Shown here: in pieces, positions 1 through 64,000 of the stretch | How the letters are laid out: each line of letters opens with the position of its first letter | Position numbering within the stretch: position 1 is the first letter of the stretch | Source of the DNA: Deltaproteobacteria bacterium | GTDB lineage: Bacteria; Myxococcota_A; UBA9160; UBA4427 | Assembly (NCBI GenBank): GCA_002691205.1 | Contig: NZHD01000094.1 | Coordinates: forward strand, 44 to 64,043 | Reading direction: 5' to 3' | DNA length: 64,000 nucleotides | Program-made: the position numbers and the translations under genes | The notes under the pieces: generated by a model | What the model was told of the DNA's origin: nothing | Database searches by the model: none | Seen by the model: the letters and a program-made list of their open reading frames with translations, nothing else

Positions 1-47
1 AAATCGCTCAGCCCGGCTCTTGGTGGACGGGGGCCCAGCGAGTCGAA

Positions 48-1013
48 ATGGCGCGCTTGTGCAGACAGGCACGAAGTCAAAGAAACGACCCTCCTTGGTT
101 AAGGGCTCAGTCTTCGGAGGCCGGTTCGGTTTTGCCGGATCAAGTAGTAGAAATCGTTCGAAGAGTCTCGGTCGATATGCATTCTATTGATCAGGTTTGG
201 GCCAAAGAATGCATCGAGAACTTGGGCGATGCGGCCTATGTTGAGATTTGTGCCGTTACGGTCTGCATTACGGCTGTTGATTCTTTTGCGGAAGCACTTG
301 GCGTTCCGATGGAAGAACTCCCGAGTCCATTACCCGGAGAACCTAACCTTTTTCGCCCTGAAGGGACCTCTGACGTGGGCGCCTTCGTGCCCCTGCTCGA
401 CCCTTTTGCAGGGCCTAATGTCTCTCGTGCGCTAAGCCTGAGGCCCGACGACAATATGATGTTTCATGCTTTGGTGGGCTCCATGTATGCGCTGAGTGAT
501 TTTCAGGACTTGGTCTGGGAAGATCGTCCGTTGAGTCGCCCTCAAGTCGAACTGGTCGCGGCACGCGTTTCCTCCATCAACGAATGTTTTTACTGAACCA
601 CCGCCCACGTGGCTCTGCTCCGTGTGAGCAGTCATGCAATTGGAGACGAGGCAGACTTGACCGGAGCGGTGGGAGAGGGAGATGGAGGCGTTCCGCAGGG
701 CGCCGAGTTGATTCGTTTTGCAGAATGCGCCACGCGGGGAAACGAGGATTTATCTGAAGCGCGGAAGGCTCTGCAAGCAGCGGTGGGGCTCGAGGCCTTT
801 GTTCTCGCCGCGTGCACTGTTGGGATTTTTAATGGGCTAGTGCGCACAGCCGACAGCATCGGAATACCGGTGGATCGCGGCATGGTGGGACGAACTGCAG
901 ATTTCAGACAGGACCTCGGCCTCAACCATTTTTCAGGTTCAAGAAACACCGAATTATCCAACGAAGCTACAGATACGGGACCGACGGCGATTCCAGACCT
1001 TTTTGGAAATTGA
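48..1013 (+). CDS. AhpD/carboxymuconolactone-decarboxylase (CMD) family protein, predicted selenoprotein (CxxU). The in-frame TGA at 594-596 is read as selenocysteine. Possibly 5'-partial.
   Basis: Track ORFs 48..596 and 609..1013 share one frame and are separated only by TGA plus 4 sense codons. The TGA occupies the second Cys position of the CMD signature E-x11-C-x2-C-x3-H (E-LVAARVSSINE-C-FY-[TGA]-TTA-H). CMD-like helical sequence continues downstream. The frame is also open from nt 3 to 47, so the start may lie upstream of the window. Confidence 0.7.
608..636 (+). promoter_or_regulatory. Candidate bacterial SECIS-like hairpin downstream of the UGA at 594
   Basis: Upper stem CTGCTC (615-620) pairs with GAGCAG (626-631) around a 5-nt loop CGUGU. 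Lower stem 608-611 pairs with 633-636 (one G-U pair) across a small internal loop. The hairpin base starts 11 nt after the UGA. Confidence 0.5.
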
Positions 1014-1039
1014 CCTTAGATTGGGACCAGGGCGTCCGC

Positions 1040-1783
1040 TTAATCGCGCAACTCCGTATTAAATAGATTCATGGAGTGGCTCCAGGCATCTCTGGCTGCG
1101 GCTTCGTTAAAGCTCTCTCGTTGATCGCAATTGAATCCGTGGTCAGCATCTCCGTAAACGTGGATGCTGTGGGATGTGTGGGCGCCTTCCAGTGCATCCC
1201 GAATCACTTCGACTTGATCTTGAGGGATCATGGAATCTTGCCCGCCGAAATAGCAATGGATCTGACCTTTGATCTTGGCGGTTCGAGAAACGGTCGATGG
1301 TCCTCCCCCAGGCCCCTGATCCGCAGCGATGCCTCCGCCATAGTAGGCGGCTGCGGCCTTGAGTCCGATCTCACAGGCAGCCAGATATGTCATGTGGCCA
1401 CCGATGCAGAACCCGATTGCGCCGATGCCTGTTCCGTTGACGTCGCCTCGGGCCTGAAGGAAATCCCGAGCGGTTTTGGCATCAGAAATCATTTGATCCG
1501 CTTGCAATTGTCCCAAGTGCCCCATGCCTTCGGCCATCCCGGCTTCGTCATAGTTCAATTCGATGCCCGGCCCTGTGCGGTGAAAGTAGTCGGGCGCTAA
1601 GGCGACGAAGCCTTCTGCGGCGATGCGTTCCGTGACGTCACGGATATGAGCATTAATGCCAAAGATCTCCATGAAGACGAGAACGCCGGGAAGGGCTTCG
1701 TCCCCCTCTGGTCGAGCCAGATAGCCTTTCATGGTGCCCCCTTGAGGCAGGGGGATATCGACATTTTGTGTGACAACGGACAT
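1040..1783 (-). CDS. Dienelactone hydrolase (carboxymethylenebutenolidase) family alpha/beta hydrolase
   Basis: 247-aa ORF. The N-terminal GVLVFMEIFGINAHIRDVTERIAAEGFVALAPDYF and the overall length are typical of the DLH family. AAGGAAG SD lies 5 nt upstream of the ATG. Confidence 0.85.
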   Translation of the reverse strand: MSVVTQNVDIPLPQGGTMKGYLARPEGDEALPGVLVFMEIFGINAHIRDVTERIAAEGFVALAPDYFHRTGPGIELNYDEAGMAEGMGHLGQLQADQMISDAKTARDFLQARGDVNGTGIGAIGFCIGGHMTYLAACEIGLKAAAAYYGGGIAADQGPGGGPSTVSRTAKIKGQIHCYFGGQDSMIPQDQVEVIRDALEGAHTSHSIHVYGDADHGFNCDQRESFNEAAARDAWSHSMNLFNTELRD

Positions 1784-1875
1784 GGAGTCTTCCTTTTTTC
1801 AAAGATAATGGTAGATCGCAAATTTGAAGTTTGACTGCGTTCCAAGCGATCTAAGAGAGAATGAATGAAAGTACT

Positions 1876-2898
1876 TTAAGTGGTTTGCGCCGCCGGGAAA
1901 TGAATATATTCGTCAACAATGAGTTCTGCGAGATTTCGGTTGTCAGGCCGTTGTTTTTCCAATCGGCCTCGTTTTTCAAGGTCGCCACAGAGGGTATCCA
2001 GTACCGCTTCTAGGCCAAGGTCCTCTTTATGGGTTCGCCAACGTTTTCGCTCTTCTTCATCGTTGAAGCAATATGCTTTCCACGAGATCGAGAAGCGCAT
2101 CTCACTCCAGGAGTATCGCGCAATCTCTTCCTTTCCGGACCGGACCGCCCATTGCCCTTCGCCGAGGGGGTGGACCCGCATGCCTGGCCGAAAAGGAGGC
2201 ATAGAAGAAAGTTGTTCCTGGACGCGGTCGACCCCATGAAAGACGCTGTCTGTATCGGTGATCACCGCGGTATTGAAGCGCACCGAATGTGCCCGAGCGG
2301 GCGCATCGGCTCCGTCTGGATAAAAAGCGAATTCACCGCCTTCGGTATCTTGATACCAAGACACTGCGGTGGCGATGGGCATTCTAAATTCGTCAAATAG
2401 GCCCGAATGGTGCATGGCGACAAGAAGCCATTGCGGACATGTCTTTCGACTCATTCCTCGGAACTCGGGGACATCCGTGTGAACAGCCAGTTCTTGTCCA
2501 GGTAACAAGAGATTGGCGTAGACGATGGCCGGTTCGATGACCGGTCGGCCGAAGATTTTCCGGGCCGCATCAATCAAGGCTTCGCTTTTATAGAGAGCCT
2601 CGATGCCAGGCGCCGCAATCTCTTCTCCGTATGCGTAAGTCTCTCTGAAGTAGTTTGTTCGTGCGGCGAGAGTCTTTACGTCATCCTGACTACGACCGAA
2701 GCGCCCTCCGGTTCGGACGAAATTGAAAGCAGCATCAAAGCGCTGAGGAAGCCCCTCTCCGATGCCTTCGTTCAAAGCCTCCTCTGAGTAGAGACCATAG
2801 CTGCCAAATTCTTCACAGAGTTGAACGAGTTGTTGGGCTGCATCGTTCGGAAGAAAGGGGTCGAGTTCCGTATAGGTATTGTAGAAGTGAGATTGCAT
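1876..2898 (-). CDS. Uncharacterised protein, possibly a cupin/2OG-Fe(II)-oxygenase-like fold (HxD...H)
   Basis: Long ORF with coherent coding. Motifs AVHTDVPEF and SVFHGVD resemble a His-x-Asp...His facial triad. The ATG at 2898 is preferred over the TTG at 2925. No family was recognised with certainty. Confidence 0.55.
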   Translation of the reverse strand: MQSHFYNTYTELDPFLPNDAAQQLVQLCEEFGSYGLYSEEALNEGIGEGLPQRFDAAFNFVRTGGRFGRSQDDVKTLAARTNYFRETYAYGEEIAAPGIEALYKSEALIDAARKIFGRPVIEPAIVYANLLLPGQELAVHTDVPEFRGMSRKTCPQWLLVAMHHSGLFDEFRMPIATAVSWYQDTEGGEFAFYPDGADAPARAHSVRFNTAVITDTDSVFHGVDRVQEQLSSMPPFRPGMRVHPLGEGQWAVRSGKEEIARYSWSEMRFSISWKAYCFNDEEERKRWRTHKEDLGLEAVLDTLCGDLEKRGRLEKQRPDNRNLAELIVDEYIHFPAAQTT

Positions 2899-3008
2899 GG
2901 CTAAATGGGAGTTTCCCCGGGGCAAGTTTGAGGTTTTAGAGACCTTCGTATGATAGCGGAGAGTTTTATTTCCTGAAGGCAGACGCAGAAAGCGCTATCC
3001 ATCATTTT

Positions 3009-4199
3009 ATGGCTCATTTAGACGAGACCCAAGGCTCCTGTTCGGGACTTCACATCTTAGATTTTACCACGGTGGTCTCGGGGCCTACTTGCACCCAAGG
3101 TCTAGGGGATCTAGGCGCAGATGTGATCAAGGTGGAGCCCCTTTCCGGCGACATGTCGAGGACGACCAGTGGGCCCTTTTATTCCGGTTTATCCGGTTTC
3201 TTTACGCAGTTTAATCGAAACAAGCGGAGCCTCGCCTTAGATCTAAAGAGTCCTTCGGGGCGGGAGGTTGTGAAGCGCTTAGTGACTCAGTGTGATGTTC
3301 TCGTGGAAAACTTCCGACCTGATGTCATGGACCGATTGGGCATTGGTTGGGATGTTCTTCGTGGCCTCCATCCGGGCTTAATTTATGTTTCGATAAGTGG
3401 TTTTGGACCGGACGGTCCATATTCCCCTCTGCCGGCCTATGACCATGTGGTTCAGGGTCTCTCGGGCATGATGCCGGTGCAAGGAGCAGAGGGCTCGCCC
3501 CAGATGTTTCGCAGTGTACTGGCGGATAAAGCGGCCGGCTTGACGGCGCTTTCGGCGATCTTGGCGGCTTTATTGGCTCGAGAGCGTAAAGGGGCTGAAG
3601 GTCAACGGATCGACGTCCCCATGCTTGATGCCTATGCCGCGTTCATCTTAGGCGAGAGGATGGGGCCAGTCTCATTTGTGGGCCAGGAAGCCTCACCGAC
3701 TTCGTTTGATCCGTTTCGTGTTTATCCCACGAGAGACGGGCATGTGGTTGGGATGGTGGTTCAGGACGATCAGTATCGTGGTGTTTGTCAGGTGCTAGGA
3801 CGTGAAGACCTTTTGACGGATTCTCGATTTTCAGAATTCACGCAGCGTTTTAGGCACTATGACGAATTGGCTGAATTGTTGATGGAGTTGTTTCGACCCT
3901 GGTCGACTGAAGAACTCGTGAAGAGCTTGCGTCTCGTTGGAGCCCCTTTTGCCCCGGTTAATGACTTCGAGTCCTTTTTGAAGGATGAGCAAGTGACGCA
4001 CAATCATGTCGTTCAAAAAATTGAAGACCCTGAGGTTTCTGTTCGAGTTCTACGCTCTCCAGCGCGTTTTTCGGGTACGCCTTCGCCTCCCTTTGTTCGA
4101 CCTCCTAGGTTGGGGGAGCAGACCGATGACATTCTTCGATTTGGAGGCTATTCACCGGACGAAATTCTGAGTCTGCGCACAGAGGGTGTCGTGGCTTGA
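3009..4199 (+). CDS. CoA-transferase family III (CaiB/BaiF-type)
   Basis: The N-terminal GLHILDFTTVVSGPTCTQGLGDLGADVIKVEP is the hallmark of family III CoA transferases. Length is 396 aa. Confidence 0.9.
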   Translation: MAHLDETQGSCSGLHILDFTTVVSGPTCTQGLGDLGADVIKVEPLSGDMSRTTSGPFYSGLSGFFTQFNRNKRSLALDLKSPSGREVVKRLVTQCDVLVENFRPDVMDRLGIGWDVLRGLHPGLIYVSISGFGPDGPYSPLPAYDHVVQGLSGMMPVQGAEGSPQMFRSVLADKAAGLTALSAILAALLARERKGAEGQRIDVPMLDAYAAFILGERMGPVSFVGQEASPTSFDPFRVYPTRDGHVVGMVVQDDQYRGVCQVLGREDLLTDSRFSEFTQRFRHYDELAELLMELFRPWSTEELVKSLRLVGAPFAPVNDFESFLKDEQVTHNHVVQKIEDPEVSVRVLRSPARFSGTPSPPFVRPPRLGEQTDDILRFGGYSPDEILSLRTEGVVA

Positions 4200-4253
4200 A
4201 GTTCTTGAGAAAAGTCGGCGTCTGTAGGCCGATGGAGCTGAGAGGAATAGAGT

Positions 4254-5258
4254 ATGAGGGCATGGCGAGTTCATCAACTCGGAGATCCACAAGATGCACT
4301 TCGGTTAGACCAGGATGCGCCCATCCCCAAGCCAGCGGCTGATCAAGTCCTTCTTCGTGTTGGATGCTCGGCACTTAATTTCGCCGATGGACTTCTTTGT
4401 CGGGGGGAGTATCAGGTCAAGCCTGACTTGCCTTTCTCACCCGGGCTGGAGGTTTCAGGGGAGGTCGTCTCGGGGGGAGAAAGCGTGGGTATCAACGCAG
4501 GTCGTCGCATGATGGGAACGACCTTCCTTCCTGCAGGCGGGCTCGCCGAGTACTGTCTCGTAAATCATCGCAATTTATATCCCGTTCCCGACGACATGTC
4601 TGATGAAGATGCATCGGCTCTTTTGATCCCTTATCAGACAGCACATATCGCTCTTCATCGTCGGGGGAATTTACAGCCCGGTGAAACATTGCTGGTTCAC
4701 GCGGGGGCGGGAGGTGTTGGCTCTGCGGCTATTCAATTGGGGAAGGCGGCTGGGGCGCGGGTCATCGCTACGGCGGGCGGCGCTTCCAAGGTAGAGATTT
4801 GCCGAGAAATCGGCGCCGACGTTGTGATCGACTATCGGACTGAAGATTTTGTGGAGCGGGTCCATGCTGAGACAGATGGCCTCGGCGCGGATGTCATCTA
4901 TGACCCCGTCGGGGGCGATATTTTTGACCGATCTCGTAAGGCGATCGCCTGGGAGGGGCGCTTATTGGTGATTGGGTTCGCGGGCGGCCGAATCGCTGAT
5001 GCTCCCACCAATCATCCTTTTATTCGCAATTATTCGATTGTGGGTGTCTATATCGGGGAATACAGCCATCGCGATCATGACTTCTTATTGGCGACTCACG
5101 CCGACTTGATGAGGCTTTATTCCACAGGGAAAATTAGTCCACTGGTTCATACGTTGGCACCTATGGAAGAGGCGGGCGAGGCGATTGGGCGCCTGCTGAG
5201 TCGGAGGACCACCGGGAAAGTCGTCGTTCATGTCGCGGGTGAGAGAGAGAAAGTGTAG
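4254..5258 (+). CDS. NADPH:quinone oxidoreductase / zinc-type alcohol dehydrogenase-like (MDR superfamily)
   Basis: Rossmann motif LVHAGAGGVGSAAIQLGKAAGARVIATAG, a GroES-like N-terminal region, 334 aa. Confidence 0.9.
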   Translation: MRAWRVHQLGDPQDALRLDQDAPIPKPAADQVLLRVGCSALNFADGLLCRGEYQVKPDLPFSPGLEVSGEVVSGGESVGINAGRRMMGTTFLPAGGLAEYCLVNHRNLYPVPDDMSDEDASALLIPYQTAHIALHRRGNLQPGETLLVHAGAGGVGSAAIQLGKAAGARVIATAGGASKVEICREIGADVVIDYRTEDFVERVHAETDGLGADVIYDPVGGDIFDRSRKAIAWEGRLLVIGFAGGRIADAPTNHPFIRNYSIVGVYIGEYSHRDHDFLLATHADLMRLYSTGKISPLVHTLAPMEEAGEAIGRLLSRRTTGKVVVHVAGEREKV

Positions 5259-5419
5259 ACGCGATATTCCTCTGGGAATTGGATCAATTCGTCTTTGAAG
5301 CGGTTTGAATAGAAGTGATCCGTTGCTCTGTTCGGTCTAAGCAGATTTCATGGGGATCCGTGTCAGGGGTGATACCTTTAGGAGGCGTTTAGTCACGTTA
5401 CGGCTGAAGGAAGAAATTT

Positions 5420-5809
5420 ATGTTGATTCAGGCGGCTCATCATTACTCGATTGATGTTTCCGATATTGAGGTCGCTCGGAGTTTCTATGGAGGTCTTTTA
5501 GGCTTGGCCGAGATTGACCGCCCAGATTTTGGTATTCCGGGGGTCTGGTATCAGGCGGGTCCGATTCAGCTGCATTTGCTTGTGGTGCCTGAGGGTGTAA
5601 ATGTCGGAACGCTGGCCCCTTCACTAACGCCATTGGCGCCGCACATTGCTTTTGAGATTGAGAGCTACGAGCAGATGGAAAAAACGCTCAGCGAGGCCGG
5701 TTTTGAATTTAAGACTACGGGGCCCGTTTCAGGTCAAATTTTTGTTCAGGATCCGGACGGAAATACCATCGAGTTTATAGACCCTTCTCCCACGCTGGGT
5801 CGCTCCTGA
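5420..5809 (+). CDS. VOC (glyoxalase/bleomycin-resistance/dioxygenase) family protein
   Basis: 129 aa. HHYSIDVSDIEVARSFYGGLLGL is typical of the VOC fold. GAAGGAAG SD upstream. Confidence 0.85.
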   Translation: MLIQAAHHYSIDVSDIEVARSFYGGLLGLAEIDRPDFGIPGVWYQAGPIQLHLLVVPEGVNVGTLAPSLTPLAPHIAFEIESYEQMEKTLSEAGFEFKTTGPVSGQIFVQDPDGNTIEFIDPSPTLGRS

Positions 5810-5835
5810 GAGGCGGAAAATTTTTGCTTGACCGA

Positions 5836-6798
5836 ATGAACGGGGAATCAAAGATGATGCCTTCGACCAGCGTGCAGAGGTTCGTCAGTCGTTTCGCTTT
5901 TGTGGGCGTGTTGGGGGCGTCCTTGACCTCGGCGATCATGTGGATGCGCGCGGGTGTGGATCCTCCCTTAGCCCTAGTGATTTCACAGGTGCCAGCATTT
6001 TTAACACTGATGCTCTTGGAGAGATGGGTCCCCTACCATCAACCTTGGAACCAAAGTAACGGAGATCTTTCGGTTGATATTCGACATGGCTTGACCATTA
6101 CCATCACGGCTGGACTGGCTGATCCTCTTTTCAGAGCGATAGGATTGGCGGTGGCTTTCGGCCTATTGGGTGGACATAGTCTTTCTCTTTGGCCTTCAGA
6201 GTGGCCGGTCCTAGGCCAGCTGGCTTTGGCCCTCGTGCTGGGTGAACTCGGTCAGTACTGGGTGCATCGGATGCAGCATGAAGTGGATTTCATGTGGCGC
6301 TTTCATGCGCTTCACCACAGTGCACCGCGTTTGTACTGGTTAAATGCAGCGCGTTTTCATCCCGTCGATATTTTTTTAAACAATCTGGTCGCCATTGTTC
6401 CGCTGGCCCTGCTGGGCGCCGGAGAGGAAGTGCTGGTTCTATGGACCCTGTTCAGTGCAGTGCACGGGATTTTTCAACATAGTAATATCCCCATGCGGAT
6501 CGGTCCCCTCAACTGGATATTCAGCATGGCTGAACTCCACCGATGGCATCATTCGAGACTCGTCGACGAGTCGAATCGAAACTACGGACAAAACTTGATT
6601 GTCTGGGACATCGTCTTCGGAACTCGATTCCTCCCTGCCCACCGCGAACCGCCTCGGGACATTGGTCTTCATGGTCTTTCCGCTTACCCAATGAGTTGGT
6701 GGGCTCAGCAGATGGCGCCGTTCCATTGGCGCCGTATCTGTGCGGCCAGCGCTCATCCTGAGGCTCCCCCCGAAGGGCATAATTCGCCCCTTAAATAA
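5836..6798 (+). CDS. Fatty acid hydroxylase / sterol desaturase family membrane di-iron enzyme
   Basis: Histidine boxes HRMQHE, HALHHS and HRWHHS with multiple TM segments. The ATG at 5836 is preferred over the TTG at 5824. Confidence 0.85.
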   Translation: MNGESKMMPSTSVQRFVSRFAFVGVLGASLTSAIMWMRAGVDPPLALVISQVPAFLTLMLLERWVPYHQPWNQSNGDLSVDIRHGLTITITAGLADPLFRAIGLAVAFGLLGGHSLSLWPSEWPVLGQLALALVLGELGQYWVHRMQHEVDFMWRFHALHHSAPRLYWLNAARFHPVDIFLNNLVAIVPLALLGAGEEVLVLWTLFSAVHGIFQHSNIPMRIGPLNWIFSMAELHRWHHSRLVDESNRNYGQNLIVWDIVFGTRFLPAHREPPRDIGLHGLSAYPMSWWAQQMAPFHWRRICAASAHPEAPPEGHNSPLK

Positions 6799-6853
6799 GT
6801 TCACTTGTATGTAAACTTGCAGCCGTCTGTATGTTCATGGTAGACCTTCTTGG

Positions 6854-7480
6854 ATGAGAACGGAATCTCCATCGCTTATTCAACCCATTGGTCGACGTGA
6901 GCGCCGTAAGCTTGAGGTGCACATGCGCATCATTGATGTGAGCTTGGAGCTTCTGGATGCGCGAGGGGTCGAGGCGACCACAGTGCATGAGATCTGCGAG
7001 CGAGCGGACATCGCTCAGAAGACGTTTTTTAATCACTTTCCAAGCAAGCGGCATCTCTTTCGGGAAGTGGCACAGACCTCGCTTTCCCGACTCCTTCGTC
7101 AGATTGAGGATGCCCGTAAGCAACCGCTCTCGACAAGCGGTCGCATTCAATTCTTTTTTGAATCCATTGCCACCCATGCCGAGGAAGCGGGCCCCATGCA
7201 TCGAGAACTGTTGACTGAACTGGTTCATGTGGCCCATGAATCCGAGACGGGTCAAGCACAAACGCGTCAACTCCATGACGCGTTTGAGAGTTTAATTAGA
7301 GATGGGCTCGATGCGGGCGACGTCAGCACAATGCATGATCCGGAGACGTTGACGGAGCTATTAATGGGTTCTTTTTATGCGCTTACTTTCAATTGGGCGC
7401 ATCTAGATGGATATCCGGTTCGCACGCATGCCATGGCTCTGGCCCGTTTGCTGGCTGGATCAATTGAAAAGGAGAACTGA
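6854..7480 (+). CDS. TetR/AcrR family transcriptional regulator
   Basis: N-terminal HTH VEATTVHEICERADIAQKTFFNHFPSKRHL. Its TGA stop overlaps the ATG of the next gene (TGATG). Confidence 0.9.
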   Translation: MRTESPSLIQPIGRRERRKLEVHMRIIDVSLELLDARGVEATTVHEICERADIAQKTFFNHFPSKRHLFREVAQTSLSRLLRQIEDARKQPLSTSGRIQFFFESIATHAEEAGPMHRELLTELVHVAHESETGQAQTRQLHDAFESLIRDGLDAGDVSTMHDPETLTELLMGSFYALTFNWAHLDGYPVRTHAMALARLLAGSIEKEN

Positions 7481-8424
7481 TGGATCAAGATGCAGTTCCT
7501 GGGATTCCAAACGGATGGTTCGCGGTGGGGTGGAGTCGAGATTTGGCGATCGGTGAGGTTCGTCGAATTTATTACTTCGAGGAAGAACTGGTTCTTTTTC
7601 GTACCCGGACTGGGAAGTCCAGAGTGCTTTCAGCGTATTGTTCACATTTGGGAGCTCATCTGGCTGAAGGAGGACGCGTTGCGGGTGAGACTGTGCGGTG
7701 TCCTTTTCATGCATGGCAATATGATGGAGAGACTGGGAAATGCGTTGAGATCCCCTATTGCGATCGTATTCCAAAGAAGGCCAAGGTACGAGCATGGGAG
7801 ACGATGGAGCGGAACGGGATGATTTTCGTTTGGCACCATGGGGAGCAAAAGCCGCCGGACTGGGAAGTTCCCGAAATCCCTCAACTTTCCGATTCGGATT
7901 GGGCGGAGCCTCGGACCTTCGAAATCGAGGTGCCAATCCATATGCAGGATATGGCCGAGAACAATCTGGACCCGGTTCATTTCCAAGTGGTCCACTCAAT
8001 GCTTTCCGTACCTGATACTCATATCGACTTTGCTGAGAGCGGGCGCTTTATGCACGCAGTGAGCTACAGCGAGCAGGAAACGCCATACGGAACCTTTGAT
8101 ATGGAACTTCATCGAGACAGTTGGTGCTTGGGAATGTCGAGCGTTGAGAGCCGGGGGATTCCCACGGCAGGCCTCTACATGTTTTCTTCGACCACTCCCA
8201 TCGATAGACACACGACGGTCTCTCGGTGGGCAATAACGTCGACTAACAACATGGTGGATACTGCTGGCGAGGAATGGTTCACCGGCGTGACCTCGGGGGT
8301 TCGAGACGACATGCGGATTTGGGCCAATAAAATCCACCGACCCAATCCTGTCTTTTGTGAAGCCGACAAACTCCTTGTGGAGTTTCGCAAATGGGCAGCA
8401 CAGTTCTATTCACCCACGGTTTAA
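7480..8424 (+). CDS. Rieske [2Fe-2S] non-haem iron oxygenase, catalytic subunit (VanA/KshA-like class)
   Basis: Rieske motif CSHLGAH-x14-CPFHAW and mononuclear iron motif NNLDPVHFQVVHS (D-x2-H-x4-H). 314 aa. Confidence 0.9.
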   Translation: MDQDAVPGIPNGWFAVGWSRDLAIGEVRRIYYFEEELVLFRTRTGKSRVLSAYCSHLGAHLAEGGRVAGETVRCPFHAWQYDGETGKCVEIPYCDRIPKKAKVRAWETMERNGMIFVWHHGEQKPPDWEVPEIPQLSDSDWAEPRTFEIEVPIHMQDMAENNLDPVHFQVVHSMLSVPDTHIDFAESGRFMHAVSYSEQETPYGTFDMELHRDSWCLGMSSVESRGIPTAGLYMFSSTTPIDRHTTVSRWAITSTNNMVDTAGEEWFTGVTSGVRDDMRIWANKIHRPNPVFCEADKLLVEFRKWAAQFYSPTV

Positions 8425-8461
8425 ATCAGACCGTCAAGGCTCTAAACAAGGAGTACGTTTT

Positions 8462-9649
8462 ATGGATCGCTATCTCGTTATTTCTTCTGACTGCCATGCA
8501 GGGCTTCCGCCTGAGCAGTATCGAGACTATCTCGAACCCAAGTATCGCGATGCATTTGATGTGGCTTTGCCCATTCAAATTGAAGCGACCAAGGAAGCCG
8601 CTAAGAAATTTTTAGTGGCTGATATCAATGAGGATTGGCGAAAGGGAGCCGAGACAGGACTTTCTGGGGCTTGGGATCATGACGCTCGAGTTCGCGTTTT
8701 AGATGCGGACGGCATCGCAGGAGAGGTCATTTTTCCAGATGGGGTAACTGAAATGAATTCGCCGCCATTTGGTGCCGGAATCAGTCTGCCTACGGAAGGC
8801 ATCGTGCCAGAGCTCCAGTGGGCAGGCGCGAGGGCGCATAACCGTTGGTTGGCTGAGCTTTGCCAGATGGCTCCGGAGCGGCGAGCTGGACTGGCCATCG
8901 TCCCCGTGCTTTGGGATGTTGATGAAGCCATTTTGGAGGTGAAGTGGGCCAAGCAAAATGGTTTAAAAGGAGTCTTCATTCCTTGTATGTGGGGAAAACA
9001 AGATGGCTACCATCACCCGAAGTACGATCCTTTTTGGGCGATCTGTGAAGATTTGGGCATGGTCGTGAATTTTCACTCAGGGGCCGCTCCCATGGAAGAC
9101 TACGGAGACGGTCGCGGGATGGTGGGCATGTACATCAGCGAAGTCGCCTGGTGGCTAACGCGTCCTCTCACTCTCCTGATTTGGAGCGGCGTACTCGAGC
9201 GGTATCCGAGGTTAAAAGTTGCGCTTACAGAGGGGACATCCATATGGGTTCCCGAGTACCTAGCCTTGCTTGATTTTCGCTACGAGGACACCCCTTACAG
9301 TTCAAAGCTTGGAGATTATACGAGTCATCTTTCTATGAAGCCGAGTGAGTATTTCGCACGAAATGTTTTGGTGGGTGCGTCGTGTATGCCTCGTCGAGAA
9401 GCCGAGATGCGTCATGAAGTGGGTTTGAAACAGATGGCTTGGGGAAGTGACTACCCTCATCCGGAGGGAAGTTGGCCCGAGACAGAGTCCCAGATGACCA
9501 CCACCTTTCGTGGCCTACCTGAAGATGAAATTAAACTCATCCTCGGACAGAATGCGGCTGATTGGTATGGTTTTGATACCGAGAAATTGGCGCCTTTAGT
9601 TGCTCGGGTGGGTCCTCCGAAGAGCCGTTTTAGCGCACAAGCGCCCTAG
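8462..9649 (+). CDS. Amidohydrolase-2 (ACMSD/LigW-like metal-dependent hydrolase/decarboxylase) family protein
   Basis: Begins MDRYLVISSDCHAG, a metal-binding N-terminus typical of this TIM-barrel family. AAGGAG SD lies 7 nt upstream of the ATG at 8462. The longer track ORF from 8357 overlaps the Rieske gene. Confidence 0.8.
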   Translation: MDRYLVISSDCHAGLPPEQYRDYLEPKYRDAFDVALPIQIEATKEAAKKFLVADINEDWRKGAETGLSGAWDHDARVRVLDADGIAGEVIFPDGVTEMNSPPFGAGISLPTEGIVPELQWAGARAHNRWLAELCQMAPERRAGLAIVPVLWDVDEAILEVKWAKQNGLKGVFIPCMWGKQDGYHHPKYDPFWAICEDLGMVVNFHSGAAPMEDYGDGRGMVGMYISEVAWWLTRPLTLLIWSGVLERYPRLKVALTEGTSIWVPEYLALLDFRYEDTPYSSKLGDYTSHLSMKPSEYFARNVLVGASCMPRREAEMRHEVGLKQMAWGSDYPHPEGSWPETESQMTTTFRGLPEDEIKLILGQNAADWYGFDTEKLAPLVARVGPPKSRFSAQAP

Positions 9650-9711
9650 CTAAATCTTGCTGAGACTCGAGTTCGTGTCGTTTTGAACGCAGTTGAAGAG
9701 GAGGAGAAAAA

Positions 9712-10509
9712 ATGGGAACGTTGCGATACGTCAAAAAGCTTGAACAAGTGAAGCGGGCTGCCGAGCAAAATCCCGAATTTCTTGAGAGCGAGGTGACCTC
9801 CATCCGTTGTGTCTACGAGACGGATCCGGGACTCGCCCAGCTTCTTTTGCCAAAGCCCCTTGAGATCGGTGATCGCCCTTTAATCCACGTGACCTTCTCA
9901 AAGGTCGCAATGCATATCAGTCCTGAATATGTTTTCGAGATCGGCTCCGCGATTTTCGGAGTTCGCGCTCAATATGATGGAAAGCAGGGCACCTATTTAA
10001 TTACTATGCCGATGACGACCGAACAGGCCGTGGTGCCTGGACGCGAGACCTTTGGCGAACCCAAAAAGATTGCCGACATCTCGTTGACCGAGGAGGAAGG
10101 GAGACTTTCCGCACAGGTGAATCGAATGGGCGTGACCTACCTCGAGGCGCGAGGACATCGAGGGGAGGCGCTGGAGCCGAAAGAGTTTGTCGAACATGCT
10201 TTTTGCTTCAAGGCCTCGCCTAGTTGCGAGAAGAGCGGAACTTTTGACGCGGAGCCTCTTCTGGTGCGCTTGGATTGGCATCAACGCCAGAGCAAGCGCT
10301 GTGCGATCGAGGCCGGGGAGCTGATTTTGCGAGAATCCGCGGCTGATCCCGTGGCCGACTTGCCCGTTCGCGAGATCCTCAGCATGGAATACGAAGTGGG
10401 CACAACCGAGAGCAATGGCCAGGTCCTTCGAAGTATCCCTGGGGATTGGCTCCTGCCCTTCTTGCATCAGCGTTATGACGACATGAGCGGGGAAGGGATT
10501 GAGCTCTAG
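9712..10509 (+). CDS. Acetoacetate decarboxylase (ADC) family protein
   Basis: PGRETFGEPKKIADI matches the conserved GRE-x-G-x-PKK motif of the ADC family. 265 aa. Strong SD GAGGAGGAG. Confidence 0.8.
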   Translation: MGTLRYVKKLEQVKRAAEQNPEFLESEVTSIRCVYETDPGLAQLLLPKPLEIGDRPLIHVTFSKVAMHISPEYVFEIGSAIFGVRAQYDGKQGTYLITMPMTTEQAVVPGRETFGEPKKIADISLTEEEGRLSAQVNRMGVTYLEARGHRGEALEPKEFVEHAFCFKASPSCEKSGTFDAEPLLVRLDWHQRQSKRCAIEAGELILRESAADPVADLPVREILSMEYEVGTTESNGQVLRSIPGDWLLPFLHQRYDDMSGEGIEL

Positions 10510-10852
10510 GACCAGCTCCTGGATAGCGAAATGAGATCCGTAAGTACCTGTTTTTCATAGGGATATTTTTATTATACCCCGGGGGCACGGGGCTTTGGGC
10601 CGGGTGTTTGAGCGCCTTCAAATCGGGCTTGGCCTCTTGACTTGAGGTTCCACCCTGGGCTATCCCACCTTCGTCCCAAGAGGAGTTTGGCAGCGGCTGG
10701 AGGCCCACTGTGGTCACCAGGGGGTCCGCATCGATGGGTTGCACCAATTGTGAGCCCCTTCATCGCTTTCGGCCTGTATTCTCTTCTATGTACTTGAGGG
10801 CATTGAAGCTCTCCGAAGTCGGGAACTAGAGGGAATTAATAGAGAATTCAGC

Positions 10853-11503
10853 ATGATTCGAACCCCTAAAATTGCTCTAATCGCTTTTGTTATCAGCTGT
10901 ATGTTCATCGTCGCGCCGGTGTCGGCCGAGGACGAACATGCCCGCGGACGTCAGCTCTACGCTCTGTGCGCACAATGCCACGGCCAAAATGGAGCCGGAG
11001 CCCAGTTGTTCTTGGCGCCGGCGATCGCCGGGCTGGATCAGTGGTATGTGCAGTCTCAGTTCTTGCTCTTCCAGAGCGGAGTGAGAGGCCTGAACTGGCA
11101 GGATGTCGGAGGCCTCCGCATGCACCCCATGTCTCAATGGGTGAAAGGCGACGCGGATGTCGCCGCGGTTTCGGCTTACGTGGCCAGTTTGCCACGAGTC
11201 AACCCTCCTCCTCAGGTTGTCGGTGGGAATGCCGAAACCGGGAAGGCTCTGTACTCGACCTGTGCGTCTTGCCACGGGGTCGACGGCAAAGGCAATGAAG
11301 CGATGAACGCTCCGCCGCTCATCCACGCGAGTGACTGGTATCTGGTCTCCTCGCTCGAGAAGTACAAAGCGGGAATCCGGGGTTCAAATCCGAAGAATAC
11401 CAATGCCATCATCATGAGGGGAATGTCGAACCTTCTCCCGAATGATCAGGCCATTAAAGACGTGGTGGCTTACATCACGACGATGAATAATGAAGGCAAT
11501 TGA
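10853..11503 (+). CDS. Dihaem c-type cytochrome (c4-like), probable electron donor to the oxidase
   Basis: Signal peptide plus two CxxCH motifs (CAQCH, CASCH). Located at the head of the cox operon. Confidence 0.9.
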   Translation: MIRTPKIALIAFVISCMFIVAPVSAEDEHARGRQLYALCAQCHGQNGAGAQLFLAPAIAGLDQWYVQSQFLLFQSGVRGLNWQDVGGLRMHPMSQWVKGDADVAAVSAYVASLPRVNPPPQVVGGNAETGKALYSTCASCHGVDGKGNEAMNAPPLIHASDWYLVSSLEKYKAGIRGSNPKNTNAIIMRGMSNLLPNDQAIKDVVAYITTMNNEGN

Positions 11504-11569
11504 ACTTTAAAAGATAAAGCTCGCGTCGTCTGATCATGAGGCTTCGGAACCAGGAGTATTAAAATCCAG

Positions 11570-11674
11570 ATGGGCAAAGTATATGAGCCATCAGAGTTAG
11601 TCGAGAAAATTTTTTACATCAGCATGGCAGGTGTGGCCGCATTCATTGCGGTTGTACTGCTTTTCATTCTTTAG
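11570..11674 (+). CDS. Small (34-aa) single-TM protein upstream of coxB, not in the ORF track
   Basis: ATG preceded by AGGAG (11552-11556). Translation is MGKVYEPSELVEKIFYISMAGVAAFIAVVLLFIL, with one hydrophobic helix. It ends 12 nt before coxB. Confidence 0.4.
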   Translation: MGKVYEPSELVEKIFYISMAGVAAFIAVVLLFIL

Positions 11675-11686
11675 AGGCACGACTTA

Positions 11687-12397
11687 ATGATCGAAAGTTA
11701 TTTACCCCAAGCTTCCACCTTTGCCGGAGATATTGACTGGCTCTTCAGCATGGTCTTTTGGATCGTTGGAGCCTGGTTTCTTGTCTGTTCGGGCGTCTTC
11801 TTTTGGCTCGTCTTCAAATTTCGAGTGCCTAATGGCAGTCAGGCTACAGCCGAGTACATCACGGGAGAAGAGAAGTCCCAGAAGCGCTGGGTGACCATTC
11901 CCCATCTCCTCGTTCTTTTTTGTGATGTGTTTATCATCTACGGTGCAGTGAAGGTCTGGTACGACGTGAAGCAGTACCTGCCGCCGCCGGATCAAGAGAT
12001 TCAAATCATCGCTCAGCAGTGGGCGTGGACTTTTGTTCACCCGGGAGCCGATCAGAAGTTTGATACAGCAGATGACATTCATACTGTGAACGAACTCCGG
12101 CTTCAAGAAGACGCGGTGTATCACTACCACCTCTCTTCAAACGATGTGATGCATGACTTCTCGGTTCCCGTGTTTCGGCTGAAGCAGGATGCGATTCCGG
12201 GCCGAGTGATTACGGGCTGGTTTACTCCGACCGAGTCTGGGGAATTCGATATTCAATGCGCCGAAATTTGTGGCATTGGACACGGACTGATGCCCGCAAG
12301 GCTCGTCGTAGAAGACGCAGCGGCCCACACCGCGTGGTTAGCGGAGAGGTCCCCTGTGAAGTTGGCGGCTGTCACGAGCCCTGTGGTGGAGAACTGA
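11687..12397 (+). CDS. coxB: Cytochrome c oxidase subunit II (CuA, no fused cytochrome c domain)
   Basis: Two N-terminal TM helices and the CuA site CAEICGIGHGLM. Confidence 0.95.
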   Translation: MIESYLPQASTFAGDIDWLFSMVFWIVGAWFLVCSGVFFWLVFKFRVPNGSQATAEYITGEEKSQKRWVTIPHLLVLFCDVFIIYGAVKVWYDVKQYLPPPDQEIQIIAQQWAWTFVHPGADQKFDTADDIHTVNELRLQEDAVYHYHLSSNDVMHDFSVPVFRLKQDAIPGRVITGWFTPTESGEFDIQCAEICGIGHGLMPARLVVEDAAAHTAWLAERSPVKLAAVTSPVVEN

Positions 12398-12400
12398 GAA

Positions 12401-14113
12401 ATGGCTGAATCAATACCCACGCAACCATCTGATCCTCATGCGGACGATCATCATCATGAGGAACAGAGTTTTGTAAGCAAGTACCTGCTCTCAACCGATC
12501 ACAAGGTGATTGGGATGCAGTACATGTTCACCGGGATGGCCATGGCCTTAATCGGTGGCTTCATGGCCTATGCGTTCAGGATGCAGTTGGCCTTTCCCGG
12601 GGTCGAAGTTCCTTTGTGGGGAGTCGTGACCCCGGCGAATTACACCGCCTTGGTGACTAATCACGGTGCGATCATGATCTTCTGGGTGGCTATGCCCGTA
12701 CTGATTGCCGCCTTCGGCAACTACCTGATTCCACTGATGGTGGGTTGTGACGATATGGTCTTTCCTAAGATCAATCGGCTCTCGTACCAAATCTTTCTTT
12801 TGAGTGCGATTGTTCTTATCTCCTCGTACTTCGTAGATGGAGGGGGCTTTGGCGGCGCTTGGACCACCTATCCGCCGCTCTCTGCGAAAGCCGAGTACAA
12901 CCTGACGCCCATGGGCGCTTCGATTTTCATCGGGGCTGTCGGTCTTGAATTTGTGGCGTTCCTTCTGGGTGGGATCAATTTTATCACCACCGCAATGAAT
13001 GCGCGTGCGCCTGGAATGAAACTCTATGACATCCCGATGGTGATCTGGATGATTGTGATCGCCAGTATCCTGTTCATGGTTTCTGTGGGCCCGTTGCTCG
13101 CTGGAGCGATTATGTTGCTGTTTGACCAGCAACTCGGCACAGCCTTTTACGACCCAAACCGAGGCGGCGACCCGGTCCTTTGGCAGCACCTTTTCTGGTT
13201 CTTTGGACATCCAGAGGTCTATGTTGTGCTGCTGCCAGCGATTGGGATTACCGCCGAAATTATTACGGTTTTCTCTCGAAAAAAGCTCTTCGCCTATCGA
13301 ACGGTTCTTAATACGGCAATCGGGACCGGTGTTCTGAGCTTCTGCGTGTGGGCCCACCATCAGTTCATTTCGGGCATCGATCCGAGAATGGCCCATGTCT
13401 TTACTTTGACGACTCTGCTGATCTCAATTCCGATCGCCGAAATGATGTTTGTCTATATCGCCACTCTTTATGGGGGCGCGATTCGACTGGCCACTCCCAT
13501 GCTCTGGGCACTTGCTTTCATTTTTGAGTTCCTGATTGGTGGAGTGACCGGAATTTTCTTGGGAGCGAGTGGAGCTGATATCTACCTCCACGATACCTAT
13601 TTCGTGTTGGCTCACTTCCACTACACGTTCTTCCCAATTGCCATCATTGGAACGTTTGCGGGAGTGACCTATTGGTTCCCCAAGATGTTTGGGAAGATGA
13701 TGAGTGATCGTCTGGGAAAGATTCATTTCTGGGGAACGATTATTCCTTTCAACTTCATCTTTATTCCTCTGTTTTTCCTCGGAGCCGGCGGGCAGCATCG
13801 CCGGATCTATGATTTTCAGAACTTCCCAGCTTTAGCTGGAGAAGGCATGCAGGACCTGAGAATTTTGGCCACGACTTCGCTGCTCGTGATGCTGGGATTC
13901 CAACTTGTCTTCTTCTACAACTTCATCACAAGCTTGATGAAGGGCAAAGCGGCTGGCAAGAATCCTTGGAAGGCCAATACGTTGGAGTGGACGGCCGAGT
14001 CCCCGCCACCGCATGGGAACTGGAAGGAATTGCCCACTGTTTACCGAGGGCCGTATGAATACAGCGTCCCCGGTCGTGAGAAGGATTATTGGCCCCAGGA
14101 TGAACCGAATTAA
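12401..14113 (+). CDS. coxA: Cytochrome c oxidase subunit I (haem-copper oxidase catalytic subunit)
   Basis: 570 aa. Canonical motifs WFFGHPEVY, VWAHHQF and HFHYTFF. Confidence 0.97.
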   Translation: MAESIPTQPSDPHADDHHHEEQSFVSKYLLSTDHKVIGMQYMFTGMAMALIGGFMAYAFRMQLAFPGVEVPLWGVVTPANYTALVTNHGAIMIFWVAMPVLIAAFGNYLIPLMVGCDDMVFPKINRLSYQIFLLSAIVLISSYFVDGGGFGGAWTTYPPLSAKAEYNLTPMGASIFIGAVGLEFVAFLLGGINFITTAMNARAPGMKLYDIPMVIWMIVIASILFMVSVGPLLAGAIMLLFDQQLGTAFYDPNRGGDPVLWQHLFWFFGHPEVYVVLLPAIGITAEIITVFSRKKLFAYRTVLNTAIGTGVLSFCVWAHHQFISGIDPRMAHVFTLTTLLISIPIAEMMFVYIATLYGGAIRLATPMLWALAFIFEFLIGGVTGIFLGASGADIYLHDTYFVLAHFHYTFFPIAIIGTFAGVTYWFPKMFGKMMSDRLGKIHFWGTIIPFNFIFIPLFFLGAGGQHRRIYDFQNFPALAGEGMQDLRILATTSLLVMLGFQLVFFYNFITSLMKGKAAGKNPWKANTLEWTAESPPPHGNWKELPTVYRGPYEYSVPGREKDYWPQDEPN

Positions 14114-14195
14114 AATCGGTGGACACAATGTCCGGATCAAATCGACTTTTGAAGGTGTGTAAAATGACAACAATGCACGAGGGAGCGAAGACACA

Positions 14196-14765
14196 ATGAG
14201 ACCCATCGCGACGACACGGAGTGCGGCGGGAATGCCCACTGGCCTTTTGGCCGTTTGGTGGATTGTGGCGTCCGAAATTGTGATTTTTGGCGGACTCTTA
14301 GGTGCTTACATCATGTATCGACTTTCTCATGATGCGTGGGCGGGGCATGCTGCGAACACCAACACGTTGATTGGAACTACGAATACTTTAGTTTTGTTGA
14401 CGTCGAGCCTTTTCGCCGTCCTCGCTCATCAGGCGGCTGAGAAGGGGGACGGCAAGAAGGCGGCTCGCTTCCTTATGTATACGATGGCGGGCGCCGTGGC
14501 ATTCCTTTGTATCAAAGGATACGAGTGGAATTATGAGATCAGTCACGGCATGACGATTACGACCAATACATTTTGGTCATTCTATTACACGGCGGCAGGT
14601 ATCCACGGAGCACATGTGATCGCGGGTGCGATCATCATGGGCATTGTCGCCAAGGATGCGGCCAAGGGCTTAGAATTGCAGCGAGTCGAACTGATCGGAA
14701 TCTACTGGCACTTTGTAGATATCGTTTGGATCTTTCTTTTTCCGCTCCTTTATATTGCGAAGTAG
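14196..14765 (+). CDS. coxC: Cytochrome c oxidase subunit III (short, 5-TM form)
   Basis: 189 aa polytopic protein. YWHFVDIVWIFLFPLLY is typical of subunit III. GAGGGAG SD upstream of the ATG. Confidence 0.85.
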   Translation: MRPIATTRSAAGMPTGLLAVWWIVASEIVIFGGLLGAYIMYRLSHDAWAGHAANTNTLIGTTNTLVLLTSSLFAVLAHQAAEKGDGKKAARFLMYTMAGAVAFLCIKGYEWNYEISHGMTITTNTFWSFYYTAAGIHGAHVIAGAIIMGIVAKDAAKGLELQRVELIGIYWHFVDIVWIFLFPLLYIAK

Positions 14766-14775
14766 GGACCCCATC

Positions 14776-15147
14776 ATGTCTGAAGATGAACCACACACCA
14801 ACTATGTAAAGATATGGGCCATCTTGGTGGTCTTGCTGGCCGTAAGTGTGGCGGGTCCCGAGCTTGAAATTTGGTGGCTGACTCTTGTAACCGCCTTTGG
14901 GATAGCGCTCGTTAAGGCCTACGTGGTGGCCACCAAGTTCATGCATATCGATCACGCACCTAAATTTGTCACTTACTTGATGGTGACTTGCTTAGTGTTC
15001 ATGATGCTCTTTATGGCGGGTTCGGCGTCGGACGTGTTTAAGAGCAGCGGTGACAACTGGTACAAGATTGAAAGCGATTGGCAGTACATGCCGCCTGTCG
15101 CTCAGCACGATGAAGGCGCTCACGCAGAGGAAGCAGGGAACCATTAA
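14776..15147 (+). CDS. Prokaryotic cytochrome c oxidase subunit IV family protein
   Basis: Small membrane protein directly after coxC. HTNYVKIWAILVVLLAVSV... resembles the bacterial subunit IV family. ATG at 14776 lies within track ORF 14755..15147. Confidence 0.7.
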   Translation: MSEDEPHTNYVKIWAILVVLLAVSVAGPELEIWWLTLVTAFGIALVKAYVVATKFMHIDHAPKFVTYLMVTCLVFMMLFMAGSASDVFKSSGDNWYKIESDWQYMPPVAQHDEGAHAEEAGNH

Positions 15148-15150
15148 ATA

Positions 15151-15756
15151 GTGTCAGCTGGTTTGAGTTCGGGAAGTAATGACGGTTTAGAACCCATCGA
15201 CAGGACGGCCAAAAGGCCGGTCGTCGCGAACGGGATCTTAGGGATGATGCTCTTCATCCTGACTGAGGTCATGCTCTTTGCAGGCCTCGTAAGTGCTTTC
15301 ACCATCGCAAAGTCAGCCGCTCCTGTTTGGCCTCCTCCAGGTCAACCTCGTTTGCCCATTGAAGCTACAGCTTTTAACTCAGTTGTTTTGTTCGCAAGCG
15401 CGGTGGCCCTGCTTTTTGCCCATCGCGCCTTTCACAAGGGTGACCGCGAGAGTATGCGGCGGCCCATGTGGTTGGCTCTAGGACTCGGTAGTTTTTTCGT
15501 GATCTTTCAAGGTTTTGAGTGGGTCACGTTGCTCAGTGAAGGCCTGACGATGACTTCCAGCACCTATGGTGCATTCTTCTATCTCATCGTGGGCATTCAC
15601 GCCTTGCATGCTTTCGGTGCGATTGCGCTGCTGGCACGGGCTAATCATCGCCTCCAACAGGGTTGGCTAACCCCAGGACTCTTCGGCGCAGCCGAGATGT
15701 TTTGGTTTTTTGTTGTCGGCGTCTGGCCAGTCATTTATCTCGTGGTGTACCTGTGA
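15151..15756 (+). CDS. Second haem-copper oxidase subunit III-like protein
   Basis: 201 aa, 5 TM. GFEWVTL and FFYLIVGIHALHAF are subunit-III-like. GTG start 3 nt after the previous stop. Confidence 0.7.
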   Translation: MSAGLSSGSNDGLEPIDRTAKRPVVANGILGMMLFILTEVMLFAGLVSAFTIAKSAAPVWPPPGQPRLPIEATAFNSVVLFASAVALLFAHRAFHKGDRESMRRPMWLALGLGSFFVIFQGFEWVTLLSEGLTMTSSTYGAFFYLIVGIHALHAFGAIALLARANHRLQQGWLTPGLFGAAEMFWFFVVGVWPVIYLVVYL

Positions 15757-16007
15757 GACTGAAGTCTTTGAGACTCAAAGGATTTTTGATCCTGGGTTTG
15801 GTCGGTATGGCCTTGATCTGGCCCGATTTCGCCGAGGCCTGTGCGGTGTGCGGCGCGGCTCAAGACGAAGCGACTCGGAAGGCTTTTGTCGGTACAACCG
15901 CCTTCATGACATTTTTGCCTCTTGGGATGCTGTTCTTAGTGGTGGGTTGGTATATCCGCCGAACCTTACAGCGCGAAGAAGAGGAAGAGCAACGGTCCGA
16001 GCGTTAG
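15753..16007 (+). CDS. Small exported/membrane protein with a CAVC motif at the end of the cox operon
   Basis: The GTG start overlaps the preceding TGA (GTGA). It has a signal-like N-terminus, the sequence AEACAVCGAAQDE, one TM helix and an acidic/basic tail. The start is uncertain. Confidence 0.5.
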   Translation: MRLKSLRLKGFLILGLVGMALIWPDFAEACAVCGAAQDEATRKAFVGTTAFMTFLPLGMLFLVVGWYIRRTLQREEEEEQRSER

Positions 16008-16044
16008 GCTGGTGGCGGGTTGACGGGATCTTGACCTTGACTCT

Positions 16045-16254
16045 TCAGTCAAGCATTCGTCCCATCATCACGAGGAGCCACGAGAGAAGTCCCAGCATGG
16101 CGCCTCCCACGATGCGCCTTAGGGTCGAGATTTCGGTTGGCAAGAAAGCCCACGCGAGAGCCGCCCCTGCGGTCATACACAGGGCGAGTACGAGGGTCAG
16201 AAACGGATGCTCCCTGGCAACGGCCGACCAAGTGGCGAGGGCATGAAGCCTCAC
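16045..16254 (-). CDS. Small 2-TM membrane protein (hypothetical)
   Basis: 69-aa ORF with two hydrophobic helices. GTG start. An AAGGAGG SD lies further upstream (16311-16317) in front of an in-frame ATC, so the N-terminus is uncertain. Confidence 0.4.
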   Translation of the reverse strand: MRLHALATWSAVAREHPFLTLVLALCMTAGAALAWAFLPTEISTLRRIVGGAMLGLLSWLLVMMGRMLD

Positions 16255-16364
16255 TTGACGTTCGCCCTTTGAGGGCTTTTCGACGGGTTGTTCTTCAGGT
16301 GAGATGAGAACCTCCTTTTCTTACGGAGACCGACGTCCGGCTCGCCTTTGCTTCTGCGGCCTCT

Positions 16365-16718
16365 TTAGAGGAAATGATATTTGTGCCCGTAGTAGGCCAC
16401 GATGGCACTTAGTATCCAGATAACGACCACTGTGATGCTAAGGGTGCGGAGAGCATTCAGTTCCCGCCATTCCCACCTCATAATTATGAAAGTGAGGTAG
16501 ACGAGCCCTCCGGCCGCGCCGATGGCCCCGATATTTCGATCACGCGAGGCGAGGAGCAAGATAAATCCAACAACAGCTACGATATGCGCAAGGATCACGA
16601 TGAGCACAGGCCATAAAGCGGAGTCCTCGAAATAACGCATGACGATATCTCGTGCTCTAAGTTCTTCTCTTTCAGGGGGCTCTTCGCCGGGTTGTTGGGC
16701 GCCAGGTTCTAATGTCAA
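16365..16718 (-). CDS. Hypothetical 3-TM membrane protein
   Basis: 117-aa ORF. Its TTG start overlaps the stop of the upstream DoxX-like gene. Three clear hydrophobic helices. Confidence 0.5.
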   Translation of the reverse strand: MTLEPGAQQPGEEPPEREELRARDIVMRYFEDSALWPVLIVILAHIVAVVGFILLLASRDRNIGAIGAAGGLVYLTFIIMRWEWRELNALRTLSITVVVIWILSAIVAYYGHKYHFL

Positions 16719-17113
16719 TCGAGCTGCTCCGTGATTTTATCGGGCTGTGTGTACCACCACGCCCATAGGATAAAGACGGCTTGGAAGGGCAGACGGATCC
16801 AGTTGGAAGCGCCCGCACCGCTCCCCGGACCGTCCGGCCCGACGTTGGCGGAAGCCATGTAAACGTTGGCAGGGAAGACGGCTACCAGGAGCGCAATGAT
16901 TCCCCAAGCCGCAAAGGGTCGGACTCGCGGTTCGAGGAGGAACACGCCGAGGACGATCTCTGAGAGCCCCGAGATGACATTGAGCACTTCGGGGAAGGGT
17001 AAGCTCGGAGGGATAATCCGGACATAGAAGTCTGGGTTTAAGAGGTGATCGAATCCGATATACATGTAGATCGCGGCCATGATGTAGAGCAAAATCGTTT
17101 TTGTTCTCGACAT
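16715..17113 (-). CDS. DoxX-like family membrane protein
   Basis: 132 aa, 4 TM. The pattern GFDHLLNPDFYVRIIPPSLP...FPANVYMA resembles DoxX-like/YndJ-type proteins. Confidence 0.6.
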   Translation of the reverse strand: MSRTKTILLYIMAAIYMYIGFDHLLNPDFYVRIIPPSLPFPEVLNVISGLSEIVLGVFLLEPRVRPFAAWGIIALLVAVFPANVYMASANVGPDGPGSGAGASNWIRLPFQAVFILWAWWYTQPDKITEQLD

Positions 17114-17129
17114 AGAATGGTTGATCCTT

Positions 17130-18098
17130 TCAGGACTCCGGAAGAAGTCCTATTTCAGATAGACGCTCTTTTAAGAACCCGGCTGCATCAATAGGGGGGA
17201 ATCTTGGAGTATCTCCCGCTGCGATAAACGTTTCCAGCACGCTGAGGTCGCAATCGGGTCGAGGGTGGGCAAAGAAGGGGAGGGAGTAACGGCTCGTTGC
17301 TCTTTCTTTATCTGAGGCGACCACGCGATGGGTCGTTGCAGGCAGATTATTGTTTGTCATGCGTGCCAGCATGTCCCCCACATCCACAACAATCTCGCCT
17401 TCGACGGCGTGAACGGTTCGCCATTCGTTCTCCTCTGTGAGAATTTCTAGGCCAGAATCAGTCGCGCCGCAGAGCAGTGTGATCAAGTTGATGTCCTCGT
17501 GAGGAGCGGCTCGCATGGCCCCAGATTCGATAGATTCGCTGAGAGGAGGATAGTGGGCTGCCCGCAAGATGCTATTTCCATTTAGAATCATTTCCGAGAA
17601 GGTGTGTTGAGGGAGATCGTAGGCCAGAGCAAGGCCGACAAGCAGTTGTATCGAGACCTCCTCCAGGGCCGCATAAAGAGCAAGAACATTCTCTTTCAAT
17701 TCCGGGATTTCTGTGGGCCATTGATTTTTGAGATATTGGCCTTTGAGAGCTTTTTGGGGAATCGACTCTTGTCCCACATGAAAAAATTCTTTTTGGTCCC
17801 CTATAGAATGATTTCGTGCATGCTCGAGTCCGAAGGGTGTGTATCCCCGCTGCCCGCCGAGGGCGCCTCCGCATTTTTTTTTATCCGAGGGGGGCAGCGA
17901 GAAGAAACTTTCAAATGAAGTCAGCGTATCCCGGATGAGTTCAGAGGGGACGCCATGGCCGACGACTCTTACGAAACCTGTTTCTTGCAGTCCTATGCGG
18001 AGCTCTTCGCTCCAGCGAGGAGGCTTTGAGGATGCAGGTTCTTGATTGGTGTGTAAATCGATTCTGCGGATAGGCTTCATTTTGTGTTTTTCTGCCAT
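17130..18098 (-). CDS. 2-oxoglutarate/Fe(II)-dependent oxygenase (isopenicillin N synthase-like family)
   Basis: HYPPL..., HEDINLITLL (HxD), TNNNLPATTHRVV (distal His) and RYSLPFF (RxS). 322 aa. Confidence 0.85.
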   Translation of the reverse strand: MAEKHKMKPIRRIDLHTNQEPASSKPPRWSEELRIGLQETGFVRVVGHGVPSELIRDTLTSFESFFSLPPSDKKKCGGALGGQRGYTPFGLEHARNHSIGDQKEFFHVGQESIPQKALKGQYLKNQWPTEIPELKENVLALYAALEEVSIQLLVGLALAYDLPQHTFSEMILNGNSILRAAHYPPLSESIESGAMRAAPHEDINLITLLCGATDSGLEILTEENEWRTVHAVEGEIVVDVGDMLARMTNNNLPATTHRVVASDKERATSRYSLPFFAHPRPDCDLSVLETFIAAGDTPRFPPIDAAGFLKERLSEIGLLPES

Positions 18099-18252
18099 AG
18101 GCGGGCTTAATTAATCGCATTAGGCAAAGCCGGAGATGTTCTGGCCTTCGTGCAATGATGCCGTGTGCTTATCAGCCAAGCACCATTTTAAGTTGATACG
18201 GGCAACGGTTTTCGGTGCATTTTTAAAGGGTCATGGAGCACCGGCTAGGCTG

Positions 18253-18309
18253 CCCCAATCTCTCCCTCTCGGCTTGAGTCCTTTGGCGAGAGGGAGAGGT
18301 GCTTTGGGG
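18253..18309 (-). terminator. Long GC-rich hairpin between the ferritin-like operon and the 2OG oxygenase gene (possible terminator or processing site, no U-tract)
   Basis: A perfect 12-bp inverted repeat CTCTCCCTCTCG (18260-18271) / CGAGAGGGAGAG (18287-18298) with a 15-nt loop. It is extended by CCCCAA (18253-18258) / TTGGGG (18304-18309). Confidence 0.35.
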
Positions 18310-18326
18310 TCAGAGTTCTTTGATCT

Positions 18327-19010
18327 CTAGTTTAGAGATTCTCTTCGGGTATCCAGCGTGCCGGTAACGCCTCCGCTCTTGAGAAGTTCTTCACGGAGGG
18401 TGTCCGCGCGGGTTCTTCGTCGCTCTCGAAGGCCATCGGTCTCACATAAACGATCCAGAACTTCTTGCCCCCAAGCGACGTGCCTTCTTTTCTTCCGGAC
18501 GATGTCTTCTAGGATCTCAATGGTGGGCGCATCGCAGATTTGATCCGTTTCGCGCATATGGAGCTCATAGATTTCAATCAAGTGAGGGATGAAAACGTCA
18601 AATAGCCCTGCGAGTTTCTCAACAGTCAGATTGGGCGTTTCCGGTCCAGCAAGAGATTGAATAAAGTCAGCGAAGGCATTGTTGGAAGGTTCACCCGAAT
18701 CGACGGCTCGTCGACCACAGCGAAGTTCCGGGAGCCTTTTCCCAAACTCATCGGCAGCCACTGCGGTTTCCCAAATCACTTTGCCGAGCCCGGTCTTGAC
18801 CGGAACCTCGGGGATGGTGGCGATCCACCCACCCATCATCATCATCATCCACTCCTCCGCGTAACGAAAGTTTCGAACTCGCTTAGCGGTTGCGACGACG
18901 TCATATCTTCCATGAAGCTCGCGAAGGTCTTCGGGGATATCGAAAGCGGAATAGGCGGCGAAGGTCGTTCTTTCGTCGGGGCCGATGCCCGGATACATGC
19001 GTTCAGTCAT
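18327..19010 (-). CDS. Ferritin-like partner protein with degenerate metal ligands (paralogue of the upstream DUF455-like gene)
   Basis: Its start overlaps the upstream stop (ATGA). By-eye alignment to 19007..19966: IWETAVAADEFGKRL against CWDEGRHVQIFEKLL, and RRHVAWGQEV against ITHVRFGSEWV. The helix-2 His and helix-4 Glu are missing. Confidence 0.55.
   Translation of the reverse strand: MTERMYPGIGPDERTTFAAYSAFDIPEDLRELHGRYDVVATAKRVRNFRYAEEWMMMMMGGWIATIPEVPVKTGLGKVIWETAVAADEFGKRLPELRCGRRAVDSGEPSNNAFADFIQSLAGPETPNLTVEKLAGLFDVFIPHLIEIYELHMRETDQICDAPTIEILEDIVRKKRRHVAWGQEVLDRLCETDGLRERRRTRADTLREELLKSGGVTGTLDTRRESLN
18834..18848 (-). repeat. (CAT)5 trinucleotide repeat encoding five consecutive Met
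   Basis: catcatcatcatcat on the plus strand equals ATG x5 in the minus-strand ORF (EEWMMMMMGGW). Confidence 0.9.
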
Positions 19011-19966
19011 TGGGTCACCTCTTTGTTCTGATTGCTTTTTCGAGCATCGTGGAGTTCTTTTAAGATCGCGGCTGCTTGACGAAGCGTTTCTTTCTTGGGG
19101 CCTGCCGAACTCAGGCTTGAAATTTCATTAATCTCGTCCATGTCGAAGCCTGCCTCGAGACGGTCCTCGATAGCGATCTGGATCGCAGAGTCTGGGCGAT
19201 CAGAGCGTGCGCCCCCAAAGTTAAATTGTTTGTCAACTTCTCTTCTGAAATTTTGAGTTCTCTCTAAATAATCGGGGTTATCTTTCGTGAATTCCTTGAC
19301 CCACTCGCTTCCGAATCGAACGTGTGTGATTTCGTCGGCCAGGACATAGTCGACGGCCTGTTCCATGACTGTGTCTCCGGTTTTCTGTGCATAGCGAATC
19401 ATGTCCCTGAAGACGTCACAGGCCAGTCCTTCAAGTCCTCGATTCACGCCCGCTACTCGCATAGCAGGATCATCGCTGCACGCGCACTCGAACAGGAAGG
19501 TGTTTTCAGGAAACATGCCAACTTCACCGCCGAGGTGGATTAGAAGCTTCTCAAAGATTTGGACATGCCTTCCCTCGTCCCAGCACTGTCGGGCCATATT
19601 CATCTTGAATTCCCAAGGCGCATCAGGAAAGTCCCAGAGTGATCGAGCGGCTCCTTCAAGGGCTTGGAGTTCGCCAACGAAGATTCCGTGCATTCTGAAA
19701 AGAAGTCGAATCCCAGCAGCCGGTGCCTCCGGATCCAGGGGCTCATTCAGGACCGTAATGATGAAGGCGGGCCCGTAGGCTTCGAAGAGTGGCTCGGCTG
19801 CAGTTCCACGAACACCTTCTTCGATCAGCTGTGCCATGGGGTCGATGGCTTTGACAACAGCGTCAACATCGTCGGGGAGAGAAGCCAAGACAGTCGCCTG
19901 GGCATTGTTGCCTCGAATAAATCGAGAGTCTCTTGCGAGCTCTTCATGTTCTATGAACCTTTTCAT
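19007..19966 (-). CDS. Ferritin-like di-iron carboxylate protein (DUF455-like)
   Basis: Complete E / ExxH / E / ExxH ligand set in order: GELQALEG, WDEGRH, RGLEGL, ADEITH. AAGGAG SD. 29 nt downstream of the TetR gene on the same strand. Confidence 0.75.
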   Translation of the reverse strand: MKRFIEHEELARDSRFIRGNNAQATVLASLPDDVDAVVKAIDPMAQLIEEGVRGTAAEPLFEAYGPAFIITVLNEPLDPEAPAAGIRLLFRMHGIFVGELQALEGAARSLWDFPDAPWEFKMNMARQCWDEGRHVQIFEKLLIHLGGEVGMFPENTFLFECACSDDPAMRVAGVNRGLEGLACDVFRDMIRYAQKTGDTVMEQAVDYVLADEITHVRFGSEWVKEFTKDNPDYLERTQNFRREVDKQFNFGGARSDRPDSAIQIAIEDRLEAGFDMDEINEISSLSSAGPKKETLRQAAAILKELHDARKSNQNKEVTQ

Positions 19967-19995
19967 GGATCGTCTCCTTTTTTAAAGATTTAGGC

Positions 19996-20649
19996 TTAAG
20001 CTTCGTGCCAGTCGAGATAGGCAAGGCATGAAGCTAGAAGTTGCTGGACCACAGTGGCGTCGCTCATGGGAACGCGTTCAATTTCACGCAGTCCCACGGT
20101 GTAGTATTCCGTGAGAAGGGCCATCGCCTGAACTAAGGCAAAAGAGACTGCGAGAGGTGGGTCAGGATGGCCGATTTCATTTCGACGTTCGAGCATAAGT
20201 TCGGCGAGGCCGTTGAGTGAGACTCGTCGGATTCGAACTGCGGCTTCCCAGAGGGTTGCGTCGGAAAGAGCTCTTTGGTGAATGGCCCGGTCGAGAGACT
20301 CCTGGTTACGAAAAATATCAACGAGAAATGGGAAACCTTCCGACAAGATCTCTTTAATGCTTGAACCCTCCCAGCGTTGGGGGTCGAGCGCCGATTGAGC
20401 GGTGGCCAGAGCTTGTTCACAGCGTCTTTCGTGGAGGGCGTGAAGCAGAGCGTTTTTATCGGCAAAACGTCTGTAGAACGCAGCGACGGATGAATCTGCT
20501 CGGCGGGCAATCTCAGCCACGTGTACATCCTCGAAGGGTTTTTCGTGCAGCAAATGTTCAGCGGCATCGAGAAACCGTTCAAGGCTCCGCAGTGTGCGGG
20601 CTTGTCGGGGGGGGCGGATCCATTCAAGGGGGCGGGGTGTTGTAGGCAT
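19996..20649 (-). CDS. TetR/AcrR family transcriptional regulator
   Basis: HTH region FEDVHVAEIARRADSSVAAFYRRFADKNALL. 217 aa. Confidence 0.9.
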   Translation of the reverse strand: MPTTPRPLEWIRPPRQARTLRSLERFLDAAEHLLHEKPFEDVHVAEIARRADSSVAAFYRRFADKNALLHALHERRCEQALATAQSALDPQRWEGSSIKEILSEGFPFLVDIFRNQESLDRAIHQRALSDATLWEAAVRIRRVSLNGLAELMLERRNEIGHPDPPLAVSFALVQAMALLTEYYTVGLREIERVPMSDATVVQQLLASCLAYLDWHEA

Positions 20650-20651
20650 AA

Positions 20652-20670
20652 ACCGGAATCAGACTCCGGT
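20652..20670. promoter_or_regulatory. Inverted repeat ACCGGA-N7-TCCGGT immediately upstream of the TetR start (candidate operator or 5'-UTR hairpin)
   Basis: 6-bp perfect arms at 20652-20657 and 20665-20670, 3 nt from the ATG of the TetR gene. Confidence 0.3.
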
Positions 20671-21114
20671 CTCATTATCGCTCATCGAACCGCGCCGTCA
20701 AGCGATGGAACACCGAGGCCGGCAGTATTCCCACGGGCTTTGGGCCATGCCGATGAGCTTCCCAGAAAGTCAACGGGAAGGCCGCTCTGCCATATGGGGC
20801 GGCGGCCGCATCGGGGCTACGGAGCCGAGGCTACACGTTTCTAAGTACAGCGTATGGGTGCCTTTTTTGGGATCCAGAGATTGCTGTTTTTCCTTTTTTT
20901 AGGGAGAGACCTGCCAAAAGAAGTGGCGGAACCGAATCTGACTGTTTTGTGTAAATGGAGGATTTCTTAATAAATACAATGTCTTACGTATTTCAATTTC
21001 AGAGTCGGATTTGGCATACTTGATGCTACTCAAGGCACTGGAAGCCCAAGATCTGCGTCTCTCTTTTGTAAGTCCGGCTAGACTCAATGAAAATCAGCGG
21101 AAGGATAGAAAACT

Positions 21115-22206
21115 ATGAGCACCTCAATGGCCTCTCTCGAGGCGCCTCTCGAATACTCGTTTGATGAACTCTTAGAGAGCGGAGAGTACGCCGAACCTCT
21201 AATGGCGGGGGATGTGCTCTGCCATGGGGGCTTTAATCAAGAGGGCGTTTATCGATCGCCGCGGATTTTAAATCGCAAGCCCGCTATTTTGGCCTGGCAA
21301 CAATCTTTGCAAGCCTCAGGTGGAGATCTGATTCAAATTTCTCCCGACTTGATCCCGCCTCAATATCCAAGTGTCGACCAGTCTGTGTTGCTGTGCCGGA
21401 ATGGTGTTCGAGAACCCGTCGTGCGGGCCCTGACCGTGATCTCAGTGGTCGAAGGTTTTGGTGCTGTGATCCGTGACGTGAAGGTGCCCGATCTCGCGAG
21501 TTGGGTGGTGGAGCCTATTCAGGGAACGGCCTTGAGTCACCTGCGAGGGGGACTCTTTGAGGCGCATGCTCGCGATGAGGCAGGGTGGGGTGAAGAAGGC
21601 GGTCACAAGCAAATGTGGGAAGCGGCGCGAGATCTGGCCTTTGAGAAGCCTGAAATTCCCCCCGACGTGTTAATGCGGATCATGGGTGGACCGGGCAAGA
21701 AACGGCGCGAGCGAAAGCGTCTCTTTCCTGAGTTGGACGAAACCCTTGAGAGCATGGTGACGACCATGTGCAATGTTCTGATTGTTGAATTGTTTGCGGA
21801 TGAAGTATTTCGATGGGGCAAGTCGGTCCTTTCAAATTCAGAGATCTCGGCCGAGCCGGAACGAGCGGCGGCTATGGTCGGTTATATCCAGAGCGATGAG
21901 AACCCGCATGTGGAATACCTTCGGACGGCCCTTTCGGAGTTGGCTTCGCGTACTCTTAAGACAGTGGATGGCAAGACTCTGGCTGGAAAAGAAGTGGTCG
22001 ATGGCATGCTCCACGCGCTGCTCGGTCAGATGATACGAACGCGTCCAGCCGATCAGAAAGAGCAAGCTCACGAGAACTTGTCTGAGTTGTTTCAAAATGC
22101 AGCCAATCCAAGCGGATTAAAGGAAGAGTTTCTTTCTCTGGAGCAGAATTGGTCTCCTCCCGAGAGGACGGGTTTTGAGCCGCAGGCCGCGGCCTGCGCT
22201 GAGTGA
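21115..22206 (+). CDS. Uncharacterised protein with a ferritin-like di-iron ligand pattern (distant DUF455-like)
   Basis: Ordered motifs VVEGFG, WGEEGGH (ExxH), IVELFADE and SDENPH (ExxH). WGEEGGHKQMWE resembles WDEGRHVQIFE of 19007..19966. GGAAGGA SD. Its stop overlaps the next gene's start. Confidence 0.5.
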   Translation: MSTSMASLEAPLEYSFDELLESGEYAEPLMAGDVLCHGGFNQEGVYRSPRILNRKPAILAWQQSLQASGGDLIQISPDLIPPQYPSVDQSVLLCRNGVREPVVRALTVISVVEGFGAVIRDVKVPDLASWVVEPIQGTALSHLRGGLFEAHARDEAGWGEEGGHKQMWEAARDLAFEKPEIPPDVLMRIMGGPGKKRRERKRLFPELDETLESMVTTMCNVLIVELFADEVFRWGKSVLSNSEISAEPERAAAMVGYIQSDENPHVEYLRTALSELASRTLKTVDGKTLAGKEVVDGMLHALLGQMIRTRPADQKEQAHENLSELFQNAANPSGLKEEFLSLEQNWSPPERTGFEPQAAACAE

Positions 22207-23468
22207 TGCATCAGAATCGACTTTGGAGAACTTGGCGTGTAGCTCGAACGGGGCTTTACGTCTGGGCTCTTTTTAAAATCCCGTCCTGGTTTAGGAAACT
22301 TTCAGGCCGACCCACCCCGGATCTAACGCCGACGCATGAGAAAGCGGCTTATGCTGTACTGGCTTGTGCCCTTGATATGCGTGGTCCGATCATTAAGGTG
22401 TGCCAAGGCATTGCGACTCGATCCGATGTGTTCCCAAAAGCGGTGGTCGAGATTTTGAAGCAATGCCATGACGCTGTTCCAGCAAAGGATTACGACGGAG
22501 TTAAGGAATTAGTGGAGCGAGAGTTGGGCAAACCTCTGGACGCGGTTTTCTCAGAGTTTGATCGACAGGCCTTAGCTTCGGCTTCTCTCGCTCAAGTTCA
22601 CCGGGCACGTCTTCACGATGGACGCGAGGTGGCCGTCAAGGTGCAGTATAAAGGGCTCGAGTCTCTCATTGAGACGGATCTCAGAAGTGTAAGAATGGCT
22701 TGCCGAGTGTATGAGTACTTTGACCCTCAGCCCATTGCTTTGCTGCCCTTGTTGACTGAGATCACAGATCATACAGCCATGGAATTAGATTTCCGTCGCG
22801 AAGCGGATAACGCGGATAGGGTCAGAGAGATTTTTTCTGACAACGAGGGCGTCGTGGTCCCAGAGATTTATCGCGAGTGGTCGACGGGAAAAGTTCTGAC
22901 AATGGAGATGGTACAAGGTATTAAAATTACGGATGCAGACGCTCTTGAGCTCGCGGGGCTCGATGCCGCCCAAGTGGTTCAGGATTTGATGCAAATTTTT
23001 GTAAAGATGATCTTCGCGGCCGGATTTTTTCAGGCAGATCCACATCCCGGGAATTTGATGGTTCGGCCTACCGGCGAAATTATCGTGATTGATTATGGCT
23101 TGGCTAAGGAATTGCCCAAAGGTTTCGGGATGGGTCTCTTTGAGTTGCTTTTTTCAATGATGACTGTGAATGAATCGGCCATGGTTCGTGCCTTTAGTGA
23201 GCTTGGCTTTCGGACCGAAGACGACGATAAAAGCGTCTTTGTTTTAATCGCTCGCCGAATGATGCGGCGAAGTGATACGGGTCGTTTTGAAGGCGAGTTT
23301 ACTGAGGAGATGACTGAAGAACTTTTTGATGCAATTCGGGAAAACCCACTTGTGGATGTGCCCACGGATTTTGTTCTCGTTGGGCGAGTTTTTTCCTTTC
23401 TGTCAGGCATCGCGCATACACTAGGACACGAGGCGAATGTTCTTGAAGCCATGGGGGCTCGAACTTAG
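22206..23468 (+). CDS. ABC1/UbiB (aarF-domain) atypical kinase family protein
   Basis: ASASLAQVHRARLHDGREVAVKVQ and ADPHPGNLMV motifs. The ATG at 22206 overlaps the upstream TGA (TGATG). An alternative GTG lies at 22203. Confidence 0.88.
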   Translation: MHQNRLWRTWRVARTGLYVWALFKIPSWFRKLSGRPTPDLTPTHEKAAYAVLACALDMRGPIIKVCQGIATRSDVFPKAVVEILKQCHDAVPAKDYDGVKELVERELGKPLDAVFSEFDRQALASASLAQVHRARLHDGREVAVKVQYKGLESLIETDLRSVRMACRVYEYFDPQPIALLPLLTEITDHTAMELDFRREADNADRVREIFSDNEGVVVPEIYREWSTGKVLTMEMVQGIKITDADALELAGLDAAQVVQDLMQIFVKMIFAAGFFQADPHPGNLMVRPTGEIIVIDYGLAKELPKGFGMGLFELLFSMMTVNESAMVRAFSELGFRTEDDDKSVFVLIARRMMRRSDTGRFEGEFTEEMTEELFDAIRENPLVDVPTDFVLVGRVFSFLSGIAHTLGHEANVLEAMGART

Positions 23469-23541
23469 TCGAAGCGCGTTTTGTCTCGCTGGTGCATTTT
23501 TTGTCTGGCTCCAGCCGGGACGAGGACTCGGGTAAAAAGTC

Positions 23542-24177
23542 ATGTCGCAAATGCCGAGGGGATTGAGTGCCGACAGCGACGGAGTCATCCGATGTGCATG
23601 GCCGGGAAAGCACCTCGACTATCGAGACTATCATGACCAAGAATGGGGTTATCCGAAAGTCGAGGACACTCAGCTCTTCGAGAAAATTTGTTTGGAAGGA
23701 TTCCAGTCGGGATTGAGCTGGCTGACCATTTTGAGGAAGAGGGAGTCTTTTCGAAGAGCATTTCGAGATTTCGACATTGACAAAATCCAAAGATTTAACA
23801 AGCGAAGTATCGATCGACTTTTGGCCGACTCCAGCATCGTGCGTCACCGTGGAAAAATTGAGGCGGTCATTCACAATGCTTTTTGTGCAAAAGAATTGCT
23901 TCAGGACTTCGGAAGCCTTTCAGCGTTTTTTTGGCAATATGAGCCAGAGCCTGAGAGCCGACCGACCACGGTGGATCATCGTACACTGAGTGCGCTGACG
24001 GCGAGTGAAGAGTCTCTTGCCATGAGCAAGGCATTGAAGAGACGAGGCTGGCGCTTTGTAGGGCCCACCACCATGTACTCTTTCATGCAGTCCGTCGGCA
24101 TGGTGAACGATCATCTAGAAGGGTGTTTTGTTCGAAAAAAAGTTGACGATCAGCGAGAGGCTCTTATCCGGCCTTGA
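23542..24177 (+). CDS. tag: DNA-3-methyladenine glycosylase I
   Basis: YHDQEWGYP, FEKICLEGFQSGLSW and other Tag signatures. 211 aa. Confidence 0.9.
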   Translation: MSQMPRGLSADSDGVIRCAWPGKHLDYRDYHDQEWGYPKVEDTQLFEKICLEGFQSGLSWLTILRKRESFRRAFRDFDIDKIQRFNKRSIDRLLADSSIVRHRGKIEAVIHNAFCAKELLQDFGSLSAFFWQYEPEPESRPTTVDHRTLSALTASEESLAMSKALKRRGWRFVGPTTMYSFMQSVGMVNDHLEGCFVRKKVDDQREALIRP

Positions 24178-24466
24178 GTCGGTTGAGGTGTTTTTTCTTC
24201 CTGAAACGAAATTTCCAAGCCACTCATTCAATCGTTGGGAAATGACTGAATTTCATCTAAATCAAGTGATTGAGAGTCGCTGGTGATCTTGCTTATGCGA
24301 TTCCATGAGAGGAGCCAAACGTCCTCTCCGGGCACCCTGAACTGCTAGCATGACTGCATTTATTGCCCTGTTCATCTGCCCGATTCGCGGTCTTTGATTC
24401 AGGGTGAGACGAACTATTTCGGTCCCTTGATTTCGACCGAATCGGAAAAGACGGAGGGAAGTATCC

Positions 24467-25336
24467 ATGGAAGACTTTAAAAATAAGGTAGCCGTGATCA
24501 CTGGAGCAGCGAGTGGAATCGGTCGAGCACTCGCGCATCAGTGCGTCTCCGAAGGCATGTCCGTGGTTCTTTCAGATATCGATGAGAGTGGACTTAGGGA
24601 GCTTGAGAAAGAACTCTTGTCGGCGGGTGCACCCATTCTTTCTGTGCCAACTGACGTACGAGATACGTCATCGGTGGAATCGCTGGCGGAAAAAGCGCAG
24701 GGTCATTTCGGGTCTATTCACTTAGTCTTCAATAATGCTGGTGTCATGCTCGGCGGATGCGCTTGGGAAAGGACTGAGGACGATTGGCGTTGGGTGATGG
24801 ACGTCAATTTTTATGGCGTACTGAACGGTGTGCGTACATTCATGCCGATTTTGATCGATCAAGGTGAGAGCGCACATATCGTCAACACCGCCTCCATCGG
24901 TGGGTTGATGGTCGGACCCTTTCTCTCACCTTATATCGTATCCAAGCATGCTGTTGTTGCCCTAACAGAGTCTGTTTACTACGAGCTTCAAGCACTTGAT
25001 GTCAAGGTTGGAATTAGCGCACTTTGTCCGGGTGCGATTTCCACGGGCATTGCGCATTCGGAGCGAGTTCGCCCTGAAGATCGTCCGGAGAGTCGACCCC
25101 TTGAAAGCGAGATGGAACGCAGCTTCGATGAGATGTTGACCGAAGGGGTTCGAACAGGGCTTGATCCGAGCGAAGTGGGCCCCATGGTTTTCTCAGCTTT
25201 ACGTGAAGATCGTTTCTGGATCTACACGCACCCGATGGACGAGAGCAGCATTCTTCCCAGAGCTCGGAGTATCGTAGAAGGCAGTAATCCAGTCTATGCC
25301 CCTGAGCTGACGGACGAGATGCTGGGTGACGGCTAA
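24467..25336 (+). CDS. Short-chain dehydrogenase/reductase (SDR)
   Basis: TGAASGIGRA cofactor motif, NNAG, and catalytic YIVSK (YxxxK). Confidence 0.9.
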   Translation: MEDFKNKVAVITGAASGIGRALAHQCVSEGMSVVLSDIDESGLRELEKELLSAGAPILSVPTDVRDTSSVESLAEKAQGHFGSIHLVFNNAGVMLGGCAWERTEDDWRWVMDVNFYGVLNGVRTFMPILIDQGESAHIVNTASIGGLMVGPFLSPYIVSKHAVVALTESVYYELQALDVKVGISALCPGAISTGIAHSERVRPEDRPESRPLESEMERSFDEMLTEGVRTGLDPSEVGPMVFSALREDRFWIYTHPMDESSILPRARSIVEGSNPVYAPELTDEMLGDG

Positions 25337-25657
25337 TAAAAATCACATGAGTTCCAATCTAGTTTCGATTTAGGTTTCGAGTCGCAGGCTTGAGTCGCCG
25401 TGATGTTGAGAGAGGGTAGGAAGGGCGAAAAAGACATTTTCGACTGCGAATGACGCCTATTTGAAATCATTACGCTTTGACGAAGGGAGCCAGCACTCTT
25501 GAGATTAAAGTGAGCTAGGGTCCGCCTTCGCTCCATTTTTGAGTCGTATCGTCTAACACCGCATTGCCCCAGGTGCCTTTTGGTCAAAACACATGCAGAG
25601 GAGAGTCTTGGGGCCAACCCGGGCGATGCAGCGCTTAACCCCGCTGATTCGGTGGCT

Positions 25658-26914
25658 ATGGGGGTTCGCGCGTCTCGAAGTTCGACCCGTGTTGACCCAG
25701 CCAGTGCGGGCTCTTTTAGGGCTTTACGCCACAGCGCGTTCAGGCTGCTTTTCATTTCCTTTCTGATTAATCAGACTGGATTTTGGGTGTCTCATATTTC
25801 GTTGCAAGGAATGATGGTGCAGCTCTCGGACAACGACACCTTTAAGAATGGTTTGCTTTTTTTCGTGTTATTTTTGCCAGCCTTCTTGTTGGCTCCGCTC
25901 TCGGGGGTGGCGGCGGACCGTTTCGATCGCAAGCGCATCATGATCACGAGTTATCTTGGAGTTTCTTCGGCGTGCCTTGTGCTTGCGGTTGCTACAGGCT
26001 CAGGATGGATGACGGCCAATGGATTGTTAGTGATCGCCTTTGCGATGGGGGTCTCGTTTACTTTCGCGGGTCCGGCGAGTATGGCGATTGCCGCAAATTC
26101 AGTGACGCGCGAAGACCTCCCAAGTGCAATCGCGATGCAGTCTGTAGCTAATAATTTGACTCGTGTGATGGGGCCATTGTTGGCGGCGCCTTTGGTCTTT
26201 TCAGGTCAGTTCCAGTTTGCCTTTATACTTTATATGTTCGCCGGCTTGACCGCGGCGTTTCTGACGTCTCGCATGCGGGTGTCGGACTATGTGCCCGATG
26301 TCCAAGAGTCGGGAATCTTCACTCGGATGGCGAGAGGGCTGAGTCATGCCAGAGAGCGGCATCCAGCGCTACCGGCTCTGGTGTCAGTGGCTTTTTTATC
26401 GATCTTCGGCGTCTCGCATACGGTATTGCTTCCTTCGTTTGCGTCTGAGACGCTCGGAGACGCGAGCTACTTCCCTTGGATTGCAGCGGCGACCGGTTTG
26501 GGCGCAATGGGCGGAGCCTTGAGAGCAGGCAGAGTGGGCGCTCGAACGACTTATGGAAGGGCGGCCATGGGAATGGTGGCTTACGGCGCAGCGATGGCCG
26601 TTTTTTCCATGAGTACAAACCTTTGGCTCACACTTGTGGCTCAGTTCATTATCGGTTTCTTTTATTTTTCTGTGATGACTCGGTTGCAGACTTTGATTCA
26701 GCAGATTGTGGAGGAAAACTTAAGAGGCCGTGTGATGAGTTTATTTCAAGTCTGTTGGGCGGGAACGATACCCTTTGGCAGTCTGGCAATGGGGTATGCA
26801 GCGGGCATTTTAGGCACGCCGATGACACTGCTGGCTTCTTCGCTGGTATGCATTTTTTACGGGCTTGTCGCTATGGGGCTTGCCTTTATCTGGCGACGGC
26901 AGTCAGCCGGTTAG
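25658..26914 (+). CDS. MFS transporter
   Basis: 12-TM profile. FRALRHSAFRLLFISFLINQTGFWV and ADRFDRKR motifs. The first in-frame ATG at 25658 is preferred over the TTG at 25580. Confidence 0.85.
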   Translation: MGVRASRSSTRVDPASAGSFRALRHSAFRLLFISFLINQTGFWVSHISLQGMMVQLSDNDTFKNGLLFFVLFLPAFLLAPLSGVAADRFDRKRIMITSYLGVSSACLVLAVATGSGWMTANGLLVIAFAMGVSFTFAGPASMAIAANSVTREDLPSAIAMQSVANNLTRVMGPLLAAPLVFSGQFQFAFILYMFAGLTAAFLTSRMRVSDYVPDVQESGIFTRMARGLSHARERHPALPALVSVAFLSIFGVSHTVLLPSFASETLGDASYFPWIAAATGLGAMGGALRAGRVGARTTYGRAAMGMVAYGAAMAVFSMSTNLWLTLVAQFIIGFFYFSVMTRLQTLIQQIVEENLRGRVMSLFQVCWAGTIPFGSLAMGYAAGILGTPMTLLASSLVCIFYGLVAMGLAFIWRRQSAG

Positions 26915-26938
26915 AGGCGACGGCCATTTTCCAGGTGC

Positions 26939-28240
26939 TCAGGTATTTAGCGGATTTCGATGGCGAGGTTCATCGACCCAGAGCAGGATGATGAAGATGG
27001 CGGCGACCTGGCACGCTATAGCCAGAGAGTAGAGTAGGTTTAGACCTAGAGTGATGGCGATGACGCCGCCAAGAAGAGGTCCCACAGCGCCTACAGCCTC
27101 TTGAGCTGAGTTGGCCACAGCAATTCGCATGGGAAGGTCTTCGCGATCGCCAAACTCAAGGACCATGTTCTGCGAAGCCATTTGAAATCCCCCCATGCCT
27201 GCTCCGATCCCGGTGAAAGCCCAAACAAAATCAGAGAGGGATGTGGCCCAGATGAGTCCCAGTACAGAGAGGATCCACAGCACAAGCGAGGAGACAAAGA
27301 TGAGGCGGAATCCAGTGCGGTCGGCGAGTACGCCCCAGGCTAGGTTGGCGATGGAGTTAGCGCCGACAAAGGCCGCAGTGAGGAGGCCAACAGAGGAGCC
27401 GCTCAGACCGATGACATCCCGTGCATGCACAATATAAAAGGGGGTCGCCATTCGCCCCATCGTGGCGAGTGCTCGGCTGAGGAAGTAGAGGGTAAACGCT
27501 CGATCTGACCGGAGTAACGCAGGCAGTTCACGGATTCGGTCACCGAGTTGCGTTTGTGTACGAACTGTAGGAGGCACGGGCTCACGGACAAAGAAGAGCA
27601 TACACAGGCCCAGGCTTGTTAATCCGAATGCAAGAAGGAAAGTTGCCGAGTATCCGTTCCCAAGAGCATTCGTTTCTACAAGGTACTGGCCTCCGAAATA
27701 CGCGACGAGTGCCGCCGTCGCTCCAGCAAGCGCATTTCGAAACCCAAGCAATTTGCCTCTTCTGACGACAGGGATCACCTTTGAAAGAAGAAAGTTGAAG
27801 ATAACGCCTTGGATACCGAGCAAGAACCCGAAGAGAAATAGAAATAGACCGATGGCAAGGACGGCGGCCTCGGGCTTGAGCAAGAGGCCCGCGAGTGCGA
27901 TGCCAAGGATTTGTAGACGCATTGCGCCGCCCACCCAGAGCCCGACGGACAGTACCCGACGTCGATGCTCAATTAAGTTGGCTCCCAAGAGCGGCGAAAG
28001 AAACATGCCGAGATATTGCAAAGAGCGGATGAGACCTACGGCCAACTCGGAACCCGAGATTAAGAGCACATACGCGGGCATGAGGGTGGGTGCGTTAAGG
28101 AGTCTGAATCCGGTTTGACCAAGAAGTCCATGGAGAAGGTGCGCGATGTAGTTTCGCCGGAGATTTTTTTGAATCTCGGCCTGGTAGGCTTCCTCTGGAT
28201 CACTGGGCTGTTTTTCGTGTGGATTCGAGTCCGAGTTCAA
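26939..28240 (-). CDS. MFS transporter
   Basis: 433-aa polytopic ORF with an MFS-like repeat organisation. Convergent with the previous MFS gene. Confidence 0.85.
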   Translation of the reverse strand: MNSDSNPHEKQPSDPEEAYQAEIQKNLRRNYIAHLLHGLLGQTGFRLLNAPTLMPAYVLLISGSELAVGLIRSLQYLGMFLSPLLGANLIEHRRRVLSVGLWVGGAMRLQILGIALAGLLLKPEAAVLAIGLFLFLFGFLLGIQGVIFNFLLSKVIPVVRRGKLLGFRNALAGATAALVAYFGGQYLVETNALGNGYSATFLLAFGLTSLGLCMLFFVREPVPPTVRTQTQLGDRIRELPALLRSDRAFTLYFLSRALATMGRMATPFYIVHARDVIGLSGSSVGLLTAAFVGANSIANLAWGVLADRTGFRLIFVSSLVLWILSVLGLIWATSLSDFVWAFTGIGAGMGGFQMASQNMVLEFGDREDLPMRIAVANSAQEAVGAVGPLLGGVIAITLGLNLLYSLAIACQVAAIFIILLWVDEPRHRNPLNT

Positions 28241-28486
28241 GCTTTTCCTCCCGGGGGCGTTTGCGATGATTTAAAGTGCCTGTGTGCCGCCCGAGAAGCT
28301 CATATTCGCATGAATTCGTTTAGGCTGGGGGTTGACTTGTCTCCCAGCGGGGCGAAAGATACACTCATCAGGACGAAAACGGACGAGTTTCCATCCTTTC
28401 TGGGAATGCTGTAGCTTTATAGATCCAGCTCAGTTCCCTGGGCTCCGACAAGCTTATTGAGAGTGTACTTGAATTGAAAGAATTAA

Positions 28487-28906
28487 ATGGCCTCTGATAC
28501 TCCGACTGCAAAAACAAACCTGGCGACCATCCCTCTTGAGTGGGGAGACGGCCAAAAGAGCGATGAGGGGGACGGGCCTACCTCGGGTTCAGTGATTGAA
28601 CTGACCGAGTCCGCCCGAGCTGAAGTTCTTAGGTTGATGGTCGAAGAGGGCAAGCCAGGTCTACGTCTGGGTATCAAAGGCGGTGGATGCTCAGGGTTAA
28701 GCTATCTCCTTGAGTTCACAGAGGAGCGGGAAGGGGATACGATTGTTGAGTTTGATGGCTTTCGTGTTTTTCTAGATCGCAAGTCGACGATTTATCTGCG
28801 CGGGATCACTTTGGATCATCAAGGGGGGCTCGAAGGTCGAGGTTTTCTTTTCCACAATCCACAGGCGAGTAATACGTGTGGTTGTGGGGAGAGTTTCTCT
28901 CTCTGA
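28487..28906 (+). CDS. A-type iron-sulfur cluster carrier (IscA/ErpA/HesB family)
   Basis: GLRLGIKGGGCSGLSY and the C-terminal CGCGESF motif. It has an N-terminal extension of about 35 aa. Confidence 0.9.
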   Translation: MASDTPTAKTNLATIPLEWGDGQKSDEGDGPTSGSVIELTESARAEVLRLMVEEGKPGLRLGIKGGGCSGLSYLLEFTEEREGDTIVEFDGFRVFLDRKSTIYLRGITLDHQGGLEGRGFLFHNPQASNTCGCGESFSL

Positions 28907-28910
28907 GGCG

Positions 28911-30740
28911 ATGAATCCATTGCCCGCGATCACGCAGTTGATCAAAGACGTTCGCGCTCAGGGCTTCTTTGCCAAGTTGGGGCCTGCCGGAAGCGGGATG
29001 GCCGATCCAGGTTGGCTTTCGGTTACGGGCCGAGATGCTCTGGAGTTCATGCACTCCCAAGTGACAAATGACGTCACAGGCCTTCAGCCGGGCGAGGGCA
29101 ATGCCTCTGCCAGAGTCAACCGGCAGGGGCAGTTGTTGGAGCTTTTTCATCTTCATCGCTTGCCCCAGCCCATGGGTGAAGACGCTCTGGGATTTTTGCT
29201 GCCTCGGACTCGTATTGCGCAACTCATGTCTCTCTTTGAAGACGCTATCTTTGCGGATGATGTGCACCTTGAGGATCAAAGTGAATCTTGGGAGTGGTGG
29301 GCGTTACAGGGAACCTCGGCCGGTTCAGTTCTCGATCACCTCTGGCCTATAGACCAGGAAGAATGGGCGTCGCTGCCCGAGAACGCCTCTAGATTTCTTT
29401 CGGAACCGTCGGACGATACGCCTCCGCTCTTACTCCGATGTTCGCTGGCCGGGGACGGAGGTTTCCTGGTTGGATTCCCAAAGCCGCTGAAGGCCGCGGC
29501 TTCTCAGATCGATGCATTGAGCAGAGCGAGCTTAGAGGCTGGCCTCATACATCTGGAAGAACCTGCTCTCTCAGAGGTTCTGGATTCTTTGCGCATTGAG
29601 GCGGGTGTGGTCCAGATGGGTTCGGATACGGTGGGACGTAAACGGATTCTCCCCGAGACGGGTCTTGAGCAATTTACGGTCAGCTATACCAAGGGCTGCT
29701 ATTTAGGCCAGGAGGTGATCGCTCGAGTACGGACCTATGGAGCTTTGCCTTATAGCTTGCGAGGTCTGGTTTTGACCTCGGCGGATCTAGATTCCGAGGG
29801 CATTCTTTTGAATCTGCCCAAAGCCGGTGAGCGCATTTTGCTTTCGGATGGCTCTAAGGTCGGCCAGTGGGGGTCGCGAACATTTTCAACGCACAGAGAG
29901 AGCGCGGTTGCGTATGCCTATCTCGATAAGACACACCGGACACCCGGCGCCGAGTTAGACCTTTTTGTTTCTGAGAGGCGAGTCTCGGCTGAGGTCGTGC
30001 TCCTTCCGTTCTATCGTGCTCCCGATCAGGGGGACCGAGTCGACTGGTTGTACGACCGGGCGGTCCGAGATTTTGCTCAGGGCCGTGAAGCGGATGCACT
30101 CACCGGTCTTGAAGAGGCATTACGGATTGATCCCTCTTTTTCGGATGGCTACGAGGCGATGGGCGTTATTTTTGGTCGGTCTGATCGTTTTCATGAAGCC
30201 ATTGATGTCTTTAAAAGACTTGAAGAGATCGCTCCCGACGAGCCGATGGTGAACACAAACTTATCTCTTTACTTCATGAAATTGGGAGACAAAGAGACCG
30301 CCGAGGCGGAGTCGGCCAAGGCGATGCAGAAAGATATGGCGAAAGCGTCAGGACGTCGCATCGACGATGAAGCCCTTGAGCACGCTTTGGTTGAGCAAAA
30401 AAGATCTGACGCGCTTCGGAAGAAGGAAATGTTTGGGCAGATTCTAGAGATCGACCCAGAGGACGGGATCGCTCTCTTTGGAATCGGCAATGCATTAGCG
30501 ATTTTAGAAGATTGGGATGGAGCCGTCGGCGCCTATTCTTCCGCCGCTGAAGTCGACCCTGAGAACTCAGCCGTCCATTTGGCCCACGGGAAGGCCCTAG
30601 AGAAACTCTTACGCTTTAAGGAGGCTCTTTCGGTTTATCGGCTGGGTATGGAAGTGGCCTCGCGAAAAGGGGATTTGATGCCCCTGGGTGAGATGGAACA
30701 CAGAGCGCTGCTATTATCAACCAGTGAGAACCGGTCCTAG
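28911..30740 (+). CDS. ygfZ: YgfZ/IBA57-family folate-binding Fe-S maturation protein fused to a C-terminal TPR domain
   Basis: GCV_T-like N-terminal region with the family signature KGCYLGQE. The last ~230 aa (nt ~30030-30740) are TPR-like repeats. The ATG at 28911 lies 4 nt after the A-type carrier stop. Confidence 0.8.
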   Translation: MNPLPAITQLIKDVRAQGFFAKLGPAGSGMADPGWLSVTGRDALEFMHSQVTNDVTGLQPGEGNASARVNRQGQLLELFHLHRLPQPMGEDALGFLLPRTRIAQLMSLFEDAIFADDVHLEDQSESWEWWALQGTSAGSVLDHLWPIDQEEWASLPENASRFLSEPSDDTPPLLLRCSLAGDGGFLVGFPKPLKAAASQIDALSRASLEAGLIHLEEPALSEVLDSLRIEAGVVQMGSDTVGRKRILPETGLEQFTVSYTKGCYLGQEVIARVRTYGALPYSLRGLVLTSADLDSEGILLNLPKAGERILLSDGSKVGQWGSRTFSTHRESAVAYAYLDKTHRTPGAELDLFVSERRVSAEVVLLPFYRAPDQGDRVDWLYDRAVRDFAQGREADALTGLEEALRIDPSFSDGYEAMGVIFGRSDRFHEAIDVFKRLEEIAPDEPMVNTNLSLYFMKLGDKETAEAESAKAMQKDMAKASGRRIDDEALEHALVEQKRSDALRKKEMFGQILEIDPEDGIALFGIGNALAILEDWDGAVGAYSSAAEVDPENSAVHLAHGKALEKLLRFKEALSVYRLGMEVASRKGDLMPLGEMEHRALLLSTSENRS

Positions 30741-30821
30741 AGGGCAGCCTTGTGTGCTGGTCCCGGACCATGATCTAAGCTCGGCAGAGCCCTCTGAATG
30801 AGGGCGCAAGGAGAATGAATT

Positions 30822-31511
30822 TTGAGTGTGGTAGAAAAATTAAAGGGCTTGGTGTCTGGCGGGCAGGTTGTGGCTCCAATCAGTGACAGCGTCGCGAACC
30901 CCTCTGAGGAAGCTCTTGATGTCGAAATTGATCGGCCGGCCGCAGAAGCGGTGACCTGTCGAATTCGTTTCAGCCGTGCCGTTTCGCCCGGTGGAACCTC
31001 TTTATTCGAGACGCCCGAGGAGGCCGAGGCTTGGCCTGCCGTCAGGGCTCTGCTGGGAATTTCAGGCGTTCACTCCGTCATTGGAAAGGGAGACGTTCTG
31101 GTGGTGGCTCGGCGCGAGGACACAGAGTGGCCCGCAATTCTAGATCGCGTAGAAGGAGCTTTGCGAAAGGCTTCGGGCTTCGAAGCCGAGCCCACGGCGC
31201 CTGCCCCATCTAAAATCGAACAGCCTCGAGACGAAGTGGCCGAAGCCGCACTGCGTAAACGTGTAGAGAAAGTCATCGTCGATCAGATTAACCCCGGCTT
31301 GGATTCACATGGGGGCTATATCGACCTGTTGGATGTTTACGGCACTCGATTGTTCATCCACATGGGTGGAGGTTGCCAGGGCTGCTCTATGTCGGCGGCG
31401 ACTCTCAAGCAGGGCGTTGAGACTATGCTCAGAGCTGAAATCCCTGAAATCAGCGAGATTTTAGACACCACCGATCATGCTGCAGGAGAAAATCCTTACT
31501 TCACGGGATGA
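30822..31511 (+). CDS. NFU1-like Fe-S cluster carrier (Nfu_N-like domain plus NifU C-terminal CxxC domain)
   Basis: C-terminal HGGYIDLLDV...HMGGGCQGCSMS. The N-terminal domain resembles the eukaryotic-type Nfu_N domain (FETPEEAEAWPAVRALLGISGVHSV). TTG start with an AAGGAG SD 8 nt upstream. Confidence 0.8.
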   Translation: MSVVEKLKGLVSGGQVVAPISDSVANPSEEALDVEIDRPAAEAVTCRIRFSRAVSPGGTSLFETPEEAEAWPAVRALLGISGVHSVIGKGDVLVVARREDTEWPAILDRVEGALRKASGFEAEPTAPAPSKIEQPRDEVAEAALRKRVEKVIVDQINPGLDSHGGYIDLLDVYGTRLFIHMGGGCQGCSMSAATLKQGVETMLRAEIPEISEILDTTDHAAGENPYFTG

Positions 31512-31592
31512 GGAAAGCATTTTTTGCTCGCAGCTGAACTTGATACGGCGCCTAAGTGAAGGGAAGGCTCACGAGGGCTAAAATCCTGAATC

Positions 31593-31919
31593 TCAAGGAG
31601 CGGGTGAGAGGATGGCGAGAACCAAGAGCCGGCTCTTCCCCGTGTTCCTAATGCCGTGAGGTACATCTTCCGGGGCAATCAGCATATGCCCCGGTTCCAT
31701 GGGGACTTCTCGATCCTCAAGGATAAAGATTCCCGTTCCTTCAAGCACTTGGTACACCTTGTCCATGCCTGCATGGGCATGAAGTTTGTGTTCTTGCCCA
31801 ACCTCAAAGGCGTTGAGCCCGACCATGATCCGGTCGGATGAGAAGAGGGTGCTCTTGCCCATTTTTTCTTCGGAGTAGACGGCGTGTTCTTCTGGTCGGA
31901 ATACGGTGGGGTGATCCAT
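31593..31919 (-). CDS. Cupin domain protein
   Basis: GQEHKLHAHAGMDKVYQVLEG...PHGIRNTG cupin motifs. An internal ATG at 31919 was chosen because the longer ORF overlaps the upstream gene by 98 nt. Confidence 0.75.
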   Translation of the reverse strand: MDHPTVFRPEEHAVYSEEKMGKSTLFSSDRIMVGLNAFEVGQEHKLHAHAGMDKVYQVLEGTGIFILEDREVPMEPGHMLIAPEDVPHGIRNTGKSRLLVLAILSPAP

Positions 31920-31977
31920 GATTGCATCGTACCACGGGCATCGGTGGAGTCCAGCGAAATAGCCAATCGTTTTAAGC

Positions 31978-32577
31978 TCACCGAAAATTGACTCGGTTTT
32001 CAATCTCTGCCCAATTGTGGACACGCTCGATGGAACTCGAATGAGAGGTCTGCTGCCGATTCCAGGGTCGATCAAAGAGCAGAACAGAAGTATTTAACGC
32101 CTTTGCGAGATAGGAGGCTGTTTCAAAAGAATCTTCGATTACGAAGTCATAGGTTCGCCCATTCAATTCCTGAAGTGGAATGGCCCCTTGGTTTGCGTGC
32201 CGATTGTATTTATCCACGAATTCAAGGCTGTTGTAAGGAATTGTATTTTTCTTTAGCCACTTGAGTGTTGATGGCTGACTGCTGGGCGGGCGACCTGTCA
32301 GCAAATTGATTTCAGCCCCTCCGCGAATCCATTGCCCTAGCGTTTTCCGAGCGCCTCTGACCACCGGGAGTTGCTCTAGAAATCGAGGCGTGTGGACAGC
32401 GTTCATGAAGTCCTCATATTCATGTTCTGCAAGAGAAAGTGAAACGCGAAGATCAAAGACGCTCATTTCTTCAAACTTGACGTTTTTCGCGAAATCTCGA
32501 CGGGCGATCTCGGCGCACGCTCGAGTCGACTCGGCGAGGACATCATCAATATCAACGTAAATGAGCGGTGGATTCAT
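31978..32577 (-). CDS. HAD-superfamily 5'(3')-deoxyribonucleotidase-like phosphatase
   Basis: N-terminal IYVDIDDVLAES (DxDxV nucleophile motif). 199 aa. Confidence 0.6.
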   Translation of the reverse strand: MNPPLIYVDIDDVLAESTRACAEIARRDFAKNVKFEEMSVFDLRVSLSLAEHEYEDFMNAVHTPRFLEQLPVVRGARKTLGQWIRGGAEINLLTGRPPSSQPSTLKWLKKNTIPYNSLEFVDKYNRHANQGAIPLQELNGRTYDFVIEDSFETASYLAKALNTSVLLFDRPWNRQQTSHSSSIERVHNWAEIENRVNFR

Positions 32578-32739
32578 TTTTTAGAAGATGCCGAATTTAA
32601 AGGCTCTCACAAGCGTTCAAGCGAGAACAAGGGGAGTGGAAAGCTTGACTCGATTTTCGTCTGCTAGACTCTATGGTCAGAAAATTAAAACTCATATTCT
32701 CCCCGTTAAGAACCGGAGTAGAGCAGGAAGGAGAGAGCC

Positions 32740-34452
32740 GTGTACGATCTCGTAATTCGAAATGGCACGGTGGTGGATGGAACCGGCGCGGCGCCCCGCA
32801 TTTGCGATGTGGCTATTCAAGGGGACCGGATTGTAGAAGTGGGGCCCAACCTACTGCAGGGGGAGCGTGAGATTGATGCTCAGGGGCGCCTCGTGACGCC
32901 AGGGTGGGTCGATATTCATACTCATTACGACGGGCAAGTCACATGGGACCCCCACCTTTCGCCGTCCGGGGGAACCAATGGGGTGACTTCCGTGGTGATG
33001 GGCAACTGTGGTGTTGGTTTTGCCCCGGCTCGACCGGAACGCCACGACTGGTTGGTTCAGTTGATGGAAGGCGTAGAGGACATTCCAGGGACGGCCCTCG
33101 CCGAAGGAATCGACTGGAAATGGGAAAGCTTTCCGGAATATCTGGATGCTCTTGACGCGATGCCTCGGTCCTTAGACGTGGGAACTCAAGTTCCACACGG
33201 CGCAGTTAGGGCTTATGTGATGGACGAGCGGGGAGCGAAGAACGAGAAGGCGACTCCTGAAGACATTAAGGCAATGGGGGAAATCGTAGCTGAGGCTTTG
33301 AGAGCCGGCGCTCTGGGTTTCTCGACCTCGCGAACTCTTCTGCACAGAGCCAAAGATGGGGAGCCTGTTCCAGGTACCTTTGCGAGCGAGGATGAGTTGA
33401 TCGGAATTGGCGAAGTGATGGGTGAAGTTGGATCGGGTGTCTTTGAGTGCGCGAGTGACTTGGCGAATGAAGAAGCAGAAATCGCTTGGATGCACGAACT
33501 CTCCAAGCGCACCGGACGCCCTGTGACATTCGCGTGCCTTCAAAATGACCTTGATCGAAACCAATACAAACGCCTTCTTGAAGCCTGCGAGCGCTCTCTG
33601 GCAGATGGCGGTCGGGTGACGGCCCAAGTGGCCGCACGTCCAGCCGGTATGTTGATGGGCTTGGAGTCGAGTCTTCACCCTTTCATTACGCACAAGGCCT
33701 ATCGGCCGCTCGCTGAGCTCCCTTTGGAGGAGCGAGTAGCGGCGATGCGAACGCCGGAAGTAAGAGAAGCGATTCTTTCAGCCCAGCCTTCTACTGAGAA
33801 TCCCATGGTCGCCTTGATCGCCATGGCTTTTCATAAGCTCTTTCCCTTGGGCGACCCGCCCGACTATGAGCCTGGTCCGGAGAAAAGTATCTACGCCATC
33901 GCCCAGCGAGAGGGACGAAAGCCTCAGGAGGTCGCTTACGATTTTTTGCTTCAGAAGGATGGAAAAGAGCTTTTGTACTTTCCCATTCTTGGTTATGCGG
34001 AAGGGAACTTCGACGCATTGCGGGAGATGATGCTTCATCCCCAATCGGTCTTCGGTCTTTCTGATGGGGGCGCGCACTGTGGTTTGATTTGTGACGCGAG
34101 CATACCGACTTATTTGCTGACTCATTGGGGCCGAGATCGAGATCGCGGTGAACGGATTCCAATTGAGACCCTCGTCGCCTCTCAGACCAGAGACACAGCC
34201 ACTCTGTATGGCTTAAATGACAGAGGCATTTTGGCGCCGGGTATGAAGGCAGACCTTAATGTAATTGATTTAGAAGCTCTTCAGATCCGTTTGCCCGAAA
34301 TGGCGTATGACTTGCCCACCGGCGCACGAAGGTTGATGCAGAAAGTCGAAGGGTATGACTATACAATTTGCAGTGGGCAGATCACGTTTGAATCTGGAGA
34401 ACCGACGGGGGCTTTGCCTGGTCGACTTATACGAGGCCCTCAGAGTATCTAG
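32740..34452 (+). CDS. N-acyl-D-amino-acid deacylase (D-aminoacylase) family amidohydrolase
   Basis: MYDLVIRNGTVVDGTGAAPRICDVAIQGDRIVEVG and GWVDIHTHYDGQ are typical of this family. GTG start. 570 aa. Confidence 0.85.
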   Translation: MYDLVIRNGTVVDGTGAAPRICDVAIQGDRIVEVGPNLLQGEREIDAQGRLVTPGWVDIHTHYDGQVTWDPHLSPSGGTNGVTSVVMGNCGVGFAPARPERHDWLVQLMEGVEDIPGTALAEGIDWKWESFPEYLDALDAMPRSLDVGTQVPHGAVRAYVMDERGAKNEKATPEDIKAMGEIVAEALRAGALGFSTSRTLLHRAKDGEPVPGTFASEDELIGIGEVMGEVGSGVFECASDLANEEAEIAWMHELSKRTGRPVTFACLQNDLDRNQYKRLLEACERSLADGGRVTAQVAARPAGMLMGLESSLHPFITHKAYRPLAELPLEERVAAMRTPEVREAILSAQPSTENPMVALIAMAFHKLFPLGDPPDYEPGPEKSIYAIAQREGRKPQEVAYDFLLQKDGKELLYFPILGYAEGNFDALREMMLHPQSVFGLSDGGAHCGLICDASIPTYLLTHWGRDRDRGERIPIETLVASQTRDTATLYGLNDRGILAPGMKADLNVIDLEALQIRLPEMAYDLPTGARRLMQKVEGYDYTICSGQITFESGEPTGALPGRLIRGPQSI

Positions 34453-35384
34453 TCTGATCTAGCCTGTTTTTTCGAGTGGTTTTGCCAAACCTCAAGCAAG
34501 CTCGATCGAAGGTCGCCTAGGTTTACATCGAGAGCTACCTCGGCATTGGGTTCTGTTTCGGCAGGAATCATATTTCCTTTGTCATCAACTTCAACGGACT
34601 GAGGCTCAAACGAGCAAAGGCCGGGTTCCGGTAAGGTGGCCAGCGTAAGCGGGTCGTGAAGGGCGACCTTTGGGTCGGGTGTTTTAAAATGTTGACTCAA
34701 GTAATCGAGCCAAACGCGGCAGAGAGTATGGAGTGTTTGGCACAGTTCATCGCCCTCTGAGAGTAACTCTAAATCGGAAGAGTCCAGCGAGGTTTGAAAC
34801 GTTACTTCTGCGGGTACAATCCGATGAAGTGATTTCGTTTGCGCGTCAATCACCGTGCGCGTCGCCACGGGGTCAGAAAAGAAATTCCATTCAGCAATTC
34901 GATCATTCATTCCGGGTATGATCGCACGTTGTGATTTTCCACCCATGATGGCGAGGGGAGGGAGTAGGGCCCCTAGGCGTACAAGCGCCCCAAGGTTTGT
35001 GAGGGGACCGATGGCCACGATGTAATCTGGATCTGTGGCCTCTAGAGCTCCTGCGAGAGCTTCTATACGAGCTTCAGTGGTTTTAGGGCTCTCCAATTCA
35101 ATCCGCAGGTTCGGTTTTGGGCTTTTGAGTAAGCCCCTCCCTTCGTGCCCAAACATGATTCCTGCCCGACGTTCGGTGAGTGGCTTACCTAGACCCGTGA
35201 GGACAGGGATTTCTTTGACATTAGCTTTTTGAAGTAGGGCCTCTGCACATTGAGATCGGAGTTCCACATCGCCGAATACGGTTGAAATTCCGACAACTTC
35301 CAAATGAGGATGACGGAGCCCGTACGCGAGAGCCAGTGCATCATCTACGTCACTTCCCAAGTCGGTGTCCAGCCAAATTTTCAT
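34449..35384 (-). CDS. Nucleoside hydrolase (inosine/uridine-preferring family)
   Basis: N-terminal DTDLGSDVDDALAL (DxDxxxDD). 311 aa. Its stop overlaps the convergent gene (CTAG). Confidence 0.85.
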   Translation of the reverse strand: MKIWLDTDLGSDVDDALALAYGLRHPHLEVVGISTVFGDVELRSQCAEALLQKANVKEIPVLTGLGKPLTERRAGIMFGHEGRGLLKSPKPNLRIELESPKTTEARIEALAGALEATDPDYIVAIGPLTNLGALVRLGALLPPLAIMGGKSQRAIIPGMNDRIAEWNFFSDPVATRTVIDAQTKSLHRIVPAEVTFQTSLDSSDLELLSEGDELCQTLHTLCRVWLDYLSQHFKTPDPKVALHDPLTLATLPEPGLCSFEPQSVEVDDKGNMIPAETEPNAEVALDVNLGDLRSSLLEVWQNHSKKQARSD

Positions 35385-35676
35385 GATTTCCCTCTTTTCC
35401 TTTTCGGCGGATTTTGCTCATTTCGATTTCGGATATTCGACAGATCTTCGTAGAACATGTGAGAGAGGAAGCATAGGCGCGTGTCTCTTTCTCTACAAAA
35501 GCTTCGGAATAGGGATTCCATACAATTTCTGGAGAATGCTCTTTGATGGTATAAAAAGGGGGGGGCTTGCGATTAAGTGGCCTAAAAAAGATCGTCGGAG
35601 TTTGGGTAGACGCTAGGATAAGGCTTTGTTTTTTAAAAACGTATATCCTAATTCCACCTTCAAAAAGGATACGAAA

Positions 35677-36522
35677 ATGAACCCTGATGAATTGAACCAA
35701 ACCGGCCAAGAGGCGATACAGCAGGTTCTCCAACTAGTTTCTGCTTGGGGCATGCAAGTGGTTGGTGCAATAGCCCTTCTGATTGTTGGATACTGGGTGG
35801 CCGGCCGAGCGGGGCGGGTGACGCGGCGCGCTCTTGAACGAGGCTCAGTCGACGAGCAGCTTGTTCCCTTCTTTTCGCAAACGGCGCATTACTTTGTTCT
35901 CGCGGTGGTCGTCATCGCGGTTCTTCAGCTCTTTGGAATTGAGACGACTTCCTTAGTTGCGGTCATCGGTGCGGCGGGACTCGCGGTTGGTCTAGCGCTC
36001 CAAGGAACTCTCTCGAGTTTTGCGGCCGGTGTACTTCTGCTGGTGACTCGCCCTTTCAAAATCGGAAACTTTGTTTCTGTTGGCGGCTCAGTGGGTGTTG
36101 TGGCTGAAGTCAATCTCTTTACGACAACATTGAATACTCCCGATAACATCCAGATTATGGTTCCCAATTCATCTGTGTATGGCGCAACGATCACAAACTT
36201 CAGTGCGAACCCGACGAGGCGAATTGATTTGGTGATAGGGATCTCATATGACGACGATATCAATAAGGCGATACGCCTCATTGAGGAGATCTTGGGCCAA
36301 GAGGAGAGAGTCTTAAAAGATCCAGCCCCAGTCGTAGCGGCCTCCGAACTTGGAGATTCAAGCGTGAACTTAATCGTTCGCCCATGGGTCGATTCTAAAA
36401 ATTTTGCAGCCACGCGCGGTGCTCTCATTCAAGCGCTTAAAGAGGGCTTGGAACGGGGGGGCTGTTCTTTCCCGTACCCACAACAAGACGTTCACGTCGT
36501 TTCGGCTGCCTCTTCAAGCTAG
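35677..36522 (+). CDS. Small-conductance mechanosensitive channel (MscS family)
   Basis: 3 TM helices followed by the MscS beta domain (PFKIGNFVSVGGSVGVVAEVNLFTTTL). The ATG at 35677 has an AAGGA SD. Confidence 0.85.
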   Translation: MNPDELNQTGQEAIQQVLQLVSAWGMQVVGAIALLIVGYWVAGRAGRVTRRALERGSVDEQLVPFFSQTAHYFVLAVVVIAVLQLFGIETTSLVAVIGAAGLAVGLALQGTLSSFAAGVLLLVTRPFKIGNFVSVGGSVGVVAEVNLFTTTLNTPDNIQIMVPNSSVYGATITNFSANPTRRIDLVIGISYDDDINKAIRLIEEILGQEERVLKDPAPVVAASELGDSSVNLIVRPWVDSKNFAATRGALIQALKEGLERGGCSFPYPQQDVHVVSAASSS

Positions 36523-36617
36523 GCGGCTTACATGCGGGAAGATCACTTTAATCGGGACAAGGTGTTCTGGATGGACACGCCCGTCCTTGAACTAAATTTA
36601 TAGAAAGAAATTCATTT

Positions 36618-37493
36618 ATGCGGCTCTATCAAGCCCTCTTTTTCTTGGTGCTTTTTTCTATTTCGATCCCCGCGCTCGCTAAGGAGGTTGAATTAAATAA
36701 TGGAGATAAGATTGATGTCAGTGTTGTCGAGGAGACGGACAAAACACTCGTTGTTGATCATCCGCAGCTGGGCAGGATCGTGATTCCTAAGAAAGACATC
36801 AAGCCGCCAGCTGAGCCAAACCCCGGAATATTCGGCACTTCGTTTATGAAGGGTTGGTCTAGAAATTTTGGCGCCGGTTTCTCGGGTTCCAGCGGAAATA
36901 GTACCGACGCGAGCTTTAATGCTGCATTGGCGGCATCGCGGTCAGCTAAGGACTTTCGAGGTAATTTTACGAGTGCTTTCTTTTTCGCAAGCACCGAGGG
37001 TACGCGGAATTCCAATGAATTCTTCGCCAATTACAAGCATGAGTTTTTGCTTGGAAAATCAGGCTTTTTTATTTTTCTGCAGGGCCGGTATCAGTACGAT
37101 CAGTTTCAAGCGTGGGAGAATCGTATTTCGAGCAGTACCGGCTTAGGGTACGACATTTATGAGACAGACAAGATTTTTCTCACGGGCGAGATTGGCTTTG
37201 GCTTCTCACGAACCTGGGGCAACGAGCGACAGTGGCGGCCTGAGGGAGTCGTGGGAATGACCTTTAGTTGGAAACCCCTTAAAGGTCATGAGCTGCAGCT
37301 TAACGCGACCTACTATCCCGATTTTGATGACCTGCCTGAGTTTCGGCTTTTGGCGAATGCAGCGTACATCGTAGGCATTACTCAGATCGAGGGCCTTAGT
37401 CTCCAAGTTGGTACCAAGAACGAATACGATTCCAAGCAGCCAGGAGACAACAACAATCTCAAGTATTACGGAAATCTGGTCTATGATTTTTGA
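36618..37493 (+). CDS. DUF481-family outer-membrane beta-barrel protein
   Basis: Signal peptide, alternating beta-strand pattern, and a C-terminal ...YYGNLVYDF with a terminal Phe. Confidence 0.65.
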   Translation: MRLYQALFFLVLFSISIPALAKEVELNNGDKIDVSVVEETDKTLVVDHPQLGRIVIPKKDIKPPAEPNPGIFGTSFMKGWSRNFGAGFSGSSGNSTDASFNAALAASRSAKDFRGNFTSAFFFASTEGTRNSNEFFANYKHEFLLGKSGFFIFLQGRYQYDQFQAWENRISSSTGLGYDIYETDKIFLTGEIGFGFSRTWGNERQWRPEGVVGMTFSWKPLKGHELQLNATYYPDFDDLPEFRLLANAAYIVGITQIEGLSLQVGTKNEYDSKQPGDNNNLKYYGNLVYDF

Positions 37494-37506
37494 CGGTGTC
37501 TGGCGC

Positions 37507-38502
37507 TTAAAGTTCGCCAAGCCTGAGCAGGAGAACCGCAAAAAGCTGGTCTTTGTCTGTCCAGGCCTGTTCTAATTCCCAACCTATGGGCTGTGCCATT
37601 TGAACAAAACCATCGATGGTGAACTTGTGGGAATATTCAGTACAGATACTTTCGTTGGAATCGAATTGAAATTTCTCTTCTTGGATTTGAACGACTTGGT
37701 CCGTCACGCTGACAAGGTGCATTTCAATTCGCGATTTAACCTTGTTGAAGACGGCTCGGTGTATAAAATGATCGATCTTGAAGTCGGCCCCTAACTCAGT
37801 ATTGATTCTTTGGAGTATGTTGAGATTAAATTCTGACGTGACGCCTTCGGCATCGTTATAAGCCGCTTCCAGCGTCTTAATGTCCTTGATGAGATCAATA
37901 CCAATCAGTAACTGGTCTCCGACATTCGCACAGAGCCTCTTCATCCTTGAGAGGAACGCAATTTGGCTTTCGTGCTCAAAATTTCCAACCGTCGAGCCCG
38001 GGAAGAAGAGGACGCGTTTCGAAGTCGTATCGATGTCGTCGGGCAGGGAAACTTCTTCGTTCATGTCGGCACAAATGGGCCATACCTCAATGTGAGGGAA
38101 CCTACCAGCAATGCGTTCGGAGGCTTCCATGAGGTGTTCCCGTGAAATATCGATGGGGACATATCTCTGAACTTCGTCGATCTTCTGCAGAAGATTTTCG
38201 GTTTTGGAGCTACTTCCACTCCCTAATTCGATGAGTGTGATTTTGGGCCCGACCTTGTCCGAAATTTCTCGGGCAGATTGGTCGAGAATGCTGATCTCGG
38301 TTCGAGTGGGGTAGTACTCCGCCAGTTCGCAGATTTTATCAAAGAGCTGAGAGCCCTTTTGATCGTAGAAGTATTTGCATGGGAGTGTCTTTTGGGGAGC
38401 GGTCAACCCGGTGAGCACTTCCGACAGGAGGTCGCCGGCGGGCGGATGGAGGTCATGAAGCGGCCGAGTCAGGCCTGTTGTTTTCTTTGAATTAGATTCC
38501 AA
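37507..38502 (-). CDS. egtD: L-histidine N-alpha-methyltransferase (ergothioneine biosynthesis)
   Basis: KYFYDQKGSQLFDKICELAEYYPTRTE and IELGSGSS motifs typical of EgtD. TTG start 6 nt after the egtB stop. Confidence 0.9.
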   Translation of the reverse strand: MESNSKKTTGLTRPLHDLHPPAGDLLSEVLTGLTAPQKTLPCKYFYDQKGSQLFDKICELAEYYPTRTEISILDQSAREISDKVGPKITLIELGSGSSSKTENLLQKIDEVQRYVPIDISREHLMEASERIAGRFPHIEVWPICADMNEEVSLPDDIDTTSKRVLFFPGSTVGNFEHESQIAFLSRMKRLCANVGDQLLIGIDLIKDIKTLEAAYNDAEGVTSEFNLNILQRINTELGADFKIDHFIHRAVFNKVKSRIEMHLVSVTDQVVQIQEEKFQFDSNESICTEYSHKFTIDGFVQMAQPIGWELEQAWTDKDQLFAVLLLRLGEL

Positions 38503-38508
38503 TTGAGT

Positions 38509-39774
38509 TTACCTTGCGAGGCGAATTCCGGTGAATTGCCAGCGATCGGGTGGATAGAAGAAGTTTCTGTATGTACTGCGAATATGTGATGCTGATGTCG
38601 CGCAGGAGCCGCCCCGTAGGACAAATTGTTCGCACATGAATTTTCCGTTGTACTCGCCGAGTGCTCCCTCTTCGGGCCGATAGCCTGGATAGGGTGCGTA
38701 GCTGCTGCTGGTCCATTCCCAGAGATCGCCAAAACATTGGCGAATCACTTGGGGAGAACCTTCATCATTTGCCGTTTGTGGATGGAATCGCCGCGTCTCG
38801 ACAAAGTTCCCCTTGAGGGTCGCGTCTCGACACGATATTTCCCATTCGGCCTCTGTCGGTAAGCGATGACCGGCCCATCTTGCGAAGGCTTCGGCTTCAA
38901 AGAAGCTGACGTGACTGACGGGTTCGGAGAGACAAAGCTCTCGACGGCCGGCGAGTGTAAATTCCTGAAACCCATTGGAGGTGAGGCTCCAGTAAAGAGG
39001 AAATTCCCACTTCTCGCTTTGGATGGTCGCCCAGCCTTTATCGAGCCAGAGCGCAGCAGTCTTGTAGCCCCCGTCTTCAATAAATTCCAGATATTCTCGA
39101 TTGGTAATTAATCGATCAGCTATCGAAAAGGGTTCGCAGAAGACGCGATGCCGAGGAGTCTCGTTGTCGAAGCAGAAAGCCTCTCCAGAGCTTCCTATTT
39201 CATGGAGTCCGTGAGAGGGAGTGATCCAGTTAAGACTTTTCTCTATATGGCCCTGGGGCAAGGGAAGGCTTTCCCGATATGCGGGGGCTAGAATCGTTTT
39301 AGAAAAGAGATGCTTGATGTCCGTTAACAGTAATTCTTGATGTTGCTGCTCATGGTTGAGCCCGATTTCAACAATTCTGAGTATTTCGGATCGTCTAGGG
39401 TGCTCTTCTTGTTCAAGCAGCTCGAGGATGCTCTGGTCGATGGCCTTCCGATATTCAAGCACCTCTTGCGCGCTCGGTCGAGAAAGAAGGCCGCGCTCCT
39501 CTCGAGGGTGCCGGTCGCCTTGGCCGTTGTAGTAAGAGTTAAAAAGAAAGCCGAACTCGGGGTGATAGGGCTGATATTGGTCGTCAAAAGGAGATAGGAC
39601 AAAGGCTTCGAAGAACCAAGTGGTATGCGCGAGATGCCATTTAGCTGGACTGGCATCAGGCATAGACTGCGAAGCCATGTCTTCATGTGTAAGTGATTGG
39701 CAGAGATCGTGGCTGAGCCCTCGTGTCTCGATGAACCCTTCTCTACAGGGAGCTGGACATGGACGGAGATCCAT
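38509..39774 (-). CDS. egtB: Hercynine/ergothioneine sulfoxide synthase (DinB-like plus FGE-sulfatase domains)
   Basis: SMPDASPAKWHLAHTTWFFE, NHEQQHQELLLTD and a C-terminal GGSCATSASHIRSTYRNFF...GIRLAR. The ATG at 39774 is preferred. The track ORF extends to a TTG at 39864. Confidence 0.9.
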   Translation of the reverse strand: MDLRPCPAPCREGFIETRGLSHDLCQSLTHEDMASQSMPDASPAKWHLAHTTWFFEAFVLSPFDDQYQPYHPEFGFLFNSYYNGQGDRHPREERGLLSRPSAQEVLEYRKAIDQSILELLEQEEHPRRSEILRIVEIGLNHEQQHQELLLTDIKHLFSKTILAPAYRESLPLPQGHIEKSLNWITPSHGLHEIGSSGEAFCFDNETPRHRVFCEPFSIADRLITNREYLEFIEDGGYKTAALWLDKGWATIQSEKWEFPLYWSLTSNGFQEFTLAGRRELCLSEPVSHVSFFEAEAFARWAGHRLPTEAEWEISCRDATLKGNFVETRRFHPQTANDEGSPQVIRQCFGDLWEWTSSSYAPYPGYRPEEGALGEYNGKFMCEQFVLRGGSCATSASHIRSTYRNFFYPPDRWQFTGIRLAR

Positions 39775-40224
39775 ATGCAGCTCTTTTGTATGAAAGTCTT
39801 CTTTGGGCTGAGCGGTACTCACATTTTCTCCCGTTGGAAGCCAGAGTTTAGGCGAGCCAGGCAAGAGTGGAAACGAATCTTTGCCTTTGAGGGTCTAACG
39901 GTCTGTTTTATGGAAGGTTCATATGGATATTCAGAAGGTGGGCGTGTGAGCTGGAGCACAGCGGCTCAAGGAGAAGATATGGCGATTCGGACTGCCTCGA
40001 TGGTCTCTCTGTCCGGTTCCGTGGCCATTCAGTCCATCGCCGAATCTATATGAGCAGGTGTTTACCCTTTAAGGGCTAACTCGAAGTCTTTGACAGGCTC
40101 TCTTCCTGGGCGAGGCCAGTTTTTGGCCAAATTGAGAGGGCGTTTCTTCAAGAAGCCTCAGATGCCCCCGCTCAGGGCTCCTTCTAGAAGTGGTCAGGGT
40201 CTCGGAGAGGGCCGGACGTGGTTT

Positions 40225-41250
40225 TTAATCTATGATCTTGAGGAGCTGCTTCCCGAGGTTTTTGCCTTGGTACAGGCGGAGCAGCGTAGAGGGCGCATTT
40301 TCAAAGCCCTCTTGAACGTCCTCGGCATAATCGATTTCTCCATTTTTAATCCAGCCGGAAAGTTCTCCCATCGCTTCACCTGCCCGGGCGATATGATCCA
40401 AGAGGATGAACCCTTTTACAGTCAGTCTGCGAATGACTATTTGCATATAATGCCGGGGGCCGGGCGGAAGTTGTTCTTCGTTGTAGCCAGAGATACCGCC
40501 GCAAAGGACAACTCGACCAAACCAGGCCATATTCTGAAGGGCGTCATCTAAAATCGGCCCGCCCACATTGTCAAAGAAGAGGTCGACGCCGTCCGGGAAC
40601 TCTTCACCGAGCCTTGAGTGGACGTCTTCAGATTTATAATCGATGGCCGCATCAAGGCCAGCTTTCTCGGTGAGCCAAGCACACTTCTCTGGGCCACCCG
40701 CAATGCCCACGACCTTTGAGGCCCCTCGCCTTTTGGCGATTTGAGCCGCGACGCTCCCTGTGGCTCCTGCTGCACCTGAGACGAGCACTTTGTCGCCTTC
40801 CTTTACGCCTCCGACTTCTGTCATGCCGAAATAGGCGGTGAGTCCAGTAACGCCCAGGGCACCCAGCATAATTTGAGGAGGGACACCAGCGGGAACACGG
40901 CTTAGTCCGCCCATGGGCCCCGGGTCGCCCTCAACGATGGCATGCTCTTGCCAACCCAGCATTCCTGAAACGGTTTCCCCGACTTCGAACCCGCTGTGTT
41001 TTGAAGCGATGACTTTGCCCACGGTGGAGGCTCGCATGACCTCACCAATACCCACAGGAGGAAGATAGCTTGGAACGTCGTCGAGCCACCCACGCATCGC
41101 GGGTTCAAAAGCGAGGTAGTGGTTTCGAACGTGAACTTGCCCCTCTTCGAGTTCTGGGATGGGCTCCCGAACCAGTTCGAAATCAGATTCTTTCACCATT
41201 CCGTGGGGCCGTGTTCTTAGGCGCCACTGTCCGTTTGTATTTTCAGTCAT
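40225..41250 (-). CDS. NADP-dependent alkenal/one oxidoreductase (YncB/CurA/PTGR-like MDR)
   Basis: VLVSGAAGATGSVAAQIAKRRGA Rossmann motif and a C-terminal LYQGKNLGKQLLKI typical of this subfamily. The ATG at 41250 is preferred over the TTG at 41271. Confidence 0.85.
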   Translation of the reverse strand: MTENTNGQWRLRTRPHGMVKESDFELVREPIPELEEGQVHVRNHYLAFEPAMRGWLDDVPSYLPPVGIGEVMRASTVGKVIASKHSGFEVGETVSGMLGWQEHAIVEGDPGPMGGLSRVPAGVPPQIMLGALGVTGLTAYFGMTEVGGVKEGDKVLVSGAAGATGSVAAQIAKRRGASKVVGIAGGPEKCAWLTEKAGLDAAIDYKSEDVHSRLGEEFPDGVDLFFDNVGGPILDDALQNMAWFGRVVLCGGISGYNEEQLPPGPRHYMQIVIRRLTVKGFILLDHIARAGEAMGELSGWIKNGEIDYAEDVQEGFENAPSTLLRLYQGKNLGKQLLKIID

Positions 41251-41411
41251 ATGCGGGGGTATAGTTTTCAAAGAGAATCAGCGCAAGAGGCTATGCTTTT
41301 GTTGAATAAAGCCGACGCGGCGGCGGTGAGATCGGCGAGAAAAGCACCCGTTGCCTATTTCTAGGATTTTCGGACTTTTTTCCTAAGCGGCATTCGTGTT
41401 ACCTTATCAGA

Positions 41412-42191
41412 GTGGAAAAAGAGACTCCAATATCCAGTCCGGTTCAGACTCTTCTGCTGGCCGTCGTGGTACTTCTCATGTGGCATTCGCCGGCTTCATC
41501 TGAAAGCTTCTGCACAGAGGGTTCGCTCACCCATCGGGTACAAATGGTTCTGAGTGATGACTTAGGCACGCTTGATCTCACTCTATGCACACAGGATGCG
41601 CCCATTACGGTTGAAAATTTCCTTTCTTATGTGCAAAGCGGTGCCTATACAAATACAGGGATTATTCATCGCAAGGTCTTAAGTGCCAGTTATTCAATTT
41701 TTCAGGGAGGTGGGTATTTTATTGACACGACTTCGAGCGGAACGCAATTTTTGAACAGTGTCGTGCGTCAAAATCCAATTCCCATGGAGAAGGTGCTTCC
41801 GAATGTGGCCGGCAGCATCGCGATGGCGAGAACGAACAGCGTCGACTCAGCGACTTCTCAGTGGTTTATCAACATTACAGATAATCCCGACTTTGACTCG
41901 CCTACGAATGAGTATGCTGCATTTGGCTCGGTGTCGGCGGAAAGCTTTACGACGATCGACGCGGTGGTGCCGATTCCAACGACGAGCATCAATTCGTTTT
42001 TTACCGATATCCCTGTGAACGGATACCCGGGCGACGGCAGCCCCTATCCGCCCTATTTTGTGGTGGTTTCAGAGATCATTGATCTGCCGGAGCCGAGCAG
42101 TGGACTTCAAGCCGTTTTTGCGATTCTTGGTCTTGGCTTTGTGACTCGAATTCGCAGGGCTTCATCGAAGGGTGTATCTCTTCATGCCTGA
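41412..42191 (+). CDS. Secreted cyclophilin-type peptidyl-prolyl isomerase with a C-terminal PEP-CTERM sorting signal
   Basis: Cyclophilin motifs APITVENFLSYV, HRKV..FQGGGY and GSIAMARTNSVDSATSQWFIN. The tail LPEPSSGLQAVFAILGLGFVTRIRR has PEP, a TM helix and a basic cluster. GTG start with a signal peptide. Confidence 0.85.
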   Translation: MEKETPISSPVQTLLLAVVVLLMWHSPASSESFCTEGSLTHRVQMVLSDDLGTLDLTLCTQDAPITVENFLSYVQSGAYTNTGIIHRKVLSASYSIFQGGGYFIDTTSSGTQFLNSVVRQNPIPMEKVLPNVAGSIAMARTNSVDSATSQWFINITDNPDFDSPTNEYAAFGSVSAESFTTIDAVVPIPTTSINSFFTDIPVNGYPGDGSPYPPYFVVVSEIIDLPEPSSGLQAVFAILGLGFVTRIRRASSKGVSLHA

Positions 42192-43128
42192 ACCTTTTGC
42201 GATCAATGATCGACTCCAGTGCGGCTTGGTGATTGGTGGAGGGGACAGAGATAGCGTTCTGTCCTTGGGGAAGCGGATAGAAGCCGCAGGCCTCGATTCC
42301 GCTTGGGTCGGAGATCACATTTCATTTCACATTCCTCTTCTTGAGTCTCTGACGCTTCTTTCATTTTTAGCGGGCGTCACTTCGCGTGTGCAGTTGTGCA
42401 CGGGCGTGTATCTCATGCCACTTCGAAATCCGACGACAACCGCCAAAGTGACATCGACCCTGGACGTCCTGTCAGGGGGGCGACTTAAGCTAGGTATCGG
42501 AGTCGGAGGTGAATTCCCACCTGAGTTTGAGGCCAGTGGGATCCCATTGGAAGAACGTGGTCCACGGACGGATGAGGGGCTTGAGATCTTACGTAAGCTC
42601 TGGACTGAAGATCGAGTCGAATACGCAGGAGAGCACTTTTCTTTCGGTCCAGTAACGCTCTCTCCCAAGCCGTTGCAGGTCGGGGGCCCCCCGATCATTG
42701 TTGGGGGGAGAAAAGGGCCCACCTTCAGGAGGGCCGGCACTCTGGGTGACGGTTATCTTTCGCATATGTGCTCAGCCGAGCAATACGAAGCGAATATGCG
42801 TCTGATTCATGGACATGCTGTTTCTGCAGGCCGTACGGAAGCGCCTTTTGAGCCCGGTGCTTTCATGTTTGGTGTTTTAGATGACGACTATGAGGCAGCG
42901 CTTGACCGTGCAGCGAGTCTACTGGAGATGATTTACAAACGACCTTTTCGGGATGCGGCTAAGAAGTACTGCTTATTGGGACGGGCTGAAGATTGGCTGG
43001 AGCAGATGCAAAAATTTGTCAAATCGGGAGCCCGTCATTTTGTATTTTCACTTCTCTCGGATCATGACGCTTTCTTTGAGGCCTGGGAGACGACTCTCCG
43101 GCCTGGTTTGGCGCAGATCAAAGTCTGA
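42184..43128 (+). CDS. LLM-class (luciferase-like) flavin/F420-dependent oxidoreductase
   Basis: LDSAWVGDHISFH, GGRLKLGIGVGG and other LLM-family features. The ATG at 42184 overlaps the cyclophilin stop by 8 nt. Confidence 0.85.
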   Translation: MPEPFAINDRLQCGLVIGGGDRDSVLSLGKRIEAAGLDSAWVGDHISFHIPLLESLTLLSFLAGVTSRVQLCTGVYLMPLRNPTTTAKVTSTLDVLSGGRLKLGIGVGGEFPPEFEASGIPLEERGPRTDEGLEILRKLWTEDRVEYAGEHFSFGPVTLSPKPLQVGGPPIIVGGRKGPTFRRAGTLGDGYLSHMCSAEQYEANMRLIHGHAVSAGRTEAPFEPGAFMFGVLDDDYEAALDRAASLLEMIYKRPFRDAAKKYCLLGRAEDWLEQMQKFVKSGARHFVFSLLSDHDAFFEAWETTLRPGLAQIKV

Positions 43129-43155
43129 GCCTCTGCTCTTGGCGTTACAATCTCC

Positions 43156-43980
43156 TCAAGTCATCTCGGCAACGGTGTCTTTGATGATACGCGCGATGTA
43201 GTCGAGACCGTCGGTCAGGCATGCCGGACCTGGCTGAAGAATGATTTCGGCGGGGACTTCGTGGATTCGGTTCTCAACGATGGCGTTTACGTTCTCTAGG
43301 CCGGACCGCTCTCTGAGGGCTTTCGGATCAAGCTTCTTCCCACACCAAGAAGCAAGGATCAGGTTTGGGTCGGCTTTAGAGACATCTTCTACGCTGACGT
43401 AGCGCTCTCGGGCAGCTCTTCCGTGGGCTTGATTCAGGAAGATATCTTGCCCGCCTGCGACTTCGATCAGTTCACTCACCCATGAGATGCCACTGATCAT
43501 AGGTTCATCCCATTCTTCGAAATAGACTCTTGGATGCAGGCTCAGTTTTTCACTGCGAGCACGTTGTGCTTCAAGGCCCTCGATATAGGATCCGACGAGG
43601 CTTTGAGCCTTTTTTTGTTGGCCCACTAGGCTTCCGAGTTGAACGATGACATCAAAAATTTCTTGCAATGTCCGTTGGTTAAGGATTAAGACGGGAAGGT
43701 TTGCATGTATCAATTCACGGGCCCACTCGGCTTGTACATCAGAGAACCCGATCACCAAATCAGGTTTCAGCGCTTTGATTTTTTCAAGGTGCCCATGTAC
43801 GAACGCCGAGACAATCGGCTTGTCTTGTCGAGCTTCCGGAGGGCGAACCGTGTAGGCGCTAATTCCGACGACTCGGTCTTGCTCTCCAAGCAAGTAGAAG
43901 GTTTCGGTGGGCTCCTCGGTCAAGCATACAATGCGTCGAGGTCCTTCTGGAATATGATGGTTAGCCATATACAAAAGCAT
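43156..43980 (-). CDS. BtuF/TroA-like (class III) periplasmic-binding-fold protein lacking a signal peptide and lacking adjacent transporter genes
   Basis: RIVCLTEEPTETFYLLGEQDRVVGIS and KPDLVIGFS are typical of cobalamin/siderophore-binding proteins. The N-terminus MLLYMANHHIPEGP is not signal-like. Confidence 0.7.
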   Translation of the reverse strand: MLLYMANHHIPEGPRRIVCLTEEPTETFYLLGEQDRVVGISAYTVRPPEARQDKPIVSAFVHGHLEKIKALKPDLVIGFSDVQAEWARELIHANLPVLILNQRTLQEIFDVIVQLGSLVGQQKKAQSLVGSYIEGLEAQRARSEKLSLHPRVYFEEWDEPMISGISWVSELIEVAGGQDIFLNQAHGRAARERYVSVEDVSKADPNLILASWCGKKLDPKALRERSGLENVNAIVENRIHEVPAEIILQPGPACLTDGLDYIARIIKDTVAEMT

Positions 43981-44160
43981 CCGGTCTTATAGGTATGCGT
44001 CAATCTCTTTTTTCCTCCTCCACTGGATAACAGTGAACACGGAGGAATTGAGAGTGACTTTTAAATCCGTGAAATTGATTTAGGTGTTGGATCAGTGGGA
44101 TAGGCTAGCATCTGGTCAATCTAAAGCCCTTTTAAGAGAGACTAAAAGAGTGAGAGAAGG

Positions 44161-46335
44161 ATGACGAACTTTTCAAGAATTCCAGTGATTCTGTTTGCCG
44201 TCGCAATTTTTTCGGGAGCATTTCTTTTATTTCTTGTCCAGCCCATGGTGGCCAAGCGCATTCTTCCGTGGTTCGGCGGAGGGCCGGGCGTCTGGATGGC
44301 TTGTCTGATGTTTTATCAGACGACGCTCTTTTTCGGATACCTCTATGCCCATGGCCTTGTGCGGTTTTTTTCAATCAAGTCACAGGTTTGGCTCCACGGG
44401 TTGGTGCTGCTCGTGGCGTGGGTTGTATTGCCCGTCCTTCCAACGGATCGCTGGCGCCCGAGCCCCTCTGATGACCCGAGCCTTGCGATTGGCGTCTTAC
44501 TCCTCGCCCATGTTTTCGTGCCCTTTTTGAGTCTGGCCGCAACGGGTCCCTTGCTTCAGGCCTGGTTTGCTCGTGGATATCCTGAGCGGTCACCCTACGT
44601 ACTTTATGCGGTCTCGAACGCGGGATCGTTTGTGGCCCTTTTTCTCTTTCCAATGGTGATGGAGCCCGTTTTTTCTCTTGAGCAGAGCGGTCAGATTTGG
44701 TCCATCGGCTTTGGATTAATGAGCATCTTGATTCTGTCGTCGGGCCTGTGGGTTCTCAGAGCAGGCCTCTCTCAGTCTGATTCGAGCCCATCGATTGAAG
44801 CGGGTCGAAATTTTGAGTTGAACTCAAAAAGTATCAACGTATCCCTTTGGATTTCACTTTCGGCATGTGCGGTGGTGCTCCTCATGGCGATTACCAATCT
44901 CCTTTGTCTGGATGTTGCGAGCGTTCCCTTTCTCTGGGCTCTTCCTTTAGGAATTTATTTACTCAGTTTTATTGTTTGCTTCAGTTCGGAGAAGGCTTAT
45001 AAGAGGTCCCTTTGGATACTGATCGCATTGCTCGGGCTTTCAGTTCAGTACGTTGTCTCTGCTCTGTTTCCGGAGTTCAATGCTTTTCAGAGAGTTCATA
45101 ATTCGGTTCTTTTTCAAATCTTTATCTTCTCGTTAATTTTACTTTCGCTCTGCATGCTCCTTCATGGCGAATTGTATCGACTCCGCCCACCGTCTCGATC
45201 ATTAACTTCTTTTTACCTAGCCGTTTCCGGTGGCGGAGCTGTGGGTGGCCTCTTTGTGGGTGGCCTAGCGGCTCAAATTTTTAACGACTATCACGAGGTG
45301 ACAACGGGCTATTTGGGCTCTTTGCTTCTCTTGTTTTTTGTCTTCAGCCGAGGGAAAACGAGTTGGTTGAGTTTTCAGCGTAATCCGTGGAGGTCTGCTT
45401 TGATTCTGGGCCTTAGTCTGATTATGGCTGGGTATTGGTTCAAGGAAAGCATGAGAGAGCCCGAGGGTCTAATTCTAAAGGAGCGAAGTTTTTTCGGAGT
45501 CGTTCGGGTGGTGGATTGGGACGCTGAGGGTTCGAACGACAAACGGAGAGTGATTCGGCATGGGACCACCGTGCATGGAGTTCAACTCCTTGAAGAAGAA
45601 CTTCAGGGTGTTCCTACTTCGTATTACGGGGTTGTGACAGGCATCGGATTAGCGATGCAGCAGCGCAGTCCAGACGTTCCCATTCGGATGGGCGTACTGG
45701 GATTGGGTGTAGGGACAATGGCTGCATATGGTCGCGAGGCCGATGAATTTCGATTTTATGAAATCGATCCGGTGATTATTGAAATGGCGAGTCAGTCAGA
45801 TTATTTCACGTATATCGATGACAGTGCGGCCGAGGTTGAAATCATTTCTGGCGATGCGCGCCTCGCGCTTCAGGAGGAGTGGGAAGCGAACGGAAGTCAG
45901 GAATTTGATTTTCTCGTGGTTGATGCCTTCAGCAGTGATTCGATTCCGGTCCATCTTTTGACCCGCGAGTCTTTAGAATTATATGTAAGGCATCTAAAGG
46001 AGAACGGGGTCTTAGCTTTTCATATTTCAAACCGATATTTTAACTTGGAGCCTATTGTTTATCGCCTATCGAAGGAATTGGGTCTCTCTTCGATTTCGGT
46101 TCGTAATGCACGAGCGGGTCTTAGAAGGGGCTCTGCCTCTTGGTGGGTTTTCCTGAGCCCCTCAGAAAAGCGAATAAGGGGCTTTCGCGTCTTTTTAGAG
46201 GGTCAACGTCGGCGAATGGGACAAGGCTCAGAGAGGTTATCCATTCGTGAGATTCCCGATTTTCTGGCCATTCGTGCGCCGCTTTGGACGGATGATCACA
46301 GCAGTTTGCTAGGGATTCTCTTTAACTGGAATTGA
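44161..46335 (+). CDS. Fused polytopic membrane domain / spermidine-synthase-like (class I methyltransferase fold) protein
   Basis: About 430 aa of TM helices followed by VLGLGVGTMAAYGR...YEIDP...VVDAFSSDSIPVHLLT, a spermidine-synthase-like fold. 724 aa. Confidence 0.8.
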   Translation: MTNFSRIPVILFAVAIFSGAFLLFLVQPMVAKRILPWFGGGPGVWMACLMFYQTTLFFGYLYAHGLVRFFSIKSQVWLHGLVLLVAWVVLPVLPTDRWRPSPSDDPSLAIGVLLLAHVFVPFLSLAATGPLLQAWFARGYPERSPYVLYAVSNAGSFVALFLFPMVMEPVFSLEQSGQIWSIGFGLMSILILSSGLWVLRAGLSQSDSSPSIEAGRNFELNSKSINVSLWISLSACAVVLLMAITNLLCLDVASVPFLWALPLGIYLLSFIVCFSSEKAYKRSLWILIALLGLSVQYVVSALFPEFNAFQRVHNSVLFQIFIFSLILLSLCMLLHGELYRLRPPSRSLTSFYLAVSGGGAVGGLFVGGLAAQIFNDYHEVTTGYLGSLLLLFFVFSRGKTSWLSFQRNPWRSALILGLSLIMAGYWFKESMREPEGLILKERSFFGVVRVVDWDAEGSNDKRRVIRHGTTVHGVQLLEEELQGVPTSYYGVVTGIGLAMQQRSPDVPIRMGVLGLGVGTMAAYGREADEFRFYEIDPVIIEMASQSDYFTYIDDSAAEVEIISGDARLALQEEWEANGSQEFDFLVVDAFSSDSIPVHLLTRESLELYVRHLKENGVLAFHISNRYFNLEPIVYRLSKELGLSSISVRNARAGLRRGSASWWVFLSPSEKRIRGFRVFLEGQRRRMGQGSERLSIREIPDFLAIRAPLWTDDHSSLLGILFNWN

Positions 46336-46574
46336 TGCGGCCGTGGCTTCGCTGAAGTCGGTGGGGGCGAGTCTCATCTGTTCGCGAATTGTGTCTGACA
46401 TCTCAAGATTTGAACAATCTCTGCGGTCAATCAGATCGACTTGTTCTTCTTCTGAGGAAGGGGTTTCCAGGAAAACAGTAAAACCCTGGTGCATCTTAGG
46501 ATTTAATGACATAGTGTATGTCAATATTAAGAATCAAGTGAAGGCTCTTTCGTGAGTCAAACTGAGGAGAAAAA

Positions 46575-47513
46575 ATGCATTTTAGGAATCGGGTGACTCA
46601 GATGCTCGGGGTCGATACTCCGATCATTCAAGCACCAATGGGGTGGATTGCTCGTTCGCAGTTGGCGTCTGCTGTTTCCAATGCTGGCGCAATGGGGATT
46701 ATCGAAACCTCTTCGGGTGAGTTGGAGGCGATTCGAATTGAAATCCAAAAAATGCGCAAACTGACCGAGAAGCCTTTTGGCGTGAACGTGGCGCAAGCCT
46801 TTGTTCGAGACCCCTCAATCGTTGATTTTATCGTCGATCAAGGCGTTCAATTTGTGTCGACTTCGGCGGGGGACCCAAGAAAATATACGCAGACTTTAAA
46901 AGAGGCCGGTCTGACCGTTTTTCATGTGGTGCCTACGCTTCGAGCCGCGGAAAAGGCGGTGGCGGCGGGGGTTGATGGGTTGATTGTTGAGGGTGGGGAA
47001 GGGGGCGGTTTCAAGGCAGCGACTCCGGTGTCAAGCATGGTCCTGATTCCCTTAATTCGTTCACGATTTGATATTCCGATGATTGCGGCTGGGGGTATCT
47101 GTGATGGGGTATCGATGGCGGCGGCTTTCGCTCTGGGGGCCGAAGGTGTTCAAATGGGTACGAGAATGGTTTCGGCCATGGAATCTCCGGTGCACGATGG
47201 GTGGAAGCAGTCCATCGTGAGTGCCACCGATACGGACACCGTTTTTCTTCAATCAGCCGGCCCCTGTTTGAGAGCGCTTCGCACGGAGACCACTGAGGCA
47301 CTGGCGAGAGGCGAGGGTGAAGCCATGAGTAAGTTAGCAAGCGGAAAGGATGCCGTTTATTTTGGTGGCCGAATGGAGGAGGGTGTGGCACTGACGGGCC
47401 AAGTGGCCAGTCGCATTGATTCAGTCATCCCGGTTGCCCAAATTATTGCCGATACGATTCTTGAATACTCAAAGACGGTTGAGCGCCTGCACTCCGAGAT
47501 GCAGCCTGATTGA
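46575..47513 (+). CDS. Nitronate monooxygenase (NMO/2-nitropropane dioxygenase) family FMN enzyme
   Basis: TPIIQAPMGWIA, AGGICDG and other TIM-barrel FMN motifs. 312 aa. GAGGAG SD. Confidence 0.9.
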   Translation: MHFRNRVTQMLGVDTPIIQAPMGWIARSQLASAVSNAGAMGIIETSSGELEAIRIEIQKMRKLTEKPFGVNVAQAFVRDPSIVDFIVDQGVQFVSTSAGDPRKYTQTLKEAGLTVFHVVPTLRAAEKAVAAGVDGLIVEGGEGGGFKAATPVSSMVLIPLIRSRFDIPMIAAGGICDGVSMAAAFALGAEGVQMGTRMVSAMESPVHDGWKQSIVSATDTDTVFLQSAGPCLRALRTETTEALARGEGEAMSKLASGKDAVYFGGRMEEGVALTGQVASRIDSVIPVAQIIADTILEYSKTVERLHSEMQPD

Positions 47514-47579
47514 TTTGAAGCCTCTACGTCATTGAGAGTATTGGGCCTGATTAAGAGCGCGCATATTGCGCGAAAAGAT

Positions 47580-50500
47580 TTAAGGAAGAGAGGCTTGACC
47601 GTCAGTGGGAAGGTCGTCTTGTGTTTTTTTACGACGTATCATGTCTGTGAAATCCTTTAGAATCAAGTAACCACAAGGGACAAGGAAGAGCGTCACTGCA
47701 GACGCACAGAGGACTCCATAGGCGAGAGAGATTGCCATGGGGACCAAGGGTTTCGCTGAGATGGCTGGCTCAAACATCAGTGGGATGAGGCCTATAAAAG
47801 TTGTCATGGATGTTAGAAGGATCGGTCGGAATCGGTCCACGGCAGCTTGTCGAATAGCCTTTTCGATAGGCAGGCCACCGTCCGTGAGCGAGTTGATTTT
47901 GTGCACGAGAACCAACGAAGCATTTACGACAACCCCCGAAAGGGCCACGATTCCGAGCACGGAGAAGAAGACTAAGTCCCACCCCATAATTAGGTGCCCC
48001 AAGATCGCTCCAACCGCTCCAAAAGGAATCACGGCCATAATGATGAAAGGTTGGACATATGATTTCAATGGAATCGCGAGCAGAGCGTAAATCATCAGCA
48101 TCGTGAGTGAGAAACCGAGGATGAGTCCATCACGTGCTTCTGCGACGTCACGCTGTTCTCCTCCGAGCTTATATTCCACACCTTTAAATGGGGCAAGAAT
48201 TTCGTCGATGTCGACTTTGACATCTTCGAGAATACTCTCAGGGGTGGTCAATTGACGGTCCACATCGCCTGATACCTTCACAATTTTTCGACGATCACTG
48301 CGACGGATGGTTGCGAAGCCCCTTCCGAGATCGGCTTCGGCGACAGCGGAAAAAGGCAATTCGGTTCCCGCAGAGGTCCGGATATGCATATCTTCCAGAG
48401 AACCGAGAGAAGTTCGCTCATTCTTGGGATACCGCAGCATGACCTTCAGGTCATCGCGTCCACGTTGTACTCTTTGGACTTCTTCGCCATAGAAGGACTG
48501 TCTTACTTGTCGTGCCAGCTCTGCTTGGGTGATTCCAAGAGGTCTTGCCTCTGGTCGTAAGGAAAGCCTCAGCTCTTGCTTTCCAGCCCTGAAACTGTCG
48601 GAGACATCGCTCACTCCTTCGTAGGATGACAGACGCTTTTTGAGCACCTCGGAAGCTGCCTTAAGAGTCTCAATGTCGCCTCCGCTGAGTTCGATGCTCA
48701 TGGCCTCGCCCGCACTGAAGGCTTCGCCGATGAATTTGAGTTCAACCGCTCCGGGAATTGGCCCGACACGTTTTCGCCACATATCTGAGATTTCAAAAGT
48801 TTGAATGGATCGCTCGGAGGCTGGGTTGAGCTCGATGATGACTTCTCCGAGATGTGTACCGCCGGAGGTGACACTCATGTCTGGAGGACCATCCTTGGCG
48901 AACTGTTTGCCGATGGAAGACATCGTGTATAGGAGTTCCGCACCGGAGTTTGTCTCTTCTTTGAGGTACCGGTTCATCTCCACTGCAGCGCTTCGGATAT
49001 TATTGAGAGCAGACTCAGTTTCTTCGATTGGAATTCCGCGAGGCATCGTGAGCGAGGCGTATACGACGTTTCCTTCGATGGCCGGAAAAAATTGGTACCT
49101 GAGACGACCACTTGCGAGAATGGCAAGAGTGACGATGACAATTCCGACCGCTATGGCTGCCGTGGCGTATCTCCATTCCAGAGCGCGCAGAAGACCTTTC
49201 CCATACTTCACACCTAAATTTTCGAATCCAGTCGACATTTTGGATTGGAATCTTAACCAGAGTCCCGATCGAGAATCATCCTTTTCAGTCGGGGGCGTAA
49301 TCTTTCGATGAGCGAGATGCCCTGGAAGAATCCACTGGGATTCTATGAGAGAAAAAATCAGACAGAGGATGGCGACGTATCCGATGGTCCCGAAGAAGGC
49401 TCCCATTCGTCCGGGTATGATGGCGAGGGGAATAAAAGCCGCGACGGAGGTGAGAACGCCAAAGGTGACCGGAATATAAACATCTTGGGTTCCTAGAATG
49501 GCAGCTTTGATCTGGTCTCCGGTTTCTTTTTCACGTGTGTAGACGCTTTCGCCGATCACGATGGCATCGTCGACGAGGATTCCAAGGACGAGAATGAAGG
49601 CCATCACGCTTAGCGTACTGATTGTGAGGTCGAACCCTGGAAAGCACATGACGGCGCCCAGCAGCGAAATGGGGACCCCCGCGGCAACCCACATGGCGAG
49701 TCGGAATTTGAGAAAGGTTGCGAGGATGAGAACGACTAGAAAAAGTCCGCCCAGTGCATTTGAGCGCAAGGCATCGAGTCTGATTCGAAGGTCTTCTGCG
49801 GCATCAGCCGAAGTTGCTATAACGACCGCGTCAGGCATTCGAGATCGAAAAGAGGCAATCCAAGGCCTAATCGCGTTCGCGATGTCCAGTATGTCCTCTT
49901 CGCCGACACGTTCGACTTGAAGAACAACGGCTTTGGACCCATTATAGCTGGCCTGAATATCAGATTCTTCGAAGCCATCATTGATAAGGGCAATGTCGCC
50001 TAGCCGAACGTTGGTTCCGTCAGGGTGAGAGATAATGATGATGTCTTCAAAGTCCGCGTCTGTGTAGGCCTGACCGACTGATCGCAGGAGAACTTCACCG
50101 CCTTGAGTTTTTACAGATCCGCCGGGCAAATCTAAGGATGAATTTCGAACGATGTTTGCTATCTCAGAGAGGCTAATTTGATGCCTTCGCAAAGTTTCTT
50201 CAGAAACTTCAATGGAAATTTCATACTCACGATCGTATTCAAGGGCGACTTGAGAAATTTCAGGAAGAAGCACGAGTTCGTTTCGGGCCTTCTCTCCGAT
50301 GGCCTTTAGACTCTGCTCGTCGAGATCTCCAGTGATAATGATTCGCATCACGGGTTGTCGCATAAGGACTTTTGCTATGACCGGCTTTTCGGCTTCGTCG
50401 GGAAAGGTGTCGATGGCGTCTACACGGTTTTGAATTTCGTTGAGTGCCTCATCCACTTCGGAGCCTTGAACCATGATCACGCTGACAATGCAGGCCCCTT

Positions 50501-50759
50501 CAACCGCCATAGAAGAGAGTTCATCGATATCGACGACACTTTCAATCTCTTCTTCGATTCGAATACAGACGGATTCTTCGTTCTCTTCGGGACTTGAGCC
50601 CGGGTACTCAACGCTGACGCGGATGACATCTGTGTCTACGGAAGGGAACTCCTCCTGTCGTAATATTGAAAGCGATGCGAGACCGCCTACGATGAGGAAA
50701 GCCATGAGCAGATTTGAAGCGACGGGATTGCGAACAAACCATTCTATAATTCGGCTCAC
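47580..50759 (-). CDS. RND efflux transporter, inner-membrane permease (AcrB/HAE family)
   Basis: 1059 aa with the typical 12-TM and two large periplasmic loop organisation. N-terminal IIEWFVRNPVASNLLM. Confidence 0.95.
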   Translation of the reverse strand: MSRIIEWFVRNPVASNLLMAFLIVGGLASLSILRQEEFPSVDTDVIRVSVEYPGSSPEENEESVCIRIEEEIESVVDIDELSSMAVEGACIVSVIMVQGSEVDEALNEIQNRVDAIDTFPDEAEKPVIAKVLMRQPVMRIIITGDLDEQSLKAIGEKARNELVLLPEISQVALEYDREYEISIEVSEETLRRHQISLSEIANIVRNSSLDLPGGSVKTQGGEVLLRSVGQAYTDADFEDIIIISHPDGTNVRLGDIALINDGFEESDIQASYNGSKAVVLQVERVGEEDILDIANAIRPWIASFRSRMPDAVVIATSADAAEDLRIRLDALRSNALGGLFLVVLILATFLKFRLAMWVAAGVPISLLGAVMCFPGFDLTISTLSVMAFILVLGILVDDAIVIGESVYTREKETGDQIKAAILGTQDVYIPVTFGVLTSVAAFIPLAIIPGRMGAFFGTIGYVAILCLIFSLIESQWILPGHLAHRKITPPTEKDDSRSGLWLRFQSKMSTGFENLGVKYGKGLLRALEWRYATAAIAVGIVIVTLAILASGRLRYQFFPAIEGNVVYASLTMPRGIPIEETESALNNIRSAAVEMNRYLKEETNSGAELLYTMSSIGKQFAKDGPPDMSVTSGGTHLGEVIIELNPASERSIQTFEISDMWRKRVGPIPGAVELKFIGEAFSAGEAMSIELSGGDIETLKAASEVLKKRLSSYEGVSDVSDSFRAGKQELRLSLRPEARPLGITQAELARQVRQSFYGEEVQRVQRGRDDLKVMLRYPKNERTSLGSLEDMHIRTSAGTELPFSAVAEADLGRGFATIRRSDRRKIVKVSGDVDRQLTTPESILEDVKVDIDEILAPFKGVEYKLGGEQRDVAEARDGLILGFSLTMLMIYALLAIPLKSYVQPFIIMAVIPFGAVGAILGHLIMGWDLVFFSVLGIVALSGVVVNASLVLVHKINSLTDGGLPIEKAIRQAAVDRFRPILLTSMTTFIGLIPLMFEPAISAKPLVPMAISLAYGVLCASAVTLFLVPCGYLILKDFTDMIRRKKTQDDLPTDGQASLP

Positions 50760-51940
50760 GTTCGACTCTTTTCCGCTTCGCTAATCGGAATTACTTGCAT
50801 GCCGTCGACGGCCCACTGAAGAGAAGAAGTTCCGACTCGCTCTCCGTCCTCTATGGGCACACGTAGAAGGACGTCTTCTTGATCAATTCGTAAAATGTCA
50901 ACATTGCGCAGATGGATCCGGTCTAATTCGTCGACCACAATGATTTGGTTTCCGTCGCGAATGGCCGCGCGGGGCAAGGTCAAGATGTTTTTTGCAAGAG
51001 CGCCTTCGATTTCGGCTTGGACGAATAGGCCCACGGCCAAAGGCGGGGACAGTTCTAGACCGTCTGTGTTTTTTCGCTGAGTTTCGTAAGGGTCCTCTAC
51101 GCGTGCGACGATGTGGAGCATCCTGCTTCTTGAGTCAATCTCGCCTTCTGTCCTTACGATTTCACCTTCCCAGGATTGTTCGCGACCCGCAAAATTGGCT
51201 TTTAGGATCACCTTAGGCCGTGTTTCATTTTCGGCATCGAGACGCTCAAGCTCAATAAAAGCCAATTGTTGATCCGCGACCGGAAGCCGAATCTCTGCAA
51301 AGTCCGTAGAATAGAGGGTGGCGATTGGAGATCCACGCGAGACAAACTGTCCGATGTCGACGTTTTCTTCTCTCACCCGCCCTTTAAAGGGCGCACGCAA
51401 TTCGCATCTCTCTAGATCTCGCTCTGAACGATAGAGCGTGGCCCAGGCCGCCTCGAGAATGGCTGAGGAAACACGAGCCGCTCGCTTGGCGGCACTCAGT
51501 TGCGATGAACTGGTCGCTTTTTCCCGAGCAAGGCCTTCTTGGCGTCTGAGCTCAGAGGCGGCGTGTTCAGATTCTCCCTCGGCCCTGGCGACTTCTGCGC
51601 GAGCTTGCGCGACAGCCGTCTGGTAGTCCCGAGCATCAATTCGGAGGAGGGGTTCACCTGGCTCAAAGAAGCCACCTGAAGCGAGAGCGGGGGAGATCCA
51701 GACGACAGGTCCCGAAACCTCGGGAACCAGTGTGCTTTCGGTTCTGGGTATGACGGTGCCCTGACTTCTGATCTTTAATCGAATGTCTTTGGGCATAGCA
51801 TTGGTCACGCGCAGCGCCGGCAGCTCAGTCGCCGTAGATTTCCGTTCTATCTCGGGAGCTGTGGCCATGACGACAAATGCGGCCAAGCTAGCAACGAGCA
51901 GAACGCCTAAGGGTAGAATGATTTTCTTGCGTTTTATCAA
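50756..51940 (-). CDS. RND efflux periplasmic adaptor (membrane fusion protein, HlyD-like)
   Basis: N-terminal anchor, coiled-coil region and beta-barrel domains. 4-nt overlaps with both neighbours. Confidence 0.9.
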   Translation of the reverse strand: MIKRKKIILPLGVLLVASLAAFVVMATAPEIERKSTATELPALRVTNAMPKDIRLKIRSQGTVIPRTESTLVPEVSGPVVWISPALASGGFFEPGEPLLRIDARDYQTAVAQARAEVARAEGESEHAASELRRQEGLAREKATSSSQLSAAKRAARVSSAILEAAWATLYRSERDLERCELRAPFKGRVREENVDIGQFVSRGSPIATLYSTDFAEIRLPVADQQLAFIELERLDAENETRPKVILKANFAGREQSWEGEIVRTEGEIDSRSRMLHIVARVEDPYETQRKNTDGLELSPPLAVGLFVQAEIEGALAKNILTLPRAAIRDGNQIIVVDELDRIHLRNVDILRIDQEDVLLRVPIEDGERVGTSSLQWAVDGMQVIPISEAEKSRT

Positions 51941-52677
51941 CTTGCTTCTCCGGCGCGTTTTGTTTCCTGTTTTTCTTTGATCTGGTTGTGCAGGATGAGA
52001 ATGGCTTTGGTCCGAACTTGAGTGGAGAGGTCGTTGAGGAGTTCGGCGACGGCCGGTCCATCTCGGTCTTTGAGAGCTTTCTTCACCGCAGAGACTCCAG
52101 AGATCCTCATCTCGTTCGAGGCACTCAAAAGCTCGGCGTGCCCCTCGATCTGTGTGATGAACTGCGTTCGAAGCGCCCGATGAGCCAGCTCGAGAACGAG
52201 GTTTTGGCTGGCTTCGACGAGCGTGTCGATGAGTCGAGTCATGATCTCATATTCCTCGCTGGCTCCGAGATTCGGTGCGGCGAGTTCGCTCAAGAGTTCA
52301 AGGCAGTGATCGATTTGTTCATCCGTTCCACGTTCTGTGGCGAGCCGGGCCGCTAAAATGCCAAGGCTCGCCGAGACCTCAAAGACCATGCCGACAATCT
52401 CTGGGTCGGGCGGACTGGAAAGGGCCATGAGATGCCCGACGATATCTAGACTGGCTTTTTCGAGGGGACAGACTCGAACTCCGCCAGGCTGGATGCTGGC
52501 CAATCCGAGTTGTTCAACCTTCTTCAAGCCTTCACGCACAGCGCCTCGCTGCACTTCAAATCGTTCGGCGAGCGCACGCTCGGAGGGCAGGCGGTCACCC
52601 GGTTGGTAACGGCCGTTTAAAATGTCGCTTCGAAGATCCCGGGCGATCCGGTCGCTTTGTGAGTCTGGGGGGGGCAT
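51937..52677 (-). CDS. GntR-family (FadR/FCD subfamily) transcriptional regulator
   Basis: N-terminal winged HTH (GDRLPSERALAERFEVQRGAVREGLKKVEQLGL) plus an all-helical FCD-like C-terminal domain. Confidence 0.9.
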   Translation of the reverse strand: MPPPDSQSDRIARDLRSDILNGRYQPGDRLPSERALAERFEVQRGAVREGLKKVEQLGLASIQPGGVRVCPLEKASLDIVGHLMALSSPPDPEIVGMVFEVSASLGILAARLATERGTDEQIDHCLELLSELAAPNLGASEEYEIMTRLIDTLVEASQNLVLELAHRALRTQFITQIEGHAELLSASNEMRISGVSAVKKALKDRDGPAVAELLNDLSTQVRTKAILILHNQIKEKQETKRAGEAS

Positions 52678-52730
52678 ATGTCGGTTGGGCTTGGCTGAAG
52701 GGCTTTTACTTCTGGCTCCGATGAAGCATT

Positions 52731-52755
52731 TGGTAGTACCAATTTGGTAGGACCA
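52731..52755. promoter_or_regulatory. Two tandem GntR/FadR-type palindromes TGGTAGTACCA and TGGTAGGACCA (candidate operators)
   Basis: 52731-52741 is a perfect palindrome TGGTA-G-TACCA. 52745-52755 is TGGTA-GG-ACCA. They lie 54-78 nt upstream of the GntR ATG in the divergent region and match the t.GT...AC.a core expected for GntR regulators. Confidence 0.5.
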
Positions 52756-52975
52756 AAATAGCAGAGCAGCTAGGTAAATCCATCTCCCTCGGGGGCATTG
52801 ATTGGTCGACTCAAATGGCTCTTGGTCTCGCGAGGCCTTAAGGTCAAAAGCTGGATTGCTCTAACCTTTCTGAGTTGAATAGAGGCGCTCAAGACACAGG
52901 AGCCTCTGCGCAGGGGCTAAACTCTGGCTTTCACGAATAGGATGCATTTAAAGCATTGAGGGAGCGGCGGAGCTG

Positions 52976-53797
52976 ATGGAGCACAAGTTGATTCGGTACG
53001 AGGTTCATGAGGCCATCGCGACCCTCACGCTGGACCGACCCGAGAGACTCAATTCTTGGACGGGCCGAATGCATGCAGAGTATCGAGATCGGCTCGATGA
53101 GGCCGAGGGTGACCCTGAGGTTCGAGCCATCATGATCACGGGAGCGGGCCGAGGCTTTTGCGCCGGGGCGGACACCCGGGCCCTAGAGAGCCATGTAGAA
53201 CGCGGAGGGTACGACCCAGGGACTCCCATCGATTTAGCTCAACCTGGATATGGGGTGAGGGATGAATTTGATGCGGACTTCGCTTTTCAGTTTGGAATCA
53301 GTAAGCCCATCATCGCCGCCCTGAACGGACCAGCGGCCGGAGTGGGGCTGGTGATTGCTTGCTATGCGGACCTTCGCTTTGGCGTGCCGGGTGCAAAATT
53401 GACGACGTCGCATGGACGCCTAAACCTTCCCGCAGAATATGGTCTTTCATGGCTTCTTCCGAGACTGATTGGGTTGACCCGTGCGACTGAGCTCTTGCTC
53501 TCGAGTCGCGTGTTCATGACTGAGGAGGCTTTTGAGATCGGCCTTTTGAATGGTCTGTTTCCCTCTGATGAATTGCTACCTCGAGTTCGAGAGTACGTTC
53601 TCAATCTGATCGAAACCGTTTCGCCGGGTTCCATGTCTGCGACAAAGAGGCAAATCTATACGGATCTTCATCGAGACGTAGGCACCTCTGTGGAAGAGGC
53701 ACAAGTCTTGTTGGATGCAATGACGAAAGAAGATGATTACCGGGAGGCGGTTTCCGCGTGGACTGAAAAGCGAAAGCCGGATTGGGGAACGAAATGA
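52976..53797 (+). CDS. Enoyl-CoA hydratase/isomerase (crotonase) family protein
   Basis: ITGAGRGFCAGAD oxyanion motif. 273 aa. Confidence 0.9.
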   Translation: MEHKLIRYEVHEAIATLTLDRPERLNSWTGRMHAEYRDRLDEAEGDPEVRAIMITGAGRGFCAGADTRALESHVERGGYDPGTPIDLAQPGYGVRDEFDADFAFQFGISKPIIAALNGPAAGVGLVIACYADLRFGVPGAKLTTSHGRLNLPAEYGLSWLLPRLIGLTRATELLLSSRVFMTEEAFEIGLLNGLFPSDELLPRVREYVLNLIETVSPGSMSATKRQIYTDLHRDVGTSVEEAQVLLDAMTKEDDYREAVSAWTEKRKPDWGTK

Positions 53798-53881
53798 GTA
53801 TTTCCTTTGGAGTTTTTTTCTTAAGAGGCTGACTCTAGAGGCCTGCTCTATCATTCAAACACTGGAGGTTTAAGTGTCGTG

Positions 53882-54325
53882 ATGTTCCATCTTAAATTAA
53901 CACGCGTCGCTCAATTCTGGCTCGCCCTCGTTTCTTTTGCGGCGCTTTCTAGCCCAGCCACGGGGAACGAGGATGACTACCCCAATTGGAATGCCTATGT
54001 GGATGTGAGCGTCATTGAATTGATTACAGACGATGCAGACGGTGATGTGCGTAAGACTAAAGTCTGGTTTGTCCTCTTAGGAGGGGAGCCTTACCTGAGG
54101 ACAAGCAATAGCAGGTGGTTAAAGAATCTCAGACGTGACCCCAACCTCAAATTGGTGATCGAAGGCAAAGAGTACAAAGCTCAAGCGGAAGAAATCTCTG
54201 GAGATGCACTAAGAGAAAAAGTAGATATCGCGAGTCAGCGAAAGTACGGCTTTCAAGAGTCCCTCATTCGTCTTTTTAGCTTTCGACAATCACAGATCTT
54301 GAGGCTGATGCCGCGTTCAACCTAG
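53882..54325 (+). CDS. Signal-peptide-bearing PNPOx-like split-barrel protein (DUF2255/DUF385-like)
   Basis: N-terminal FWLALVSFAALSSPATG is signal-like. VWFVLLGGEPYLRTSNSRWLKNLRRDPNLKLVIEGKEY...QRKYG resembles the DUF2255 / deazaflavin-nitroreductase fold. An alternative GTG start lies at 53879. Confidence 0.45.
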   Translation: MFHLKLTRVAQFWLALVSFAALSSPATGNEDDYPNWNAYVDVSVIELITDDADGDVRKTKVWFVLLGGEPYLRTSNSRWLKNLRRDPNLKLVIEGKEYKAQAEEISGDALREKVDIASQRKYGFQESLIRLFSFRQSQILRLMPRST

Positions 54326-54367
54326 CTCCGTTGCTCTCGCGAGTATTCATGGGGGCAAAGCTGGCAT

Positions 54368-55555
54368 CTAGAGAAGAATTGGGACCTTCGCATATCCCCT
54401 CACGGTGCTTGTGTGCACCATCTCGGTGTCTTCCCAGTCGACTTCCCATTCTGGGAAACGTGCAAGGGTTTCTTCTAGTGCAATCCTCCCTTCAAGTCGA
54501 GCGAGAGAAGCGCCTAGGCAGAAGTGAGTTCCGTACCCGAGAGAGACATGGCGGTCTATTCGCCGTCGGACATTGAGTCGGTCAGGATCGGAATATTCAC
54601 GTTCGTCGCGTCCAGCAGAGGCGGTGAGGAGGAGCACCTTAGATCCTTTCGGTATCCGTTGATTGTGAAGGCTTAGATCTACCTTCAACCTTCGTGCTTG
54701 AACCGGCGAGGGGGCTTCATATCGAAGGAGTTCTTCGACTGCATTGGGGATCAGGGTTGGATCTTCCACGAGAGCGGCTCGTTCTTCAGGAAAGCGTGCG
54801 AGCGCGGTGGCCGACCAACCCAAAAAACGTGCCACGGTCTCGTTGCCAGCGCCCGATAGAAGTCCGATAAACGAAAGGAGTTCTACGTCGGTCAACTTTT
54901 GACTTTTTCCGTTCTCAAGTTTTAATTCAGCTGCGATGAGAAGTGAGATCATGTCATCGGATGGAGTCTTCCTCCTTTCCTCAATATACTGACCGAAGTA
55001 TCCCCATAGCTTTTGTGAAATGTTTTCGTGCGCATCTGTATCACCGGTCTCGCCAGGGTCGCGATGGAGTAGGGCATCGGTCCATTCTCGAATGTCATCT
55101 TGGTCTTCCTCAGGTACGCCGAGGAGCGAACTGATGACCATCACGGGCAGGAGTGCACCAAATTCACCAACGTAGTCGAAACCCTTCTCGCCTATTTTAG
55201 GGTCCAGATAACGAGCGCAAATCCGGCGAATCCGCGGTTCAAGCTCATTGATTCGTCGTGGTGAAAACGCCCGACTCACAAGTTTTCGTAGCTGAGTGTG
55301 CTCAGGCGCATCCTTCCAGATCATCATAGGTGAGGTGTTGGGTTCATCCTGCATGAGCTCGAGGACCGATCCGTAGGCTGAACTAAACCGATTCGCATCA
55401 AGGGACGCCTGTAAAACATCTTCGAATCGTGAGATCGCCCAGAAGTCATATTTCTTGTTGTAGTAGACGGGCGCCTCATCTCGCATGCGTTTCCAGACGG
55501 GGTGAGGGTTCGCGTCAATCTCGTAATCGTAGGGATCGTAATAGATCGAGCTCAT
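54368..55555 (-). CDS. Cytochrome P450
   Basis: Haem-binding FGYGTHFCLGASLARLE, ExxR (EELLRYEAP) and the AGNETV I-helix. The ATG at 55555 gives an N-terminus MSSIYYDPYDYE parallel to the paralogue at 62917. Confidence 0.92.
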   Translation of the reverse strand: MSSIYYDPYDYEIDANPHPVWKRMRDEAPVYYNKKYDFWAISRFEDVLQASLDANRFSSAYGSVLELMQDEPNTSPMMIWKDAPEHTQLRKLVSRAFSPRRINELEPRIRRICARYLDPKIGEKGFDYVGEFGALLPVMVISSLLGVPEEDQDDIREWTDALLHRDPGETGDTDAHENISQKLWGYFGQYIEERRKTPSDDMISLLIAAELKLENGKSQKLTDVELLSFIGLLSGAGNETVARFLGWSATALARFPEERAALVEDPTLIPNAVEELLRYEAPSPVQARRLKVDLSLHNQRIPKGSKVLLLTASAGRDEREYSDPDRLNVRRRIDRHVSLGYGTHFCLGASLARLEGRIALEETLARFPEWEVDWEDTEMVHTSTVRGYAKVPILL

Positions 55556-55681
55556 ATTTCGCGGCCTTCGGATTGGGGTCGAGTTCATTCAAGGCACCCA
55601 CGTGGTCACGACAGAATAGCGCTGGGTTGGCTAGACTGCTGGGATACCGTGAATGGAATAACATCCACAAGGAGCAATCAC

Positions 55682-56104
55682 ATGGAAATCACTATCTCTG
55701 AAAATTTTCAAGTATCTGCCGACAGCATCTGGAATCTTCTTCGAGATTTCGGAGGACTCTTGAAATGGAATTCGGGTTCGATTGAATCGGTCACAGTTGA
55801 TGGCGAAGGGCTCGGAGCCGTGAGGACGATTGGGCTGCCGGGGGGTGCGATTCTTCAAGAAAAGCTTGAGGCTTTTGATGATTCGGGTCGAAGCTTCAGC
55901 TACAGCTTTACCGGTAAACTTTTGCTTCCGTTTGAGAATTATCTCGCCACGATGACTGTGATTCCGACTGAAGAAGAAAGTTGCAAAGTTCGCTGGGAGT
56001 CTACATTTGACCCTGGCCCTCTGTCGGAAGCTCAAGCTAAAGAAACCATTGAAGGGGTTTATCGAAGTGGGCTTTCTGATCTCAGAAAAGCTGCAGAAGG
56101 TTGA
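55682..56104 (+). CDS. SRPBCC (polyketide cyclase/Bet v1-like) ligand-binding protein
   Basis: 141 aa. ADSIWNLLRDFGGLLKWNSG... is typical of SRPBCC proteins. AAGGAG SD before the ATG at 55682. Confidence 0.75.
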   Translation: MEITISENFQVSADSIWNLLRDFGGLLKWNSGSIESVTVDGEGLGAVRTIGLPGGAILQEKLEAFDDSGRSFSYSFTGKLLLPFENYLATMTVIPTEEESCKVRWESTFDPGPLSEAQAKETIEGVYRSGLSDLRKAAEG

Positions 56105-56168
56105 GTTGTCGACTTTCGGGTCAGTTGTCTAAGGGACATAAGTCCGCTCAAAACAAGGTGTTGAGGAA

Positions 56169-57053
56169 GTGCTTAAATCAATTGATCGTATAGTCATCGT
56201 GACCGACCAGATCGAGCAGGCTCAGCGCGACTGCGTTGCTCTCTTAGGTCGAAGCCCCTCTTGGTCAGGAGAATATCCTGGACGTGCGATTCGATACGTC
56301 CTTTTTTGTGTAGAGAACACTCGGATCGAATTGATTTCCCCAATCGGATCGGTTTCCGAGAATTCTGAACTGCGGAACCATCTGGATGCAAAGGGACCAG
56401 GCTTGTTTGGTTTGGTTTTTTCTACGATGGATATAAATGAATCGTTGGAAAGCATTCAGAAGCTAGGAATAACGTGTGGTGACCCCCTTTCGGTACTGGC
56501 TCACGATGAACCCTCGGGCGCTTATCGGCGCCTTGTGCAATCCGGGCTTTCGAAAAAGGATACGCGAGGGGTTCGCTTAAGCGTATCGTCCTCTTCGACC
56601 GCGGATGAGCTTTTGCCCCCCGCACTTCCTCTGGGAGAGGTGTCGGCGACGGTGACAAAGGTGGACCATGTTGTCATTTCTACTCGCGACGCCCATCGAG
56701 CTAAAACACTATATGGAGATAGTTTAGGGATTCGCCTAGCTCTCGATCGTAGTTTTCCAGAACGTGGCCTTCGTTTACTTTTCTTTAAGCTGGGCGGCGT
56801 GACACTTGAGTTCAGCGTGCCCACTCGTGATGATGCGGAACTAGGGTCAACTCATGAGAACGAGGATAATCTGTGGGGCTTGGCTTATCAGGTCCCGAAT
56901 GCCGATCATGCTCAAGCTCGATTAAAAGAATCGGGCTTTGATGTTTCAGATGTTCGTAAGGGGCATAAACCAGGAACTCGTGTGTTTACGATAAAATCGT
57001 CGCCCTTAGGAATTCCGACATTGATGATCGAGCCGGTAGAATCCGTCTCCTAA
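56169..57053 (+). CDS. Two-domain VOC (glyoxalase-like) family protein
   Basis: Two repeats of the VOC module (IDRIVIVTDQIEQAQRD... and VDHVVISTRDAHRAKTLY...). GTG start with a GAGGAA SD. Confidence 0.75.
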   Translation: MLKSIDRIVIVTDQIEQAQRDCVALLGRSPSWSGEYPGRAIRYVLFCVENTRIELISPIGSVSENSELRNHLDAKGPGLFGLVFSTMDINESLESIQKLGITCGDPLSVLAHDEPSGAYRRLVQSGLSKKDTRGVRLSVSSSSTADELLPPALPLGEVSATVTKVDHVVISTRDAHRAKTLYGDSLGIRLALDRSFPERGLRLLFFKLGGVTLEFSVPTRDDAELGSTHENEDNLWGLAYQVPNADHAQARLKESGFDVSDVRKGHKPGTRVFTIKSSPLGIPTLMIEPVESVS

Positions 57054-57119
57054 AGCCGTTCTACGGAATCTAGTCAGGTGATCGCGCGGAGTGCCCCCAT
57101 CTCATTCCTGCCGTGGGGT

Positions 57120-57665
57120 CTACATGGGGTTTGGGTACGGGAAGTAGCTGGTCCAGACGAGAGCATCCAGAAGGGTGGTCTGGAGATTGAACGCAAGGAT
57201 CCCTAGAAGCGCTAGCCAAAAGCCAACGGCGCCAGCGTGAGAACGAAGCCGCACGATGGCATAGAGTAGTCCAAGTGAACCGAGGGCCGTTATGGCCAGA
57301 ACAAGGCGAACCAAGAGCCAAAGAAAGTCACTGGGTGCTTGAAGAAGTTCAAAGGTGAGGGGAAGCCACAGGGCGGAGGGGATCAGCACCAAGAGGTAGA
57401 GCCAATTGATAATTGAGAAAGAGAAGGGGCCGCTCTGATCCAATTTCTGAGGGTCGACTCGGAAGAGAAAAAAAGGAGTAAAGAGGAAGTACCCGGCTGC
57501 AGCTGTCAGCATGGAATATGTATAAAAGGGCTTCATGCTTTCCGGGATGCCTCCCCAGATGCCTCCACGTGTTTCTGGAAACCCAAGCAGCCCCCAAGCG
57601 TAGCTCCCGAGAACGGCCAAACCTCCTATGATATTGATGATGACCATCGCAGTACGTGTATTCAT
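57120..57665 (-). CDS. Hypothetical polytopic membrane protein
   Basis: About 6 hydrophobic helices. The ATG at 57665 lies 32 nt downstream of the ppk stop. The longer track ORF overlaps ppk. Confidence 0.5.
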   Translation of the reverse strand: MNTRTAMVIINIIGGLAVLGSYAWGLLGFPETRGGIWGGIPESMKPFYTYSMLTAAAGYFLFTPFFLFRVDPQKLDQSGPFSFSIINWLYLLVLIPSALWLPLTFELLQAPSDFLWLLVRLVLAITALGSLGLLYAIVRLRSHAGAVGFWLALLGILAFNLQTTLLDALVWTSYFPYPNPM

Positions 57666-57697
57666 TCTGTTCCAATCCTTTGGAGGTTTAGATACGG

Positions 57698-59773
57698 TTA
57701 ACTCGGCTCTTTTCGGGGGTCCATTCGTTGACTCAGGCGATTCATGAAAGTTTCCTGGGCACAAAAGTCAGGTTCATCCGTGATGGCTTTCCATTCACCA
57801 TCGCTGGATAGAGACCAAGCATTTCGGCTCTCAGCGAGATTGAGATCTAGGATCTCTTCGATGCGCGTTTGGAGGTCGAGCGATTCGACCGGGACGAGAG
57901 TTTCGACGCGCTCCGTGAGATTTCGAGGCATGAGGTCGGCCGAGCCGATGAAATAGTCTGCCCCGCGATCTTTAGCTCCAAAACGATAAATTCGTGAGTG
58001 CTCGAGAAATCCTCCAAGGATAGACCGGACCCGAATATTCTCAGAGACACCCGGAAGACCCGGCCTCAGACCACAGACGCTGCGTACAATCAGATCGATT
58101 TGAACACCCGCGCGGGACGCCGAATAGAGTTCGTCGATAATTTCTGGATCAGAGAGATTGTTTACTTTGATCACAATTCGTCCATCGGGCAGACCCATTT
58201 CGCGATGAATGAGCGCAATGAGTTCCTGGCGAAGAGAGTGGGGGGCTACGAGTAGCTTTCGGTAGCTAGGCTCTTGACTGATTCCCGTCAAATGATTGAA
58301 GAGATTTGTGAGATCTTCACCGATTACTTCTGAGGCGGTAAGCAATCCTACATCTTCGTAGATGCGGGCCGTTACCGGATGATAGTTGCCGGTCCCAATG
58401 TGGCAGTACCGTCGAATTCGTTTTCCGTCCTGTCGGACGACAAGCGTAATTTTTGCATGTGTTTTGAGGCCCACTAACCCATACACTACATGCACACCGG
58501 ATCGCTCAAGTGACTGGGCCCACTCGATATTGGCACTTTCGTCAAATCGAGCGGTGAGTTCCACAAGAGTAACGACTTGTTTCCCGGCGGCCGCTGCGCG
58601 CGCTAGGGCTTGGAACAGAGAAGTTTCGGGACCTGAACTCCTGTAAAGAGTATGCTTGATCGCCAATACATTTGGATCATCAGCAGCTTGGTTCAAGAAG
58701 GCGACCACTGAGGCATCGAAGGATTCATAAGGGTGATGAACAAGCACGTCTTGTTTGCGCAGGACTTCGAAGATTGATTTCGCCCCCCCCTCTCGGCTTG
58801 AAAAGGCGCGCGGCGTTTTGGGGACCCAAGGCTCTGATTTGAGTTCAGGTCGCGAAATTTGGTAGACCTCCCAAAGGTGGCGTAGGTCGAGTGGAGACGT
58901 TTGGCAGTACGTATCCGACTCAGAGAGTCCGAGCTCTGCATACAACAGAGAGCTCACCTCTTCAGCCATATCTTCTGCAATCTCAAGTCGTACGGCTGGG
59001 CTGGATAGCCTTAGTTTGAGAAGGCCAGACTCCATCGCTTCACGTAGGTCTTCAGACTCACGCAGGTTTAGATCGATGATGGCATCGCGCGTCAAGCGGA
59101 AGGGGTCTTGACTAGCGATCTTCATACCGGGGAAAAGCATGTTCAAGTGAGCTGCGATCACGTCCTCGATGAGAACGAATGAATGTTCTCTTTCGATGGG
59201 CTGTAATCGCGGGAGCGAGGAGGGCACTTTTACTCGTGCGAATCTGAGCGATCGATCATTTCGGTCAACGAGCAATACGGCTAAGTTGAGAGAAAGGTTC
59301 GATATAAAAGGAAAAGGATGGGCTGGATCCACGGCCAGCGGCGTTAGGACGGGGAAGATATCTCGTTCAAAGTGGTCTTGCAGATCAGACGCCTGTTTTG
59401 CACTGAGTTCATTTAACTTCATAATTCGGATATCGTTTTCCGCGAGTTCGGGGAGAATCGATTTCTGATAGATAGAAGAGGCGCGTATGTGTTGCTCCGA
59501 CACATAATCGTGTATTAATTGAAGTTGAGACTCAGGCTTTAGCCCGTCGATGGAAGGCGTATCCATTTTTGAGTCGATTTGCGCTTTGAGGCCCGCGACA
59601 CGAATCTGAAAAAATTCATCGAGATTAGAACCAAAAATCGCGAGAAATTTAGCCCGTTCAAGCAAAGGTAAAGAGGTGTCCTCAGCCAAGCTGAGGATCC
59701 GGCTTTCAAATTGCAGACGGGAGAACTCCCGATTGAGATAAAGAGACTGAAGGCCGTCCGTTTTGGTTTCCAT
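57698..59773 (-). CDS. ppk1: Polyphosphate kinase 1
   Basis: N-terminal YLNREFSRLQFESRIL, the autophosphorylation region GTGNYHP, and two PLD-like C-terminal domains. The ATG at 59773 is preferred over the GTG at 59806. Confidence 0.93.
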   Translation of the reverse strand: METKTDGLQSLYLNREFSRLQFESRILSLAEDTSLPLLERAKFLAIFGSNLDEFFQIRVAGLKAQIDSKMDTPSIDGLKPESQLQLIHDYVSEQHIRASSIYQKSILPELAENDIRIMKLNELSAKQASDLQDHFERDIFPVLTPLAVDPAHPFPFISNLSLNLAVLLVDRNDRSLRFARVKVPSSLPRLQPIEREHSFVLIEDVIAAHLNMLFPGMKIASQDPFRLTRDAIIDLNLRESEDLREAMESGLLKLRLSSPAVRLEIAEDMAEEVSSLLYAELGLSESDTYCQTSPLDLRHLWEVYQISRPELKSEPWVPKTPRAFSSREGGAKSIFEVLRKQDVLVHHPYESFDASVVAFLNQAADDPNVLAIKHTLYRSSGPETSLFQALARAAAAGKQVVTLVELTARFDESANIEWAQSLERSGVHVVYGLVGLKTHAKITLVVRQDGKRIRRYCHIGTGNYHPVTARIYEDVGLLTASEVIGEDLTNLFNHLTGISQEPSYRKLLVAPHSLRQELIALIHREMGLPDGRIVIKVNNLSDPEIIDELYSASRAGVQIDLIVRSVCGLRPGLPGVSENIRVRSILGGFLEHSRIYRFGAKDRGADYFIGSADLMPRNLTERVETLVPVESLDLQTRIEEILDLNLAESRNAWSLSSDGEWKAITDEPDFCAQETFMNRLSQRMDPRKEPS

Positions 59774-60034
59774 GATCAGATTTACTTTCTGTGTTGACTT
59801 TTTCACGATAGGCGGAAATCGAGTAGAACATGACCGTTTCCCTCGATCTCAGCGACCCCTGAGTATATCGAATCTGAGTTGAGAGCCTTCATCCTACTTC
59901 TACGCCTGATTTAATGGACGCGTAGGGTAGCTAGAGAGGGTTCTCGTCGAATTCGATTCGTGAAGGCGCTGATGTTGATGAGGAGATTTAGCCCAGAAGC
60001 TCAGCACGCTTTTTTTCGGGTTTCGCGAATTGGC

Positions 60035-61249
60035 TTAGAAATCTAGAGAAACACCGAAGGTGAGAATCAAATCATTCTTATCGGGGACCACGCCGTCAGA
60101 AGAAGCGATTGGGTTGCCAATCCTTGTCCAATTGGCCGTGGAGTTCACGCTTACGTGCTTAGTGATATCGACGTCGAGCTTTAAAATGCCTTGTTGGTCG
60201 AGGTACGAGGTGGCAGGGACTGCGAGGGTGATTGTGTAGTTTGCATGGAGTGTGATGTCGCTCGTGATGTCATATTTGAGATCAGATCCGATTGAAAAGG
60301 CAGCAGATTCAAACACAGGAGGTTCGTTTCCTGTTGTAGAGACGTATCGCACGCGCTGATAGAGCAAGTTTGCATTCACTTGCCACTCGAGTTCAGAGCG
60401 TTCAAAAAACTGGTACCCGACTCCAACGCCTGGCTTATAGCGGGTGTCAATATTTGAGAAGATGTCAGAGTAAAATTCGAAACTTGCTGGAATCAAATAG
60501 AATCGATCATAGATGAAGAGATCAGCCTGAAGGTTGACTTGTTGGTTCTGAACATTCGTGACATCGTTGGTGGTTCCGATATTTCCGTAGTAATTGGTTT
60601 CGATGCGCAGGAATGCCCCTCGTCGCTTGAGATTGGCCTGCAGGTTTACGGTGGTCTGATTCGTGTTGCCTGAAGTGGATGAAACGCCAGCGGTGAGGGT
60701 CCCCGTCCAGAGCTTGAATTCAGTGCGATCACCCACCACAACAGAGATTAGTTGCTGACGTGGGTAGTACATTTTTCCAGCCGCGGTGTCGATGATGACT
60801 TGATCTTTGGTAATGCGGCCGACGCCGATCACAAGGCGTTGGTTTGTGAATACAAAGGTATTGACGGTCGAGGAGTAGGTTTGCAGGACATCCTTCATGT
60901 CGATTTCAATAGTGTCAAAGTTATCACTGTCGAATTCCATATTGTCGTGACGGATGACTTTGATTGTTCCCTTCAGCCATTCACCGGTGGTCAGCTCAAC
61001 CCATTCCCATTTCGCAGGGGCCATTTTGGGTGGGTACCAACGCGGTGCTCCACTCTCAAAAGAGGGCATAGAGATCGGACTGGGAGCCGGCTTCGTGTCT
61101 GTTGAATTTTCTTTGGTTTTCTCAGGAAGGGAAACGGTCTGTTCATCCCCAGGCGCGGCTGTACTGTTCGTTGCATCAGCGGAGGGAATGCCAGCAAATG
61201 TTACGATTAAGATAAGAGAAAAGAGTTTAAAGATTTTCAGAACGTTCAC
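60035..61249 (-). CDS. DUF481-like outer-membrane beta-barrel protein with an N-terminal extra domain
   Basis: Signal peptide (FAGIPSADA), a Ser/Thr/Asn-rich alternating strand pattern, and a C-terminal LTFGVSLDF. GTG start. Confidence 0.6.
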   Translation of the reverse strand: MNVLKIFKLFSLILIVTFAGIPSADATNSTAAPGDEQTVSLPEKTKENSTDTKPAPSPISMPSFESGAPRWYPPKMAPAKWEWVELTTGEWLKGTIKVIRHDNMEFDSDNFDTIEIDMKDVLQTYSSTVNTFVFTNQRLVIGVGRITKDQVIIDTAAGKMYYPRQQLISVVVGDRTEFKLWTGTLTAGVSSTSGNTNQTTVNLQANLKRRGAFLRIETNYYGNIGTTNDVTNVQNQQVNLQADLFIYDRFYLIPASFEFYSDIFSNIDTRYKPGVGVGYQFFERSELEWQVNANLLYQRVRYVSTTGNEPPVFESAAFSIGSDLKYDITSDITLHANYTITLAVPATSYLDQQGILKLDVDITKHVSVNSTANWTRIGNPIASSDGVVPDKNDLILTFGVSLDF

Positions 61250-61326
61250 GATCCGTGGAGTTTTGCACGTGTACGGAGATCCGGTAAGTACCGAAAGCCT
61301 TGGATTTTAATTTTAGTCGAGCCTTT

Positions 61327-61968
61327 TCACTTTTTAGATTGATCTCGTAATTCTCTGTAGAGCGTATCCTTGACCAGCTTCAGTTGATCCAGATTGTCCT
61401 GAGTGTTCGCTTTTCCCAACATTTGGGTAGAGGCAAGACCTGTGAGGACCGAAACGGTATACTGCTGGAGCAGTCGGGCTCGTTGTCTTTTAATTTGGAC
61501 GTCGCTGAAGATCCGAGTCCAAATTCTCTGCCAGGCCTGGGACATTTCAGATTGCCAAACAGATTCCGGCTGCGATTGATCGGAACCAGCGAAATTCAGA
61601 AGAATTTCGAATGTGGATCGGTATTCAGCTCCACCAAAGTGTTCCCAAGCCCGATCGATGAAGAGGTCTATACGCTTTTCAAGGGATGTGCCTTTTTGAT
61701 TGATATCGTCTAGTCGCCGGGCAAAGTGTCCGAAAGAATCTTCAAGCACGGCGATGAGTATTCCGTCTTTGTCTCCGAAGTGGTGCTGGGCAGCGCCCCA
61801 GGTGACGCCTGCTCTACGCACGATCTCGGCCGCCGTCGTGTTCTGAAATCCCACATCCGAAATGGAGTCGACGACAGCGTCTATGATTTTTCGTCGGGTC
61901 TCGGCCGTACGCTCGGCATGAGAGCGCCGTTGCACCCGGTCTGAGTGTTTTCGGACAGCTTGTGTCAT
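61327..61968 (-). CDS. TetR/AcrR family transcriptional regulator
   Basis: HTH FQNTTAAEIVRRAGVTWGAAQHHFGDKDGIL. Its start overlaps the upstream gene's stop (ATGA). Confidence 0.9.
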   Translation of the reverse strand: MTQAVRKHSDRVQRRSHAERTAETRRKIIDAVVDSISDVGFQNTTAAEIVRRAGVTWGAAQHHFGDKDGILIAVLEDSFGHFARRLDDINQKGTSLEKRIDLFIDRAWEHFGGAEYRSTFEILLNFAGSDQSQPESVWQSEMSQAWQRIWTRIFSDVQIKRQRARLLQQYTVSVLTGLASTQMLGKANTQDNLDQLKLVKDTLYRELRDQSKK

Positions 61969-62828
61969 CGGCGTCCGCGGTCCTCGACCCCGTAAATACG
62001 CGCCATCGATTGAGCGACAAGACCGGTCACGGGGAGGCCGACTTCAGATTTCCGAGCTAGCTGGAGCGCCCAGGCCAGATCCTTTTCGGCAACGTTCATA
62101 AAGCCTCGCATGGCAGTCTGTAAGCCTTCGCTCTCGCGGACCTCGGGAGGCAGGGACTGACTTTGCAAGAAAGCCGACATGAGAGGAGTTAATTGCCCGT
62201 TGGCTTTGCCCGCTTCTTCCAAAACTTCTTTTGGTAAGTCAATGGCTTGAGCGAGGGCGAAGGATTCCGAAACGGCGGCCCATTGGATATACGTAATCAT
62301 ATTGAGACAGAGCTTGAGTTTGGCGCCATTCCCGACAGGGCCTGCATGGATGATATGAGCAGATGTACATTCAAGCATCGGTCGCGCTTTTTCAAGGTCT
62401 TCTTGATCTCCGCCAACCATGTAGGTGAGTTCTTTACTCTGAGCACGTGCAGCTCCTCCGGTGACGCATGCGTCGAGGAGAGCGACGCCTTGTTGGGCTG
62501 CTTCTGAAGACAATTCGATTGCTGTTTGAGGCAGAATCGTGCTGTGAATCAGAATCACCGTTCCGGGAGCAGCCCCGGCGAGAATTCCGTTTTTACCTTG
62601 AACGACGTCACGCACGTGATCATCTTCGGGTACGCAAACCCCGATCAGAGAGGCACTCTCTCCGACCTCGCGTGGAGAGGTGGCTCCCTGGGCTCCGCTT
62701 TGTTCGAGTTCATGAATTTTTTGCGGATCAACATCATAGACAGTGGTCTGGAAGCCAGAGGGTGCGTAGTGGGTTGCGATGGGACCGCCTTGGTTCCCTA
62801 GCCCAATAAATCCGACACGGATCGCCAT
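61965..62828 (-). CDS. NAD(P)-dependent oxidoreductase of the 3-hydroxyisobutyrate/6-phosphogluconate dehydrogenase family
   Basis: IRVGFIGLGNQGGPIA Rossmann motif. The ATG at 62828 has a GAGGAG SD. The track ORF extends to 62882. Confidence 0.85.
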   Translation of the reverse strand: MAIRVGFIGLGNQGGPIATHYAPSGFQTTVYDVDPQKIHELEQSGAQGATSPREVGESASLIGVCVPEDDHVRDVVQGKNGILAGAAPGTVILIHSTILPQTAIELSSEAAQQGVALLDACVTGGAARAQSKELTYMVGGDQEDLEKARPMLECTSAHIIHAGPVGNGAKLKLCLNMITYIQWAAVSESFALAQAIDLPKEVLEEAGKANGQLTPLMSAFLQSQSLPPEVRESEGLQTAMRGFMNVAEKDLAWALQLARKSEVGLPVTGLVAQSMARIYGVEDRGRR

Positions 62829-62874
62829 AGGGTGGTTCTCCTCGGTGTAAGTTGACGAAAACTCAGAGTATCCA

Positions 62875-62900
62875 ATTTGCATTGCAAGCGCTATGCAAAT
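62875..62900. promoter_or_regulatory. Inverted repeat ATTTGCAT-N10-ATGCAAAT in the TetR-operon/P450 divergent region (candidate TetR operator)
   Basis: Perfect 8-bp arms at 62875-62882 and 62893-62900. It lies between the dehydrogenase-TetR operon start (62828) and the P450 start (62917). Confidence 0.45.
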
Positions 62901-62916
62901 GGCATAGCGTAAGGAC

Positions 62917-64000
62917 TTGCAGAGTCCGAACTACGACCCTTACGCCTATGAAATTCATGAGGACCCCTATCCGGTCTATCGCGACTTGAGGGAGGCGGGG
63001 CCGGTTTATCGGAATGCCGATTTGGACTTTTGGGCTCTTACTCGGCATCAAGATGTTTTAGCCGCTTTCAAGAATTGGAATTTATATTCGAACAGAGAGG
63101 GCGTTTCAATTGATCCGTCATCGCGAACTTCGGCGGCAGAAGTGGGAATGTCTTTCCTCGCAATGGATCCGCCGCGGCATTCTCGTGTTCGGCGTCTGGT
63201 CTCTCGAGAGTTCACCCCACGCCGGGTAGCGGCTTTGGAAGACCGGATCAGGACGCTGACAAAATCCTATCTTGATCCTCTTGTCAGTTCGGGCGGGTTT
63301 GATGTAATCGCAGACTTTGCCGGACTACTTCCGATGGCTGTCATAAGTGAATTATTGGGTGTTCCCGAAGCAGATCGAGCGGTTCTCCGAACTTGGGCGG
63401 ACCTCCTCGTGCATCGAGAGGAAGGGGTTCGGGATGTACCGAGTGAAGGCAAGCAGGCCTTTGTCAATATTCGGTCTTATTTCACAGATCTCGTCGCCGA
63501 TCTACGCGCACATCCGAACGAAGGTCTTCTTAGTGCATTGCTTGAGATGGAGAGAGACGGCAATGGCCTAGAAGAGGGAGAACTGCTTTCAGTGTGTAAT
63601 CTCATGATTACGGCGGGCAATGAGACGACAACTAAGCTGTTAGCCAATGCACTCTACTGGCTATCTGAAAATCCATCTCAGAGAGAGGTTGTACACAATG
63701 ACTCGTCTCAAATAGAGGCGTGGATCGAAGAGACGCTTCGGTATGACAACTCTACCCAAATGTTGGCTCGATTAATGACGGAAGAAACTCGTATACATGA
63801 CCATGTGATTCCGGCAGGAGGTTTAGTTTTACTCTTAGTGGGTTCGGCTAATCGTGATGAGGCTGTTTTCCCTAATGCGGATCAATATCAGATTAGTCGC
63901 GATACCTCTCAGATGCTTTCGTTCGGAAAGGGGATGCATTTCTGCCTGGGTGCTTCACTTGCCCGGCTTGAAGCGAGGGTGGCTTTTGAGGAATGGTGGA
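62917..64000 (+). CDS. Cytochrome P450 (3'-partial, runs off the window). Not in the ORF track.
   Basis: The frame is open from the TAG at 62905 to nt 64000. The TTG at 62917 is the only start codon (AAGGA upstream). Translation QSPNYDPYAYEIHEDPYPVYRDL..., AGNETT, ETLRY, FGKGMHFCLGASLARLE. It is a paralogue of 54368..55555. Confidence 0.9.
   Translation, partial: MQSPNYDPYAYEIHEDPYPVYRDLREAGPVYRNADLDFWALTRHQDVLAAFKNWNLYSNREGVSIDPSSRTSAAEVGMSFLAMDPPRHSRVRRLVSREFTPRRVAALEDRIRTLTKSYLDPLVSSGGFDVIADFAGLLPMAVISELLGVPEADRAVLRTWADLLVHREEGVRDVPSEGKQAFVNIRSYFTDLVADLRAHPNEGLLSALLEMERDGNGLEEGELLSVCNLMITAGNETTTKLLANALYWLSENPSQREVVHNDSSQIEAWIEETLRYDNSTQMLARLMTEETRIHDHVIPAGGLVLLLVGSANRDEAVFPNADQYQISRDTSQMLSFGKGMHFCLGASLARLEARVAFEEWW

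Follow-up and report, generated by a model that had tools for sequence, protein, structure and literature searches.

The plus strand of the 64,000-nt window (the whole stretch of DNA analysed) is open in frame 3 from window base 3 to a TGA at 1011–1013. The sole interruption is a second TGA at 594–596, which lies in the context QVELVAARVSSINECFY*TTAH. The question raised by this locus is whether the internal TGA terminates a short gene or is read as selenocysteine (Sec) within a longer one. A sequence-only reading had proposed the latter, based on a single frame broken only by this codon and on the active-site motif E-x11-C-x2-[TGA]-x3-H; translation reproduced both exactly. The features of the gene are collected in Table 1.

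Table 1. Features of the putative selenoprotein gene, in window coordinates.
Feature	Position	Strand	Remarks
N-terminal coding part of the selenoprotein gene	1..593	+	Frame 3 codons from base 3; 5' end cut by the window edge
Active-site motif E-x11-C-F-Y-U-T-T-A-H	549..608	+	Glu 549–551, Cys 585–587, Sec 594–596, His 606–608
In-frame UGA, predicted Sec codon	594..596	+	TGA in 92/92 copies; Cys in P0202, P0212 and PDB homologues; model name ends CFYUT
C-terminal part (138 codons), remainder of the AhpD/CMD-fold domain spanning the UGA	597..1010	+	Homology, substitution pattern, PDB alignments, NF041238
SECIS hairpin as folded in the window sequence	608..636	+	MFE −10.7 kcal/mol
Conserved SECIS core: upper stem 615–620/626–631 (6 bp) and loop CGUGU 621–625	615..631	+	92-copy comparison
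True stop codon (TGA), without a SECIS behind it	1011..1013	+	

Extent of the gene and family membership

The start of the gene had been placed at the ATG at 48, an assignment that had to be abandoned, since the open frame extends leftward as far as the window edge. The first 27 codons, which lie outside the window, are supplied by a Tara Oceans contig (L081) that is near-identical (one mismatch over ~790 nt) and shares the TGA. This contig has the real ATG 79 nt before window base 1, preceded by an AAAGGA ribosome-binding site; the ATG at 48 is thus internal, with the gene start upstream of the window. Because this independent assembly also carries the TGA at 594–596, an assembly error can be ruled out. 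Over its last ~35 nt (L081 990–1023), the Tara contig departs from window ~790–830; the probable cause is strain variation or an artefact at the end of the assembly. The product of this contig, P0001 (224 aa), is 100% identical to the N-terminal part encoded in the window.

With Cys placed at the stop, the joined product, a query without the first 27 residues, matches the NCBIfam model NF041238 with 296.2 bits (E = 3.7e-88) over model positions 16–356 of 357, against a curated cutoff of 175 bits. It is the sole NCBIfam equivalog model matched by the joined product. Its name, AhpD_rel_CFYUT, itself spells the motif at the stop codon, and the stretch NECFY-TGA-TTAH at 579–608 has the corresponding C-F-Y-U-T pattern. 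The Pfam CMD domain (PF02627) is also recognized, with 30 bits against a gathering threshold of 23, at residues 164–231 of the 336-aa query, i.e., across the UGA. Both profiles therefore support the earlier assignment to the CMD/AhpD group. The score for the peroxidase-related subfamily TIGR01926 (33 bits) lies below its cutoff of 81.8, indicating that the window protein is related to this subfamily, not a member of it.

This family is already known. It is the ‘hypothetical protein 1’ of the Sargasso Sea, first reported in 2005 from four sequences in which a CXXU motif is conserved and a SECIS element was predicted (PMC1088965), and it has its own curated NCBI model. The NCBI name ‘(seleno)protein’ is already attached to one member (P0040) among the 120 best homologues. 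More broadly, AhpD-like CxxU selenoproteins rank with the most abundant selenoprotein families of the sea (PMC2398784), and BSepDB uses them as its worked example (PMC13326102). No biochemical characterisation of any NF041238 member was found in the literature searched.

The in-frame UGA and the sequence beyond it

The best 120 database homologues are all N-terminal fragments of ~224 aa that end in ...[N/S]ECFY and cover one 59% portion of the query, and gene callers stop at the equivalent codon in homologues down to ~50% identity. When the C-terminal half alone was compared with 1.8 billion representatives, 585 clusters matched; nearly all of the 150 matches listed are orphan ORFs of 100–150 aa that start just past the UGA. 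The split annotation anticipated from the sequence alone is thus the prevailing form of this gene in both sets. Two full-length proteins are present among the 150 matches listed, and both contain Cys at the UGA site (NECFYCTNAH in P0202 and NGCFYCTTAH in P0212). Furthermore, the AhpD-like structures 3c1l, 2pfx, 6k40, 2oyo, and 2prr align without a break across the UGA (query residues 190–313), with the motifs SSINHCYYCLTAH (3c1l) and SSINKCFYCLVAH at this site. In 3c1l and 2pfx, as in the two full-length proteins, Cys stands opposite the UGA, which is the pairing that the sequence-only reading had expected. These continuous alignments indicate that one fold domain spans the stop.

Relatives are encoded in 501 species genomes, according to a scan with one genome per species. 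The comparison of gene copies comprised 92 sequences, i.e., the window’s own copy and 91 from 80 fetched loci (Myxococcota, Pseudomonadales/OM182, Dehalococcoidia, Thermoanaerobaculia, Binatia, and others). TGA occupies this codon in all 92, T-x-x-H comes next in all 92, and the frame continues for 120–160 codons in nearly all of them. When the 138 codons past the UGA are compared with those of L001, the closest relative, substitutions are distributed as 31/17/87 over codon positions 1/2/3, and 62 codon changes are synonymous while 39 are non-synonymous. This third-position bias and the synonymous excess show that the downstream part is translated and under purifying selection. Indeed, the in-frame conservation in related genomes is what was to be expected if 597–1013 continues the CMD domain, as had been claimed. 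In one copy (L028, 6665), the frame past the TGA stays open for only 20 codons, though this copy is near-identical to that of L026 around the site; this short frame is probably due to an assembly-error frameshift, or the copy is decaying.

These data bear directly on the possibility that the TGA is a genuine stop, so that the locus would be a pseudogene, or a truncated gene, with an ORF behind it that is unrelated or decaying. The gene callers of every public source split the gene at this point, and no Sec machinery is visible within the 64-kb window. Yet the TGA is retained at the equivalent codon of every copy across several phyla, the frame behind it is unbroken and evolves under purifying selection, both the catalytic His and half of the AhpD fold are encoded past it, and full-length homologues have Cys at the site. 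Termination at this codon, to which we assign next to no probability, thus appears to be effectively refuted by conservation.

SECIS-like hairpin, Sec machinery, and genomic context

The hairpin that had been proposed as a bacterial SECIS element does exist. It begins 11 nt past the UGA, with 24 nt between the UGA and the loop, and its lower stem (608–612/632–636) is split from the upper stem by a 2-nt bulge (613–614). The lower stem is specific to the window sequence and shows no conservation among relatives, so that only the upper part of the proposed element has stood the comparison. Bacterial SECIS elements have been described as having a loop of 3–9 nt, an upper stem of 4–16 bp, and a G in the first two loop positions (PMC13188914), with a spacing of 16–37 nt between UGA and loop and an MFE of ≤ −7.5 kcal/mol (PMC13188914 Fig. 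2). With a 5-nt loop, a 6-bp stem, G-U at loop positions 2–3, a spacing of 24 nt, and an MFE of −10.7 kcal/mol, the window element falls within all of these limits and agrees in each respect with the bacterial SECIS consensus (bSECISearch; Zhang and Gladyshev 2005, as summarised in PMC13188914). In a crude evaluation, 69 of the 92 sequences did so on every count.

Sixty-three nucleotides from the TGA onward were aligned for the 92 copies, and no gaps were needed. Five core pairs (window 616–620/626–630) are formed in register in 96–100% of the sequences. At the closing pair, 82 sequences have C-G and 10 have U-A (perhaps only 2–3 independent events), and in none are the two positions unpaired. 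Both closing-pair columns are third codon positions, and all changes are synonymous: the Leu codon CTC always pairs with an xxG codon (GCG, GTG, GAG, CGG, and others) and CTT with an xxA codon (GCA, GTA, GAA), while the amino acid at the second closing-pair codon varies freely. Codon choice in the stem is restricted as well, Leu being encoded by CTC or CTT only and Ser by AGC or AGT only. This restriction, together with the covariation, reflects selection on the RNA, not on the protein. All 92 sequences have G at the second loop position and G or U next to it; in the window, G622 is followed by U. Single-sequence folding of 594–660 was no better than that of shuffles (z = 0.15), and Rfam gave no family match for the whole window at gathering thresholds or for 500–750 at E ≤ 10; the significance of the hairpin therefore derives from the comparison, not from its energy.

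Two paralogous copies, each with the TGA and the hairpin, lie close together in Dehalococcoidia/Chloroflexota and some Pseudomonadales genomes. The second is ~1.1 kb from the first in L055, L057, L058, L059, L065, L068, L069, L073, and L079, and further two-copy loci are L048 (5912/10742) and L050 (9433/10742). One of the two Chloroflexota copies has the loop GGUCG and the peptide T-V-S-H-V-x-L-L-G-R-S.

The conserved region behind the UGA also allows a two-polypeptide model to be judged, in which a 224-aa N-terminal chain and a ~134-aa C-terminal chain, the latter initiated at GTG 609, would assemble post-translationally. A GTG or ATG is often found 4–5 codons past the UGA and is used by ORF callers. 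However, the T-x-x-H between the UGA and this start-like codon is conserved, with an invariant His, although it would be left untranslated on such a model. Moreover, no ribosome-binding site is evident, the region is locked in the hairpin, and the active-site helix would be cut between Cys and His. Separate synthesis of the two halves is thus scarcely credible.

Within the 64-kb window, no selA, selB, selD, or tRNA-Sec was detected by tRNA search, profile scans, and motif scans. The window contains no tRNA genes. NCBIfam scans covered 28 window ORFs, among them most ORFs of a length fitting SelA or SelD; two of the SelB-sized ORFs were profile-scanned and the rest were covered by motif scan only, and six-frame motif scans of the window gave no selA, selB, or selD. 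In two related genomes, such genes adjoin the family gene. A tRNA-Sec (UCA) is located immediately upstream of it in a Myxococcota MAG (L009 9783–9881), and tRNA-Sec, selB (TIGR00475, 393 bits vs 242), and selA (TIGR00474, 591 bits vs 268) lie beside it on the opposite strand in a Halieaceae MAG (L044 125–3618). Two of the eight tRNAs in ~1.1 Mb of flanks are tRNA-Sec; no tRNA-Sec is present in the 20-kb flanks of the closest syntenic relatives (L001, L003, and L005). The ORFs beside the tRNA-Sec of L009 have no NCBIfam match and are probably spurious frames.

A further explanation is that Trp, Gly, or Cys, and thus a standard amino acid in place of selenocysteine, is inserted at the UGA, through either genome-wide reassignment or near-cognate suppression. 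Sec insertion at this site is itself a deduction, and the scans of the window detected no Sec machinery, both of which leave some room for such a reading. However, TGA is the commonest ordinary stop in the window, ending 23 of its 50 long ORFs, this gene included; thus, UGA is not reassigned genome-wide. In addition, SelB-dependent recoding requires just such a hairpin, located at the canonical distance and with an invariant G in its loop; tRNA-Sec, selA, and selB accompany the gene in relatives; and the site is a redox Cys position. Decoding as a standard amino acid is therefore very improbable. A scan of the window for other genes split by a single TGA returned only adjacent-gene artefacts and antisense frames, and no second selenoprotein candidate.

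Collectively, the UGA at 594–596 almost certainly encodes selenocysteine in an AhpD-related active site, and window 1–1013, together with 79 nt off the left edge, is, with a probability of roughly 0.93, a single gene of ~363 codons for an NF041238 selenoprotein. The Sec reading restores a complete redox enzyme from a 224-aa “hypothetical protein” and an orphan ORF of ~130 aa, and it would mark this marine Myxococcota-like lineage as a selenium user.

The gene order around this locus matches that of L001 (TMED72) and of the Myxococcota MAGs L003 and L005, and the DNA derives from a Tara Oceans sample. The neighbours comprise a YghX-like hydrolase, a 349-aa protein, a CoA-transferase, a quinone oxidoreductase, an OlsE-like hydroxylase, and a TetR regulator; none of the window neighbours is conserved beyond the L001/L003/L005 lineage. 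The 349-aa ORF (1876–2925, minus strand), two genes downstream, has 70–74% identity to its counterparts in these three genomes and no NCBIfam match. Elsewhere in the window, egtD (L-histidine N-alpha-methyltransferase, 397 bits vs 291) and egtB (570 bits vs 360) are adjacent at 37507–39864 (minus strand) and form an ergothioneine biosynthesis pair. EgtB also scores 344 bits on the model of the selenoneine synthase SenA, below the 420-bit cutoff, which is of some note for an organism that probably uses selenium. At 47580–52677 (minus strand), an apparent RND efflux operon consists of a 1059-aa pump-sized ORF, an adaptor, and a 246-aa ORF; the profile support for this operon reading is that of the membrane-fusion adaptor only (TIGR01730, 137 bits).

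Active site and relation to known proteins

The proton-relay signature E-x11-C-x2-C-x3-H is present in the joined product with Sec at the second Cys, and 27 joined sequences show no variation at E210, C222, F223, Y224, C/U225, T226, and H229. In Mycobacterium tuberculosis AhpD, the relay residues are Glu118, Cys130, His132, Cys133, and His137; the Glu, Cys, Sec, and His of the window protein correspond to Glu118, Cys130, Cys133, and His137, with the same spacing (PMC3141380). The window protein differs from this AhpD in its very low sequence identity, in having Tyr in place of His132 (as in PA0269) and Sec in place of Cys, and in its domain architecture. Furthermore, no linked ahpC was seen.

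The second Cys of M. tuberculosis AhpD (Cys133) is exposed and forms a disulfide with Cys61 of AhpC, whereas Cys130 is partly buried (PMC6626918). By this paradigm, Sec would replace the attacking Cys (Cys133 position), not the resolving Cys, so that the term “resolving”, which the sequence-only reading had used for the second position, is not appropriate. As a general rule, Sec takes the nucleophilic position, and its placement at the attacking position fits this rule. The roles of the two Cys residues are not universal, however, since Burkholderia thailandensis AhpD depends more on its first Cys (PMC6626918).

A mechanism can be proposed on this basis. When a ribosome reaches the UGA, the stem-loop at 615–631 would recruit SelB with GTP and Sec-tRNA(Sec); Sec would be inserted instead of termination, and translation would proceed to the ordinary TGA at 1011–1013. 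The product would consist of an N-terminal helical region of ~140 residues followed by an AhpD/CMD-fold domain and may act as a thiol/selenol oxidoreductase. The Sec residue would either be joined transiently to an oxidised partner, e.g., a peroxiredoxin, through a selenenylsulfide or react directly with peroxide, and the neighbouring Cys (equivalent to Cys130) would resolve the selenenylsulfide bond. While the data show the family membership, the Sec/Cys pairing, translation beyond the UGA, and the conservation of the SECIS-like RNA, we infer the actual incorporation of Se, the redox chemistry, and the partner; for the family as a whole, chemistry and partner are suggested by its likeness to AhpD.

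The N-terminal ~140 residues are confidently predicted to be helical (pLDDT about 80–95). For window 1–420/P0001 residues 1–126, Pfam gave no match, nor did a Foldseek comparison with the PDB (best E = 1.6), and an hhalign comparison of the N-terminal with the C-terminal region, as a test of internal duplication, gave weak evidence (probability 19%). A longer subfamily of ~380 aa (P0202, residues ~50–60; P0212; L032–L080) contains an extra N-terminal CxxC, e.g., RCPLCIERKAALSP and TCAFCAERKQALTP; the window’s clade is without it and has ARSQRNDPPWLR in its place. The extra CxxC may be a second redox or metal site. Crude neighbour clustering of the 80 loci, which was dominated by spurious high-GC ORFs, revealed no conserved ahpC, peroxiredoxin, or other partner gene; the recurring neighbours belong to common families only (enoyl-CoA hydratase, CoA-transferase) and have no fixed position. 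The unmatched N-terminal fold, the near-fixation of Sec (UGA in 92 of 92 copies; two Cys forms among the 150 representatives listed), and the lack of a conserved partner leave room for a distinct activity. It is nevertheless unlikely, in our estimate, that this family, which occurs in marine Myxococcota, Gammaproteobacteria, and Dehalococcoidia, has a selenium-dependent redox activity distinct from that of an AhpD-type peroxiredoxin reductase.

As the family, its CxxU motif, and its SECIS element have been on record since 2005, with curation in NCBIfam and BSepDB, the locus adds nothing new to selenoprotein biology. Its practical value lies in annotation, as most public gene calls split the gene; the window gene is a correctly identified member of a known selenoprotein family, not a discovery. 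Among known systems, the AhpD-like selenoproteins and the TIGR01926 group share with it the AhpD/CMD fold and the near-identical stretch SSIN-x-C-[FY]-Y-C/U-x-T-A-H, with CxxU in the selenoprotein forms (PMC2398784), and the solved Cys forms of this group are 3c1l, 2pfx, 2oyo, 2prr, and 6k40. TIGR01926-type proteins are single-domain proteins of ~180–200 aa, whereas the window protein has an additional N-terminal region of ~140 residues. The closest correspondence is with NF041238, the alkylhydroperoxidase-related (seleno)protein model. The C-F-Y-U-T motif, the length of ~360 aa, the position of the SECIS element, and the marine metagenomic habitat are common to both, and there is no difference of substance, the missing 27 codons being due to the window edge only.

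Follow-up and report, generated by a model that had tools for sequence, protein, structure and literature searches.

Two separately conserved gene pairs, one built on a putative di-iron protein and one on an ABC1/UbiB-type kinase, lie side by side in a marine Myxococcota lineage

Introduction

Multicomponent monooxygenases such as toluene-4-monooxygenase (TmoA/TmoE), and likewise phenylacetyl-CoA epoxidase (PaaA/PaaC), combine a ferritin-like subunit that has a complete metal site with a subunit of homologous fold that has no ligands. The DUF455 proteins of Proteobacteria, Firmicutes, and eukaryotes (Pfam PF04305), with their conserved E/ExxH/E/ExxH set, are encoded by single genes, and our literature search found no functional study of this family. 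Among the ABC1-family atypical kinases, those of the UbiB family have a genetic tie to quinone biosynthesis (PMC5714133). The ubiquinone pathway itself is reported to be essentially confined to Pseudomonadota (PMC13386864).

Here we analyze a five-gene locus from a member of the Myxococcota, contained in a 64-kb window (the whole stretch of DNA that was analyzed). The original prediction treated it as one TetR-controlled divergon, in which three ferritin-like proteins could form a Coq7-like di-iron hydroxylase that is assisted by a UbiB-type kinase in quinone or isoprenoid-lipid biosynthesis. We find that the locus comprises two independent modules that adjoin each other in close relatives, not one hydroxylase system, because each of its gene pairs is conserved without the other in neighborhood surveys. 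One pair consists of a DUF455 gene and its partner, under TetR control, and the other of a gene for a 363-aa protein and a kinase gene; both are conserved, separately, in marine Myxococcota.

Results

The five open reading frames, with all their overlaps and gaps, lie as first described; we add an operator and a promoter-like site:

18327..19010, minus strand: partner of the DUF455 protein, 227 aa, ligand-degenerate, putative non-catalytic subunit
19007..19966, minus strand: DUF455 ferritin-like protein, 319 aa, putative catalytic di-iron subunit (Pfam match, invariant ligands)
19996..20649, minus strand: TetR-family regulator, 217 aa, first gene of module A
20652..20670, no strand assigned: TetR operator, a 19-bp palindrome (sole site in the window, conserved)
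20674..20701, minus strand: promoter-like site, TTGACG-16-GATAAT, of the TetR-DUF455-partner operon (consensus match, adjacent to the operator)
21115..22206, plus strand: 363-aa protein of an unannotated family, first gene of module B
22203..23468, plus strand: ABC1/UbiB-family atypical kinase, 421 aa, second gene of module B

The DUF455 and partner genes share an ATGA stop/start overlap at 19007-19010, the TetR and DUF455 genes are 29 nt apart, and a 465-nt spacer separates the divergent halves. On the plus strand, the 363-aa and kinase genes meet in a TGATG junction at 22204-22208. Public annotation starts the 363-aa protein at 21127, giving 359 aa. For the kinase, GTG at 22203 is an alternative start; translation from the ATG at 22206 yields 420 aa.

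We surveyed 80 species-level Myxococcota genome loci centered on the 363-aa gene and 80 metagenome loci centered on the partner gene, the latter with neighbors within 7 kb. In this locus and in its closest relatives (L006, L009, L012, and L003), the five genes are neighbors, which favors a single divergon. However, the co-localization with the kinase and TetR is lost beyond this closest clade: the TetR-DUF455-partner genes occur near the 363-aa gene in 3 of the 80 genome loci, and neither the 363-aa gene nor an ABC1 gene lies within 7 kb of the partner gene in any of the 80 metagenome loci. Even in L003, and also in L004, an amidohydrolase gene is inserted between the two modules. Gene clustering identified no third conserved neighbor of either pair. 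The survey largely refutes the single-divergon model.

Module A centers on the 319-aa protein, whose family and putative metal ligands were correctly predicted. It matches DUF455 with 89.7 bits (cutoff 34.3), and its full ligand set (E99/E104, E131xxH134, E179, and E212xxH215) does not vary in 42 homologues. The Pfam match spans only residues 92-279, and the clade studied here differs from single-gene DUF455 proteins in having N- and C-terminal extensions as well as an obligate, translationally coupled, degenerate partner. The classical DUF455 genes of Ralstonia and Geobacillus stand alone, without a partner; the pairing is therefore a lineage-specific elaboration.

The partner belongs to a family of 1,057 clusters without a Pfam domain. 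It had been aligned to the DUF455 protein by eye, and a profile alignment reproduces this result, albeit with a weak score: residues 122-241 of the DUF455 protein align to residues 74-204 of the partner, colinear over about 120 residues. The best sequence reaches 6.6 bits compared to 4.8 for the best shuffled control, and with the reverse profile the mean is 4.8 bits, compared to -0.5 for reversed and -1.5 for shuffled sequences. A profile-profile comparison of the two families was not significant. As predicted, the helix-2 His and helix-4 Glu are gone, but the degeneracy exceeds that claim. T82, A85, I141, and K174 occupy the positions of E131, H134, E179, and E212, so that H177 (H215 in the DUF455 protein) is the one ligand retained of the five that can be aligned.

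The partner was modeled by AF2 with only moderate confidence (pLDDT 67.7). Foldseek matches this model best to TenA, T4moH beta, ADO (aldehyde-deformylating oxygenase), CADD, and R2lox, with E-values of 0.02-0.3, and the heme-oxygenase-like folds among them (TenA, CADD) match as well as the ferritin-like folds do. It superposes best on T4moH beta, the non-catalytic chain of the toluene-4-monooxygenase hydroxylase (TMq 0.66-0.67). The genetic association is close to universal. In about 72 of 74 testable metagenome loci, the DUF455 gene lies directly upstream of the partner gene, with the 4-nt stop/start overlap present in 68 of 72.

Could the 227-aa protein instead be unrelated to DUF455, not a subunit but simply the next gene of the operon, such as a substrate-binding or carrier protein whose C-terminal tail is functional? 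Its similarity to DUF455 is marginal, the SGGVTGxL motif in that tail is invariant, and in two loci (L158 and L162) its homologue is preceded by an unrelated 185-aa ORF rather than by DUF455. Weighing against this are the colinear alignment, which agrees with the independent one made by eye, weak DUF455 matches that recur in 24 of 46 homologues, fold matches that are ferritin-like or heme oxygenase-like bundles, and the near-universal 4-nt coupling. We consider an unrelated protein improbable. The adjacency, translational coupling, and superposition on T4moH beta agree with the predicted combination of a catalytic DUF455 protein and a ligand-degenerate relative, and they support the partner as a probable helical-bundle, non-catalytic counterpart of the putative catalytic subunit.

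A different function for the pair would be iron handling or protection from oxidative stress, in the manner of ferritin, rubrerythrin, or Dps, rather than oxygenase chemistry. Ferritin-like di-iron sites also serve as ferroxidase centers, and 11 of 46 partner homologues have weak matches to the Ferritin domain of Pfam. On the other hand, the DUF455 protein comes closest, through weak matches that involve its ExxH helix, to RNR beta, R2lox, and ADO, and not to ferritins. TetR regulators typically sense small organic ligands rather than iron, and the neighbors of module A, which vary, often encode oxygenases or catabolic enzymes (P450, Rieske oxygenase, 2OG oxygenase, and amidohydrolases). Given these features, we regard an iron-handling role as very unlikely.

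The regulator itself contains a TetR_N domain (Pfam, E 1.1e-12). Similar to autoregulated TetR-family operons, module A encodes this regulator first, with a conserved inverted repeat of 19 bp positioned after the -10 element and ahead of the start codon. It differs from them in that the regulator is found only in a marine subclade of the pair-carrying loci: about 19 of 80 metagenome loci, together with L003, L006, L009, L012, and L174, have a same-strand TetR gene upstream of DUF455. The operator (ACCGGAATCAGACTCCGGT; consensus ACCGGAATCnGATTCCGGT) ends 2 nt upstream of the TetR start codon, just downstream of a -10-like hexamer. No other site with three or fewer mismatches occurs in the window, where none is expected. 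Every one of the 22 loci with sufficient upstream sequence has a version of the operator in front of its TetR gene, embedded in diverged flanks, and of the sites with at most three mismatches in 1.58 Mb of fetched DNA, only one does not precede a TetR gene. The promoter-like site agrees with the consensus at 10 of 12 positions; the region has no more such sites than chance would give, and we read this one as the promoter of the TetR-DUF455-partner operon because the operator adjoins it. Near the divergent 363-aa and kinase genes, we found no second copy. The only operator, at the TetR promoter, is about 445 nt from the start of the 363-aa gene, which speaks against TetR governing a five-gene divergon.

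Module B begins with the 363-aa protein. Its family comprises at least 2,897 clusters at 90% identity (653 at 50%), every one of them labeled hypothetical and without a Pfam domain, and the protein itself has no match in Pfam or NCBIfam. The AF2 model (pLDDT 83, pTM 0.83) contains a helical domain, enriched in His and carboxylate residues, whose first half is made of short helices, and an N-terminal β-hairpin with a CHGGF motif. In homologues of 28-49% identity, H142, D154, H164, H265, and E275 are invariant, and H37, E113, H151, E155, E225, D261, and E262 are at least 90% conserved. The protein had been assigned the same ordered ligand pattern as the DUF455 protein. E113, E225, and E262xxH265 of that pattern are indeed conserved, but E161 (of 'EEGGH') and E149 are variable, and a profile comparison of the 363-aa and DUF455 families was not significant. 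The 363-aa profile matches bacterioferritin only on the last helix, which carries ExxH (E 0.017). This helix also matches a designed di-iron protein and RNR R2, and it is the element common to the 363-aa protein and ferritin-like proteins on which a three-ferritin module could draw.

These features also bear on whether the protein is an enzyme at all. It could be a regulator, scaffold, or substrate of the ABC1 kinase, with the conserved His, Glu, and Asp residues used for folding, ligand sensing, or an interface. Its lack of any significant match to an enzyme family or fold (best PDB match E 0.8, TM 0.26-0.40) and the missing helix-B ExxH, expected of a ferritin-like fold, fit such a role, and the tight coupling to the kinase would suit a kinase-partner relation equally well. 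Nevertheless, the sole detectable similarities are to di-iron helices, and almost all of the top Foldseek matches, non-significant as they are, are di-metal helical bundles. Furthermore, five histidines and seven carboxylates are kept down to 28% identity, even in homologues without a kinase neighbor, which argues for an activity that is intrinsic to the 363-aa protein and probably metal-dependent. A non-enzymatic role is thus possible but doubtful, and the conserved residues suggest that the 363-aa protein is probably a metalloprotein, only distantly ferritin-like.

The identification of the second product of module B as an ABC1/UbiB kinase is secure (ABC1 domain PF03109, 248 bits). It retains the catalytic motifs, with the family's K-x-G-Q replaced by K-x-C-Q; Cys occupies this position in 79 of 80 cases. 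The nearest solved chains are the mycobacterial ABC1 proteins 7cy2 (E 4e-31) and 5yjz (E 3e-29), followed by COQ8A/B. The mycobacterial proteins are similar in length (about 440 aa), but on the corresponding NCBIfam model, 'macrolide-binding ATPase MABP-1', the kinase scores 118 bits, far under the cutoff of 800 bits. We know of no comparable conserved upstream partner gene for them. Here, the kinase gene immediately follows the 363-aa gene in 78 of 80 species-level Myxococcota genome loci; the 4-nt overlap is found in 36 of 65, and the gap is between -10 and +30 nt in 55 of 65. Distant 363-aa homologues have no ABC1 neighbor, and the kinase partnership is therefore clade-specific. It could be regulatory rather than catalytic.

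The case for a Coq7-like quinone hydroxylase drew on the genetic tie between UbiB and quinone biosynthesis cited above, and in this locus, too, a gene for an ABC1-family atypical kinase is paired with one for a putative carboxylate/His metalloprotein. Nonetheless, the associated protein is not COQ7, for which we found no match at any threshold. The kinase scores 266.8 bits on the UbiB equivalog model, under the cutoff of 487.55, and does not have UbiB's longer C-terminal region (421 aa compared to 529 positions in PRK04750). Because the kinase is under this cutoff and, according to PMC13386864, Myxococcota lack the ubiquinone pathway, a ubiquinone link is unlikely. Together with the neighborhood and operator data, this makes a single five-gene divergon extremely improbable.

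Discussion

We think it fairly probable that the locus consists of two unrelated two-gene modules, a putative di-iron pair (A) and a putative metalloprotein-kinase pair (B), that are neighbors only in one marine Myxococcota lineage. Module A (20701..18327, minus strand) would be a self-repressed operon with the order TetR, DUF455, 227-aa partner. TetR would bind the palindrome that overlaps its own promoter and be released by a small, probably hydrophobic, ligand. Translational coupling would provide the DUF455 protein and its partner in fixed proportion, and the two proteins probably form a heteromeric di-iron oxidase or oxygenase. In this complex, only the DUF455 subunit would activate O2, while the partner would serve a structural or substrate-binding role.

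Such a division of labor would resemble that of the alpha/beta pairs of multicomponent monooxygenases or of PaaA/PaaC. Unlike those systems, the module A proteins have no Phenol_Hydrox or PaaA_PaaC match in Pfam. Both are much smaller than their BMM counterparts, with a DUF455 protein as the catalytic subunit, and no reductase, ferredoxin, effector, or gamma-subunit gene is linked to them in the loci surveyed.

On the plus strand, module B (21115..23468) is a pair joined by translational coupling. The first gene encodes a helical protein not described before, with many His, Glu, and Asp residues, that is probably a metalloprotein only distantly like ferritins, and the second encodes a soluble-type ABC1/UbiB-family ATPase or kinase. 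The link between them is genetic; at the functional level, the 363-aa protein and the kinase would most likely act jointly on a hydrophobic, prenyl-lipid-like molecule other than ubiquinone.

Anatomy of the locus

The original prediction described a TetR regulator and two ferritin-like proteins on one strand, divergent from a third such protein and an ABC1/UbiB kinase, as a single five-gene system. All five reading frames were found where they had been placed, and we treat them below as module A (minus strand) and module B (plus strand):

12401-17113, aa3-type cytochrome c oxidase cluster (COX1, COX3, COX4 and a second COX3-like gene), in a block that includes membrane proteins
17130-18098, minus strand, 2OG-Fe(II) oxygenase gene (DIOX_N and 2OG-FeII_Oxy domains), 228 nt downstream of the partner gene on the same strand
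18327-19010, minus strand, 227-aa partner of the DUF455 protein (module A)
19007-19966, minus strand, DUF455 protein of 319 aa (module A)
19996-20649, minus strand, TetR regulator (module A)
20652-20670, putative TetR operator palindrome, between a -10-like GATAAT and the TetR start codon
21115-22206, plus strand, 363-aa protein (module B)
22203-23468, plus strand, ABC1/UbiB-family kinase of 421 aa (module B)
54518-55561 (minus strand) and 62890-63945 (plus strand), two cytochrome P450 genes, distant from the locus of the two modules

Within module A, 29 nt separate the end of TetR from the start of the DUF455 gene, whose stop shares the predicted ATGA with the start of the partner gene. In module B, the stop and start codons of the 363-aa and kinase genes overlap within TGATG, or within GTGA if the kinase begins at the GTG at 22203. 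A 465-nt spacer lies between the TetR start and the start of the 363-aa gene, and Rfam returned no match anywhere in the window, spacer included. Upstream of the 363-aa gene, the otherwise GC-rich spacer holds an AT-rich patch (20940-21010), free of Rfam matches and operator copies, that may contain the promoter of that gene.

The 2OG-Fe(II) oxygenase gene probably does not belong to the partner operon, because in one relative (L003) it is again downstream but two more genes stand between it and the partner, and in another (L006) it is missing. After the cytochrome oxidase cluster come, on the opposite strand, genes for two small membrane proteins, of which one is MauE/DoxX-like; in L003, L004 and L174 this block keeps its synteny with the DUF455 pair. 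The two P450s of the window are 33-37% identical to a P450 that divergently adjoins the DUF455 pair in L005.

A putatively catalytic DUF455 protein is paired with a ligand-degenerate partner

DUF455 is a widespread ferritin-like family of bacteria, plants and fungi. A literature search on DUF455, COG2833 and PF04305 found no functional characterisation. The 319-aa protein matches PF04305 at 89.7 bits (gathering threshold 34.3; E 2.8e-25), and the complete E / ExxH / E / ExxH set claimed for it holds up: E99/E104, E131xxH134, E179 and E212xxH215 are all invariant in an alignment of 42 sequences (homologues 71-83% identical). Sequence searches matched RNR beta, R2lox and aldehyde-deformylating oxygenase (ADO) weakly, and always on the ExxH helix. 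A match to Crov588 was discarded as an artefact of FNIP repeats that look like 'LTHxxFG'.

Relatives of the 227-aa partner form 1,057 clusters; not one of them has a name or a Pfam domain. The partner itself scores 15.3 bits against Pfam DUF455, below the gathering threshold of 34.3; among 46 homologues, 24 have a sub-threshold DUF455 match (best E 0.0037) and 11 a sub-threshold Ferritin match. An HMM of the DUF455 clade aligns colinearly, residues 122-241 of the DUF455 protein with 74-204 of the partner, and so reproduces an alignment first made by eye. Across it the ligand positions read E131 to T82, H134 to A85, E179 to I141, E212 to K174 and H215 to H177. H177 is the only one of the five ligands kept, and the partner is ligand-degenerate as proposed. 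In HMM scoring, real DUF455 and partner sequences outscored reversed and shuffled controls by a few bits, a margin that weakly suggests, and falls short of proving, that the two families are related; hhalign of DUF455 against the partner family was not significant.

An AF2 model of the partner (pLDDT 67.7) retrieved TenA, the T4moH beta chain, ADO, CADD, R2lox and PaaA in Foldseek, with probability 1.0, E values of 0.02-0.3 and TMq of 0.53-0.67. The non-catalytic beta chain of toluene-4-monooxygenase hydroxylase stood at TMq 0.66-0.67, and ferritin-like and heme-oxygenase-like targets were interleaved in the list. At the C terminus (residues 205-227; nucleotides 18327-18395), the motif SGGVTGxL is invariant in all 46 aligned homologues, within a region that is otherwise variable and of low pLDDT. 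One possible role is that of a tail docking into the DUF455 subunit.

The pairing is a stable feature of these genes. Of the 80 metagenome loci that we recovered with the partner, 74 have room for a DUF455 gene, and in about 72 of these it is the immediate upstream neighbour; 68 of the 72 retain the 4-nt stop/start overlap. The sole clear exceptions are two soil loci (L158, 1354-2606; L162, 4123-5381) in which the partner homologue follows an unrelated 185-aa ORF, not a DUF455 gene. Classical DUF455 genes of Ralstonia and Geobacillus have no such partner. The predicted catalytic/degenerate pair is real and conserved, and it is new for the DUF455 family.

No third gene is conserved beside the pair, either in the 80 metagenome loci or in Pfam-annotated contigs, and the outcome was the same when neighbour clustering was repeated with a conservation-weighted choice of ORFs that guards against antisense shadow ORFs in GC-rich loci. 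The neighbours vary, with P450, Rieske oxygenases, amidohydrolases, a 2OG oxygenase and MFS transporters among them. As candidate recurrent neighbours, amidohydrolases, P450, Rieske oxygenase, DUF2889, VTT and MFS were rejected, each being present in no more than six of the 80 loci. Like the multicomponent monooxygenase and PaaABCDE-type systems, module A combines a predicted catalytic subunit with a ligand-degenerate subunit of probably related fold. Unlike them, it has no conserved linked reductase, ferredoxin or effector gene across the 80 loci and the contigs, and neither Phenol_Hydrox nor PaaA_PaaC matched at E values up to 1. For this pair and that of module B alike, we infer the chemistry, metals, substrates and physical interactions.

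The TetR regulator probably controls its own operon

The regulator matches Pfam TetR_N at 47.9 bits (cutoff 24). About 19 of the 80 metagenome loci have a TetR gene ahead of the DUF455-partner pair, as do the nearest genome relatives. Upstream of TetR, the 19-bp palindrome ACCGGAATCnGATTCCGGT is conserved in 22 of 22 loci compared, while the surrounding sequence has diverged. The 64-kb window contains one site at three or fewer mismatches, where none is expected. Because the palindrome is conserved at the TetR promoter and forms a single site in the window, TetR is most likely the regulator of its own TetR-DUF455-partner operon. There is no sign that it acts on the divergent 363-aa and kinase genes, whose start lies about 445 nt from the predicted operator.

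In 1.58 Mb of fetched DNA, all sites at three or fewer mismatches precede a TetR gene, save one. This sole good copy away from a TetR gene (L026, 11740-11758; two mismatches) sits in a 363-aa/kinase locus that lacks the DUF455 pair.

The 363-aa protein belongs to a large family without a Pfam model

The 363-aa protein has no Pfam or NCBIfam match. Its family comprises at least 2,897 clusters at 90% identity, every one named 'hypothetical', and 653 clusters at 50% identity, with relatives in the genomes of at least 517 species. At 28-49% identity, G38, Y46, P49, R50, W61, P85, H142, D154, H164, W168, R172, H265 and E275 are invariant; H37, E113, H151, E155, E225, D261 and E262 are at least 90% conserved in the divergent alignment. 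Four ordered ligand motifs had been read in this protein. E113, E225 and E262xxH265 bear out three of them, but the Glu of 'EEGGH' (E161) is variable. Since E149 varies as well, the protein is without a canonical second ExxH. The set of E / ExxH / E / ExxH on four core helices is absent from it, and H142, H151, D154, E155 and H164 are conserved instead.

The AF2 model is of good confidence (pLDDT 83, pTM 0.83) and has a hairpin at the N terminus, three long helices at the C terminus and several short helices besides. Foldseek against the PDB returned nothing significant (best E 0.8); the upper, non-significant ranks were mostly di-metal bundles (AetD, NrdF, R2lox, PolF, CADD, Bfr, Dps and MiaE). 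The family profile aligned to bacterioferritin (E 0.017), a designed di-iron protein and RNR R2 in the PDB, over the ExxH helix alone, and one of 35 family members has a Ferritin_2 match (E 0.0013). PDB sequence searches with single proteins and with profiles gave no informative matches. hhalign of this family against DUF455 gave a probability below 2%; among all three families it found nothing significant and aligned the ExxH helix alone, using close-homologue profiles poor in diversity (Neff about 1.5). A ferritin-like ancestry is plausible for the 363-aa protein. Weak MCR_gamma matches in eight of 50 homologues were judged spurious because they disappeared in the divergent set.

The 363-aa gene is linked to an ABC1 kinase

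Directly after the 363-aa gene comes the kinase in 78 of the 80 best genome loci; of the other two, one has it displaced to a distance of about 5.8 kb and one lacks it within 6 kb. Among 65 evaluable junctions, 36 have a 4-nt overlap and 55 a gap of -10 to +30 nt. Neighbour clustering found no third conserved gene. The 363-aa protein and its kinase are a second, separate pair, conserved as well as the DUF455 pair.

The kinase matches Pfam PF03109 (ABC1) at 248 bits. Among solved structures, the mycobacterial ABC1 proteins 7cy2 and 5yjz come nearest to it, followed by COQ8A/B, and its alignment to 7cy2 spans the VAVK, ELD, DxHPGN and D(F/Y)G regions, so that the catalytic motifs are accounted for. 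KxGQ is the signature motif of the UbiB family and is seen in 7cy2. At this position the kinase has K-V-C-Q (IIKVCQG, residues 63-69; nucleotides 22389-22400), and 79 of the 80 kinases that accompany a 363-aa protein have Cys there. The residue may mark a subfamily, or it may be sensitive to redox state.

Away from this clade, distant homologues lack the kinase and have other neighbours, for example an AAA ATPase and FtsX permeases, or DsbA. One homologue, in the same 90% cluster as P0375 and 39% identical to the window protein, lies at 7001-8083 of L176, a 1.9-Mb contig; it too has no kinase, and stands in a housekeeping cluster in the order rho, rpmE, DUF1385, 363-aa homologue, prfA (RF-1), prmC, a setting quite unlike that in Myxococcota. 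In L177 (869-2982), two divergent homologues (P0364 and P0368) follow each other in tandem 15 nt apart, ahead of an enoyl-CoA hydratase gene. Both retain the conserved His and Glu residues, and the tandem may mean that the 363-aa family can also form hetero-oligomers.

Two systems rather than one

The TetR-DUF455-partner genes lie near a 363-aa gene in only three of 80 genome loci, all from close relatives, and the 363-aa gene and kinase are absent from all 80 partner-centred metagenome loci. In L003 and L004, an amidohydrolase gene stands between the modules. Co-localisation of the two halves is restricted to close relatives, an outcome that the original prediction had itself named as refuting it. 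Modules A and B are not one system; their adjacency is local synteny. What a single genome suggested as one system of five genes, the comparative survey splits into two. The original prediction was largely right in what it observed and half right in how it interpreted it.

Its proposal of a di-iron hydroxylase acting on a quinone, by analogy with Coq7, fared poorly. None of the three proteins matched COQ7 (PF03232) at E values up to 10, with 131 family members scanned, and the kinase falls below the UbiB equivalog cutoffs (TIGR01982, 266.8 against 487.55; PRK04750, 198.1 against 667). According to a 2026 survey, only Pseudomonadota and a single class of Desulfobacterota have the ubiquinone pathway; it regards the former Deltaproteobacteria as producing menaquinone (PMC13386864). 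With no COQ7 match, no UbiB equivalog and a group reported to produce menaquinone, a role in ubiquinone hydroxylation is unlikely. By analogy with the ABC1 family at large, a role with another hydrophobic or prenylated molecule is possible.

A more ambitious reading, which as a whole we think rather unlikely, would join several claims. The 363-aa protein would be the founder of a metalloprotein family that is new to description and has neither a Pfam model nor a relative of solved structure; its Myxococcota branch would be an obligate partner, coupled in translation, of a distinct ABC1/UbiB ATPase of the KxCQ type, within a phylum that does not make ubiquinone; and DUF455 with its degenerate partner would be the first heteromeric DUF455. 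If true, the two genes of module B would make up a minimal system, with a UbiB-family protein passing a hydrophobic molecule, such as a membrane prenyl-lipid, to an oxidase dedicated to it. It would also offer a tractable bacterial handle on UbiB-family work outside ubiquinone synthesis, and the TetR ligand could reveal the substrate of the DUF455 family.

What the ABC1/UbiB family does biochemically is still a matter of debate. The 363-aa protein, followed by the kinase in 78 of 80 genomes of a phylum in which the ubiquinone pathway is not reported, is a concrete lead on it. For DUF455, a clade with an obligate degenerate partner, a dedicated TetR and a defined candidate operator offers an experimental route to the substrate, through the ligand that releases the repressor.
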